A stretch of 44,324 bases of DNA, taken from Promethearchaeota archaeon (GTDB lineage: Archaea; Asgardarchaeota; Lokiarchaeia; Sigyniarchaeales; SOKP01). Below the pieces are notes generated by a model. It was not told where the DNA came from. It ran no database searches and saw nothing but the letters and a program-made list of their open reading frames with translations. The stretch is from NCBI GenBank assembly GCA_016839745.1, contig JAEOTS010000143.1, forward strand, positions 1 to 44,324. The letters are read 5' to 3'. A program made the translations under genes and the position numbers. Positions 1 through 44,324 of the stretch are shown here, one piece after another (within the stretch, counting starts at the first letter, position 1; each line of letters begins with the position of its first letter).

Positions 1-165
1 TATATCACCCATACCATCCACTAACATCTTATTCATTCCCTTTGGACCTAATGTAGAACGCACAGTTTCTGTAATCGCCATCATAGCATTGATATTATGC
101 ATTCGAGCTTCTTTCTCTTTAGTCTCCTCAGTTCCTTCCCTCAAAATTAATATCGGTACTGACAT
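1..165 (-). CDS. ths: Thermosome (group II chaperonin, TCP-1/cpn60 family) subunit, 5' part; runs off the window edge
   Basis: Manual translation from ATG at 165: MSVPILILREGTEETKEKEARMHNINAMMAITETVRSTLGPKGMNKMLVDGMGDI. It contains the group II chaperonin N-terminal motifs P-I-L-I-L-R-E-G and STLGPKGMxKMLVD. Not in the ORF track. Confidence 0.95.
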   Translation of the reverse strand, partial: MSVPILILREGTEETKEKEARMHNINAMMAITETVRSTLGPKGMNKMLVDGMGDI

Positions 166-314
166 TTCAAGTATACCTTTTATTGATTTTTATATTTTTA
201 AAAAAAAATTTTTACTGAATTTTTTAGTTATGCGTGATTAAATAATTTTATGATTTAGAGATCATTATAAAAAGTCTCCGAAACCATAAAAAATAATTGA
301 AATTTTTTTAAAGA

Positions 315-1040
315 TCAGATTATTATTTGACAAAGTGGGAGATTGAGTTCAGGTTTAGTCTTAAAGTTGGATCCAATTAAAAAGAGCTCTCTTAAACACT
401 TAAGATGCCCAATATTATCAATCTTACTAATTGGATTACCGTTAAGGGAGAGAAATTCTAAATTTTGAAGATTTTCTAAACCTTTCACTTCGGTAATCTG
501 ATTATAATCCAATTCTAAATGTTTTAAATTAACAAGTGTATCCAATCCTTTTATTTCTTCAATATTATTTTCACTTAAAATTAAAGTCTTTAATTTGGTT
601 AAATTTTCAAACCCTTCAATCTCAGTTATACTATTAATTTTGAGTCTAAGATATTCTAAATTTTTTAAAGTTTCAAGGTTTTCAATTTTGGAGATCTGGT
701 TACATTTTAAGTCTAAGTGTCTTAATTTTATGAGGTTTTGTATACCATCAATTTTAGCAATGAAATTATACGAAAGATTTAGTCTCTTAAGGTTAATTAT
801 ATAATCCAAACTGTTAATTTGGGAGAAACTATTTAATCCTAGATCAAGATATTCCAAAGAAATCAGATTTTCAAGATAATCAAACTTAACAATTGAGTTC
901 TCTCTTAAAAACAACCTCTTAAGTCCAGCAAACTCATCTATCCCTTTAACTTCAGAGAGAGATTTAATCCCTGCTCCAAAAAGGTCTAATTTAAAATTTT
1001 TAACATTTTTTCTTTTTCCATTCACAATTACATAATCCAA
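315..1040 (-). CDS. SDS22-like leucine-rich repeat protein
   Basis: About nine 22-aa LxxLxLxxNxIxxIxxL repeats (e.g. LRHLDLKCNQISKIENLETLKN); TTG start. Confidence 0.9.
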   Translation of the reverse strand: MDYVIVNGKRKNVKNFKLDLFGAGIKSLSEVKGIDEFAGLKRLFLRENSIVKFDYLENLISLEYLDLGLNSFSQINSLDYIINLKRLNLSYNFIAKIDGIQNLIKLRHLDLKCNQISKIENLETLKNLEYLRLKINSITEIEGFENLTKLKTLILSENNIEEIKGLDTLVNLKHLELDYNQITEVKGLENLQNLEFLSLNGNPISKIDNIGHLKCLRELFLIGSNFKTKPELNLPLCQIII

Positions 1041-1160
1041 TCCATTTTCATCTTTCAGCAGTAATCACTCATCTTCATTTAAAAGAGGGAATTATACTAT
1101 TATAAATATGGAAAATTAATCATATAAATCTGATGTGAGTTGTTAAAAAGTAAAAAAATA

Positions 1161-2438
1161 CTAATTAATAGGAGAAAGTAACTTTTCAAGAGATTTAATG
1201 TCATGTAATTTTGCGAGCTCATTTAATTTTTTCACGATACTAATGGCAGCCAGTGTCATTACAACGCCAAAAGCCCCCATAAAGTCAAACAATTCCAATT
1301 CTGTCTTTAGTGATGCGGCTTCATCAATTCTTTCCCCCATTGGCTCTATTTCTCGTTCCATTTGACCATCTTCACCCTGTTGACCAGTGCAATCACAATC
1401 AATATAATATATATCGATAAGATAATTCATTGCGGCAGCTGCATGATATATAGCAAGATAAAGACTGTGACCAACTGTATCAAAATAACGCTTGGCAGTT
1501 GTATCTAGATTAATTTGAGCACGAGTTACCATAGTCCAAGTGTTAATTTTCTCATAATCAATGTCTACTGTAGATCCTGGTAAAAGAGGCCAATATTCAG
1601 TCTTCGGATAAAATAAATAATGCATATCAGCTGCATCCAAATAATAGCTTGTGCCCCATCTTGTGATTCTTGCAGCTTCTCTAACCGCTAAACTAGGTAA
1701 TTCTTTATGATCCAGAGGAAAACCAACTGATAAATCTACTCCAATATCAGAAAAAAAATCTGTAGTAGTTCTAAGAGGATAAATTGTGTTGGTTAACATC
1801 TGAACACAAGAAGCATATCGTATATCATGTAAAGCACCATCTTCTTGTATATTTTTCACATGGGGATAGTAAGAGGCATCTGCGATGAGATGGCACATGA
1901 CTCCTAAGAGATATGCCGCTCTTTGGCAATCACGCCATGAAAAACTTTCACCAACCAAACCCGCAACATTGTCTACATAAGATAATAACGCTCCAGTTGG
2001 CTCTGAATCGAAAGTTTCAAATCTCAACCTATGATCTGAGTAAACACCACCTATAACATTAGTAACCCAATTTTGACACCTAGTCAATAAATAAACCTGA
2101 TATGACAGTCTAGAATCAGGGACTTCTGTACCCAGAAGGTACCACCATTTTAAATCATTGGTATTGATATACAAGGCTTCAATAAATTGATTATAACATT
2201 TCTCATACAAGATTTGAAGTGCCGACTCAGCAATCCAATCATGTGTTCCATAATGTTTAAGCCCATTATTTAATAAATAATCCTCTTTATAATTCCACCA
2301 AGACTGCGCGTAGGAATAACCTCTTCCCTTTCTTTGATTCCTCCATGCAGCCACTTCAGGGTAATAGTTTTCAGCACAAGACATTATAGCTAAAAATAAA
2401 AGAAAAGAAACCATGTAGAAATATTTGATTTTTTTCAT
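1161..2438 (-). CDS. Secreted, C-terminally anchored Zn-dependent phospholipase C / nuclease P1-fold protein
   Basis: Signal peptide ending VAA|W, with Trp as the likely mature N-terminal Zn ligand as in PLC/P1. Motifs GTHDWIA, LLGTEVPD, SDH, HLIAD...PH and a later H. Hydrophobic C-terminal helix FMGAFGVVMTLAAISIV. Confidence 0.75.
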   Translation of the reverse strand: MKKIKYFYMVSFLLFLAIMSCAENYYPEVAAWRNQRKGRGYSYAQSWWNYKEDYLLNNGLKHYGTHDWIAESALQILYEKCYNQFIEALYINTNDLKWWYLLGTEVPDSRLSYQVYLLTRCQNWVTNVIGGVYSDHRLRFETFDSEPTGALLSYVDNVAGLVGESFSWRDCQRAAYLLGVMCHLIADASYYPHVKNIQEDGALHDIRYASCVQMLTNTIYPLRTTTDFFSDIGVDLSVGFPLDHKELPSLAVREAARITRWGTSYYLDAADMHYLFYPKTEYWPLLPGSTVDIDYEKINTWTMVTRAQINLDTTAKRYFDTVGHSLYLAIYHAAAAMNYLIDIYYIDCDCTGQQGEDGQMEREIEPMGERIDEAASLKTELELFDFMGAFGVVMTLAAISIVKKLNELAKLHDIKSLEKLLSPIN

Positions 2439-2619
2439 TTTACCTCAATTTATACTATAGTTATATATTAATATTGGATTAAGTTAATATTTAAAAATAT
2501 GGTTTGTAGAAGTGCGAACTGTTATTTAAATGAAAGAAGTGGAAGAAATATTTAAATAGTTTTTTGAAATATTAAGATTAGGTAAGACGATTTAAAATTA
2601 ATTAAAAAACAATGAAAAA

Positions 2620-3207
2620 ATGAAAGTTTTAGATAAAATAAAGCGGATGAAAAGAACTAAATTTGTGAGTTATATTTTGCTTTTAGGCATAATCGTTTAT
2701 GGGTTGTCATTTTCAATAATATTTATTACGGCTTCAAATGCATTTTATCATACGATAAGGAGTATAAGTATTCCAGATGAATATTTCATAACGATTCTGG
2801 ATCCAGAGAATCCAGAATTTATAATGTCATATCGCGTAGAGAATAAGGGATTATACTATCTAACAGAATTTCGGGTAAATATTTCAATGGATTTGATTTA
2901 TAATAATACTACAAATAATACTGAAAGAATAAACATTTTCTCAGGTAAAGAAAAATTGGATGATGTCGCTCCCTTACAAAGGGTACAAGGGGAATTCTAC
3001 AAAGACAACGATTCATTTAATATTGTCAATTTAGAATATTACTGGAGCACTGTAGCTAATTCTTCGGACACGCGGTTTATATTTGACTTTGAGATTGAAG
3101 GGAGATATTGCCTTAATCTTCTTTATTTTAGCATTCAGATTGATGATTTTGAATTTGTAGATGAAGAATGTCCGAACTGCGGAAGCCAAATAATTATAGA
3201 GGAGTAG
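2620..3207 (+). CDS. Single-pass membrane protein with an extracellular beta-sandwich (LEA_2/Ig-like) domain
   Basis: N-terminal TM helix; beta-rich domain (YRVENKG) with several N-x-S/T sequons; C-terminal CPNCG. Confidence 0.6.
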   Translation: MKVLDKIKRMKRTKFVSYILLLGIIVYGLSFSIIFITASNAFYHTIRSISIPDEYFITILDPENPEFIMSYRVENKGLYYLTEFRVNISMDLIYNNTTNNTERINIFSGKEKLDDVAPLQRVQGEFYKDNDSFNIVNLEYYWSTVANSSDTRFIFDFEIEGRYCLNLLYFSIQIDDFEFVDEECPNCGSQIIIEE

Positions 3208-3219
3208 TGAGACTTAAGC

Positions 3220-3972
3220 ATGAGAAAAAGGAACTTTAGGTTTTATAGTCTTTTATTGTCAGTAATACTTAGCATTCTATTTACAATTATATTTCCTTTA
3301 ATTCTTAGTGTTTTTGCATTAGACATAACAATGTTAACGCTGAATCAAATTTTAGTTATAATTGTGTTAGGAGCTATAATAACAATTTTGATAAGTTTAA
3401 AGTATTTCCCTAATTTAAGATATCAATACAAATTTGTGTTGAGTATTATTCCTGAAGTACTCTATATCGCTCAAATTATTATTTTATCACAAACAGAGGT
3501 GATCACAATCTCTGATATCGATTTTAAGGTATTAATTGATACTAGAATGTTATATTTATTCTTTATCGTTATTCCAATTTTGATTATAATTCGAACTACT
3601 TATTTATATATAATTTTTCGGAGAGAAGCAAGGCTTAAGTTGATTGTACTTTATTCAATAGAAGAGATGAGAAAATCTAACTCAAAACTTCCCTTGGGAA
3701 AATATATTAAAAAGAATATCAATATTAAAGAACAAGAGAAGAAATTGTTGTTAAGGCAACTGCCTTTATTCTTAAATCAATTTAAGAAAGCTAACCACTT
3801 CTTAATCTCTAAGAATAAAAGGTTTTTTTTAACTGAAAAAGCCAAAACAATTTTAACTCAAAATATTAGATTAATAAAAGATATCGCTAAATTTGAAATC
3901 ATTCCAAAAAATTTAGAAACGTGGACGGAGGAAGAATTAATAAAATACGCAAAAAGTAGGGGGTTGAATTAA
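3220..3972 (+). CDS. Multi-pass (about 4 TM) membrane protein with a basic cytoplasmic C-terminal domain (possibly wHTH-like)
   Basis: Four hydrophobic segments followed by a Lys-rich tail ending ...FLISKNKRFFLTEKAKTIL; tightly spaced with neighbouring genes. Confidence 0.6.
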   Translation: MRKRNFRFYSLLLSVILSILFTIIFPLILSVFALDITMLTLNQILVIIVLGAIITILISLKYFPNLRYQYKFVLSIIPEVLYIAQIIILSQTEVITISDIDFKVLIDTRMLYLFFIVIPILIIIRTTYLYIIFRREARLKLIVLYSIEEMRKSNSKLPLGKYIKKNINIKEQEKKLLLRQLPLFLNQFKKANHFLISKNKRFFLTEKAKTILTQNIRLIKDIAKFEIIPKNLETWTEEELIKYAKSRGLN

Positions 3973-4668
3973 ATGTTTTCTAAAGATCTAAAAAAAAAAG
4001 ATATTAAATTTTCAGAAGAAATTGAAATATATAGAATAAGGAACGATGGTATTAATTCCGATGAAGATTTAGTAAATTTTGCTCGAAAAAACAATTGGGG
4101 AGGAAAAGGTATTGAGAGCAATCCATATATTATTGAAACAGAAGAAGGATTACCCAGTCAGCTATATTTCCTGAATGTCAGTCAATATGTAGTAATGAAA
4201 AATTGTAATTTTGAAATCCTTGAGTTTGTAAAGAGTTCAAACGCAAAGATTATCGATTGTTCATTGAAGAGACTTAACTTAATAGATGTTTCCCAAATTT
4301 CAATAGAAAACACAAATATATCAAAACTCCACATGTGGAAAACAAAAAAAAATAATTTTTATAACTGTGAGGTAAAAGAGTTAGGTGGCGGAGTTAATAG
4401 AAAAAATTTATTCCAGAATTGTAAATTACCCGATGATGCTCAAGAAAAGTTAACAAAAAAAGTAATTGATACATCAGATTTATATCTTATTGCTGCTTTG
4501 GCTGGACTTACCTTTATATTTACATATTGGCAAATAGAAGGAATGGATTATGTTTTTCCAGGTATAATGGTCTGGTTATGGATTTCATATGGTTTTATTA
4601 TGGTATTTTTTTTATTAAGTATTGGCAGAAAAACATATTCTAAAATAAAACCAAATAAAATTATATAG
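3973..4668 (+). CDS. Right-handed beta-helix domain protein with two C-terminal TM helices (paralogue 1)
   Basis: WGGKGIESNPYIIE matches the GxGxxxxPYxI beta-helix cap; repeating IxNC/xNxFxNC strands; two hydrophobic helices at the end. Confidence 0.65.
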   Translation: MFSKDLKKKDIKFSEEIEIYRIRNDGINSDEDLVNFARKNNWGGKGIESNPYIIETEEGLPSQLYFLNVSQYVVMKNCNFEILEFVKSSNAKIIDCSLKRLNLIDVSQISIENTNISKLHMWKTKKNNFYNCEVKELGGGVNRKNLFQNCKLPDDAQEKLTKKVIDTSDLYLIAALAGLTFIFTYWQIEGMDYVFPGIMVWLWISYGFIMVFFLLSIGRKTYSKIKPNKII

Positions 4669-4977
4669 AGTGAAAATCTGCATTAATCTTATGTAAGAAA
4701 AAAGAGGTGTATCCTAGATGTTTAAAATCGATTTAGATAAACTTTCCGAGCGGGCTAAAGTGATTGATATTTATTTAAGAAGAAACGATGGTATTAATTC
4801 TGATGAAGAGTTAGTAAGTCTAGCTCGAAAAAACAATTGGGGAGGAAAGGGTGTTGAGACTAATCCATATATTATCGAAGCAGAAGAAGGATTACCCAGT
4901 CAGCTATATTTCCTGAATGTCAGTCAATATGTAGTAATGAAAAATTGTAATTTTGAAATCCTTGAGTTTGTAAAGAG
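4139..4977 (+). repeat. 97-bp exact direct repeat shared by the two paralogues (4139-4235 and 4881-4977)
   Basis: CAGAAGAAGGATTACCCAGTC...GAGTTTGTAAAGAG is identical in both genes; the flanks are diverged. Confidence 0.9.
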
Positions 4978-5395
4978 CTCGAATCTCAGGGTGACCAATT
5001 GTTCACTTAAGAGACTAAATTTAATAGAATGTTCCTGTATTTCCATAGAAAATATTAAAATGTCAAACTTGTATATGTCTAAAGCGAAAGAAAACAATTT
5101 TGATAACTGCGAGATTAAAGAACTTAGCGGTCGACTAAGTAGGGAAAATACATTCCAAAATTGTAAATTACCTGACGATGCTCAAGAGAAATTAACAGAA
5201 AAAATAATTGCCAAACCTCAGTGGTATTTTATTTTATCTATCGGTTTCCTTACCCTTATTAATGTGTTTTTCCAAATAGATTCCACTAGGCTTTTTATTT
5301 GGATAATTGATGGATTCTTCGTGGCAATTTTTTTAGCTAGTATTATCAAAAGGGCTTACTATAGAATAATAAAACCAAATAAATTTATAAAATAA
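4718..5395 (+). CDS. Right-handed beta-helix domain protein with two C-terminal TM helices (paralogue 2)
   Basis: Clear paralogue of 3973..4668; GAGGTG SD upstream. Confidence 0.65.
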   Translation: MFKIDLDKLSERAKVIDIYLRRNDGINSDEELVSLARKNNWGGKGVETNPYIIEAEEGLPSQLYFLNVSQYVVMKNCNFEILEFVKSSNLRVTNCSLKRLNLIECSCISIENIKMSNLYMSKAKENNFDNCEIKELSGRLSRENTFQNCKLPDDAQEKLTEKIIAKPQWYFILSIGFLTLINVFFQIDSTRLFIWIIDGFFVAIFLASIIKRAYYRIIKPNKFIK

Positions 5396-5432
5396 TCAAA
5401 AAAACGAAGATTGAGCCAATAATTGTAAGTTT

Positions 5433-5446
5433 AAAAAAAAAAAAAA
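5433..5446 (-). terminator. Oligo-T (14 nt) archaeal-type terminator after the giant-protein/wHTH operon
   Basis: A14 run on the + strand directly after the stop of 5447..5773, between convergent genes. Confidence 0.5.
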
Positions 5447-5773
5447 TTAATAATTAAATTTAACCTTCTTATGTAACAGGTTTACTTCGATATCACTAAG
5501 TACCTTCCTTAAGTAAAAAAGTATGAATTTGTTCCCTTTCTTTGTAAGACAGATTTTCTTTCTTTTACCTTCTTTGTCCCTTTTCACCAAATTCTCTCTT
5601 TCTAACTCCGATATCAGACTTGAAGCATAACTTTTTTTAATACCAAGCTCTTTCTGGATATCCTGAGAGTAAATGTATTTACTATTAATATAATTCCTTC
5701 TTAAGAAGGCTAAAATCCTTTGTTTGTTATTAAAAAAATTATTTTCTGTAATTGCCATTTTTTTCATCACCAC
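5447..5773 (-). CDS. MarR-like winged helix-turn-helix transcriptional regulator
   Basis: SQDIQKELGIKKSYASSLISELERENLVKR...KKICLTKKG is a wHTH/MarR pattern; 4 nt downstream of the giant gene's stop. Confidence 0.8.
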   Translation of the reverse strand: MVMKKMAITENNFFNNKQRILAFLRRNYINSKYIYSQDIQKELGIKKSYASSLISELERENLVKRDKEGKRKKICLTKKGNKFILFYLRKVLSDIEVNLLHKKVKFNY

Positions 5774-5777
5774 AAAT

Positions 5778-8700
5778 TTAGTACAAGGGAGGGCTACCTC
5801 CTAAAGAAAGATTCTTAATAGTTGCCAAAAATATACCCACAAAAATGCCGACTAAAATCATTATTTTGTAAATCCTTGTACATCGGTACCAGAATTTCCA
5901 ATAAGAATTCCTTTTCGATCTATTTGCGCTAACGCAATGTGCAACGAGCAAAGTATAAAGACCAGCATAAACCCCTATAAACATTGGAAATAATAAAAGC
6001 ACACTATGTGCAAACGACAATACATTACTTACAGCAGAATCATCAGGCAAGAATAATCGCAGAAGGGGAATTAATAATGCAAATATCCATTGAAGAGCCA
6101 ATAAAAACTTTAATGGCCCAAGAAGTCCGCTTACAATTATGCTCGCGAAAGAATTTATATCTCCATCATCATTAACCATGAATGTCTCAATACAAATCCA
6201 CAGCAAGAAGCACCCTAATGAAAATCCTAACAATCCTCCAATATTATCCGTCTCATAAAACTTCGTTAACATCAAAGACATAAAAAGTCCCGTTATTACG
6301 AGAGGGATAAATGATAATATATATGCTAAGTCGTTAAAGCATCCCCATAAAGCTACAGCAGATAATAGTGTAATGGGCACGATACCTAGAAATGCTAGTG
6401 TGAAATCTATCATTAGTCTTCCTTCCGCATAAAAAGTTTCTGGCTGAGAGAAGAAACTTTTAATATAAGAAAGATCCAGACAGATACCAGATTCAAGTGA
6501 ATATGGATTTCCTTGATACTCAAATTCAAAATCTACATCCCAATACCCATATGATAATTTATCTGTCGTAGCCTCAAAATAATACCGCTTGATTTTTCCA
6601 TCAGTAGAACTCCAATAATGAAGCATTGTAAACTGCCCTTTAGTTTGATCCTGTGTACAAGTAATATTCGGTTTGGATGATAAACCTGTTCCACTATAAT
6701 CTGAAACTTCTACAATATATGTATTACTACTTTCTCTAGTTATTGTTGTGCCATCTCCATATGAGGCATATGAATTTATCCTAAAGTTAAGTTTTGTAGT
6801 TGATTTAACAAATGGTCCAATAAAGTGAGTAAAGTTTCCACTTTCATCAATACTAAGCAATGAAGTAATTTCTCCTGATGTTGTGGTTGCTTCAAAATAA
6901 TACTTGAATGCCCCAATATTACTATCATCATAACCTTCATCATCAAAATTCAATGTATAGTGAAATTCTACAGGATCTTCATAATCTGGATTAAACTCGA
7001 CTGATTCCATTTCAAATTTTTGTATACCAACAGTTTTTGACACACCGGTACCAATTTGTGCTTTAGCAGGTATTAAACATAAACTTACCTCAGAAGGAGC
7101 ATTCCCATCAACCATATCCCACCAAGTCACATAAAATGTAAAATTTTCAGTTATCCATCCATCGATATTAGAATAATCAGCAGTATTGGAAGTAACACGA
7201 TGACCCATCAAATAACTCGGACCATTTGATGTGTCAGGTCCTACAAAATAATCATTTAGTGGGGATGTAATAATTTCACTAGTATCCTTATCCTTTGTAG
7301 AGAAGTAGAAATGCCACAGACCGTCGTTATATCCAGATAAGTCGACAGTTTTATTATAAATAGCTCCATTTACGGATGTGAAATCTGCTCCACCATCTAA
7401 ACTCATATCAAAGGAATCAAGTTGGCTTCCATCTGGCTTGATTAAGTGTAGCTTTACACCGTAGGTATCATCTGGTCCCTCAAAGTTTGGATCATAATAG
7501 TTTGTCCTAAAATCATACTTATCATTCCCTAAATCTACATATTCACAATGCAAGGTTGGTGCAACATTATCAGATGCTGGTTCTAGAGGGATCGGATTAT
7601 TTGTGGAATCACCTAGTGTAGTTAACTTATTATCAGAGTCTAATACACCATTTTGACTCATATAAACTGTAGAATTTCCATAAATTGTTTTATCACTAAC
7701 CCATGGTATATAAAGATCTAAAAATTCCCAGTATACCCATTCAATCCAAAATTCTTGTTGAAAGTTAGTACTTGAAGTCTTTAAATAAAAGTAACCTGCT
7801 CTAAAAGCCGAGCCGTATGTAATTGCCCAATTTAATCCAAAAGAAGTCTCAATCTCCTCAAAAATACTGATGAATAATAGTGCGACTCCAATGCTTAAGA
7901 CGACAACGCTAATTGTTAGAAGTTCCAAAGCTAATAGTATAAAGAAAAATATGAATAAAGCACATCTCACGATAACCCATAATAAGTACGCAAGGAAGGA
8001 TAAGAGATTCATGAAGATCTCTGCCAAAAAATCAAGCAGATTTATCATAAATATGCCGGGACATATTGCCATCATTACGTATAGCACAATATTTACTCCT
8101 GGAATGCACCATAGAATTGCCCATAGAATTGAATCCCAACCAACTTCGGGATTAGGCTGTGGACCAAAGGGAGAGTTAGAATAGTTATTAAACCAAGGAA
8201 CATAGCTCAATACGGAATAGGGTAGATTCATCTGAGTAGCTAAGGTTCCATTAAGTTTAGTCGATACATAAGCATGAATTGTACCATTAATTGCAATAGT
8301 ATTATTATTTTCATTTAGGGTTTCATTGATAATGCCAATAAGTATTAAATTTAACACTTCCATAGCCTGCTCAGGAGTAATATCAAAGCGAATAAAGACA
8401 TAATCCACATCTGCATTTCCCTCCTGAACGGAATCATCTCGATCATTAGCAGTAAACTCAAACATATTATCTCTAGCACTATATAACACTGTTTCATTAA
8501 GGCATTCAGTTTCTACATACTCGTTTAAGAGCGTATGAGTAAAGAGTTCGGTTGGAATCACTATAACATTAACTCCAAGCTCAAACGGAGTGCCATCACA
8601 GTCACCCATAGCTTCAGCATTATCACCAAGGTTATACTCAGAATCCCATGAAAAGCCAAATGCATCAAAAAACGCGTCAAATCCAACAATCCCTCCCGAA

Positions 8701-11700
8701 TCAATACCAATTCGATTAATATGACCTTCATTATTTGCAAATTGACCATCGTTAACTTTTAATACTCCGTCTACATAGAGATCGAAACGATATTGGGACA
8801 ATCCTTTATAGTTTCCAGTGGTACTTTCAAAATCAACTCGCATTCTATACCAAGTATTTGCATTTATGCTCATAATATCATGTGTCGTGCCATCATTATA
8901 CTTAATCTTTCCCTCAGTCATATATAACCGAATCATATCAGTATCATCTCTTCTGAGATCAAAATATAAAATACTCCCGAGGGCTAAACCCACACCACCA
9001 CGCCACCACCACTCAATTGTGCCATAAGATTGATCTGAATCTAAATCATGGTAAATATGAACATTTTCACTTAGTACGTGATGAATTTTTAAGATACGAT
9101 TATGGTCCCCGACATCTTCAACAATTTCCACATAACAATCACCGGTAGATGTATCTGAGTCTACAAAATTTACATCGGTACTGCGATTCCCAATTTGCTC
9201 ATTTATAAAGCTATTAGATCCAGGGAAATGATTTTCATCAGGTATATGCAATTGAATCAAGGAATACCGTTGATTAATGTCCTGATAATGTCCTGTAAAT
9301 GTATCATTTACACCATAAATGGCAAGAGTGTTGGCACGCTCAACAACTACAGTTTTAACCTTCACATCTAATTCGTTTGTAAAGCCAAAAAATCCAATTT
9401 TCTCAGCATGGAGTGTTTCATATGGATCATCAGGATCCGTAATTGTATAATTAACATCCTTGCTAAGATCACATGTATCCCACAGTCCTATATCATTGCA
9501 TATAAGCCAGAGTTGTAAATTCATAGTAACATTATCTCCCTGCCGTGTAATATCATCATCAATATTTACATAATAATGCTCATCAAAGTAAGCTGCCTGA
9601 TATTTACCATAAATATTTGGTTCTAAATACGACCAAGTACTAGGAGTGTTAAAGTAATAATCATTTTCACCAAAAGCAAACTGCATAACAATTTGGAGTA
9701 CCGCATGTCGAGGTTCAAATATATGTAAATTTCGGTACGCTCCAAAATAAGGATAGATTTCTAGCATTACATCACCTAATGGATCTCTATCATTAGAATC
9801 CCACGCATCATCTCCATCACTATCTTTACTTAAAGGGCTTGTCTCACTGGTAAAAATCTCATAATAATCACTCCATCCATCCCCATCAGTATCATTCTCA
9901 GCTGGATCTGTCGTCCAAGCTATTTTGTCTTGAAATCCTGCTTGAATATAAGTATCCGTTACGATTTCAAATCGTGTCAAGTTAAAGATATCGGTAAGAA
10001 TCGTATCATAAATGCCAATTTTTAATACATAAGTTCCATATATTTCGGTTATTAATTCATCGTTAACAATATTAGTTAAATTGATCGATTTCTGGTAAGT
10101 AAATTGCTCAGATGCATTTAACTCACTTATATATTCAAAAATCTGAACATCATCTATAGTACAGTTTATTTCTTCTTTAAGAACTTGGATTATTACCGCT
10201 CCCTGCCCGTTTAACGTTTCATTTGACTTTAATTCCAAATATAGTTCTGCATCGTATACCTTTCCAGTTTGAGGGATTTCCAAATAATAATCATCAGTTT
10301 GAATAGTACCGTTTATTTGCCACTCTTGTGTTAGACACTTACTCTCACAATATCCTGCATCCCAACTGAAACTTAACGCATCATAGTAGATTGCATAATC
10401 CGCACTATCGGTACCTGTTGTAAAGAACCTGAAATAGTTTGGATCGATATTATTGAATTTATTATAATCTAGTGCTCCAGAACTCACCCCATCAACTGTA
10501 ATACGATATTTTTTATTGCCAAGCCCTTTCCATGCAGTAGAATCTCGGCACCAATCAATCTGGACGGCATACCACTGATCCAATTCCGGATCTGGGATAT
10601 TTGGTACAACAATCCAATCATTCCCATCTTTACATTTCCATTTTCCGTTATCAAGAGTAAAGTAAAACGCTCCGTAAGGATAGACTTTTCGACATCCATC
10701 AAAAATATAAGTTGCGCCATAAGATGATAAGTGCCCTGTTATCATAAAATAGAATAACACCGTGCCATGTCCTTTATATTGCCCATCGTCATATTGCATG
10801 TATGCATTTTGCGATCGATCCGTATCATTTAAAATCAAGACATCAGTATGACCATTTGCGCAATTCAGTTCATGAAGGTGGCAACCTGTCCCAGTGCTGT
10901 TTATCCAATCATTAGTTTCTGGGAATTCGAAATCTGGACCGAAATATGTACCGAAATAATTTTCCGATTCAAAAATAGAAACTCCATTTGTATCATGCAA
11001 ATTATCTCCAATCTCATAGTTCCAGTGCCATGAATAGCCAATAGCATCATAATAACCACAATATCCATAATAACTGTTGGAAGTTAATAACGTTATATTA
11101 GAAATATATTCTGCCGTAGATTCAAAGGACAGATTTGATTTGAGCTGTTCTTTATCAATATATATATTCCATTTATCTGTAGAGCAATTAAACTCAAGTT
11201 TTACATGATACCACAAATCATCTTGAGCAGTTTTACCCACATCTATCCATGAACTTCCTGAATAATATTGAAATTTACTGGATTGAATTGCTATTGCCAT
11301 TTTTCGGATAGCATCTTCATAGAGGTAAATATAGTTTGGTTTCGACACATCATCAGAAGCAATCCAGAATTCAACGACCCCCATAGTTGTATTAAATGTA
11401 TCCATTAGCTCCATAGTTCCCGAATTACTATAATCACTTAGGCTCAATACTTTATGATGATCTTCAAGCGCTTCAATTACAGTTGCATTACAACTTGTAT
11501 CAGCATCCATATTCCACCCACTCGGGACAGCTCCATTCTCATCATATTCAAATGAATAAGTACCTTCATAATCTCCACACTGATTAATAGTTAGGTTATA
11601 ATAGCTTAATTCAGTGATATTATCATAGTAAGGCATGTATGCATCTCTGAAATCAATTGTATCATTTCCTCTAACCAAAATGCCCATTTCAACTCCATCC

Positions 11701-14700
11701 ATGATGCCATCGCCATCAGTATCAGCGCAATTAGGATTTAAATAACGGCAGAAGTCAAGCTCAAAATATTCTAAATAGCATGATGCTGTGGAAATATCAT
11801 ATTTATTGTCTCCAATGGTATACTGAGGATCCCATGAATATCCAACAGCATCAACATATATATCAACTCCAGTGTGATAACTATAAGAACTAAATTTTGA
11901 GCGATTAACGCTATTTAGAGCTGTGTTAAATGAATATGGACCTTTCTTTGTACCATCGACCCAACAATAAAATTTATCAGCTGCGAGTCCCAAATACTGT
12001 CCGTTTCCACATTCAAAATCTAGGCGGACATGATACCAAGTTTCACTATCTACTAAGCAGATATATCCAAATGTGTGATCAGGTTTTTTGTACTCTAATT
12101 TTCCTCCATAAATTCTTAAAAAGACTCCGTTTTGACCCGCATCATCTACAAGGGTAATATAGTGACTTTTAAAATCATCAAAAGTCCCTCTCACCCACAT
12201 TTCCACTGTTCCGCTCTCTCGGGTAGAATCAAATTCATTTTCTATTATGAAAATATTAGATTGAGAATCATCGTGTAAATGAAGAACCTTTTCATGATTA
12301 GCCGAGTTTTGAATTACCTTAGCGAAGCATCCATCACCAGAACTATCTGTCCACCCAGAAGGAACTGCATCGTTGTAGTCATTATCAAAACTGTAGGTGG
12401 CAAGATATGTCCCCTCTTCGATATATTTGTACGCAACTCCAGATGCTAGAAATTTCCCTTCGTTATATCCCTCATCCCAGCTAAAACTTAACGCATCATA
12501 GTAGATTGCATAATCCGCACTATCGGTACCTGTTGTAAAGAACCTGAAATAGTTTGGATCGATATTATTAAATTTATTATAATCTAAAGTCCCAGAACAT
12601 ACCCCATCGATTGTAATTTGCCATTTTTTATTGCCAAGCCCCTTCCATGCAGTAGAATCTCGACACCAATCAATCTGGATGGCATACCACTGATCTAATT
12701 CCGGATCTGGGATGTTAGGTGCAACAATCCAATCATTCCCATCCCTACATTTCCATTTCCCATTATCAAGAGTAAAGTAAAACGCGCCGTAAGGATAAAT
12801 TTTTCGATTTGCGCTAAAAATGTAAGTTGGGCCATAGGATGATAAATGCCCTGTTATCATAAAATAGAATAATACCGTACCATGTCCTTTATATTGCCCA
12901 TCGTCATATTGCATGTATGCATTTTGCGATCGATCCGTATCATTTAAAATCAAGACATCAGTATGACCGTTTGCCCAAGCCAGTTCATGAAGATGACAAC
13001 CTGCCCCGGTACAATTTATCCAATCATCAGTTTCTGGGAATTCGAAATTTGGACCGAAATATGTACCATAATAATCACCTGGGGTTGTTGCATTCAAAGG
13101 ATACCCGATTGCAATCTCATAATCGCCATGGTAGTTATAATCGAGTTCTTCATCGTTCATAATATCTGTGATGTCAATAACTTGGGAAAAATATCTCGTT
13201 GAGTTCGTAGTGAAGTTTGCAAGGACAATGCCATCATCTTTCTTCGTGATGATAATCGAAATATCATACACACTTTCATTAGCTACCCCATAAGAGCTAG
13301 TAGAATTAAATTCGCCAAATTCCCCAAAGGAAATTCCAAAACTAATTTGAGCGGCGCTTGCTTGCTCAAAATTATGGGGAAAATGAAGAGTAACAGGGTT
13401 CGTCAAGTTTACCTTTTTATCGAGATCATCAAAGCCTTCATCTTTTAAATTATAAAAATAGTGTTTAATTTCTGCAGAGTCGCTTACAAAATCATGATCG
13501 GAATCTGCGTCAAGCGGATTCGTATAAAAACCAATTCCCCATCCAAAAACCTCTTCACCATCTTTTAAACCATCAGAATCCGTGTCTGTATTATTATAAT
13601 TTGTTCCAATCTGTATTTCGTCATAGTCGCTGAGTAAATCTTCATCCCCATCCCATTTTGACACAAAGGGATCTATATCATCAGAAAGATCATCATTATC
13701 AGTATCCGATTGTCTGGGATGACACCCTTTATAATATTCATCATAATCTGGCAAACCATCACTATCAGTATCATTCGAGAGAGCGTCACTGTCAATGTGA
13801 AAGGTAGAAGAGTTTTCAAAGTATACCACTGTTATATTCCAACCGTAAATCTCTGTCCCATCAGATAGAAAGTCATTATCAGAATCCCAATCTAATGCAT
13901 CTGTATTCATTGACAGCTCTCCTTTAGTTACATTGACATTATATCCATCCCACAGCCCATCACCATCAGTATCAGGGTCTAAATAGCTGGTGTTAGATAC
14001 TGTTTGCTCATAATTATCTGAGAGACCATCACCATCAGCATCACTGGTTGAATTGCCCGATATTTTAAACATTAATTCTGCTTCATCTGTTATTCCATCT
14101 AAAGAGGAATCTACAGTTGAGTGGATTTCGAACACAGCCATCTTTTCATTTCCTTCGGGGTCAATCACATGAACCTCTCCAAGATATACAGTAGTTCTCT
14201 TACATTTAAAAAACACTTCAGAACAAGAACCTGGATCATAATCATACCAATTAAGAATTCTAGTTCCATCCCTTATTTTCCAGTGATATATTAACTCATC
14301 ATTGTCGAATACTGAATCAGTTCCGTATGCTCGCAATATTATTATTCCATTATCATTACTAGAGCCAATCTCTCCAGCAACTCCATAGTACATATAACTT
14401 GATACGAGCACTTCTGGAGAGAGGGGATGAATCACAATTTTAATTTGTTTGGTAGAAATATGACCAGAAGGATCTTCAACAACTAAAGTGTAAATATATT
14501 CACCATCATTTAAAACCATCGTTGGACACTTTTCTGTAGAAAGTACTACATTTGCTTCATCATACCAGAAATACTTTAAGAATGGCTCATCAGATTCACT
14601 ATCATAAATTTCCATATCAAGGGTTAATGCTTGCCCCTCTAGTCCTTGAAAAGCAAATGGTCCAAGTATTTCGGGAGCTTTTGAAAGGATAGTAATATTT

Positions 14701-17129
14701 TTTATATCCCTATGGATATTGCCAAATGCATCTGCGATAGTAAGTGTAATGTTATATACTCCTGTGTGTTGCCAGGCATGTTGTGTATGCTGAGTATACG
14801 CTAAATATCCATCACCAAAATCCCACATAAAGTTTAATCCATTGAGGTTCTTATCCACACGTGATATTAATTTAACCCGTTCTCCTTCATACGCCGTAGG
14901 TAAAAAAGATTTGATATAACCATAAGCTACCGGTTCAGAACCTAAATCAATGGAAGAATTAATTCTTGGTATTAAACCGGAAAACTCAATTTCTTTTGTA
15001 GTATTAAAAGAAACGCTTAGTTCATTTTGTCCTAAATCATCATCTATAATTTCTGCCTCTAAATAGTTATTAGAGTTAAGACAACGAATAATATCAAATT
15101 TTTTTAATTTTAGTACATTCTCTAGAATTTCAGAAATGTCAATTAAAGGATAGATCTCATGGGTTAATTCTTTTTTAAAAGGAAATGAATTCTTCTCAAA
15201 TAGTTCTGAATAGACCAGCTTTTCTGCTGTTATATTAGCAAATTGGATTAAATCTTGCTCAAATATATTCATATTATATTCAATATCATCGATTATAAAT
15301 GCGCTGGTTATAGGAAGAGCGTTTGTACAGGTAATTTCAAGCAATTTATTTTCAATATATTGTAAAGAATATTGCACATCATCACTTGAAGGGTCATAGA
15401 GTTGGGTATTGAAGGTAATTGGATAAGAAAAAGAGAAATCTTCAAAATTGTAAAAGTAAGAGGATATACTATCCTGCCAATATCCATAATCGCCACCAAA
15501 TAGCCGTGGACTTTCTAAAATTAATTCTTGTCCATTAACAAAAGCCAATCTGGTAAATACTTGAAACCACGAATTATTCGTAAGCATTTCGGTTGAATTA
15601 ACTATAATTTCCCAATCTTTCAACAAAGAGAAACCGAATGGTAGATCAGCTATTTCTACCATGCTTTCTGTTGAATTAATAAAATCTAGTGTTGTCTTAG
15701 TTATTGATTTATTATTGCCTACCATTTGGAAAATGAAAGCTGCAGGCACAGAAGAATCATTTCTAAATACTTGAAATGTTACATTCGCTAGGATTTTTGC
15801 CTCATATATACTCACCTGAGGAGCGACATTTAAGACTTCTACATTAGTAGTAGCAACACTATATTCTCCAGAAGGATCTAAAGCTACTACGGAAATATGG
15901 CCTTTATAATCATCGGTAAAAACATGTCTATTCAAATATCCACCCTGCTCAAATCCACCAAGAGCTAATGGATCAAAATTAGTAGAATCAAAATTCCAGT
16001 AATATAATAGCTGAACTATATCAATGCTATCATCTGTGGCTTTCGCCGTGAATAAATATGGCTCACCCTCATTAATTATATGGGTTATATTAGAATCAAT
16101 AAAATCAATGTGGGGTAAGGTATTATTTAACTCAATCATTCTCGAAAATGAGCTTATAGCGCCATCGTCATCTTTTACTGTTAGAGATATATTATAAATA
16201 CCTGAATTAAAGTATGTATGGGTAGCATATTTACCCCAATTAAATGAATTATCTCCCCAATCCCATACATATCGCAAAGAATTTAGGTCTGAGGGAGTAT
16301 CTATGCTTGAATCTGCGCTAAATTTGATTTCTGAGCCAATTGCAATATGATCCTCATTTTCGATTGAAAACGAAGCAATAGGAGGTTTATTTTTAATTCT
16401 AATATATACGGTTTCTTTACTTAGCTCATTAGTAGAACCTATAACAGTTATAGTTACTGGATAAGTTCCAGCATTCTTCCATGAATGAATCGTAAAATTT
16501 TCAGTAGTTTTTATTTCTGCATCAGCAAAGCTGAATATGTAGGTTAGACTATGATTAGGTGCACTACAACCTTCCACAGATATTAAAATTTCTTCATCTT
16601 CATATGCTTCATAATCAAACGCAGCAGTTTTTAATCTATTATTATTTGAACTTATTTTTCCATCGATGGCAATATTAAATAAAGGAGGGTTATTTTGTAT
16701 TACAATAACTAATGCTTTAGTATATGGGCGACCCCTAGAGTTCCAGACTTTTAATATTGGAGTATAACGTCCTTGTAATACATAAGAATGTAAAAGCTCA
16801 CCTGACCACCATCCATTATTGTTTCCACTTTTATCTTCAATGTTAATAACATGGCCATCCCCAAGAACTAATAATGCTCTCTGTGGGACTCCTGTAATAT
16901 CCCAATGAAATCTAATGGGAGTATTAGTACGAAATTCTTCATGTTCCCCTTCAATTGAGAAGTTTTTTATTTCAAACTTTATTGAAGTAAGCGGTGTACT
17001 ATGAATCGTCGATATTGCGATAATAAAAAGTATTGCTGCAGCAATGCTATATTTTATTTTCCTTTTTTTCGTTCTGGATAACCAACTTTTACATTTGGAA
17101 TCCAGACGCTTTATGCTATATTTATTCAT
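5778..17129 (-). CDS. Giant (3783 aa) membrane-anchored surface protein: PKD repeats, Ca-binding DxDxDG (TSP3-like) repeats, five LamG/ConA-like modules, internal and C-terminal multi-TM regions
   Basis: N-terminal signal anchor; PKD motifs (YVWDWGD, WDFGDG...HAWQHTGVYNITLTI); many DTDGDGLxDxxE repeats; five modules bounded by Yx(G/A)TY(S/F)...D(A)xxxSWxxxY; hydrophobic blocks at about 7860-8140 and 5800-6420. Confidence 0.85.
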   Translation of the reverse strand: MNKYSIKRLDSKCKSWLSRTKKRKIKYSIAAAILFIIAISTIHSTPLTSIKFEIKNFSIEGEHEEFRTNTPIRFHWDITGVPQRALLVLGDGHVINIEDKSGNNNGWWSGELLHSYVLQGRYTPILKVWNSRGRPYTKALVIVIQNNPPLFNIAIDGKISSNNNRLKTAAFDYEAYEDEEILISVEGCSAPNHSLTYIFSFADAEIKTTENFTIHSWKNAGTYPVTITVIGSTNELSKETVYIRIKNKPPIASFSIENEDHIAIGSEIKFSADSSIDTPSDLNSLRYVWDWGDNSFNWGKYATHTYFNSGIYNISLTVKDDDGAISSFSRMIELNNTLPHIDFIDSNITHIINEGEPYLFTAKATDDSIDIVQLLYYWNFDSTNFDPLALGGFEQGGYLNRHVFTDDYKGHISVVALDPSGEYSVATTNVEVLNVAPQVSIYEAKILANVTFQVFRNDSSVPAAFIFQMVGNNKSITKTTLDFINSTESMVEIADLPFGFSLLKDWEIIVNSTEMLTNNSWFQVFTRLAFVNGQELILESPRLFGGDYGYWQDSISSYFYNFEDFSFSYPITFNTQLYDPSSDDVQYSLQYIENKLLEITCTNALPITSAFIIDDIEYNMNIFEQDLIQFANITAEKLVYSELFEKNSFPFKKELTHEIYPLIDISEILENVLKLKKFDIIRCLNSNNYLEAEIIDDDLGQNELSVSFNTTKEIEFSGLIPRINSSIDLGSEPVAYGYIKSFLPTAYEGERVKLISRVDKNLNGLNFMWDFGDGYLAYTQHTQHAWQHTGVYNITLTIADAFGNIHRDIKNITILSKAPEILGPFAFQGLEGQALTLDMEIYDSESDEPFLKYFWYDEANVVLSTEKCPTMVLNDGEYIYTLVVEDPSGHISTKQIKIVIHPLSPEVLVSSYMYYGVAGEIGSSNDNGIIILRAYGTDSVFDNDELIYHWKIRDGTRILNWYDYDPGSCSEVFFKCKRTTVYLGEVHVIDPEGNEKMAVFEIHSTVDSSLDGITDEAELMFKISGNSTSDADGDGLSDNYEQTVSNTSYLDPDTDGDGLWDGYNVNVTKGELSMNTDALDWDSDNDFLSDGTEIYGWNITVVYFENSSTFHIDSDALSNDTDSDGLPDYDEYYKGCHPRQSDTDNDDLSDDIDPFVSKWDGDEDLLSDYDEIQIGTNYNNTDTDSDGLKDGEEVFGWGIGFYTNPLDADSDHDFVSDSAEIKHYFYNLKDEGFDDLDKKVNLTNPVTLHFPHNFEQASAAQISFGISFGEFGEFNSTSSYGVANESVYDISIIITKKDDGIVLANFTTNSTRYFSQVIDITDIMNDEELDYNYHGDYEIAIGYPLNATTPGDYYGTYFGPNFEFPETDDWINCTGAGCHLHELAWANGHTDVLILNDTDRSQNAYMQYDDGQYKGHGTVLFYFMITGHLSSYGPTYIFSANRKIYPYGAFYFTLDNGKWKCRDGNDWIVAPNIPDPELDQWYAIQIDWCRDSTAWKGLGNKKWQITIDGVCSGTLDYNKFNNIDPNYFRFFTTGTDSADYAIYYDALSFSWDEGYNEGKFLASGVAYKYIEEGTYLATYSFDNDYNDAVPSGWTDSSGDGCFAKVIQNSANHEKVLHLHDDSQSNIFIIENEFDSTRESGTVEMWVRGTFDDFKSHYITLVDDAGQNGVFLRIYGGKLEYKKPDHTFGYICLVDSETWYHVRLDFECGNGQYLGLAADKFYCWVDGTKKGPYSFNTALNSVNRSKFSSYSYHTGVDIYVDAVGYSWDPQYTIGDNKYDISTASCYLEYFELDFCRYLNPNCADTDGDGIMDGVEMGILVRGNDTIDFRDAYMPYYDNITELSYYNLTINQCGDYEGTYSFEYDENGAVPSGWNMDADTSCNATVIEALEDHHKVLSLSDYSNSGTMELMDTFNTTMGVVEFWIASDDVSKPNYIYLYEDAIRKMAIAIQSSKFQYYSGSSWIDVGKTAQDDLWYHVKLEFNCSTDKWNIYIDKEQLKSNLSFESTAEYISNITLLTSNSYYGYCGYYDAIGYSWHWNYEIGDNLHDTNGVSIFESENYFGTYFGPDFEFPETNDWINSTGTGCHLHELNCANGHTDVLILNDTDRSQNAYMQYDDGQYKGHGTVLFYFMITGHLSSYGATYIFDGCRKVYPYGAFYFTLDNGKWKCKDGNDWIVVPNIPDPELDQWYAVQIDWCRDSTAWKGLGNKKYRITVDGVSSGALDYNKFNNIDPNYFRFFTTGTDSADYAIYYDALSFSWDAGYCESKCLTQEWQINGTIQTDDYYLEIPQTGKVYDAELYLELKSNETLNGQGAVIIQVLKEEINCTIDDVQIFEYISELNASEQFTYQKSINLTNIVNDELITEIYGTYVLKIGIYDTILTDIFNLTRFEIVTDTYIQAGFQDKIAWTTDPAENDTDGDGWSDYYEIFTSETSPLSKDSDGDDAWDSNDRDPLGDVMLEIYPYFGAYRNLHIFEPRHAVLQIVMQFAFGENDYYFNTPSTWSYLEPNIYGKYQAAYFDEHYYVNIDDDITRQGDNVTMNLQLWLICNDIGLWDTCDLSKDVNYTITDPDDPYETLHAEKIGFFGFTNELDVKVKTVVVERANTLAIYGVNDTFTGHYQDINQRYSLIQLHIPDENHFPGSNSFINEQIGNRSTDVNFVDSDTSTGDCYVEIVEDVGDHNRILKIHHVLSENVHIYHDLDSDQSYGTIEWWWRGGVGLALGSILYFDLRRDDTDMIRLYMTEGKIKYNDGTTHDIMSINANTWYRMRVDFESTTGNYKGLSQYRFDLYVDGVLKVNDGQFANNEGHINRIGIDSGGIVGFDAFFDAFGFSWDSEYNLGDNAEAMGDCDGTPFELGVNVIVIPTELFTHTLLNEYVETECLNETVLYSARDNMFEFTANDRDDSVQEGNADVDYVFIRFDITPEQAMEVLNLILIGIINETLNENNNTIAINGTIHAYVSTKLNGTLATQMNLPYSVLSYVPWFNNYSNSPFGPQPNPEVGWDSILWAILWCIPGVNIVLYVMMAICPGIFMINLLDFLAEIFMNLLSFLAYLLWVIVRCALFIFFFILLALELLTISVVVLSIGVALLFISIFEEIETSFGLNWAITYGSAFRAGYFYLKTSSTNFQQEFWIEWVYWEFLDLYIPWVSDKTIYGNSTVYMSQNGVLDSDNKLTTLGDSTNNPIPLEPASDNVAPTLHCEYVDLGNDKYDFRTNYYDPNFEGPDDTYGVKLHLIKPDGSQLDSFDMSLDGGADFTSVNGAIYNKTVDLSGYNDGLWHFYFSTKDKDTSEIITSPLNDYFVGPDTSNGPSYLMGHRVTSNTADYSNIDGWITENFTFYVTWWDMVDGNAPSEVSLCLIPAKAQIGTGVSKTVGIQKFEMESVEFNPDYEDPVEFHYTLNFDDEGYDDSNIGAFKYYFEATTTSGEITSLLSIDESGNFTHFIGPFVKSTTKLNFRINSYASYGDGTTITRESSNTYIVEVSDYSGTGLSSKPNITCTQDQTKGQFTMLHYWSSTDGKIKRYYFEATTDKLSYGYWDVDFEFEYQGNPYSLESGICLDLSYIKSFFSQPETFYAEGRLMIDFTLAFLGIVPITLLSAVALWGCFNDLAYILSFIPLVITGLFMSLMLTKFYETDNIGGLLGFSLGCFLLWICIETFMVNDDGDINSFASIIVSGLLGPLKFLLALQWIFALLIPLLRLFLPDDSAVSNVLSFAHSVLLLFPMFIGVYAGLYTLLVAHCVSANRSKRNSYWKFWYRCTRIYKIMILVGIFVGIFLATIKNLSLGGSPPLY
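10351..13067. repeat. Intragenic 602-bp direct repeat (10351-10952 and 12466-13067)
   Basis: Ungapped manual alignment, offset 2115 nt (in frame), about 56 mismatches in 602 nt (about 91% identity by hand count). Confidence 0.92.
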
Positions 17130-18037
17130 TTTTTATTTAGATTATCTTATTATTTGTGATTTTATACAATTTTTAATTGATTTTTTAAAAAAATGTTCTT
17201 CTAAGTGAATAATAATTGAAGAACTGTGATATCTTCTTTCTTTCAATTTTATTTAAAGAAAAAATTATGTAAGACCAAAACTCAAAGTAAAAAAACAAAC
17301 TGAAAATTATAAAATATAAATATGACACTATATTAACCCATGAACATTTATGATGTTTTTGTCAGTTAATAATTATGATTTTTTCTTTTTTAAATATTAC
17401 GGCTATCTGTTGAACCTTTATATACTTACTTTTTTATATATTTGTGCAAAAGCTTATTTGGTATATAAGAGATAAGAAATCAGCAAATAGGTAATAAAAA
17501 TTGAGCTAAAGGTGTCGAGAGTCTTTTCTCTCTAAAATTGTATAAATTTTCCAATTAGTTTTAAGAAATATTTGGGGGGGAGTGTGCTTTTTAAATCTTA
17601 TCCTCTGAGATGAAAAATAGTAGTAGACTTACTCTACCTACAAATTAGAGTTTTACACTTTTGTAGAAATGAGCAAAAATTCCATTTCATCGATCACCCC
17701 CTTATGATCAAAGTCGAGGAAAACTCGGATCACCGTCTGTACATAAAATTAAGGTTAAGTTTAAATTAAAAAATTTATTTAAACCTATGTTTTTCTAAAT
17801 TCAGCTAAATTACAAGATTTTAAATTTTTTACTACTATTATTCGATATCAAGGTTCCTAAAAGCTATTTTCAAGATTGGCTAAAGGGGTTAAATCAAAAA
17901 TTTCCCAAAGTTGTAGTAGTTGATTATTCCTATTACTGAGTATTTTTACTACCTAATTCTTTTGGCAGGTACTACCAAACTTACTCACATCAGTGAGTGT
18001 TTATTTAGGTGAATATGATAATTTATCTTTTGAGGGA

Positions 18038-19087
18038 TTAAAAAAATAAAGAATTCGCTCCAAAGATGTTATTATTAATTGAGAAGAAGTGACACCGTCT
18101 AAATTTAAATGACTTAAAGACATCATCAAAGTCGAAAAACTTACGTTTAAAAAGATAATTACTTGAGTTAAATCGCACTTCTTTCTGAGATTTCAGGTGG
18201 ATTTTAACGGCCCTCTCGGTTGGATTTCCTCTAACATGCCTCATATAACCCTTTATCCAAGCTATATCAGCCCAGGATATAAATCTTGGTTTTCCAATTT
18301 TTTTGTAGTAAATTCCTTGAGAGTCTAATACAATAAAGTAGTATTTTAAATAGATTGCGAATGTTATCAACTTACCACCAATTCCAATGACTAAAATAAT
18401 TAATAAAGAGACTACTATCCTCACTCCAGAAGCTGTTAATCCTAGTCCATATGCTCTCTCGTCATCTATGGTGGGTAGCAAAAAAAATGCGAGAAACCAA
18501 AAAAGGTATATGAAGAAAACTCCAAAAAAGAACGCCAGAACTGTTTGGAATTTATATTTACTCGTTATAACTACGAGATCCCTTGTTTCTATTGCGCTCA
18601 ATAGCTCAGTTTGAGATTTTTCCAGTTTTGATCCTTTAAAGTATCTAAAAGTAGTTTCTAACACTCTTTTTTCTCTCTTATCCATTTCTAAAGGTGGGCT
18701 CAAAGGTCTTCTCTTTAAAGATGTGCCGTCATGAGTCGTATCATTTTCTATCTCCGTAGAGTCACTTACAGAGGAGGAGGGTTGTATTTCTTTTAGTAAA
18801 ACCAATTTACTTTTCCAATCTAACGGTTTTTCCAATCCATCATTGTCATTAGAGGTTTCTTCGTGATTTCTGACGATTAAAAGTTCTTCGTCCGCGAAGT
18901 CACCCAATTTTTTTGCTCTATATACTAATTCTGCTATCTTATGGAACGCGTTTTTCACATTTTCACCTGTGAGAGCAGAGGTCTCGAAATACGGAGCGTT
19001 TAGCTTTTGACTAAGGTGTTCTGCCATAGGCAAGATTATTTCCTTCTCGCCTTTTAAATCATTTTTATGAAGAACAACTACTTCCAT
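18038..19087 (-). CDS. C-terminal half of a Rab/Ras-like small GTPase fused to a 2-TM + bacterial-PH-like domain
   Basis: Starts with G4-like LHKNDL and G5 YFETSALTGENVKNAF; no G1-G3. Then a linker, two TM helices, and IVLDSQGIYYK...ISWADIAWIK (bPH-like pattern). Confidence 0.7.
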   Translation of the reverse strand: MEVVVLHKNDLKGEKEIILPMAEHLSQKLNAPYFETSALTGENVKNAFHKIAELVYRAKKLGDFADEELLIVRNHEETSNDNDGLEKPLDWKSKLVLLKEIQPSSSVSDSTEIENDTTHDGTSLKRRPLSPPLEMDKREKRVLETTFRYFKGSKLEKSQTELLSAIETRDLVVITSKYKFQTVLAFFFGVFFIYLFWFLAFFLLPTIDDERAYGLGLTASGVRIVVSLLIILVIGIGGKLITFAIYLKYYFIVLDSQGIYYKKIGKPRFISWADIAWIKGYMRHVRGNPTERAVKIHLKSQKEVRFNSSNYLFKRKFFDFDDVFKSFKFRRCHFFSINNNIFGANSLFF

Positions 19088-19296
19088 TGATTATGTTTTG
19101 TCAAAAAGAAGATTTCATTCTTATTTTAATTCATGAAGTATCTTACAATCCCGCACTAGGAAAAATTGTACCTTTTTTCCATAAGCTATATAGTAGGATT
19201 GAAACAGTAGATATTTTTTTGGAAAAAGATGTTACTGCCCCATTTAAAATCCTTAATCTTACTTATCTAGACTATCATAAGCGGGTAGGCTATCAA

Positions 19297-19755
19297 ATTC
19301 AAAGTGATGGGTTTCAATGGAGGCAAATCTTAACATTTGGTCATTAGAAAAAACAAAAATGTTAAATAAATACTCATCTATTTTCTCAATAATGATTTAG
19401 CATTATCAAGATAAGTTTAAAAATGGAGGTAAAGCAAATTGCTGGAATAATTATACTCATAATTGGAATAGTTGTTATAATTGGGGGAGCCTACTACTTC
19501 GTCACTTATGTACTTCCACATCAATCATGGTGGGATATCTTTCGAGTGTTAGCAGCCGTTTTATTTTTCATAGGCGGTTTTCTGTCTATTGCTGGACTGA
19601 TTTTATTAATATCTGGAAGAAAAAAGGATTAAATTTTAAAATTTATTTGTTTTATTAATTATTTTAGTAAATGATTCTCAGCTCCGCAATTTAAGCATTG
19701 AAGAATCTCATGTTTTTCATCAGTGATTCAAAGTGATGGGTTTCAATGGATGCAA
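19297..19755. repeat. 30-bp direct repeat (19297-19326 and 19726-19755) flanking a small membrane gene
   Basis: ATTCAAAGTGATGGGTTTCAATGGA(G/T)GCAA: first 25 bp exact, 1 mismatch in 30. Confidence 0.85.
19423..19632 (+). CDS. Small two-TM membrane protein
   Basis: 69 aa with two Gly-rich hydrophobic helices and a basic C-terminus. Confidence 0.75.
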   Translation: MEVKQIAGIIILIIGIVVIIGGAYYFVTYVLPHQSWWDIFRVLAAVLFFIGGFLSIAGLILLISGRKKD

Positions 19756-19836
19756 GTTTCTTAATTATATTTAAAGCATAAATTTGACAAACTATTCTAT
19801 TATTTTCCTTTAAATAGATTCGCTTTAATCATATTT

Positions 19837-20223
19837 ATGATATTTACTTCTAGCGGGGTATTGTCAAGGCGGATTCAATGTGCGATCTGTAATCGCGACA
19901 TAAAAAGTCTACAGGGTGTATACCAATCAAAAATGCTCCACGGGGTTGTGTGTAAAAATTGTGCGGATATGTTTCCACCTGACGATATTGAAATGATATT
20001 AAACCTATTTTTCCTGTATGGAGGATATTTTGGAAAGGAAGGGGATAAACCCTTTTCTATTGAACATCTGGCAATTAGCCTCTTATTGGTTGGTGAGAAG
20101 ATGAAAGAAGATAACAAAACTATCAGCATTGATGAAGTGCATCAAAAAGTCATGCATCAAGCTCTCATACACGGTATAAGTCCTACAGAGTATAATAACA
20201 AGTTGAAAAAGTTTCTTAAATAA
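19837..20223 (+). CDS. Hypothetical protein with an N-terminal C4 zinc finger
   Basis: CAIC...CKNC pair followed by a helical domain. Confidence 0.65.
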   Translation: MIFTSSGVLSRRIQCAICNRDIKSLQGVYQSKMLHGVVCKNCADMFPPDDIEMILNLFFLYGGYFGKEGDKPFSIEHLAISLLLVGEKMKEDNKTISIDEVHQKVMHQALIHGISPTEYNNKLKKFLK

Positions 20224-20302
20224 GTATCATTTTCTTTTCTTTATTTTTTTCTTTATATATATTGATAATTTTTAGGTAAGTAATCTAAATTATAAATAGG
20301 AG

Positions 20303-21565
20303 TTGATACTAAAAATAGCTGACCTAAATTTAGTGAAGGGAATTAATGCTCGTCAAATTAAGTTGTTGCAAGAAAGCGGAATCAGTACGGCTGAAGCACT
20401 AGCCATGTCCCCGCATGGTGTCGTATCTGAAATAGATGGATTAGGTGGTAAGACAGCCAAAAAATTAATTTGGAACGCCCGAAACGCTTTAGGTATGACC
20501 GAGTTTACTATAGCGGAAGAAATTAATGAAAACACCGAGTATATCACCACTGGCTCTGCTGAGTTGGATCGCATCCTTGGAGGAGGTATTGCTACCGGAA
20601 AATTAACCGAAGTATTTGGACCATTTAAATCTGGAAAAACAAACCTTGCTCATACTATTGCGGTAACTATTCAACTTCCACCAAAAAAGGGGGGACTTAA
20701 TGGAGTTGTGGCATATGTTGACTCAGAAAATACTTTTGCCAAAGAAAAGATAAAACGGATCGCCAAACGGTTTGGACTGGATCCTAAAAAAGTTTTATCA
20801 AAAATTCATCATGCCAGGATTTATAGTTCCGATCATCAACAACAAATGATTGCTAAGGCTGAAGCGCTGTGCAAAACACGTGGAGTACGGTTAATTGTGG
20901 TAGATAGTTTGATGGCCTTATTGCGAAATGAATACGTAGGGATAGGTATGCTAGCCAGACGGCAAAACGTACTTAATAACATGATCCATGCACTCTCCAG
21001 AACCGCAGAAAGATACAACTGTGCGATACTATTGACTAATCAAGTTGCAACTAAGATGGTAGGAATGTTTTCTGCCGATGATGCAATAGGGGGAAATATT
21101 GTTGCTCACGGCTGTCACTTCCGTGTGATGTTTAAGACTAAGGGATTTTCCTCTAATAATTCATTAAAGAGAAGAGCCATCATTGTAGATGCACCAGATT
21201 TACCGCCCGAAGAATGTGAATTCTTTATTACGAGTGCAGGAATTGCGGATTCTGATCAGGTGGAAATGCCTGCGAAAAAGGAAATGGACTTTGAAATAGA
21301 GACTTTATACGAGGAATCAAGCACAAACCAAGAAGAAATAGAGGATGAGCCTAATGTTGAGCCAACAGAATCAGATGAGACTGATCTTATCACTGTAAAG
21401 GGCATTGGGAAAGGTACTGCTGAAAACCTAAGAAATTATGGAGTATCAAATATTTCTCAGTTAATTGAGTCCGATCCTGAGGACTTGGCATCGAAAATAA
21501 GTGGCGTGTCCTTAAAAAAAGTATTGGAATGGCAGGAAAATGCGCGAGCGATTTTACAAGCCTAA
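20303..21565 (+). CDS. radA: RadA/Rad51-family recombinase with an additional C-terminal HhH domain
   Basis: N-terminal HhH; TTGSAELDRILGGGI; Walker A GPFKSGKT; YVDSENTF; Walker B LIVVDS; TNQV; IGGNIVAH. Then an acidic linker and a second HhH (LITVKGIGKGTAENLRNYGV). Possibly a paralogue rather than the main radA. Confidence 0.9.
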   Translation: MILKIADLNLVKGINARQIKLLQESGISTAEALAMSPHGVVSEIDGLGGKTAKKLIWNARNALGMTEFTIAEEINENTEYITTGSAELDRILGGGIATGKLTEVFGPFKSGKTNLAHTIAVTIQLPPKKGGLNGVVAYVDSENTFAKEKIKRIAKRFGLDPKKVLSKIHHARIYSSDHQQQMIAKAEALCKTRGVRLIVVDSLMALLRNEYVGIGMLARRQNVLNNMIHALSRTAERYNCAILLTNQVATKMVGMFSADDAIGGNIVAHGCHFRVMFKTKGFSSNNSLKRRAIIVDAPDLPPEECEFFITSAGIADSDQVEMPAKKEMDFEIETLYEESSTNQEEIEDEPNVEPTESDETDLITVKGIGKGTAENLRNYGVSNISQLIESDPEDLASKISGVSLKKVLEWQENARAILQA

Positions 21566-21749
21566 TTACTTGTTTTTTTCTTATTTTTTTGTTTAAAACA
21601 TCTGGATTTTTATCCATATAGGCTTTTTTTTCCAAGTGTGTAGATAAACGAATTAATAATTAAAATAGACAAAAATGGATGAATATAAATAACCTTCCTT
21701 TTTTTATTTATTTGCAAAAATCATACAATTGGTTTGGGGCTGAATAAAA

Positions 21750-22451
21750 ATGGACGAAAAATTAAGAATTCATTGTTTCTTTTTTTTCTTTTTATTGTTC
21801 TTTTTGATATTCATTGGAGGAACTTTTATTTTAGGATATGTTGCTGAAAATCCTTATGGAGGATATATGGAACCGAACTACTGGTTAGCTGAGCAATATT
21901 TTAATGCGAGTAAAGGCGGAGCTATTATATTAGGATCTGGAATATTAGTTTATATTATTATTTGTGTTTACAATAAAACTCCTAAACTAAGACAGAAAAA
22001 AACAAAATCTACGAAACAACCTATCGAAGATAAATGGGGAAACTATAGTGGCATGAAACTAATAATGGAAATGGATCGAAGAAAAAGAGAAGAAGAACGA
22101 GAAAGAGAGTTTAAACGAAAATTATGGGCTAAATTATGTCCAAATTGTAATACTGAAATAGAATATCCATTAAGAGAATGTAAATTTTGCGGATGGATTT
22201 CGGAATCATTAAAAAAAGCAAGAGAAGAACTAAAACAAAAAGAAAAAAAAGAAAAAAGAAACCGAGTAATTCCCAAACATGTACAACGTGAAGTTTGGAG
22301 GCGGGATCGGGGTCGTTGCGTTGAGTGTGGATCAAAAGAGAGATTAGAATTTGACCACATAATTCCATTTTCAAAAGGAGGATCAAATACTGCAAGAAAT
22401 ATTCAACTATTATGCGAGAAATGTAATAAAAAAAAGTCAAATTCAATTTAA
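21750..22451 (+). CDS. Membrane-anchored HNH endonuclease (2 TM + zinc ribbon + HNH)
   Basis: Two TM helices; CPNC...CKFC; RDRGRCVECG...EFDHIIPFSKGGSNTARNIQLLCEKCNKKK. Confidence 0.9.
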   Translation: MDEKLRIHCFFFFFLLFFLIFIGGTFILGYVAENPYGGYMEPNYWLAEQYFNASKGGAIILGSGILVYIIICVYNKTPKLRQKKTKSTKQPIEDKWGNYSGMKLIMEMDRRKREEEREREFKRKLWAKLCPNCNTEIEYPLRECKFCGWISESLKKAREELKQKEKKEKRNRVIPKHVQREVWRRDRGRCVECGSKERLEFDHIIPFSKGGSNTARNIQLLCEKCNKKKSNSI

Positions 22452-22503
22452 TTAAAAAAAAGAATAAAAAAAGCAATTTGTTAAAAGCCCGAGTAGAAAA
22501 ATT

Positions 22504-22917
22504 ATGGGAGATAAATACTTTAAAAGATATCTAGAAAGAGTAAAAAAGACTCTTGCTGAATCAGGAAAAACTTCATTAGAGAAAGCAGGATATTATTCTG
22601 TTAAAAAAGATGAAAAGTGCCCTAATTGCGGAGGAAAACTTACTAATTTTATAAAATGTGATCTATGTGGTTGGATTGTTGAATGGTATAAAAAAGAAAT
22701 TGAAAGAAAAGAGAGACACCAAAAATCGAGATATATTCCAACGCATATAGTTGGAGAGGTGTGGCGAATTTTTAATGGAAAATGTGCAAAATGCGGTTCT
22801 GAAAACGATTTACACGTCGATCATATAATACCTTTCAGTCTTGGGGGATCAAATGATATTAAAAATCTACAATTACTTTGTAAAAAATGTAATTTAAAAA
22901 AATCAAATAAAATCTGA
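22504..22917 (+). CDS. HNH endonuclease with a zinc ribbon
   Basis: CPNC...CDLC; CAKCG...HVDHIIPFSLGGSNDIKNLQLLCKKCNLKK; paralogue of the upstream gene's soluble part. Confidence 0.9.
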   Translation: MGDKYFKRYLERVKKTLAESGKTSLEKAGYYSVKKDEKCPNCGGKLTNFIKCDLCGWIVEWYKKEIERKERHQKSRYIPTHIVGEVWRIFNGKCAKCGSENDLHVDHIIPFSLGGSNDIKNLQLLCKKCNLKKSNKI

Positions 22918-22981
22918 GTAAATATGAATTTTTAGTTAGAACAAGTCAATTTTAGATAAAAGAATAAAGAAGCAAAAAAAG

Positions 22982-23995
22982 CTATTTTTCCTTAATTTTC
23001 AAGCCTAGATCATTTTTTTTCCGAAAATGAATCACCGCTATTACTAAGGCTCCCGCAATTACTCCCGCTCCGATCACTGTATATAAGCCTAAATCAAACG
23101 GGATTGAGAAATTATCTGATGCAATTGTTTGATTAGTATCATCTGGCGGAGGGTTGCAGATTGGTCCATCATCCACCACCGCATAGGCAACATTCATCCA
23201 AGTCACTTCGCAATAAATCCAAATTTTAATCGTATACTCACCCGCCATCGCAGTGCCAAAGCTGAACACATTTACTCCTGCCACAGAGGCTAATGTATCG
23301 TTCTCATATATGGCAAATGGAATGTTATTAGGATCGCTCACGTTATAAACAACTCCCCCTTTACTGTTTAGTTTAATACATATGGAAGAGACTCTGCCAA
23401 TATAAAATTTATAGCTTCTGTCGGTTCGAAGAGAAACTTTATGAGGCATAAAATACCCGTCTGAAAAACAGGATACTTCATAAAATATAATGCGCCCATG
23501 CTCATTTTGAGGAATCTTATCATATAAACACTTAATATCTTCTCGTACTATTTTTATTTTAATGTTAAGGTTTTGTTCCACAGTAGCTTTAAATAGAAAA
23601 GTGTGATTTCCCTCAACGGCAGTCCCAAACGGAGTAGAAAATTCGCCATCTTGTTGCGAGATATTGGTGCAGAATATTTGAAATTTGCGATTACTACTAT
23701 CCCATACGGTAATGTTCATATAACAACTATGAGGGGTTACCACCTGCACAAAGATAGAATGCATATAAGCTTTAAGTAATTGAAACTGGAATGTGTAGCT
23801 ATTTTGTGCTTTAGTAAAGGTGAGTACCTTACAGATATATTCATGACTGCTAGTGCAAAGTCTATTTGGGGTTACATCTTCGAAAGGTTGGGAATCGAAT
23901 TCTTCACCTGGCATAATCTCACAAGGTGAGATCATGATCAGAAGCCCACTTATCATAATTAGCACCATAACCATTTTTCGCTTTTTAATAGCCAT
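22982..23995 (-). CDS. Secreted surface protein with two tandem beta-sandwich repeats and a C-terminal TM anchor
   Basis: Signal peptide; internal repeat (PFGTAVEGNHTF / SFGTAMAGEYTI); C-terminal TM followed by RKK. Confidence 0.7.
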   Translation of the reverse strand: MAIKKRKMVMVLIMISGLLIMISPCEIMPGEEFDSQPFEDVTPNRLCTSSHEYICKVLTFTKAQNSYTFQFQLLKAYMHSIFVQVVTPHSCYMNITVWDSSNRKFQIFCTNISQQDGEFSTPFGTAVEGNHTFLFKATVEQNLNIKIKIVREDIKCLYDKIPQNEHGRIIFYEVSCFSDGYFMPHKVSLRTDRSYKFYIGRVSSICIKLNSKGGVVYNVSDPNNIPFAIYENDTLASVAGVNVFSFGTAMAGEYTIKIWIYCEVTWMNVAYAVVDDGPICNPPPDDTNQTIASDNFSIPFDLGLYTVIGAGVIAGALVIAVIHFRKKNDLGLKIKEK

Positions 23996-24246
23996 ACACC
24001 TGTAATTCTTTGAATTCTGTTTTTAATTCACCAATAGTGACACATCTATCGTAATCAATACGAGGTATTATAACGATTGGTTGGATGGAAGACGAGTAAT
24101 TGCCTGTTTTATTGATCAAGAGAATGATAATAAATGGTACGATTACTATACTGGAGCGGAATTTGACATTTAAGTCGAAATCTTTATATATTATTTTGTC
24201 CTCCATTTACTTGTTATTTAATTTTAACATAAACGAGGTGAAATTT

Positions 24247-24978
24247 ATGAAGAAAAAAATCTCAACTTTAATAGTAGATGGAAAAGAATATACTTTAACT
24301 GATGATAATAAATTTGTTGAGGGAAGAAGGAAGAAACGAACAATAGACGAGTTTCGAGAAAAAAAGGGAAAAATGATTCCCATTTTAGTAGTTCCTCCCG
24401 ATGCGTATAAAGAGGGTGCTGTATATGGTTTTTCTAATGAAAAGAACTATAAAGAATGGCTTATAGAGAATAAACTTCACAAAAATTATGAACGTGAACA
24501 GAAAATGTTGGAAAAAGCAAGACGTGGTCCTTCACCTGAAGAAAGAGAGAGGATCAAGAAAAAAGTAAAAGAAGCAACAGAAAAGTTTGAAAAATTTTTG
24601 AAGGAAAATAACTTGAAAGCTAATGAAATTGAAAAGATTGAAGAACTTAGAGATAATCCATATTTCTCAGATCCAATTCACAGTGCAATTTTTTACGATA
24701 AAAGATTTTATAATCCTAGTGGTTCACGGATAGTACTTGAAGGAGATCCATGCTCCTGGGGTTATTATCCAAATCTTGGGGATCTTGGTTTTGATAATAA
24801 GACATCGTCAATCTTAATGACGACTTGTACCGAGAAAGTTAGGATCTGGGATGCAGTTAATTTCATAGAGCAGGGAAACCATGTCGTGGAAATATATCAA
24901 TCAAATGACGATTTGGCTAATTTTTGGTTTTGGTTTGGTCTTTGGAACAATAAAGCATCATCAGCATTGATTAGGTAA
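24247..24978 (+). CDS. Protein with a C-terminal beta/gamma-crystallin-like (peptidase inhibitor I36-like) domain
   Basis: Start moved to ATG 24247 (GAGGTGA SD upstream, in frame with the 24100 ORF). Two Greek-key-like motifs: YPNLGDLGFDNKTSS and WNNKASS. Confidence 0.7.
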   Translation: MKKKISTLIVDGKEYTLTDDNKFVEGRRKKRTIDEFREKKGKMIPILVVPPDAYKEGAVYGFSNEKNYKEWLIENKLHKNYEREQKMLEKARRGPSPEERERIKKKVKEATEKFEKFLKENNLKANEIEKIEELRDNPYFSDPIHSAIFYDKRFYNPSGSRIVLEGDPCSWGYYPNLGDLGFDNKTSSILMTTCTEKVRIWDAVNFIEQGNHVVEIYQSNDDLANFWFWFGLWNNKASSALIR

Positions 24979-25043
24979 CACTTATATTTAGGCAGTGAAC
25001 CATTGAAAAAACGCAGCAAAAACATCGGTGATAACAATGAAAA

Positions 25044-25337
25044 ATGTGCAGAAAAATTTTTAATGGATATAACGGAGCAGAAGCTTCTTGTATTAGAAAA
25101 GGAACGCTTCTTTTTTATAGTCAGTATAAAACATATTACAAAATCAAAGAAATGTTTTTTGCTGTGGATGCGTCAGAGTTATATGTGTATGTGGACCAGA
25201 TTCTTCGAGAAGAGCTGGATATTTTACGGATAAAATATGATCTTACGCAAGGTCCTGAATGGAAAAAGAAAAATAAAAAGAAACCTATTCCTCAAACCAA
25301 TTCAGGAGCAAACCAATATACTTTATATTATTTATAA
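25044..25337 (+). CDS. Hypothetical protein, possibly a frameshifted remnant
   Basis: 97-aa ORF overlapping a second short ORF (25003..25233) around a T-run; no recognisable motif. Confidence 0.3.
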   Translation: MCRKIFNGYNGAEASCIRKGTLLFYSQYKTYYKIKEMFFAVDASELYVYVDQILREELDILRIKYDLTQGPEWKKKNKKKPIPQTNSGANQYTLYYL

Positions 25338-25649
25338 ATTATATTTGTCTTAATTCACGTAAACTTTGAATAAATTATATTCTTGGCAAGACATTCATAT
25401 AAATTATGGAGCATCATTCCCACATTCTGACCAAAAAACATCTTCCTTTGCGTATCTGCCATTTTAACCATTTAATAATTATTTTATTAATTCTTATATT
25501 CTAATCAATTTAAACAAAAATTAGTTTTCTTATAATAGAATAATTCAAATTATTTTTTCTTAGTTTTCAAAAAGAATTTTTTGAAGAATTAAAAGGTCTT
25601 TGTCCTGCAAATTTTTAAATCTCTTTAGGATTAAGTTTTTTGATTAGAT

Positions 25650-28109
25650 TTAATCCGCTTTTTTTACAAGATTAATATTTATTGCACCACAATTGCAGCG
25701 AACGCTTACGGATTTATGGTTCTGCTTTGCGAGATAAATTAATCCACCACAATTACTACAACAAAATAGAAGGCACAAATCATGAAAAGCTTCAACTACT
25801 GGGCGAAATTCATTTGAAGATAGATTCATCCAGTTGTTATAATGCACGCTAGAATTGATAGTCCATCGTTCAACATAAGTTCGATTATACACTTGACTTC
25901 TTATACTGTCCATTTCTGTTATTTTTTCAACAAGATTTTCATTATTCCATGATCTTGCGCTTTCTTTACCTCTCTTTAAAAGGGAACGAAATTCATTCAT
26001 AGAAGGTATTAGAAAATCTCCTAACTCATATCTTCCGCTTAATTTATAAACAACGGGTACACATAATTCATTACATACGGTTCCAAAAAATTCTTCTAAC
26101 CCTCTTCGTAATCGCGCGGCTGCACTTGAAATATCATTATTTTCTAAATCTCTTTCTATAGGAGCCCACATATTTGTTTGATAATTTATACAATGAGGTC
26201 CCGTATTTATATCCCAATTATAAAATTCAATAATGTCTTCAGGATTTACTACTCTTTCTGACTTTAGCTGATTCGTCCAAGTCTTATCATGAGTTGTTAT
26301 GAGAATTTGATTATTCGGAAAACATTCGTTTAAGACATTACAAATCCTTTTTCGATGATCAATGTCAACAGACATTACCACATCATCTAAAATAACTAAA
26401 TCTATTAAATCTAAATTTACTCTTTCTGCTAAGGTTAAATACAGACAGACTCCCATTGAATCTTGATGCCCTTCACTATGTAGAGCATGGGGAGGGTGAG
26501 TTCCATGCCCATAAAAATCCACTTCTATATTTAATCCTGCTTTTTCGGGCTTAATCTCAGCAGTAAAATTTTCTTCATCAATTTTATGAAGGATTTTATA
26601 TAACTCAACAAATTTATCTCTTATTTCTTCATATAGATTAGTTAAAATATTATCCTTAGCTTGTTGAAAACTATTCGATAATAAATCTGCTCTTTCGAAA
26701 GAACTTTTTGTACATAAAAATTCCCTTTTTGCTCCTTCATAAAGCTTTAAATTTTCTTCAATTCGAATCAAATTATCCCACGCACGTTGCTTAGAAGAAC
26801 TTATGGGAATATCGTCTTGGATATAGGACTGTATAATTTGAAGAGATTTAAAAATTTTGGAAGGGGCTAACATTACTCGAATCATATCTTCGGTGTATTG
26901 TGAATTAACATACTCATATAATGAATCATTTAAAAGAGTTGCTAACTCCAATAGACTATTATACCAATTTTTATAAACTGGTAGTATGCCTCTTATTTTT
27001 GGATGTTCAGGTAAATTTATAATTCGTTCTATACTCGAAATCGTTATGTATATATTCTCTTTTAATTTTTTAGAGATATATTCAATTTTATTATCAATTT
27101 CTTTCACTTTTTTAAAGCTTATAATTTTTTGATTTAATTTTTCTTCTAGTAATTCTTTTTCCCATTTTGTATCGCATAAAGGACAGTTTCCTGGCTCCTC
27201 TATTAATTTCAATCCAAGCTCAGTTAAAGTGAGACGATCAAGATCTCCAATTAATTCAGGTTTTTCTATAATATTTTTAATTAGACTCCTTAATTCTTTA
27301 TCTAGTTTAGAAAGTTTTTGTTGATTTTGGTTAGATATAATAATTAATAGATTTTGGATATCCTTTTCAATTGATTTAATTTGATTTGCTTCAAAATATT
27401 CTATTGGTGTTTTTATTCCGTGTCTTATTTCATTCCAATGAAAATTGGATATTCGGATTCCGCCTAACACTGCTCGGTTTTGATTAATAAATTCAAGAAG
27501 AGCCTCTTCATTAAAAGTGTCTATTTGCATTGTTGCAATTAAAGCGTCTGTAGTCTTTTCCAGAACTTTATTGGCAGCTTTATGCTCTTTATAAAAATTA
27601 TTTCGAATTTTAACTAATTTCTTTCTTATTTTTTCAATATCCTGAATATTAAGAAGTGTTTGTATAGCTACTGCTCTGTCATTAGGAGGTGCTGTGATAT
27701 ATTTTAATATCTCTTTTCTAGTTAACACATATTGACCTCTTTTGGCTAGCTCTATTACGGGTTCTATACAATCTTTCACTTCTTCATCACATTCTAATAT
27801 ACTTGGATAACCAATACATCTTTGAAGTTCAATTGAGTCTTCTACATCAGTTAATTTGAATATTCCTCTTACAAACGCCTCATCTGGTTGATGATCAATA
27901 TGCGGTCCGTGTTCTCTTAGGCTGATTTCTCCAGTTCCTTCACCTGTTAATCTAGAAATTCGTCCGGTTAGAAGGAAATCAATTGCATCAACAACTGCAC
28001 TTTTACCGGAACCGTTAGGTCCGTAAATAACATAATTTTTTCCATTTGGTTTTAAAAATAGATTTTTAATACCACGGATATTTTGAATTTCAAGTTCTAA
28101 TAACTTCAT
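25650..28109 (-). CDS. Rad50/SMC-like ABC ATPase with a zinc hook and an RloC-like (HEPN-like) C-terminal domain plus zinc ribbon
   Basis: Walker A GPNGSGKS; coiled coil with a CPLC hook; signature HSEGH; Walker B/D-loop VILDDVVMSVD; H-loop ITTHD; C-terminal ARLRRGLEEF...INSSVHYN; CSNC...CNC. Confidence 0.75.
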   Translation of the reverse strand: MKLLELEIQNIRGIKNLFLKPNGKNYVIYGPNGSGKSAVVDAIDFLLTGRISRLTGEGTGEISLREHGPHIDHQPDEAFVRGIFKLTDVEDSIELQRCIGYPSILECDEEVKDCIEPVIELAKRGQYVLTRKEILKYITAPPNDRAVAIQTLLNIQDIEKIRKKLVKIRNNFYKEHKAANKVLEKTTDALIATMQIDTFNEEALLEFINQNRAVLGGIRISNFHWNEIRHGIKTPIEYFEANQIKSIEKDIQNLLIIISNQNQQKLSKLDKELRSLIKNIIEKPELIGDLDRLTLTELGLKLIEEPGNCPLCDTKWEKELLEEKLNQKIISFKKVKEIDNKIEYISKKLKENIYITISSIERIINLPEHPKIRGILPVYKNWYNSLLELATLLNDSLYEYVNSQYTEDMIRVMLAPSKIFKSLQIIQSYIQDDIPISSSKQRAWDNLIRIEENLKLYEGAKREFLCTKSSFERADLLSNSFQQAKDNILTNLYEEIRDKFVELYKILHKIDEENFTAEIKPEKAGLNIEVDFYGHGTHPPHALHSEGHQDSMGVCLYLTLAERVNLDLIDLVILDDVVMSVDIDHRKRICNVLNECFPNNQILITTHDKTWTNQLKSERVVNPEDIIEFYNWDINTGPHCINYQTNMWAPIERDLENNDISSAAARLRRGLEEFFGTVCNELCVPVVYKLSGRYELGDFLIPSMNEFRSLLKRGKESARSWNNENLVEKITEMDSIRSQVYNRTYVERWTINSSVHYNNWMNLSSNEFRPVVEAFHDLCLLFCCSNCGGLIYLAKQNHKSVSVRCNCGAININLVKKAD

Positions 28110-28318
28110 GCGCTATCTCCCTCTCTTGATCTAATTGCTTCGATTATTGAATTTTCATTTTTAAAATTCTCATCATACGCTATTTTTCTAAGGATTCTAA
28201 TTTCTTCTTTATTAAATAATTCTTTTTCCTCTAAAATATCAAACATGTTGTTATATATTTGTTCTACTAGCGATTTTTGGGTTCGTATTTCTTCGGTCAT
28301 ATTCTCTTTCCTTTCCAT
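28106..28318 (-). CDS. Small helical protein translationally coupled to the ABC ATPase
   Basis: 70 aa; ATGA stop/start overlap with the ATPase at 28106-28109. Confidence 0.65.
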   Translation of the reverse strand: MERKENMTEEIRTQKSLVEQIYNNMFDILEEKELFNKEEIRILRKIAYDENFKNENSIIEAIRSREGDSA

Positions 28319-28562
28319 TTATGTATATAATTTTTGTCTTAAAATATTAATAACATAAGTTATATAAAAATCATCCTTAAAGTTCTAAAAATAAGATAAT
28401 TTAGCTATATGAATATCGATTTTAAGACCATCAAGGATTAACTTATACGATTAGCTCGAATTTAGGTAAAGTTTATGAGAAAATTTTGGTTAATGGATTA
28501 AATTTTAAATAATTGATGATCCTTATATAATCTATAAAGACAAAATTTATAGATTAGAAAGC

Positions 28563-31500
28563 ATGGATATCCAAAAAATTAAGCGGGAAATTTTGTTATT
28601 GATTACATCTCAATCTAATTTAATTCATGAAGCTCAGACCTTTCGACAATATATTGATAAGTGTCAGAAAAAAGGGATTAACAATGAGGAAACTGTGGTC
28701 CAACCTTTCACCATATCATTTCTAAAAAATCTAAATTATATCAATCAACATAATCTTACTATAGAAGAAGTGCAGAAGGGTAATAAACCAGATTTTCATA
28801 CTCCTACTTTTATTTTAGAATGTAAATCTTCAAGGTATAAGGATTTTTCTGAAAAATCACGTAAAGGCGAGAGTCCCGAAGATCAATTACAAAGATATCT
28901 TGAGACTTCTGAATTTAGTCGAGAATTTGGCATTTTATTTTCTTTAGATAAATTAAACGTTTATAAGCTTGTTGATGGGAGTCTAACCTATGTGCCTAAT
29001 TTATCATTTTCTCTAATAAATTTTTATGAAAATCAAAAAACTAATTTCAATAATTTTATATCAAAGTTTTATGCCAAACCTCTGACGACTGACCAAAAAA
29101 TAAAAATTATTGCTAATACACAGAAATCTGATCTAATTCCAATTAAGCCAAAAATTTTCAATAAAGTGTTAAAATCCTTAATTACAGAAGTATCAAATGA
29201 TTTGGATTCCAGATTTCTTGATTTAAATGATAAAGATGACGATACAAGACTTATTCGGAGTAAAATCTGTCAAATAAAGAAGCAAATGGACTTAAAGACT
29301 ACAGATGAGGCTGAAAGGGAGTATATTTCCCAAACGTCCTATATTATTCTAGCTAGAATCTTATTAACTAAATGTTGGGAAGATTTCGAATTAATCGAAC
29401 CGCCTCATACTTATAATGGCGGATTTAAAAAATACATTCAAGATTATAATGAGAAAGTAATTGATGTGTATAGACGAGCCTTGGATAAATCCCAAAACAT
29501 TTACTTTTTATTCAATCCAGACAATCCATATCTGTTATTACCTATTTCCGAGGAATTAATAGTAGATATTCTGTTTCAAGTATGTAAATACGATTTCAAT
29601 ACTCTGAATTATGATATTTTGGGATATATCTATGAGGATTATTTAGACTTAGAACATCGTAAAAAATTTGGACAATATTATACTCCCCCTTATGTTGTAA
29701 ATCTTATATTAGATCGTGTTGGATATAAACCTTCTCCAACTAAACTGCTGGATGAGACATTACTAGATCCTGCATCAGGTTCGGGAACATTTCTATTAAA
29801 TGCTGTAAGTAGAATATTACAGTCGCGGAAAGATGGGAGAGAACATTCATTAAAGTATAAAAATATAGTAGAAAATAATATATTCGGTTCTGAATTGATG
29901 CTTTTTCCATATTTAATATCAGAAATAAATATTCTCATTCAAATTTCTCAAGAATTAAAAAAGATTATGAAAGAAAATAAAAAATTAAATGTTATTCATG
30001 TTTTTCCTAATAATTCATTTAATTTAATTCCAAAATCACTTGCAGAACGATTATTTAGTATTCCTGAAGATAAGATTAAAGGTACAAATTTAGTCGATAG
30101 CGCTGTTATTAAAAGAAAAGAAGCAAAATTACTTACTCTGCAACAAAAAAATGATTTTGATTATGTTGTTGGCAACCCTCCCTATGTAGCCAATGACACA
30201 AACCCCGAATTGTTTCGTGAAATGAGAACATTCTTTACTTTCTGCAATCAGACTTATCATAACAAAATGGATCTGTTTTATTGGTTTATTATTTTAGGGA
30301 TTCTTAAATTGAAACCAAGCGGGAAATTATGTTATATTACCACAAGATATTGGATAGATAAAGGTGAAAAAACGGGAGTAGAAACGCTTAAAGATTTTAT
30401 TTTAAAGTATTGTTATTTAAGAGAAATAATCGACTTAAGGAATTTAACCATTTTCCTGAGCGCAACAGGACAAGAAAACTGTATTTTTATATTACAGAAA
30501 AAAGGTGAAGATGTCGAGGATAAAAACATTCAGGTTTTTAGAATCCAGCCTCGACCTTTAAAAGATTTATGTAAATTAGCCAACTGCCCATATGAACGAG
30601 GGTATTGCATTAATGATCAAGAATATTTGGAATGCCTTTGTTTGCGAGAATCTGAATGGAATGCATTATTAGGAGCAAATGATAATCCTTTAAATAATTA
30701 CATAACAGCATTTTATTCTGCTAAAAAAAATTCAGATTTATTTAATAACAGGTCTTGGGATATATTTTATCCTGAAGAAGGAATTATTAGGGAAATAATT
30801 GATTCCATTTTTACAAGCTGCACTCATACAATTGAGAAACATGATCCTTTAGGCATTTTAACAGATAAAGCAGAAGGAATAAACTATATAAGGGATTTTT
30901 TTGTTCTTCGTGTGGGTGTTTTAACAACAATTGATGAAATCTTTATATTAACTCCGGATATATTAAAAGAAAGAAACGACGCTTTTTTGCTTAAAATAGA
31001 ATTATCAATAAAATTAAAAAGAAGTGAAAAAGTAGAGCTAATTAATAAATATGCAGGGGAGATTGATGAGGATGGGTATGTTTGGCTAGAGCTTTCTGAA
31101 AATGAGACTAATCGGCTTTTTGATTTGTATAAAACTCCAAGTGTATATCGCCATGGACTTGATACCTCTAAAATAGTTGGTAAATTAATTTATTTTGATA
31201 AAGATGGCCAATATATAACATGTCCAGTATTGGTATACTATCTTGAGCAATATAAAGAAATTATTGAAAATAAATTAAAGGAATATAATGAATTTACCCC
31301 TTCAAGACCTAATAAATGGATTACTTTACGAAGAAGTTCAAGTATTACTCTACCTGATAGAAAGAGCCGTGAATTATATACCTATTATCGAAAAAAGCCA
31401 AAAATATTTTATAATTATAGAGTTGGAAATCGAAATATTTTTGGATTTACGAATAGTAATATGGTTGCAGCAACAGATATGTATTTTTTTCATAAATATG

Positions 31501-32330
31501 GGGAAAAAGTAAACATATACTATATTTTAGCTTATTTAAATTCCAAACTTATGAGTTTTTACTTTAAAGAGAGACCAATTGAATTACAACGTCAAAAATC
31601 TAATGTGGAAAATGATATCCCTATTTTTATGCCTCGAAATGAACAAGAAAAAGAATTACAGAGATATATTATAAAAAAGGAACGCACACTTGTCAAAAAA
31701 TTACGGAATCTTGAAAAATTTTATCGATCTAAGGGATTTCATTTTGATATAGAATTATTGGGCCAAGAAGAAATAAATATTGACGTTCAAAAGTTCTTGG
31801 GTGATATCGATTTACCAACAATCGAGACCCTTTCGCATGAAATAAAAGGAGATTTAAACATTTTTACGATAAATCGAGAAGATTTTCCTACCCTAATAAA
31901 TAATCGCTACAATATAGAAAAGATTGGAGAATTTAGAGAGATTGTGAGCGGTTCGGATGTGCATTTTATATATAAATCATTAAAAATTGTTGTCTATGAA
32001 AGCTTTTATGAAACATTTAAATTAATAATAGAAAGCTACATTAATTTTTCAGAGAGACCATTATTCTCGGAATTGATAAAACAGAAAATCCCATCGGGCG
32101 AGATTTTTGAACTGATCAAAATCAAAAAAGAATTACTTATGAAAAAAATAGTATTACCCACTTCCGAGGAAAAAATTCAAATTGAAAATGTAGTAGAAAA
32201 TATATTAGACTCTAAATCAGTTCAAGGTATTCAAAAAATAAATTCCATCAGTAAAATCTTGTATTTTATTGATATAGCATTTATTAAAATGATGGCTCCA
32301 GAATATAAAAATGAAATATTAACATATTGA
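28563..32330 (+). CDS. Type IIG (Eco57I-like) fused restriction endonuclease / N6-adenine methyltransferase
   Basis: N-terminal KPDF...ILECK...QLQRY (PD-(D/E)xK); GQYYTP; motif I LDPASGSGTFL; motif IV GNPPY; DLFYWFI; TaqI-C-like YILAYLNSKL. Confidence 0.9.
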   Translation: MDIQKIKREILLLITSQSNLIHEAQTFRQYIDKCQKKGINNEETVVQPFTISFLKNLNYINQHNLTIEEVQKGNKPDFHTPTFILECKSSRYKDFSEKSRKGESPEDQLQRYLETSEFSREFGILFSLDKLNVYKLVDGSLTYVPNLSFSLINFYENQKTNFNNFISKFYAKPLTTDQKIKIIANTQKSDLIPIKPKIFNKVLKSLITEVSNDLDSRFLDLNDKDDDTRLIRSKICQIKKQMDLKTTDEAEREYISQTSYIILARILLTKCWEDFELIEPPHTYNGGFKKYIQDYNEKVIDVYRRALDKSQNIYFLFNPDNPYLLLPISEELIVDILFQVCKYDFNTLNYDILGYIYEDYLDLEHRKKFGQYYTPPYVVNLILDRVGYKPSPTKLLDETLLDPASGSGTFLLNAVSRILQSRKDGREHSLKYKNIVENNIFGSELMLFPYLISEINILIQISQELKKIMKENKKLNVIHVFPNNSFNLIPKSLAERLFSIPEDKIKGTNLVDSAVIKRKEAKLLTLQQKNDFDYVVGNPPYVANDTNPELFREMRTFFTFCNQTYHNKMDLFYWFIILGILKLKPSGKLCYITTRYWIDKGEKTGVETLKDFILKYCYLREIIDLRNLTIFLSATGQENCIFILQKKGEDVEDKNIQVFRIQPRPLKDLCKLANCPYERGYCINDQEYLECLCLRESEWNALLGANDNPLNNYITAFYSAKKNSDLFNNRSWDIFYPEEGIIREIIDSIFTSCTHTIEKHDPLGILTDKAEGINYIRDFFVLRVGVLTTIDEIFILTPDILKERNDAFLLKIELSIKLKRSEKVELINKYAGEIDEDGYVWLELSENETNRLFDLYKTPSVYRHGLDTSKIVGKLIYFDKDGQYITCPVLVYYLEQYKEIIENKLKEYNEFTPSRPNKWITLRRSSSITLPDRKSRELYTYYRKKPKIFYNYRVGNRNIFGFTNSNMVAATDMYFFHKYGEKVNIYYILAYLNSKLMSFYFKERPIELQRQKSNVENDIPIFMPRNEQEKELQRYIIKKERTLVKKLRNLEKFYRSKGFHFDIELLGQEEINIDVQKFLGDIDLPTIETLSHEIKGDLNIFTINREDFPTLINNRYNIEKIGEFREIVSGSDVHFIYKSLKIVVYESFYETFKLIIESYINFSERPLFSELIKQKIPSGEIFELIKIKKELLMKKIVLPTSEEKIQIENVVENILDSKSVQGIQKINSISKILYFIDIAFIKMMAPEYKNEILTY

Positions 32331-32358
32331 TTCTTCTTTCTCAGAATTATTATTTTTT

Positions 32359-32520
32359 TTATAAATATTTAATTAACAAATTGAGTAAATAAAAAAAATT
32401 ATTTTTTGCAGCAGCACGTTGGACTCGTGATTTAAATCCTTGATTCTTTCCACTTCGGTCTGTCTGGGACTGAATCCTACTTGCTGCTTTGGAGCTCATT
32501 TTATTTTTTCCTTTTCCCAC
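32359..32520 (-). CDS. Small SMP-like (seed-maturation-protein-like) basic protein missed by the ORF track
   Basis: Manual translation (GTG 32520, in-frame ATG 32499): MGKGKNKMSSKAASRIQSQTDRSGKNQGFKSRVQRAAAKNNFFYLLNLLIKYL*. It resembles the M-x-x-x-AASRIQS...GFxxRAQxAAAKN small-protein pattern. Confidence 0.7.
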   Translation of the reverse strand: MGKGKNKMSSKAASRIQSQTDRSGKNQGFKSRVQRAAAKNNFFYLLNLLIKYL

Positions 32521-32627
32521 TTATTCCACTTTTTTTCTTTACTTAAAAAGGAAGACTGCTGGAAATTAATCCTAATTGCGATAGATCAGATGTACTTTCT
32601 AAGAATTCAATAATTTCTTAATTAAAG

Positions 32628-33725
32628 TTATAGAGTTTTATTTATGTTATCCGAAAAGTTTAGATTTTTAAGGGAATCTATAAGTTCTACAATTTTAATT
32701 CTAATTTGAAAATTTTCTGAAATGTCTATTTGGTTTAATTCTTCATTGAATACTTTTTTAAGTAAATTAGTAAAAGTTTCTTTTAGAATAACACGATATT
32801 GGTAATTATAATGCTTGAGGTTAATTGATACTTCTTTACCAGCGATAATTAGATAATCAATTTTTCTATTTTCTAGGTAAAAATAATTATTAAATCTAGC
32901 AATGATATTTTGAACAGTATCTTTTTTATAAAGATATTTCTTATCAAATTTGCCTAATTCCTCAAATAAAAGAATATAATTCGAATTTGGATCATAAGCG
33001 ATTAATTCAGGGTGAGATATGATGTTTAAGTCTTTAAAATTTCTATGATTTAAAAGATTTTCAATAGGAATGACTTCAAACCCTAAAATATAGAAAATTC
33101 TTGCAAATTTCTTACATTTAATAGATTCTTCAGATTTACTCCAGTCAGATTCTAAAAATTTGCTTATTTCATTGATTTCATCAATTCTTAACAGAGAAAT
33201 TCTATTAATTGCTTTTTGATATAAATGATTGTTGGTAAGAACTCTTAATTTTGAAAAAATTTCTTTATCAATTAATTTTATAATGAAATCGGTAACATCA
33301 CTTTCTAAGAAGTTTAAGGGAAGATCTATACTATTCCTAAAACCTTGCAGAGAGAAATTTACCAATAATTCTTGATTATCCTTGTAATATTTTTGAAAAG
33401 CTGGAATATTTGTCAAGCTACCGCCTTTAACCATGTAATCAGTAAGATTTTTCAAACCATAGGAAAACCCTTCTAAAAGGCTAAGCCATAAAGAATCTTT
33501 TTGTTTTACAATTTTTACTTGATCTCCATATTCAGATGAAAAAAGATTTATTTTATTTCTGGTATGCTTCCCTTGTTTATCGTAAATTTCTTGAAGTTCA
33601 ATAGAAAGGTAAGGATTATCACAAAATGCGGGAAAAAATTCTCGATATTCTCGATTTTCTTTACTATCTAAGATCTCCCTAAATTTTTGTACAAATAACA
33701 ATAACCATTCCTTTTTGTCTTCCAT
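32628..33725 (-). CDS. Hypothetical protein with a possible degenerate PD-(D/E)xK nuclease-like C-terminal domain
   Basis: IFYILGFEV...HPELIAYD...ILLFEELG...YLIIAG resembles the restriction-endonuclease fold, but the catalytic residues are non-canonical. Confidence 0.45.
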   Translation of the reverse strand: MEDKKEWLLLFVQKFREILDSKENREYREFFPAFCDNPYLSIELQEIYDKQGKHTRNKINLFSSEYGDQVKIVKQKDSLWLSLLEGFSYGLKNLTDYMVKGGSLTNIPAFQKYYKDNQELLVNFSLQGFRNSIDLPLNFLESDVTDFIIKLIDKEIFSKLRVLTNNHLYQKAINRISLLRIDEINEISKFLESDWSKSEESIKCKKFARIFYILGFEVIPIENLLNHRNFKDLNIISHPELIAYDPNSNYILLFEELGKFDKKYLYKKDTVQNIIARFNNYFYLENRKIDYLIIAGKEVSINLKHYNYQYRVILKETFTNLLKKVFNEELNQIDISENFQIRIKIVELIDSLKNLNFSDNINKTL

Positions 33726-33891
33726 TTTTTCTCTGAAATTGTGTTTTCTATTATTAATTTTTCCAATAATTAAATCTTCAAGATCTAGCTTGCACGTCTT
33801 TTTAAATTCTATTTATTTGTTGTTTTCATATACTCTAATGGTAAAGATTGTTACTTATATATTTTATGTAATTTCCTTATTTAAAAGGGAA

Positions 33892-34080
33892 AACTCCTGC
33901 CACCAAGACCTAATAATAAGGTCGCAAACAAAATAGGGGGAGGAGGGCGAAATCAGAGTGTGTTCTCACACACTACCAAAAGACAAAAATCCAGGGTAGC
34001 AGCAGGAGTCACAGTTTGTAATTTAATATGGTACATATTATACTTGTGGATGCTTGAGTTTGGTGCTCCTATTTTGTCAA
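33892..34080 (-). ncRNA. Putative structured non-coding RNA of unknown family
   Basis: 14-bp closing helix with G-U wobbles (34010-33997 with 33905-33892); 7-bp hairpin with a GAGA tetraloop; further hairpins; 10-bp long-range pairing; GC-rich relative to the flanks; promoter-like signal upstream and U-rich tract downstream. Confidence 0.55.
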
Positions 34081-34099
34081 GATACAAAAAGAAACCCGC

Positions 34100-34130
34100 C
34101 TATATATAGTTTTTCCCTTGAAGTTTCAAG
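34100..34130 (-). promoter_or_regulatory. BRE/TATA-like promoter with an adjacent inverted repeat
   Basis: Minus strand reads AAGGGAAAAAC-TATATATA; perfect 6-2-6 palindrome CTTGAA-GT-TTCAAG at 34117-34130 just upstream. Confidence 0.45.
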
Positions 34131-34229
34131 TTAAAAGTTCAAATTTTTGCTTTAAATAAGGAAGTGAATGGTGCAATTTTTATTTAAAAATATATAAATT
34201 AGATAGATTTAAGAAAATGAAACAATATT

Positions 34230-34532
34230 ATGAACATGAACATGAGTAGGACAGGAAAAACCATCATAAGAGGATATATTACTGCCATTCACAATGGAGA
34301 GAAACGGATTTCTCGAGGTTATACCTATGGATATATGGTGCTTACGGTACATAATAAGGATGGGCTCTATTCCATGCTAGTAAATTCCTCCAAAATTAAC
34401 TCTTATGGGTTTTTACCGCGTGTAGGACAGTATATTCTTGCCGAAGGAATTAGGTCACCTTCGCGGGACGGGTTTCATGACTACTCTTTAAGCCATCTCT
34501 CCACGCTGGAGCATATTGAACCTTCAAAGTGA
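34230..34532 (+). CDS. Stand-alone OB-fold nucleic-acid-binding protein
   Basis: Strand pattern TIIRGYITAI...MVLTVHNKDG...LPRVGQYILAEG is typical of tRNA_anti/RPA-type OB folds. Confidence 0.6.
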   Translation: MNMNMSRTGKTIIRGYITAIHNGEKRISRGYTYGYMVLTVHNKDGLYSMLVNSSKINSYGFLPRVGQYILAEGIRSPSRDGFHDYSLSHLSTLEHIEPSK

Positions 34533-34601
34533 AATAATTTAGCTACTATAAAGAAAAAGAAGTTGTAAATTCTTTGAAAGAGTAGCCTTGTCATTACTTA
34601 A

Positions 34602-35564
34602 TTAGACTTTATATTTTTTCATTTTCTTTTTTAACTTTCTGACTTCTTTTTTAAAAGCGAGATATTTCTCATGGGCGTCATTAGCATTCTTTTTATTTTT
34701 AATTAATTTACGTTCTAATTTTCTTTTTTTATATCCTAATGTTTCCTTTTTTTTAAGTAGTGCACGATCCCCAATTTCTTGCTCTAAATTTTTTAGCTGA
34801 AAGATTAATTCTTTTGTCCTTGTATTTTTTCCATTACGAATTTCTTTTAATTCATCCAATTTTTTAGTCTCTTTTTTTAATTTTAGTTTCAATTCTTTAT
34901 ATTTTTGCTTAACATCATTAATTTTTTCAAAAGTTTTGTCCATGATTCGATTTAACTCATCTAAAGCCTTATCTTTAAAAAGGTCGTGTTTTTCTCCGAT
35001 CGCATATACACAAACAATATGGGAATATCTTCGCTGCTCAATTATTTGGAAAGTAATTTGTCCGTCAGTTAGTTTCTTTTTATATTTTCCATCCTTGTCA
35101 TATTGATAATCATGCTTAAGCTCTGCTACTAAGTATTTCAAATAACTATTCTTAATAGTATCATGAGCACTATTTTTACTCTTATATTCCATATGACCAT
35201 AATGATGGGTTTTTAAAGCTTGATGGATATTATACATCTCTTCCAAATCCTTTAGGATATTTTTACGAGTAATATGAACTTCTTTGTCTCCTTTCTTCTT
35301 AAAATAGTCATAATGTGCATGAACATCGACTTGAGGATAAGCTTCAGTGCCCGAACTTTTAGAGCTAAATTCAACAAAGATATGAAATCTCCCATTTTCA
35401 TTTATCCTGATAAATTCTTTAGCAGAAATCCAGTTATTACCTTTTTTTAGTGCTTTCTTTTTCCTTCTCAAATGAATATAACCGATGGATTTAAACATAT
35501 CAATAATTTGTCGTTCTTCAACACCATAATATAACCTGTAATCGATACTAACCATTAAGATCAC
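34602..35564 (-). CDS. Hypothetical basic protein with a C-terminal Lys-rich coiled coil
   Basis: His-rich alpha/beta N-terminal region (RFHIF...HAHYD...H) and a long heptad tail. Confidence 0.6.
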   Translation of the reverse strand: MILMVSIDYRLYYGVEERQIIDMFKSIGYIHLRRKKKALKKGNNWISAKEFIRINENGRFHIFVEFSSKSSGTEAYPQVDVHAHYDYFKKKGDKEVHITRKNILKDLEEMYNIHQALKTHHYGHMEYKSKNSAHDTIKNSYLKYLVAELKHDYQYDKDGKYKKKLTDGQITFQIIEQRRYSHIVCVYAIGEKHDLFKDKALDELNRIMDKTFEKINDVKQKYKELKLKLKKETKKLDELKEIRNGKNTRTKELIFQLKNLEQEIGDRALLKKKETLGYKKRKLERKLIKNKKNANDAHEKYLAFKKEVRKLKKKMKKYKV

Positions 35565-35767
35565 TTAGATTTGGAGAATAAGAACTTGTTTAAAATTGAA
35601 TCTTTCTCATATCCCTTTTAGGATAATTATAAGGCTATTTGTTTAAATTTTTATGTATTAATTTAGAATTTATATTTTCATAGTAGGATGCCATTATAAT
35701 TTTCTTTTAAATAGACTGGTAATTTGATACAAGCAATAATGAATTACATTTTTTTAATGGTTATAAA

Positions 35768-35965
35768 TTGAAAGCTATTAATGATATTGTATTTGAATGT
35801 TTGAGACCGAAACTGGAATATATTTGTGGTAAGATTCAGAATAGTTTAGAGAATGTTACAGATGAGACAATGGAGCATCAGTCTGGTAAGATTGAGTCCT
35901 ATGCTACAGTAATACATGAAATGCTGAAATATATTGAAGGTAAAGCTGAGCCTCGTTTTAAATAA
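35768..35965 (+). CDS. Small hypothetical helical protein
   Basis: 65-aa ORF with a TTG start and protein-like composition. Confidence 0.4.
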   Translation: MKAINDIVFECLRPKLEYICGKIQNSLENVTDETMEHQSGKIESYATVIHEMLKYIEGKAEPRFK

Positions 35966-36289
35966 AATTTAAGTAATAATCCTTAGTGGTTATTAAATCT
36001 CTCTGATTTTATTATTTGATTTTTGCAAGATATTTCCCTCAGATCATTACGTTTTAACAAATTTTAAAAATGAGAAATTTAATATTGATTTCAAAGAATG
36101 ATTGAACTTCCAGATTTTTCTGAAAGAAGCACTAATAAAAATTAAAGAATAAAATCCCCAGTTAAACGTGAATTATACGTTTGTAAGAAATACACCTTTT
36201 ATCGAAAATATTACCATATCCCATATTCACAGATCAAACCATTTGGACTTGATCAGTGAAAAATTTGGAGAATTAATAGCATAATAAAA

Positions 36290-37897
36290 TTATTTTTTTA
36301 AACAAAATCTTGTCGTTTTTTTTCCCTTTTTTACTATTAATTTCTCCTTATTAACTAATTCTTCTAATAGAGTTTTTGAGAAAGACCTAATCATAACATC
36401 ATATGTACGACATTTACTCTTTGTTTTGCTAATAAAATCAATTACAGTCTTTTCTTCCTTTGTTAAACCTTTAGACTTTTTTTCTTCTATATATTTTAGA
36501 ATTTTATCAATAAATTGATTATGATATTCTATACAATTTACATCATTTTCTTCTAATAGCTTCTTTGCATCAGAAGTATAATCTGGAGCAATAAATAGTA
36601 ATCTGTCTCTATTTTTTACAAATTCCCCCGACCTCATATAAATTTGAGTGTTTATCCAATTAATAAAATCTTCTGCCCATTTTTTATTACATGTTACTGA
36701 TTTAATTTCCCCAAATGCTCTTTGCTTAATTCTATTTCTTTCACTTATACTAGCAAAGATATCAAAGTTAAAGCCAGCAATTTTTTCTGGTTTTTCAGAT
36801 ATATTAACTCGTTTAAATCCCCCTTTTAAGAGAATAGGAACTGCTTTATATTGTCTTGCATCATTTTCATAAAGATCTTGTGCTTGATTTGATATTTCTT
36901 TAAATTGATCAATGTATTGATAAACCTTATTTGAAATTAATTTAACAAGGTTTCCTACATAAAAATCTAATGTTCCTTTAAGCTCTTTTAAAACTTCATT
37001 AACATTCAATTTTCCAAAAGTAAATTCCATTGTTTCGTCCAGTATCTTTTGCGTCAATATTTCTTTCTCAGCATTAGAAAAATCGCCTAGTTTTATCTCA
37101 TTTCCCTCAACGATTCGATAAAATTTATAAAAGTTTTCTCTTAAAGCTTCATAAGCATCCCTAAAGCATGTAAAGATTATATATACAGATGTATCATGCC
37201 TATCAATAATCCCTCTAAGAAATCTTGAAACTATAATCTCTGTTAGAATTCTCTCCTCATCTGACTTAATTAAAGATTCTAGTTCATCAACTAGAATAAC
37301 TACAATCCTATTATTTCTTTTTGCTAGCTGAATAACCCCCTCAATAACTTGAAAAATTTTGTCTTCTTCGATCTCATCAAGAAAATACGCTTTTGCAGGT
37401 ATTCTATCAGTTGCACTAGAAGAGAAAAGATTTTTTATATTTTTAATAATCTCATACCCTTTGAAAATATCGATTAATTCCTCGTCATCACACTGATTGT
37501 ACATATCTTCAAAATGTCTTGTCTCCATTATCGGAAAAATTTGTTTCATTATTGCTCTTATAAATTCATGGTGCTGTACAGTAGGTACATTTTCTAAATT
37601 AATTCTTATTAAAAGATATTTCTCTATTGATGTCATAAGACTTATTATTTGTTCAGTTCGATTTAAAATGGTAGATTTTCCAGATCCAAACATTCCTAAA
37701 ATTGGTCTAATTATTGACCCACCTAAACTCAATACGGATTGAATATCTTTTTCAATGTATTCATCCACCGTAGATACATTATAGTCATTTGGAGCTTGAA
37801 CATGAGTGTAATCAATCAGACGATTAACATATACTAAATTAGTGGGTAATCCCTTCTTTAAACGATTTAGTTTATTTAATAATTCTTTTCTGTTCAA
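36290..37897 (-). CDS. P-loop ATPase fused to an Mrr-like PD-(D/E)xK nuclease and a C-terminal wHTH
   Basis: Walker A GMFGSGKST; Walker B VILVDELE; FNFDIFA...FGEIKS; LFIAPDYTSDAKK; LTKEEKTVIDFI...LLEELVNKEKLI. TTG start with AGGTGA SD. Confidence 0.75.
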   Translation of the reverse strand: MNRKELLNKLNRLKKGLPTNLVYVNRLIDYTHVQAPNDYNVSTVDEYIEKDIQSVLSLGGSIIRPILGMFGSGKSTILNRTEQIISLMTSIEKYLLIRINLENVPTVQHHEFIRAIMKQIFPIMETRHFEDMYNQCDDEELIDIFKGYEIIKNIKNLFSSSATDRIPAKAYFLDEIEEDKIFQVIEGVIQLAKRNNRIVVILVDELESLIKSDEERILTEIIVSRFLRGIIDRHDTSVYIIFTCFRDAYEALRENFYKFYRIVEGNEIKLGDFSNAEKEILTQKILDETMEFTFGKLNVNEVLKELKGTLDFYVGNLVKLISNKVYQYIDQFKEISNQAQDLYENDARQYKAVPILLKGGFKRVNISEKPEKIAGFNFDIFASISERNRIKQRAFGEIKSVTCNKKWAEDFINWINTQIYMRSGEFVKNRDRLLFIAPDYTSDAKKLLEENDVNCIEYHNQFIDKILKYIEEKKSKGLTKEEKTVIDFISKTKSKCRTYDVMIRSFSKTLLEELVNKEKLIVKKGKKTTRFCLKK

Positions 37898-37908
37898 AGA
37901 TTCACCTT

Positions 37909-38418
37909 TTATCTCATTTTGATTTGAATATATTTTTTACCTCTTCCAGTTTGAATAGTAAATATTCGCTCTTCCATTTGTAAATCATAAATTAAATCCT
38001 CAAAATAACCGTCTGAAATTTCTAATTCTCTACAAGTTCTTCTTTTTAAAATTTCAAAATCAACTCCATCTATATCTCCTGATGGGTTAAGATAATTATA
38101 TTCTTTAAATAATTGTCTTTTGAAATCCTTAAGTTTTATTTTTTTGTAAGGAGAAATAAGCTTATCAAATTTATTTTCAAGAGAGATTATTCGAGATTCT
38201 AAAGTTGTTAATTTAGTGGTTACCAATTCATTTTTTTGTGTGAAGTCTTCACTCTTTATAGTAGATTCTGTTAACTTTTTTGGAGATATAATAATTCTCT
38301 GTAGGCTTTTCTGTTGTTTTAATGCTTCTTGATGTTTTGGAGATTTTGTATGACGAGGATCATTAGGATTGATTAACATATGCCCACAAATAGGACATTT
38401 TATTTTCTTTTTCGCCAT
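37909..38418 (-). CDS. C2H2 (U1/matrin-type) zinc finger + coiled coil + wHTH protein
   Basis: CPIC-x11-HTKSPKH; LTTLESRIISLENKF; VDFEILKRRTCRELEISDGYFEDLIYDL...IQTGRGKKYI. Confidence 0.7.
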   Translation of the reverse strand: MAKKKIKCPICGHMLINPNDPRHTKSPKHQEALKQQKSLQRIIISPKKLTESTIKSEDFTQKNELVTTKLTTLESRIISLENKFDKLISPYKKIKLKDFKRQLFKEYNYLNPSGDIDGVDFEILKRRTCRELEISDGYFEDLIYDLQMEERIFTIQTGRGKKYIQIKMR

Positions 38419-38827
38419 TTCTTTACAAATTTTCTAGTAAATATATTATTAAAAAGATTTCATTTTATTTCATTTTTTACTAGCACATATAAAAGTGAAT
38501 AATATCAACTTTGTATTCTTACTTAAATATTTATATCCTTCTTATTTTTAAAAAATCAGGAAATTCAAGAAATATTAAAAAAATTATTAAGATGAAATAA
38601 TTATACATTCCCTCTTTTATAGAGACTTATTTGGAGCAGCCGATTTAAAAAATCAATTTATTATTTTCGCACTACTTAATAAGATCCGAAAAATTTGGTC
38701 AGTGTTAATCATTTAATTATCTGATTTATATTTTAGAATTAATTATTTATTATTATTGACAATTCTATCCAATTTTCAAATTACTGGCTATTATTGATTC
38801 AAGGTAAAAAAGAGGAAAAATTTTAAT

Positions 38828-41800
38828 ATGACATATGATAGATATATGAAGCAATTCATAAAACAGAATTTAAAACTCCTAACATCCCAATCTCAAAACC
38901 AAATAAAAGACCTTAAACGGAAAAAAAATGATTTTTGGAGGAAATTAAAAACTATCTCTATACCAAAAAACCAAGAAGTAGCGTACTCAACCATTGTGTA
39001 TCTGATAAAAACTAAAAGAATCTCTAATCAGGATGAATTTGATGATCTCATTAATATATCAGAATATCTAAGCAAATTTCTAATTATTAAAGATGTTGAG
39101 ACAATATTAACTGAAATTTATACTAAAACCGATCCATCATATTCAAAAACTTTCCTAAAAAAGGAAGATTTTAAGGAAATTAAAAAAGAAGATTACCATC
39201 AAATAAAAAAAAGAGATATAAATATTGACGATTTTCAAGCTTGTGAAGTAGATATAACATTTAAGGAAAAACTCGAGCTTTTAAGAAGGTATGGTTATGA
39301 TATTTTGATAAATAGATTTGAACCACTCTTAAGAACTACAATTATCAATGAAGTTTTAATAATTAATTATGGATCAAGAAATTGGATTCGAGAAATTCCT
39401 AAAGGTGTTATTGAAGCTTTAGAAGAAATGAAGGATTTAAACGCAAACATATGCACAATCGAAGATTTTTTCGAAGAATCTTTTTTTTGGTGTTTAAAAG
39501 AGATTGCTGTTTTTTCAGATCACTATAAACACTTAAATAACCTTATAAATAACCTTCCTAAAAATAAATTTATTGAGGTTATGGACAATTTAAATGAAAA
39601 CAGAAAAAAAATTTCTCACGCCAAGTCTACTTTCAGCGCTAGTGATTTGACGGATTTAATTTTTAATATAAAATTAATATGTCAAGGCGAATTGGGTAAA
39701 GGTATAATAGAGTATATTGATAATGAATTGTATCTTACTGCTGACGAGATTCCGTACATCTTTTTTGATGAATATGAATGTCCTAACAATCTACCTAGCG
39801 AAGATTATGATTTAGTTGGAGGTTTTATAGGACGGCAAAAAGAGATTAAGAGAGTAATACAGTTATTATATTCAGACCAAGATAGAATTGTATCTATAAA
39901 CGGTGCTGGGGGTATAGGAAAGACTGCTGTAGCATTAAAAGCATCTTATAAAATACTCGCTGATAGAAATAATCCATTTGAAGCAATAATGTGGTTTACT
40001 GCCAAAGAAGAAACATTAACAGCATATGGGATTGTCCCAGTTGATTCAAAAATTAAAACTAGTCTTAATTTAATTAAAGATATATTAAGCATTATTGATC
40101 CTGGGGTATTAGATATATTGGATCGATCAGATATTTCTCAAAAAATTTATGAGGATAATGTTTATAAAATTTTATCCTCAAGGAAATGTCTCTTAATAAT
40201 TGATAATTTAGAAACAATAAAGGATGAGGATATAATAGAGTTTATTAAAGATATTCCTCGTCCATCCCAAGTATTAATAACTAGCAGGAAAGGCTTAGGA
40301 GAGATTGAACGGAGATACGAACTACCTGACTTTGCTGAAAATGATGCTATTAAATTATTTAGAGTAATTGCTAGGGTAAGAAATAGAAAAGATTTATTAA
40401 AATTACCAGATGATAATATAAAAAATTTAGTGAGAAAAGTAAGATGTTATCCTCTTTTACTTAAATGGGCTATTGGAAGAGTTTGCTTAGGTAAAATCAT
40501 TTCAGAAGCTTTTTCAGAAATATATTCTGGAAAAAGTGATATTGCTCAATTTGTTTTCAACGATGTATTTAGTAGCTTAAAAAAAGAATCAAAATCTTGT
40601 TTATACAGTATGATCGTTTATGGTGACAAACCAATAACCAGACATTTTTTGATGCATCTGGCTAATTTGGATAGAGATACATTTGATGATGTTATAAGAG
40701 AACTTATTTTTGTATCCTTTGTTTATACAGAAAATATCAAAACTGAACGAGACTATGACATCAATTACTATATGCTGTCACTAACACGAGGATTTGTTAA
40801 ATATAAATTAAATGAGAATAAAAAAGAGTTTAATGCGATACAAAGCCGGCTTTTTGAATTGTCAAAACAAATTGAAGAATTTGATAAATCACATAAGATC
40901 TACTATCAATCATTAGAATCTATAGGTGTTACTACAGATGATGATAAAATCGCTTTTAATTATGTTAAATCAGCTAAGAGATACAAAAAGGTTGATGATA
41001 ATCAGAAAGCAGAAGAAGCTTTTGAATTGGCGATCGAAATCTCTCCAAATTTCCCTTATGCTTTGAATGAATTTGCTAAATTTAAATCAAAGCAGGGTTA
41101 TATTCATGAATCTAATGGACTTTTTGAAAAATCTATAAAAGCTGATCCTGATAACTGGCATTCCTACTTTCATTATGGGATTGATTTAAAACATCAAAAT
41201 AAAATTCATAAATCGATCGAAGCATTAGAGAAAGCGAAAGAATTGAATCCCAATTACTATGTGATACATAGCGTTTTAGCTAGGGTCTATACATTTCAAG
41301 GAGATTATGGTAAAGCTGATGATCTTTTTAATGAAGTCAATGAGAATGAGAAGTTTATCGATTACCGAAAAAAAATCATGAGGTTAGAACATCAAGCTGA
41401 CAATTACAATCGATGGTCGAGAACATATTTCGATAGAGGCGATTTTAATGGAGGATTAGAAAAATTATACAAAGCGTTAAATATTATTGAAATGGAGCGA
41501 AATAATATTACAGTTGACATATCTATCCTAAAACTAGAAAAAAGTATTTGCCTTGATATAGCAATAAGTTTATCCAAAAATAATAAATTTGATGAATCAT
41601 TACCCTATTTTAAGCGTGCCCATAAGAAGTTAAGGTTGAAGAGTGGCATAATTGTGAATGCTGATGAGGTGAGATCACGAGCATATTATTATATAGCAAA
41701 ATATGGTTTTGAAACAAATAAAATACTAAAAGAAAAAATTAATAAGTATATTAAAAAAGGTCTCTCCATATCACAGAAAAAAGAATATATTCAGAAATTT

Positions 41801-42079
41801 AAAAAATTAGCTCAATATGTTAATAATTTACCCGATGTACCCCTTTCAGAAAAGAAATATGGATATATAAAATATTTTAATTTTCAAAGGAAATATGGAA
41901 TTATCAATTCAGAGGGTGACTCGTATATCTTCTTTAAGCAGGGTTTTTATCAATATGTTGATGATAAAACCCTCATAGAGTTAGAAGGAAAAGATGTTTC
42001 TTTTATATTAAAAGACGATCCTAATAAACCAGGGAAGAAAGTGGCAACACTCATAACTTTTGAAGCAAATTTATCTTAA
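38828..42079 (+). CDS. NLR-like STAND protein: Swt1-like HEPN - NB-ARC - TPR - cold-shock OB domain
   Basis: FEPLLR...RKKISH (RxxxxH, 39602-39619); FIGRQKE; Walker A GAGGIGKT; Walker B LLIIDNLE; VLITSR; YPL; several TPRs; C-terminal GYIKYFNFQRKYGII...YIFF (CSD RNP-1-like). Confidence 0.85.
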   Translation: MTYDRYMKQFIKQNLKLLTSQSQNQIKDLKRKKNDFWRKLKTISIPKNQEVAYSTIVYLIKTKRISNQDEFDDLINISEYLSKFLIIKDVETILTEIYTKTDPSYSKTFLKKEDFKEIKKEDYHQIKKRDINIDDFQACEVDITFKEKLELLRRYGYDILINRFEPLLRTTIINEVLIINYGSRNWIREIPKGVIEALEEMKDLNANICTIEDFFEESFFWCLKEIAVFSDHYKHLNNLINNLPKNKFIEVMDNLNENRKKISHAKSTFSASDLTDLIFNIKLICQGELGKGIIEYIDNELYLTADEIPYIFFDEYECPNNLPSEDYDLVGGFIGRQKEIKRVIQLLYSDQDRIVSINGAGGIGKTAVALKASYKILADRNNPFEAIMWFTAKEETLTAYGIVPVDSKIKTSLNLIKDILSIIDPGVLDILDRSDISQKIYEDNVYKILSSRKCLLIIDNLETIKDEDIIEFIKDIPRPSQVLITSRKGLGEIERRYELPDFAENDAIKLFRVIARVRNRKDLLKLPDDNIKNLVRKVRCYPLLLKWAIGRVCLGKIISEAFSEIYSGKSDIAQFVFNDVFSSLKKESKSCLYSMIVYGDKPITRHFLMHLANLDRDTFDDVIRELIFVSFVYTENIKTERDYDINYYMLSLTRGFVKYKLNENKKEFNAIQSRLFELSKQIEEFDKSHKIYYQSLESIGVTTDDDKIAFNYVKSAKRYKKVDDNQKAEEAFELAIEISPNFPYALNEFAKFKSKQGYIHESNGLFEKSIKADPDNWHSYFHYGIDLKHQNKIHKSIEALEKAKELNPNYYVIHSVLARVYTFQGDYGKADDLFNEVNENEKFIDYRKKIMRLEHQADNYNRWSRTYFDRGDFNGGLEKLYKALNIIEMERNNITVDISILKLEKSICLDIAISLSKNNKFDESLPYFKRAHKKLRLKSGIIVNADEVRSRAYYYIAKYGFETNKILKEKINKYIKKGLSISQKKEYIQKFKKLAQYVNNLPDVPLSEKKYGYIKYFNFQRKYGIINSEGDSYIFFKQGFYQYVDDKTLIELEGKDVSFILKDDPNKPGKKVATLITFEANLS

Positions 42080-42443
42080 TATCACAAAATTTGTGGCGAG
42101 ATTATTTCATATCTTAACCAACGGGGATAGAGATTTTAGAAAGAAATCATATATGCAAATTAACCCCCAATGGATTGATCCTAAAACTAGAAATAAACTG
42201 AAAAAATTCCTTGATCTTGAAATGAAAACCAAATACCCAGAATTATCAAAATATTTACATTCCATGTTTAACTACAATAAATATCGAAAGCTTGACGCCC
42301 ATGAAAATCCTATAGTGAGATTCACCAATAGTATTGCATATTTTACAAAACCCGGAAAACAAGAAGTTGAGATGGATTTAAATGAAATCACTAAGATAAC
42401 CAATATTTATTCTTATTTTATTGAGAGTCTCTGTTTGTTCTAA
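42060..42443 (+). CDS. HEPN-like protein or gene fragment
   Basis: RKLDAH (RxxxxH, 42285-42302) in a helical context; weak TTG start overlapping the STAND gene's 3' end. Confidence 0.5.
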   Translation: MKQIYLNITKFVARLFHILTNGDRDFRKKSYMQINPQWIDPKTRNKLKKFLDLEMKTKYPELSKYLHSMFNYNKYRKLDAHENPIVRFTNSIAYFTKPGKQEVEMDLNEITKITNIYSYFIESLCLF

Positions 42444-42522
42444 TAATTTTGCTAAATTCCAGATGAGGAAAACATCTAAAGTTTTCTTCATAATGTTAGA
42501 TAACATTTAAAAAGGGAATTAT

Positions 42523-43895
42523 ATGACCGAAAAACAAGAAAATGTTGAAGCAAGAGTTAAATATCTTGTAAAAGAAATAGAACGCCATAACACCTCTACT
42601 ATAATGAGACTCCAGAAATCTCAGATGCGAAATATGATGCTCTGGAGGATGAGCTACGAGAACTTGATCCCGAAAACCCCATCTTGTTTAAAATCGGTTT
42701 GGATCGCTCAGAATTATTCACTAAGCGTGAGCATATAATTCCGATGTCCTCTCAGGATAAAGTAACTACTCCCTCAGAGTTTAAGAAATGGGCTAAAAAA
42801 CGTAATTATACTTTATTCATTATCCAGTTTAAATTGGATGGAATAAGTATCGAATTGCAATATGAGGATGGTATCTTTCAATATGCAATTACCAGAGGTG
42901 ATGGCAAAGTGGGAGATGATGTATCTGCAAATGTTATCAATATGAAAGGATTTATTCCAAAACTTAAGGATAATTTTACGGGTGCGGTACGTGCGGAAAT
43001 TTTATTACTTCATGATATATTCGAGCAAAAATATACTGATAAACAGAATTGTAGAAATGCAGCGGCAGGTATTGTAAGGAGAAAAGATGGTGTGGCAAGT
43101 GGTGATTTGAATTTAATCTATTATGATGCGATTAGCTTAAGTGATTATGTTATATTCAAAAGTGAGATAGAGAAGCTTAAATGGTTAAAAGAGCAAAATT
43201 TTCAAACGGTTAGAACTAAAACAGTTAAATCAGTACAGGAAGTAATCCAGGGTCGTGAAGAGGTGATGACTAATATCAGACATACACTGGAGTTTGATAT
43301 TGACGGTCTTGTTATTAAAGGTAAGGAAATTGATGTAGAGGATATGAAGCGAGCAAAACCGATGAAACAGGTTGCTTTTAAGTTTCAAGTGGAGGAGATT
43401 GAAACTGTATTGTTAGATGTGGAATGGAGTATTAGTGGGCATAATTACACCCCTGTTGCAATTGTTGAAACAGTAAACCTCATGGGCACCACAGTGAGCA
43501 GAGCGAGTTTAGCCAATCCTAATTTGATCAAAGAACTTGGTCTAAAGATCGGTTCAGAAGTGATGATTAGTAAGCGAGGAGATATCATACCCAAAATTGA
43601 AAGTGTAATTAATACTTCAACAAATGCGAAAGAAATTAAAATTCCTCAAATATGTGAAGTATGTGATACCAAGCTAATTAATGAAGGAACACGGTTATAT
43701 TGTCCCAATGAACAATGTCCAAAACGATATTACCATCGAGTTCGGAAATGGATTCGCAAATTAGGTGTCAAGCATTTTAGTGAAAAATTAATGTTAAAAC
43801 CCTTATTTGACAATGGAAAATTGAAGAATATCGCTCGATTTGAGGGTGTCCAATTATTGCTTCAATTTGGTATAATCCCAATTAGCAATTCTTAG
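42523..43895 (+). pseudogene. ligA: NAD-dependent DNA ligase, frameshifted near the 5' end and truncated before most of the HhH and the BRCT domains
   Basis: ...KEIERH then a shift at about 42589 into HLYYNETPEISDAKYDALEDEL; KLDG; TRGDG; NCRNAAAG; IDGLVIK; RASLAN; GDIIPKI; C4 zinc finger. Similarity ends after KLKNIA (about 43835). Confidence 0.88.
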
Positions 43896-44267
43896 AATAG
43901 TATCTAGCCCAAATTTTTGCAATCGTCCCCATTTTTTTTAATAATGAGGAATTTACTCAGAATTTTCAAACTCAGTTCACATAAGAGCTTTATAAGAATA
44001 GTTCGTTCTAACTCACTATAAATGCTATGAATTTAAAAGGGAAAAAAAGGAGAGGATACAAATAAATCAAAATGCGAAGGGAAAGAAGTTCAAAGGTGAA
44101 AAAACATGTGATTTATTTGCTAATTCCTTCAGCTTTGATATGGTATCGATATATTTAAATAAAAATTTATAAAAATTTCAACAAATTTCAATAAATTTTA
44201 AATTTTATTCAAAATAAATAATATTGGTTCTATAATATTTTTGATCTCCTGTTGGTATTGTTTAAAA

Positions 44268-44324
44268 ATGAAAAAAGAAAAAGCTTTAGATGATATCGAT
44301 AGAAGTATCATACGTATTCTTCAA
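44268..44324 (+). CDS. Lrp/AsnC-family transcriptional regulator, 5' end (partial)
   Basis: MKKEKALDDIDRSIIRILQ matches the LDxxDxxIIxxLQ N-terminus of Lrp/AsnC proteins. Confidence 0.7.
   Translation, partial: MKKEKALDDIDRSIIRILQ

Follow-up and report, generated by a model that had tools for sequence, protein, structure and literature searches.

Among known organisms, Asgard archaea are the nearest relatives of eukaryotes, yet their non-coding RNAs are, to our knowledge, almost entirely uncharted. The Sm-like proteins of archaea form rings that bind U-rich single strands and 3′ U-tails. Among the Sm-class snRNAs (U1, U2, U4, U5 and U7), U7 carries the site AAUUUGUCUAG. Small RNAs of the RsaE type provide another term of comparison, for RNAs with C-rich anti-Shine-Dalgarno motifs. 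The Sm-site consensus is quoted as AAUUUUUGG (PMC5587771), and the archaeal examples of the C-rich motifs are sRNA162 and sRNA41 of Methanosarcina mazei (PMC3510493).

The window analysed here is the whole 44 324-nt stretch of contig JAEOTS010000143.1 from a Promethearchaeota archaeon. Judged by sequence comparison, its positions 34010–33886 on the minus strand are one gene copy of a stand-alone structured small RNA of ∼125 nt, a member of an uncatalogued family. The RNA consists of a 13–14-bp closing helix, two inner hairpins and two conserved single-stranded tracts, one U-rich and the other C-rich (Table 1). No match to Rfam 15 was found at gathering score over the whole window, and E-value mode over 33500–34600 returned only two chance-level matches, both outside the core. 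The core matches no Rfam family, and an earlier note on this DNA had not recognised it as tRNA, 5S, SRP, RNase P or a hammerhead; a full-text literature search found no description of the RNA.

Like the Sm-class snRNAs, this RNA displays a single-stranded A-U5-G followed by UC between two helices; it is compact (∼120 nt), probably ends in U-tracts and is encoded by multicopy, dispersed genes with putative promoters of their own. Unlike them, it belongs to archaea without a spliceosome, the bases flanking the U-tract do not fit RAU4-6GR exactly, and no snRNA shows homology to it in sequence (no match in Rfam), the Sm likeness being a resemblance only. With the M. mazei sRNAs and the RsaE type it shares a stand-alone gene, an exposed C-rich tract complementary to GGAGG and siblings that differ beside this tract. 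It departs from them in that no target enrichment was found in the host genome, in an invariant element that is the U-rich box, and in a C-tract that is structured in the sister family. Y RNAs and bacterial Y-like RNAs, partners of Ro60 (Rsr), resemble it in their long end-closing stem, large pyrimidine-rich internal loop, 3′ U-tail and several paralogues. TROVE/Ro60 (PF05731) was found in 0/24 genus genomes and not in the host genome, with positive controls in Deinococcus and Bacteroides. With no TROVE gene in the genomes searched and no match to a Rfam Y RNA model, kinship with Y RNAs was ruled out.

Resemblance to 5S rRNA lies in the length (∼120 nt), in the closing helix formed by the ends and in the near-universal presence in the host family, but the RNA occurs in up to 18 copies per genome and has no similarity to RF00001 or to sister-family 5S rRNA. 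A divergent 5S rRNA was a tempting identification because RF00001 passes in 0/6 family and 4/4 sister-family genomes; it was rejected on account of separate full-length, sub-threshold 5S candidates and the unrelated sequences. The host-family 5S rRNAs themselves reach only 20–33 bits against RF00001, for a cut-off of 38 (e.g. G103:C28:194172-194283, G139:C2:71963-72074 and G000:C17:469-557), so that standard annotation would miss them. In a wider family draw the cut-off was passed in 1/41 genomes, a single match that may be contamination.

Other known classes were also set aside. ARAGORN found no tRNA in the window, and a tRNA-like T-arm or a tmRNA-like RNA is further contradicted by the loop of hairpin c, which is variable and not T-loop-like (UUCRANY). 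A C/D-box or H/ACA guide was discarded, as RUGAUGA is missing and the CUGA of the window copy reads CUCA or CUUA in most others. A guide against rRNA was likewise discarded, 16S and 23S duplex energies being mostly within the range of shuffled motifs; for the U-rich box with 16S rRNA, 1/30 shuffles was as good, in a duplex that contains long loops. Defence-linked RNAs (type III antitoxin repeats, retron msr/msd and IscB/TnpB omega RNA) were rejected for want of a constant partner-gene adjacency and of a PADLOC match.

Table 1. Elements of the RNA locus, in window coordinates (G022, closest relative of the host; G102, genome of another genus)
Element	Position	Strand	Observations
Palindrome ('operator')	34130-34117	-	present in window; not conserved
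TATA-like box CUAUAUAUAGG of window copy	34109-34099	-	∼25 nt upstream of leader box; kept in G022 and G102 (alignment)
Leader box GACAAAAUAGG	34079-34068	-	partner 33937-33927 (helix e plus one pair); invariant in G022 and G102
Putative 5′ leader	34067-34013	-	5′ part (to ∼34048) kept in window-type copies; remainder variable; includes hairpin d
Hairpin d	34040-34024	-	not preserved in G022 or G102
Helix a, 5′ strand	34010-33997	-	paired with 33905-33892 at 14/14 positions, four G-U; 13/13 modelled pairs with double-sided changes
U-rich box CUGGAUUUUUGUCUUUUGGU, 20 nt	33994-33975	-	single-stranded; Sm-site-like AUUUUUG; unchanged in ∼85/91 copies, 12 genera
Hairpin b, AGUGUGU-GAGA-ACACACU	33974-33957	-	7 bp; GAGA loop in window copy; 7/7 pairs compensatory
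C-rich tract GCCCUCCUCCCCCUAU	33948-33933	-	single-stranded; anti-Shine-Dalgarno-like; kept in most family copies
Internal segment CCUAUUUUGUU	33937-33927	-	partner of leader box; pairing and co-variation
Hairpin c, GACCU-UAUUAUU-AGGUC	33923-33907	-	5 bp, 7-nt loop; 5/5 pairs vary on both sides across genera
Helix a, 3′ strand	33905-33892	-	pairing and double-sided changes
3′ tail and U-tracts UUUCCCUUUU	33891-33883	-	likely terminator

The stems and pairings a–e described in the earlier note, as well as its TATA-like element and palindrome, are all present on the minus strand where it had placed them, and comparison with homologues separates the elements that are maintained from those that are not. 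A structure alignment of 91 copies was made with a model, a procedure that favours the structure because the copies are fitted to it. In this alignment, 95.4% of the cells of helices a, b and c are paired, versus 74.1% in column shuffles and 34–48% when the partners are slid, and the observed structure measures were reached by 0/500 shuffles. Double-sided changes are found at 25/25 pairs of the three helices, with 373 compensatory cells, so that the homologues with compensatory base changes for which the note had called do exist. Helix a, for instance, is spelled GACUCCUGC, GAUCCCAGCC, GGCUCUCAG or GAAGUCUGAC in different genera, each time with the matching 3′ strand. Many of the pairs are U-G, which the opposite strand would show as C-A mismatches; therefore the minus strand is the sense strand, in line with the orientation proposed from the window copy.

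Some details of the first description did not survive the comparison. The stem of hairpin b is kept by compensatory changes, whereas the identity of its GNRA tetraloop is not conserved among copies; the loop of hairpin c is not conserved either. Of the promoter-like region the TATA-like box is kept and the palindrome proposed as its operator is not, and hairpin d is a feature of the window sequence that the other two window-type copies lack (Table 1). Folding better than shuffled sequence holds for the 127-nt core alone (–39.1 kcal/mol, z = –4.17, 0/200 shuffles as good). For the 221-nt stretch, the z-score of –2.05 is uninformative because the plus strand folds equally well (z = –2.09). Among the single-stranded elements, conservation of the C-rich tract is less strict than that of the U-rich box, and most copies continue after helix a with a (U/A)C(C)CCUUUU tail. 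One copy, L083 (G060:C343, RNA at ∼1121–1270, minus strand), which represents the ancestral locus in one genus, carries a 29-nt hairpin-forming insertion within the U-rich box, CCCUGGAU-[29 nt]-AUUUUGUCUUUUGG; on visual inspection, no canonical bulge-helix-bulge could be fitted to it.

The search for homologues in Asgard genomes gave a family present in nearly all genomes of the host family. A 251-nt BLAST query run against the genus delimited the conserved part, which covers only helix a through the 3′ tail (window ∼34011–33883), and found copies in 24/24 genomes (1–9 each); the second copy of the host genome lies at G000:C5:76795-76920. A covariance model built from 27 copies (R1) matched 127/135 genomes of the host taxonomic family, in 12/13 genera and with 1–18 copies per genome. 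It matched all of the 36 high-quality genomes of the family (≥90% complete, ≤5% contaminated) and 40/41 genomes of the genus. Across the order, R1 matches were present in 123/131 genomes of the host family (f1) and in 1/14 of another family (f2), and none was found in two further families. A broader covariance model (R2), used on a phylum sample at E ≤ 1e-3, matched 29/29 f1 genomes and 0/121 genomes from 24 other Asgard families. At lax thresholds, weak homologues with the same architecture appear in the sister family (G032:C1:1198524-1198656, G025:C63:17833-17962 and G038:C1:1882148-1882279). Their box reads AUU(U)AUUUUGUCUUUUUGGAU, and the equivalent of the C-rich tract sits inside a hairpin; no synteny with the ancestral locus described below was found for them. 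The shared architecture indicates that the RNA family is older than f1 and quickly diverging.

In all, ∼400 genes of the family were detected, and copy number increases with genome size. The RNA family is abundant and strongly structured, near-universal in one large Asgard family and endowed with a 20-nt invariant single-stranded box. In public records, the exact box is found in nearly all cases in Promethearchaeota/Promethearchaeia MAGs, and the RNA could be used as a lineage marker. Same-genus or same-family MAGs that carry it have been titled Odin-, Hermod-, Hod- or Thorarchaeota (records include L171, L180 (isolate H3B.4), L128, L144 and L151), and a few RNA-bearing contigs are placed in bacterial bins (Clostridia, Saccharibacteria and Patescibacteria); these records are probably mislabelled or misbinned. 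IMG/VR yielded four motif matches, one of which is a divergent family member (L126, IMGVR_UViG_3300029288_000001, positions 38–141 of a 224,826-nt contig classed there as viral). The covariance model does not recognise the other three box matches as members, and they resemble chance matches. With one member among four matches, a virus-borne RNA was rejected.

Upstream of the core, a further pairing connects the 5′ side of the locus with the central loop. In the window copy, 34077–34068 pairs with 33937–33928 at 10/10 positions, Watson–Crick throughout. In the common copies the upstream box is AAAUAAAAUAGGG, complementary to the internal segment CCCUAUUUUAUUU; boxes of this type are conserved only in the genus and a few neighbours. 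Within the genus, paralogues have different internal segments and upstream boxes: UAUUUUAUUU occurs with AAAUAAAAUA, UAUUUUGUUU (window copy) with (A)CAAAAUA, UAUAAUCUUUCU with AGAAAGAUU...AUGGGG, AUUAUCUUUU with GAAAGAUAAU, CCCUAUAUUA with UAAUAUAGGG, UCUCCCUAUUUAGUU with AACUAAA-GGGAGA, and CCCCUAGUU with AACUA...GGGG. The co-variation of the two segments was evaluated on one representative per paralogue group (n = 12 groups), by comparing duplex energies of cognate and permuted upstream/internal pairs. The cognate pairs sum to –160 kcal/mol versus –127 ± 8.5 for permuted ones, and 3/20,000 permutations were as low (p ∼1.5e-4). A group's own upstream segment ranked among the top three in eight of the 12 groups, and the other four gave no signal. 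Own-versus-other duplex scores in distant genera were also without signal. In a reversed-sequence control, the helices average 10.2 bp versus 11.2 bp for the real ones, A/U-rich partners inflating the statistics of helix length; since the control is almost as long, the evidence lies in pairing specificity and not in helix length. We thus regard the pseudoknot-type pairing of the 5′ box with the central loop, predicted in the earlier note from a single copy, as real within the genus and maintained there by co-variation.

Initially, AAAUAAAAUAGGG was taken for a TATA box and pairing e for a matter of promoter DNA only, a reading revised after the co-variation tests. In its developed form, the upstream box would be promoter DNA (TATA region), and its match to the central loop would mean that the mature RNA feeds back on the promoter of its gene, or that an inverted repeat exists at the DNA level. 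The box does stand 24–37 nt before helix a in most ancestral-locus copies, at about TATA distance, and conservation falls sharply just 5′ of helix a. Against this, its distance from helix a spans 22–76 nt among paralogues, G-U pairs are tolerated in the leader helix, and a second TATA-like box lies ∼25–28 nt upstream of the leader box in window-type and ancestral-type copies. The variable distance and the G-U pairs argue that the leader box is RNA rather than a fixed promoter element, and we hold the promoter-DNA reading to be decidedly improbable.

The window-type copies (window, G022 and G102) keep the TATA-like box, the leader box and ∼30 nt beyond. From the position of the TATA-like box in window-type and ancestral-type copies, we place the putative start of the primary transcript near 34079. 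We infer that the TATA-like box at 34109–34099 acts as the promoter and that the transcript ends in the U-tracts at ∼33883. The transcript would then include the leader box, which could form a pseudoknot-type or self-masking helix with 33937–33927. Paralogue L027, however, has a better TATA downstream of its leader box and ahead of the core. A window-type unit of 314 nt comprising promoter, leader and core is 82% identical in another genus (L052, positions 1334–1635 of G102:C60:2637-5766), and the usual copies of that genus are more distant; this unit could be a lateral transfer or an old conserved paralogue.

The two single-stranded tracts suggest different functions. If the C-rich tract were the active element, the RNA would be a trans-acting antisense regulator. 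Its constant CCCUCCUCCCCC would pair with GGAGG-type ribosome-binding sites, the paralogue-variable UAUUUUGUUU would confer specificity, and the leader box would be a decoy that masks the seed until the leader is removed. Such a regulator would represent a sibling sRNA family with a built-in, co-varying mask. CCCUCCUCCCCC is conserved in the family and unpaired in the consensus fold; GGAGG/GAGGU is enriched upstream of ORFs, as are GGAGGUGAU-type motifs in front of long ORFs; and in G008, a relative of the same genus, the 16S rRNA terminates with GGAUCACCUCCU. Furthermore, the segment beside the C-tract differs among paralogues and is tracked by the leader box. Targets, however, did not emerge: a pattern search for mRNA sites in the host genome (89% complete) gave no complementary site at up to four mismatches. 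Shorter sites were without excess over reversed-pattern controls (90 versus 96, 91 versus 65 and 59 versus 139), and the best G-rich match lies inside a coding region. Moreover, in sister-family homologues the equivalent tract lies within a hairpin, and the most conserved element, the U-rich box, is left without explanation. An antisense role is therefore unlikely.

The helices vary freely with compensation while the 20-nt single strand is invariant, a pattern that would fit a scaffold presenting a binding site. We lean, on balance, towards a stand-alone RNA of ∼125 nt, transcribed with its leader, that would act in trans as a scaffold and display the invariant box AUUUUUGUCUUUUGG to some conserved partner. 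The ring of an Sm-like archaeal protein appears to be the most plausible such partner, a proposal that we make tentatively and that has a smaller chance of being correct than the scaffold itself. Three LSM-domain genes are present in the host genome, two of them at G000:C80:51648-51839 and C40:1073-1261. All Asgard genomes searched contain LSM genes, which thus do not explain the narrow distribution of the RNA. Within GGAUUUUUGUC, the A-U5-G between helix a and hairpin b is invariant, and the next base is U, not a purine. It is tempting to go further and to see in AUUUUUGUCUUUUGG a genuine Sm site. RNA and Sm-like ring would then make up a small RNP, stable and multicopy, and Asgard archaea would have a prokaryotic counterpart to the Sm-core architecture of eukaryotic snRNPs, including the U7-like UUUGUCU variant, with the co-varying leader helix as a checkpoint of assembly or processing. 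This extension, drawn by analogy, is distinctly unlikely, a little more so than the antisense role; if the box did prove to be a binding site of the Sm type, one could test directly how Sm-core RNPs arose.

The partner was also sought among neighbouring genes. In most genus genomes, one copy of the RNA, considered ancestral, lies between a divergent gene for a membrane protein of 125–140 aa and a 569-aa radical-SAM gene (PF04055 and PF23545), and this locus recurs in nine genera. The products of the genes flanking it are a 4-TM membrane protein, a 155-aa protein of unknown type and a zinc-ribbon protein; RNA binding is not evident for any of them, and a conserved protein neighbour as partner was rejected. 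In the host, the ancestral locus is broken (G000:C72 ∼12897–14252): the radical-SAM (tetraether-synthase-like) neighbour is cut at the contig end and the upstream genes are unassembled, so that the assembly probably lacks a third RNA copy, the ancestral one. Other copies adjoin genes for an XPD-type helicase, an mTERF protein, an amidase, a SpoU methylase, a lipid-synthase, LRR proteins and many unknowns. The window copy is an extra paralogue of the scattered type, and such paralogues lie among ordinary genes.

It is in this light that the defence-island setting of the window copy has to be read. The earlier note had proposed an independent RNA or a cis-regulatory leader, possibly the RNA component of a defence module, and its check on flanking genes asked whether these co-occur with homologues. 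In the corresponding rival reading, the RNA would serve a defence or toxin module together with a 365-aa gene and a divergent 100-aa gene. The RNA indeed lies 158 nt upstream of the 365-aa gene on the same strand, in a region where restriction, ATPase and STAND genes abound. Yet in the closest relative (G022) the 365-aa gene is absent and the 3′ end of the RNA is joined directly to window ∼32561. The gene occurs in 4/42 genus genomes versus 40/41 for the RNA, and, outside the window, the 1.5 kb on either side of it are free of RNA copies in the genus genomes that carry it. The 100-aa gene was not found beside the window-type copies of G022 and G102, one of which is on a contig that stops ∼240 nt upstream of the RNA, and neither protein, of 365 or of 100 aa, has a match in Pfam or PADLOC. 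Neighbours differ from copy to copy, and the ancestral copy occupies an unrelated locus. The defence-module reading is scarcely credible; comparison of loci indicates that no neighbouring gene is a conserved partner of the RNA and that the RNA is not part of the surrounding defence island. The independent, structured and uncatalogued RNA on the minus strand is upheld by its compensated homologues, and the structural description from which this work started is largely right, its link to the defence island wrong. For annotation, a false 'defence RNA' lead is removed, and the covariance models can label hundreds of loci.

The 365-aa gene lies on a block of ∼1.3 kb (window 32576–33876) that is missing from G022. 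Since G022 joins the RNA 3′ end to ∼32561, this block is an insertion. It is bounded by the intact 3′ end of the RNA and by a degenerate ∼40-nt duplicate of this end (32575–32535, ∼70% identical), which suggests insertion at the 3′ end of the RNA gene, as occurs at tRNA genes. Several genomes likewise contain an extra 251-aa gene between the ancestral copy and its downstream neighbour. Such observations, with the greater copy number in larger genomes, could mean that the extra copies are mainly genomic landmarks, their 3′ ends being insertion hot spots and the RNA itself having a housekeeping function unrelated to the island. This is improbable, as no integrase or transposase adjoins any of the copies examined, the 3′-end duplicate is only ∼70% identical, and paralogues that preserve their structure through compensatory changes behave as functional genes and not as att remnants. 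On the same grounds, i.e. no integrase near any copy examined and paralogues that keep their structure, an attachment site of an integrative element was ruled out. Just downstream of the insertion, a 46-aa basic ORF (window 32362–32499, minus strand) with a ribosome-binding-like site GGGAAAAGGA and no Pfam match is kept next to the RNA in G022, with ∼81% DNA identity.
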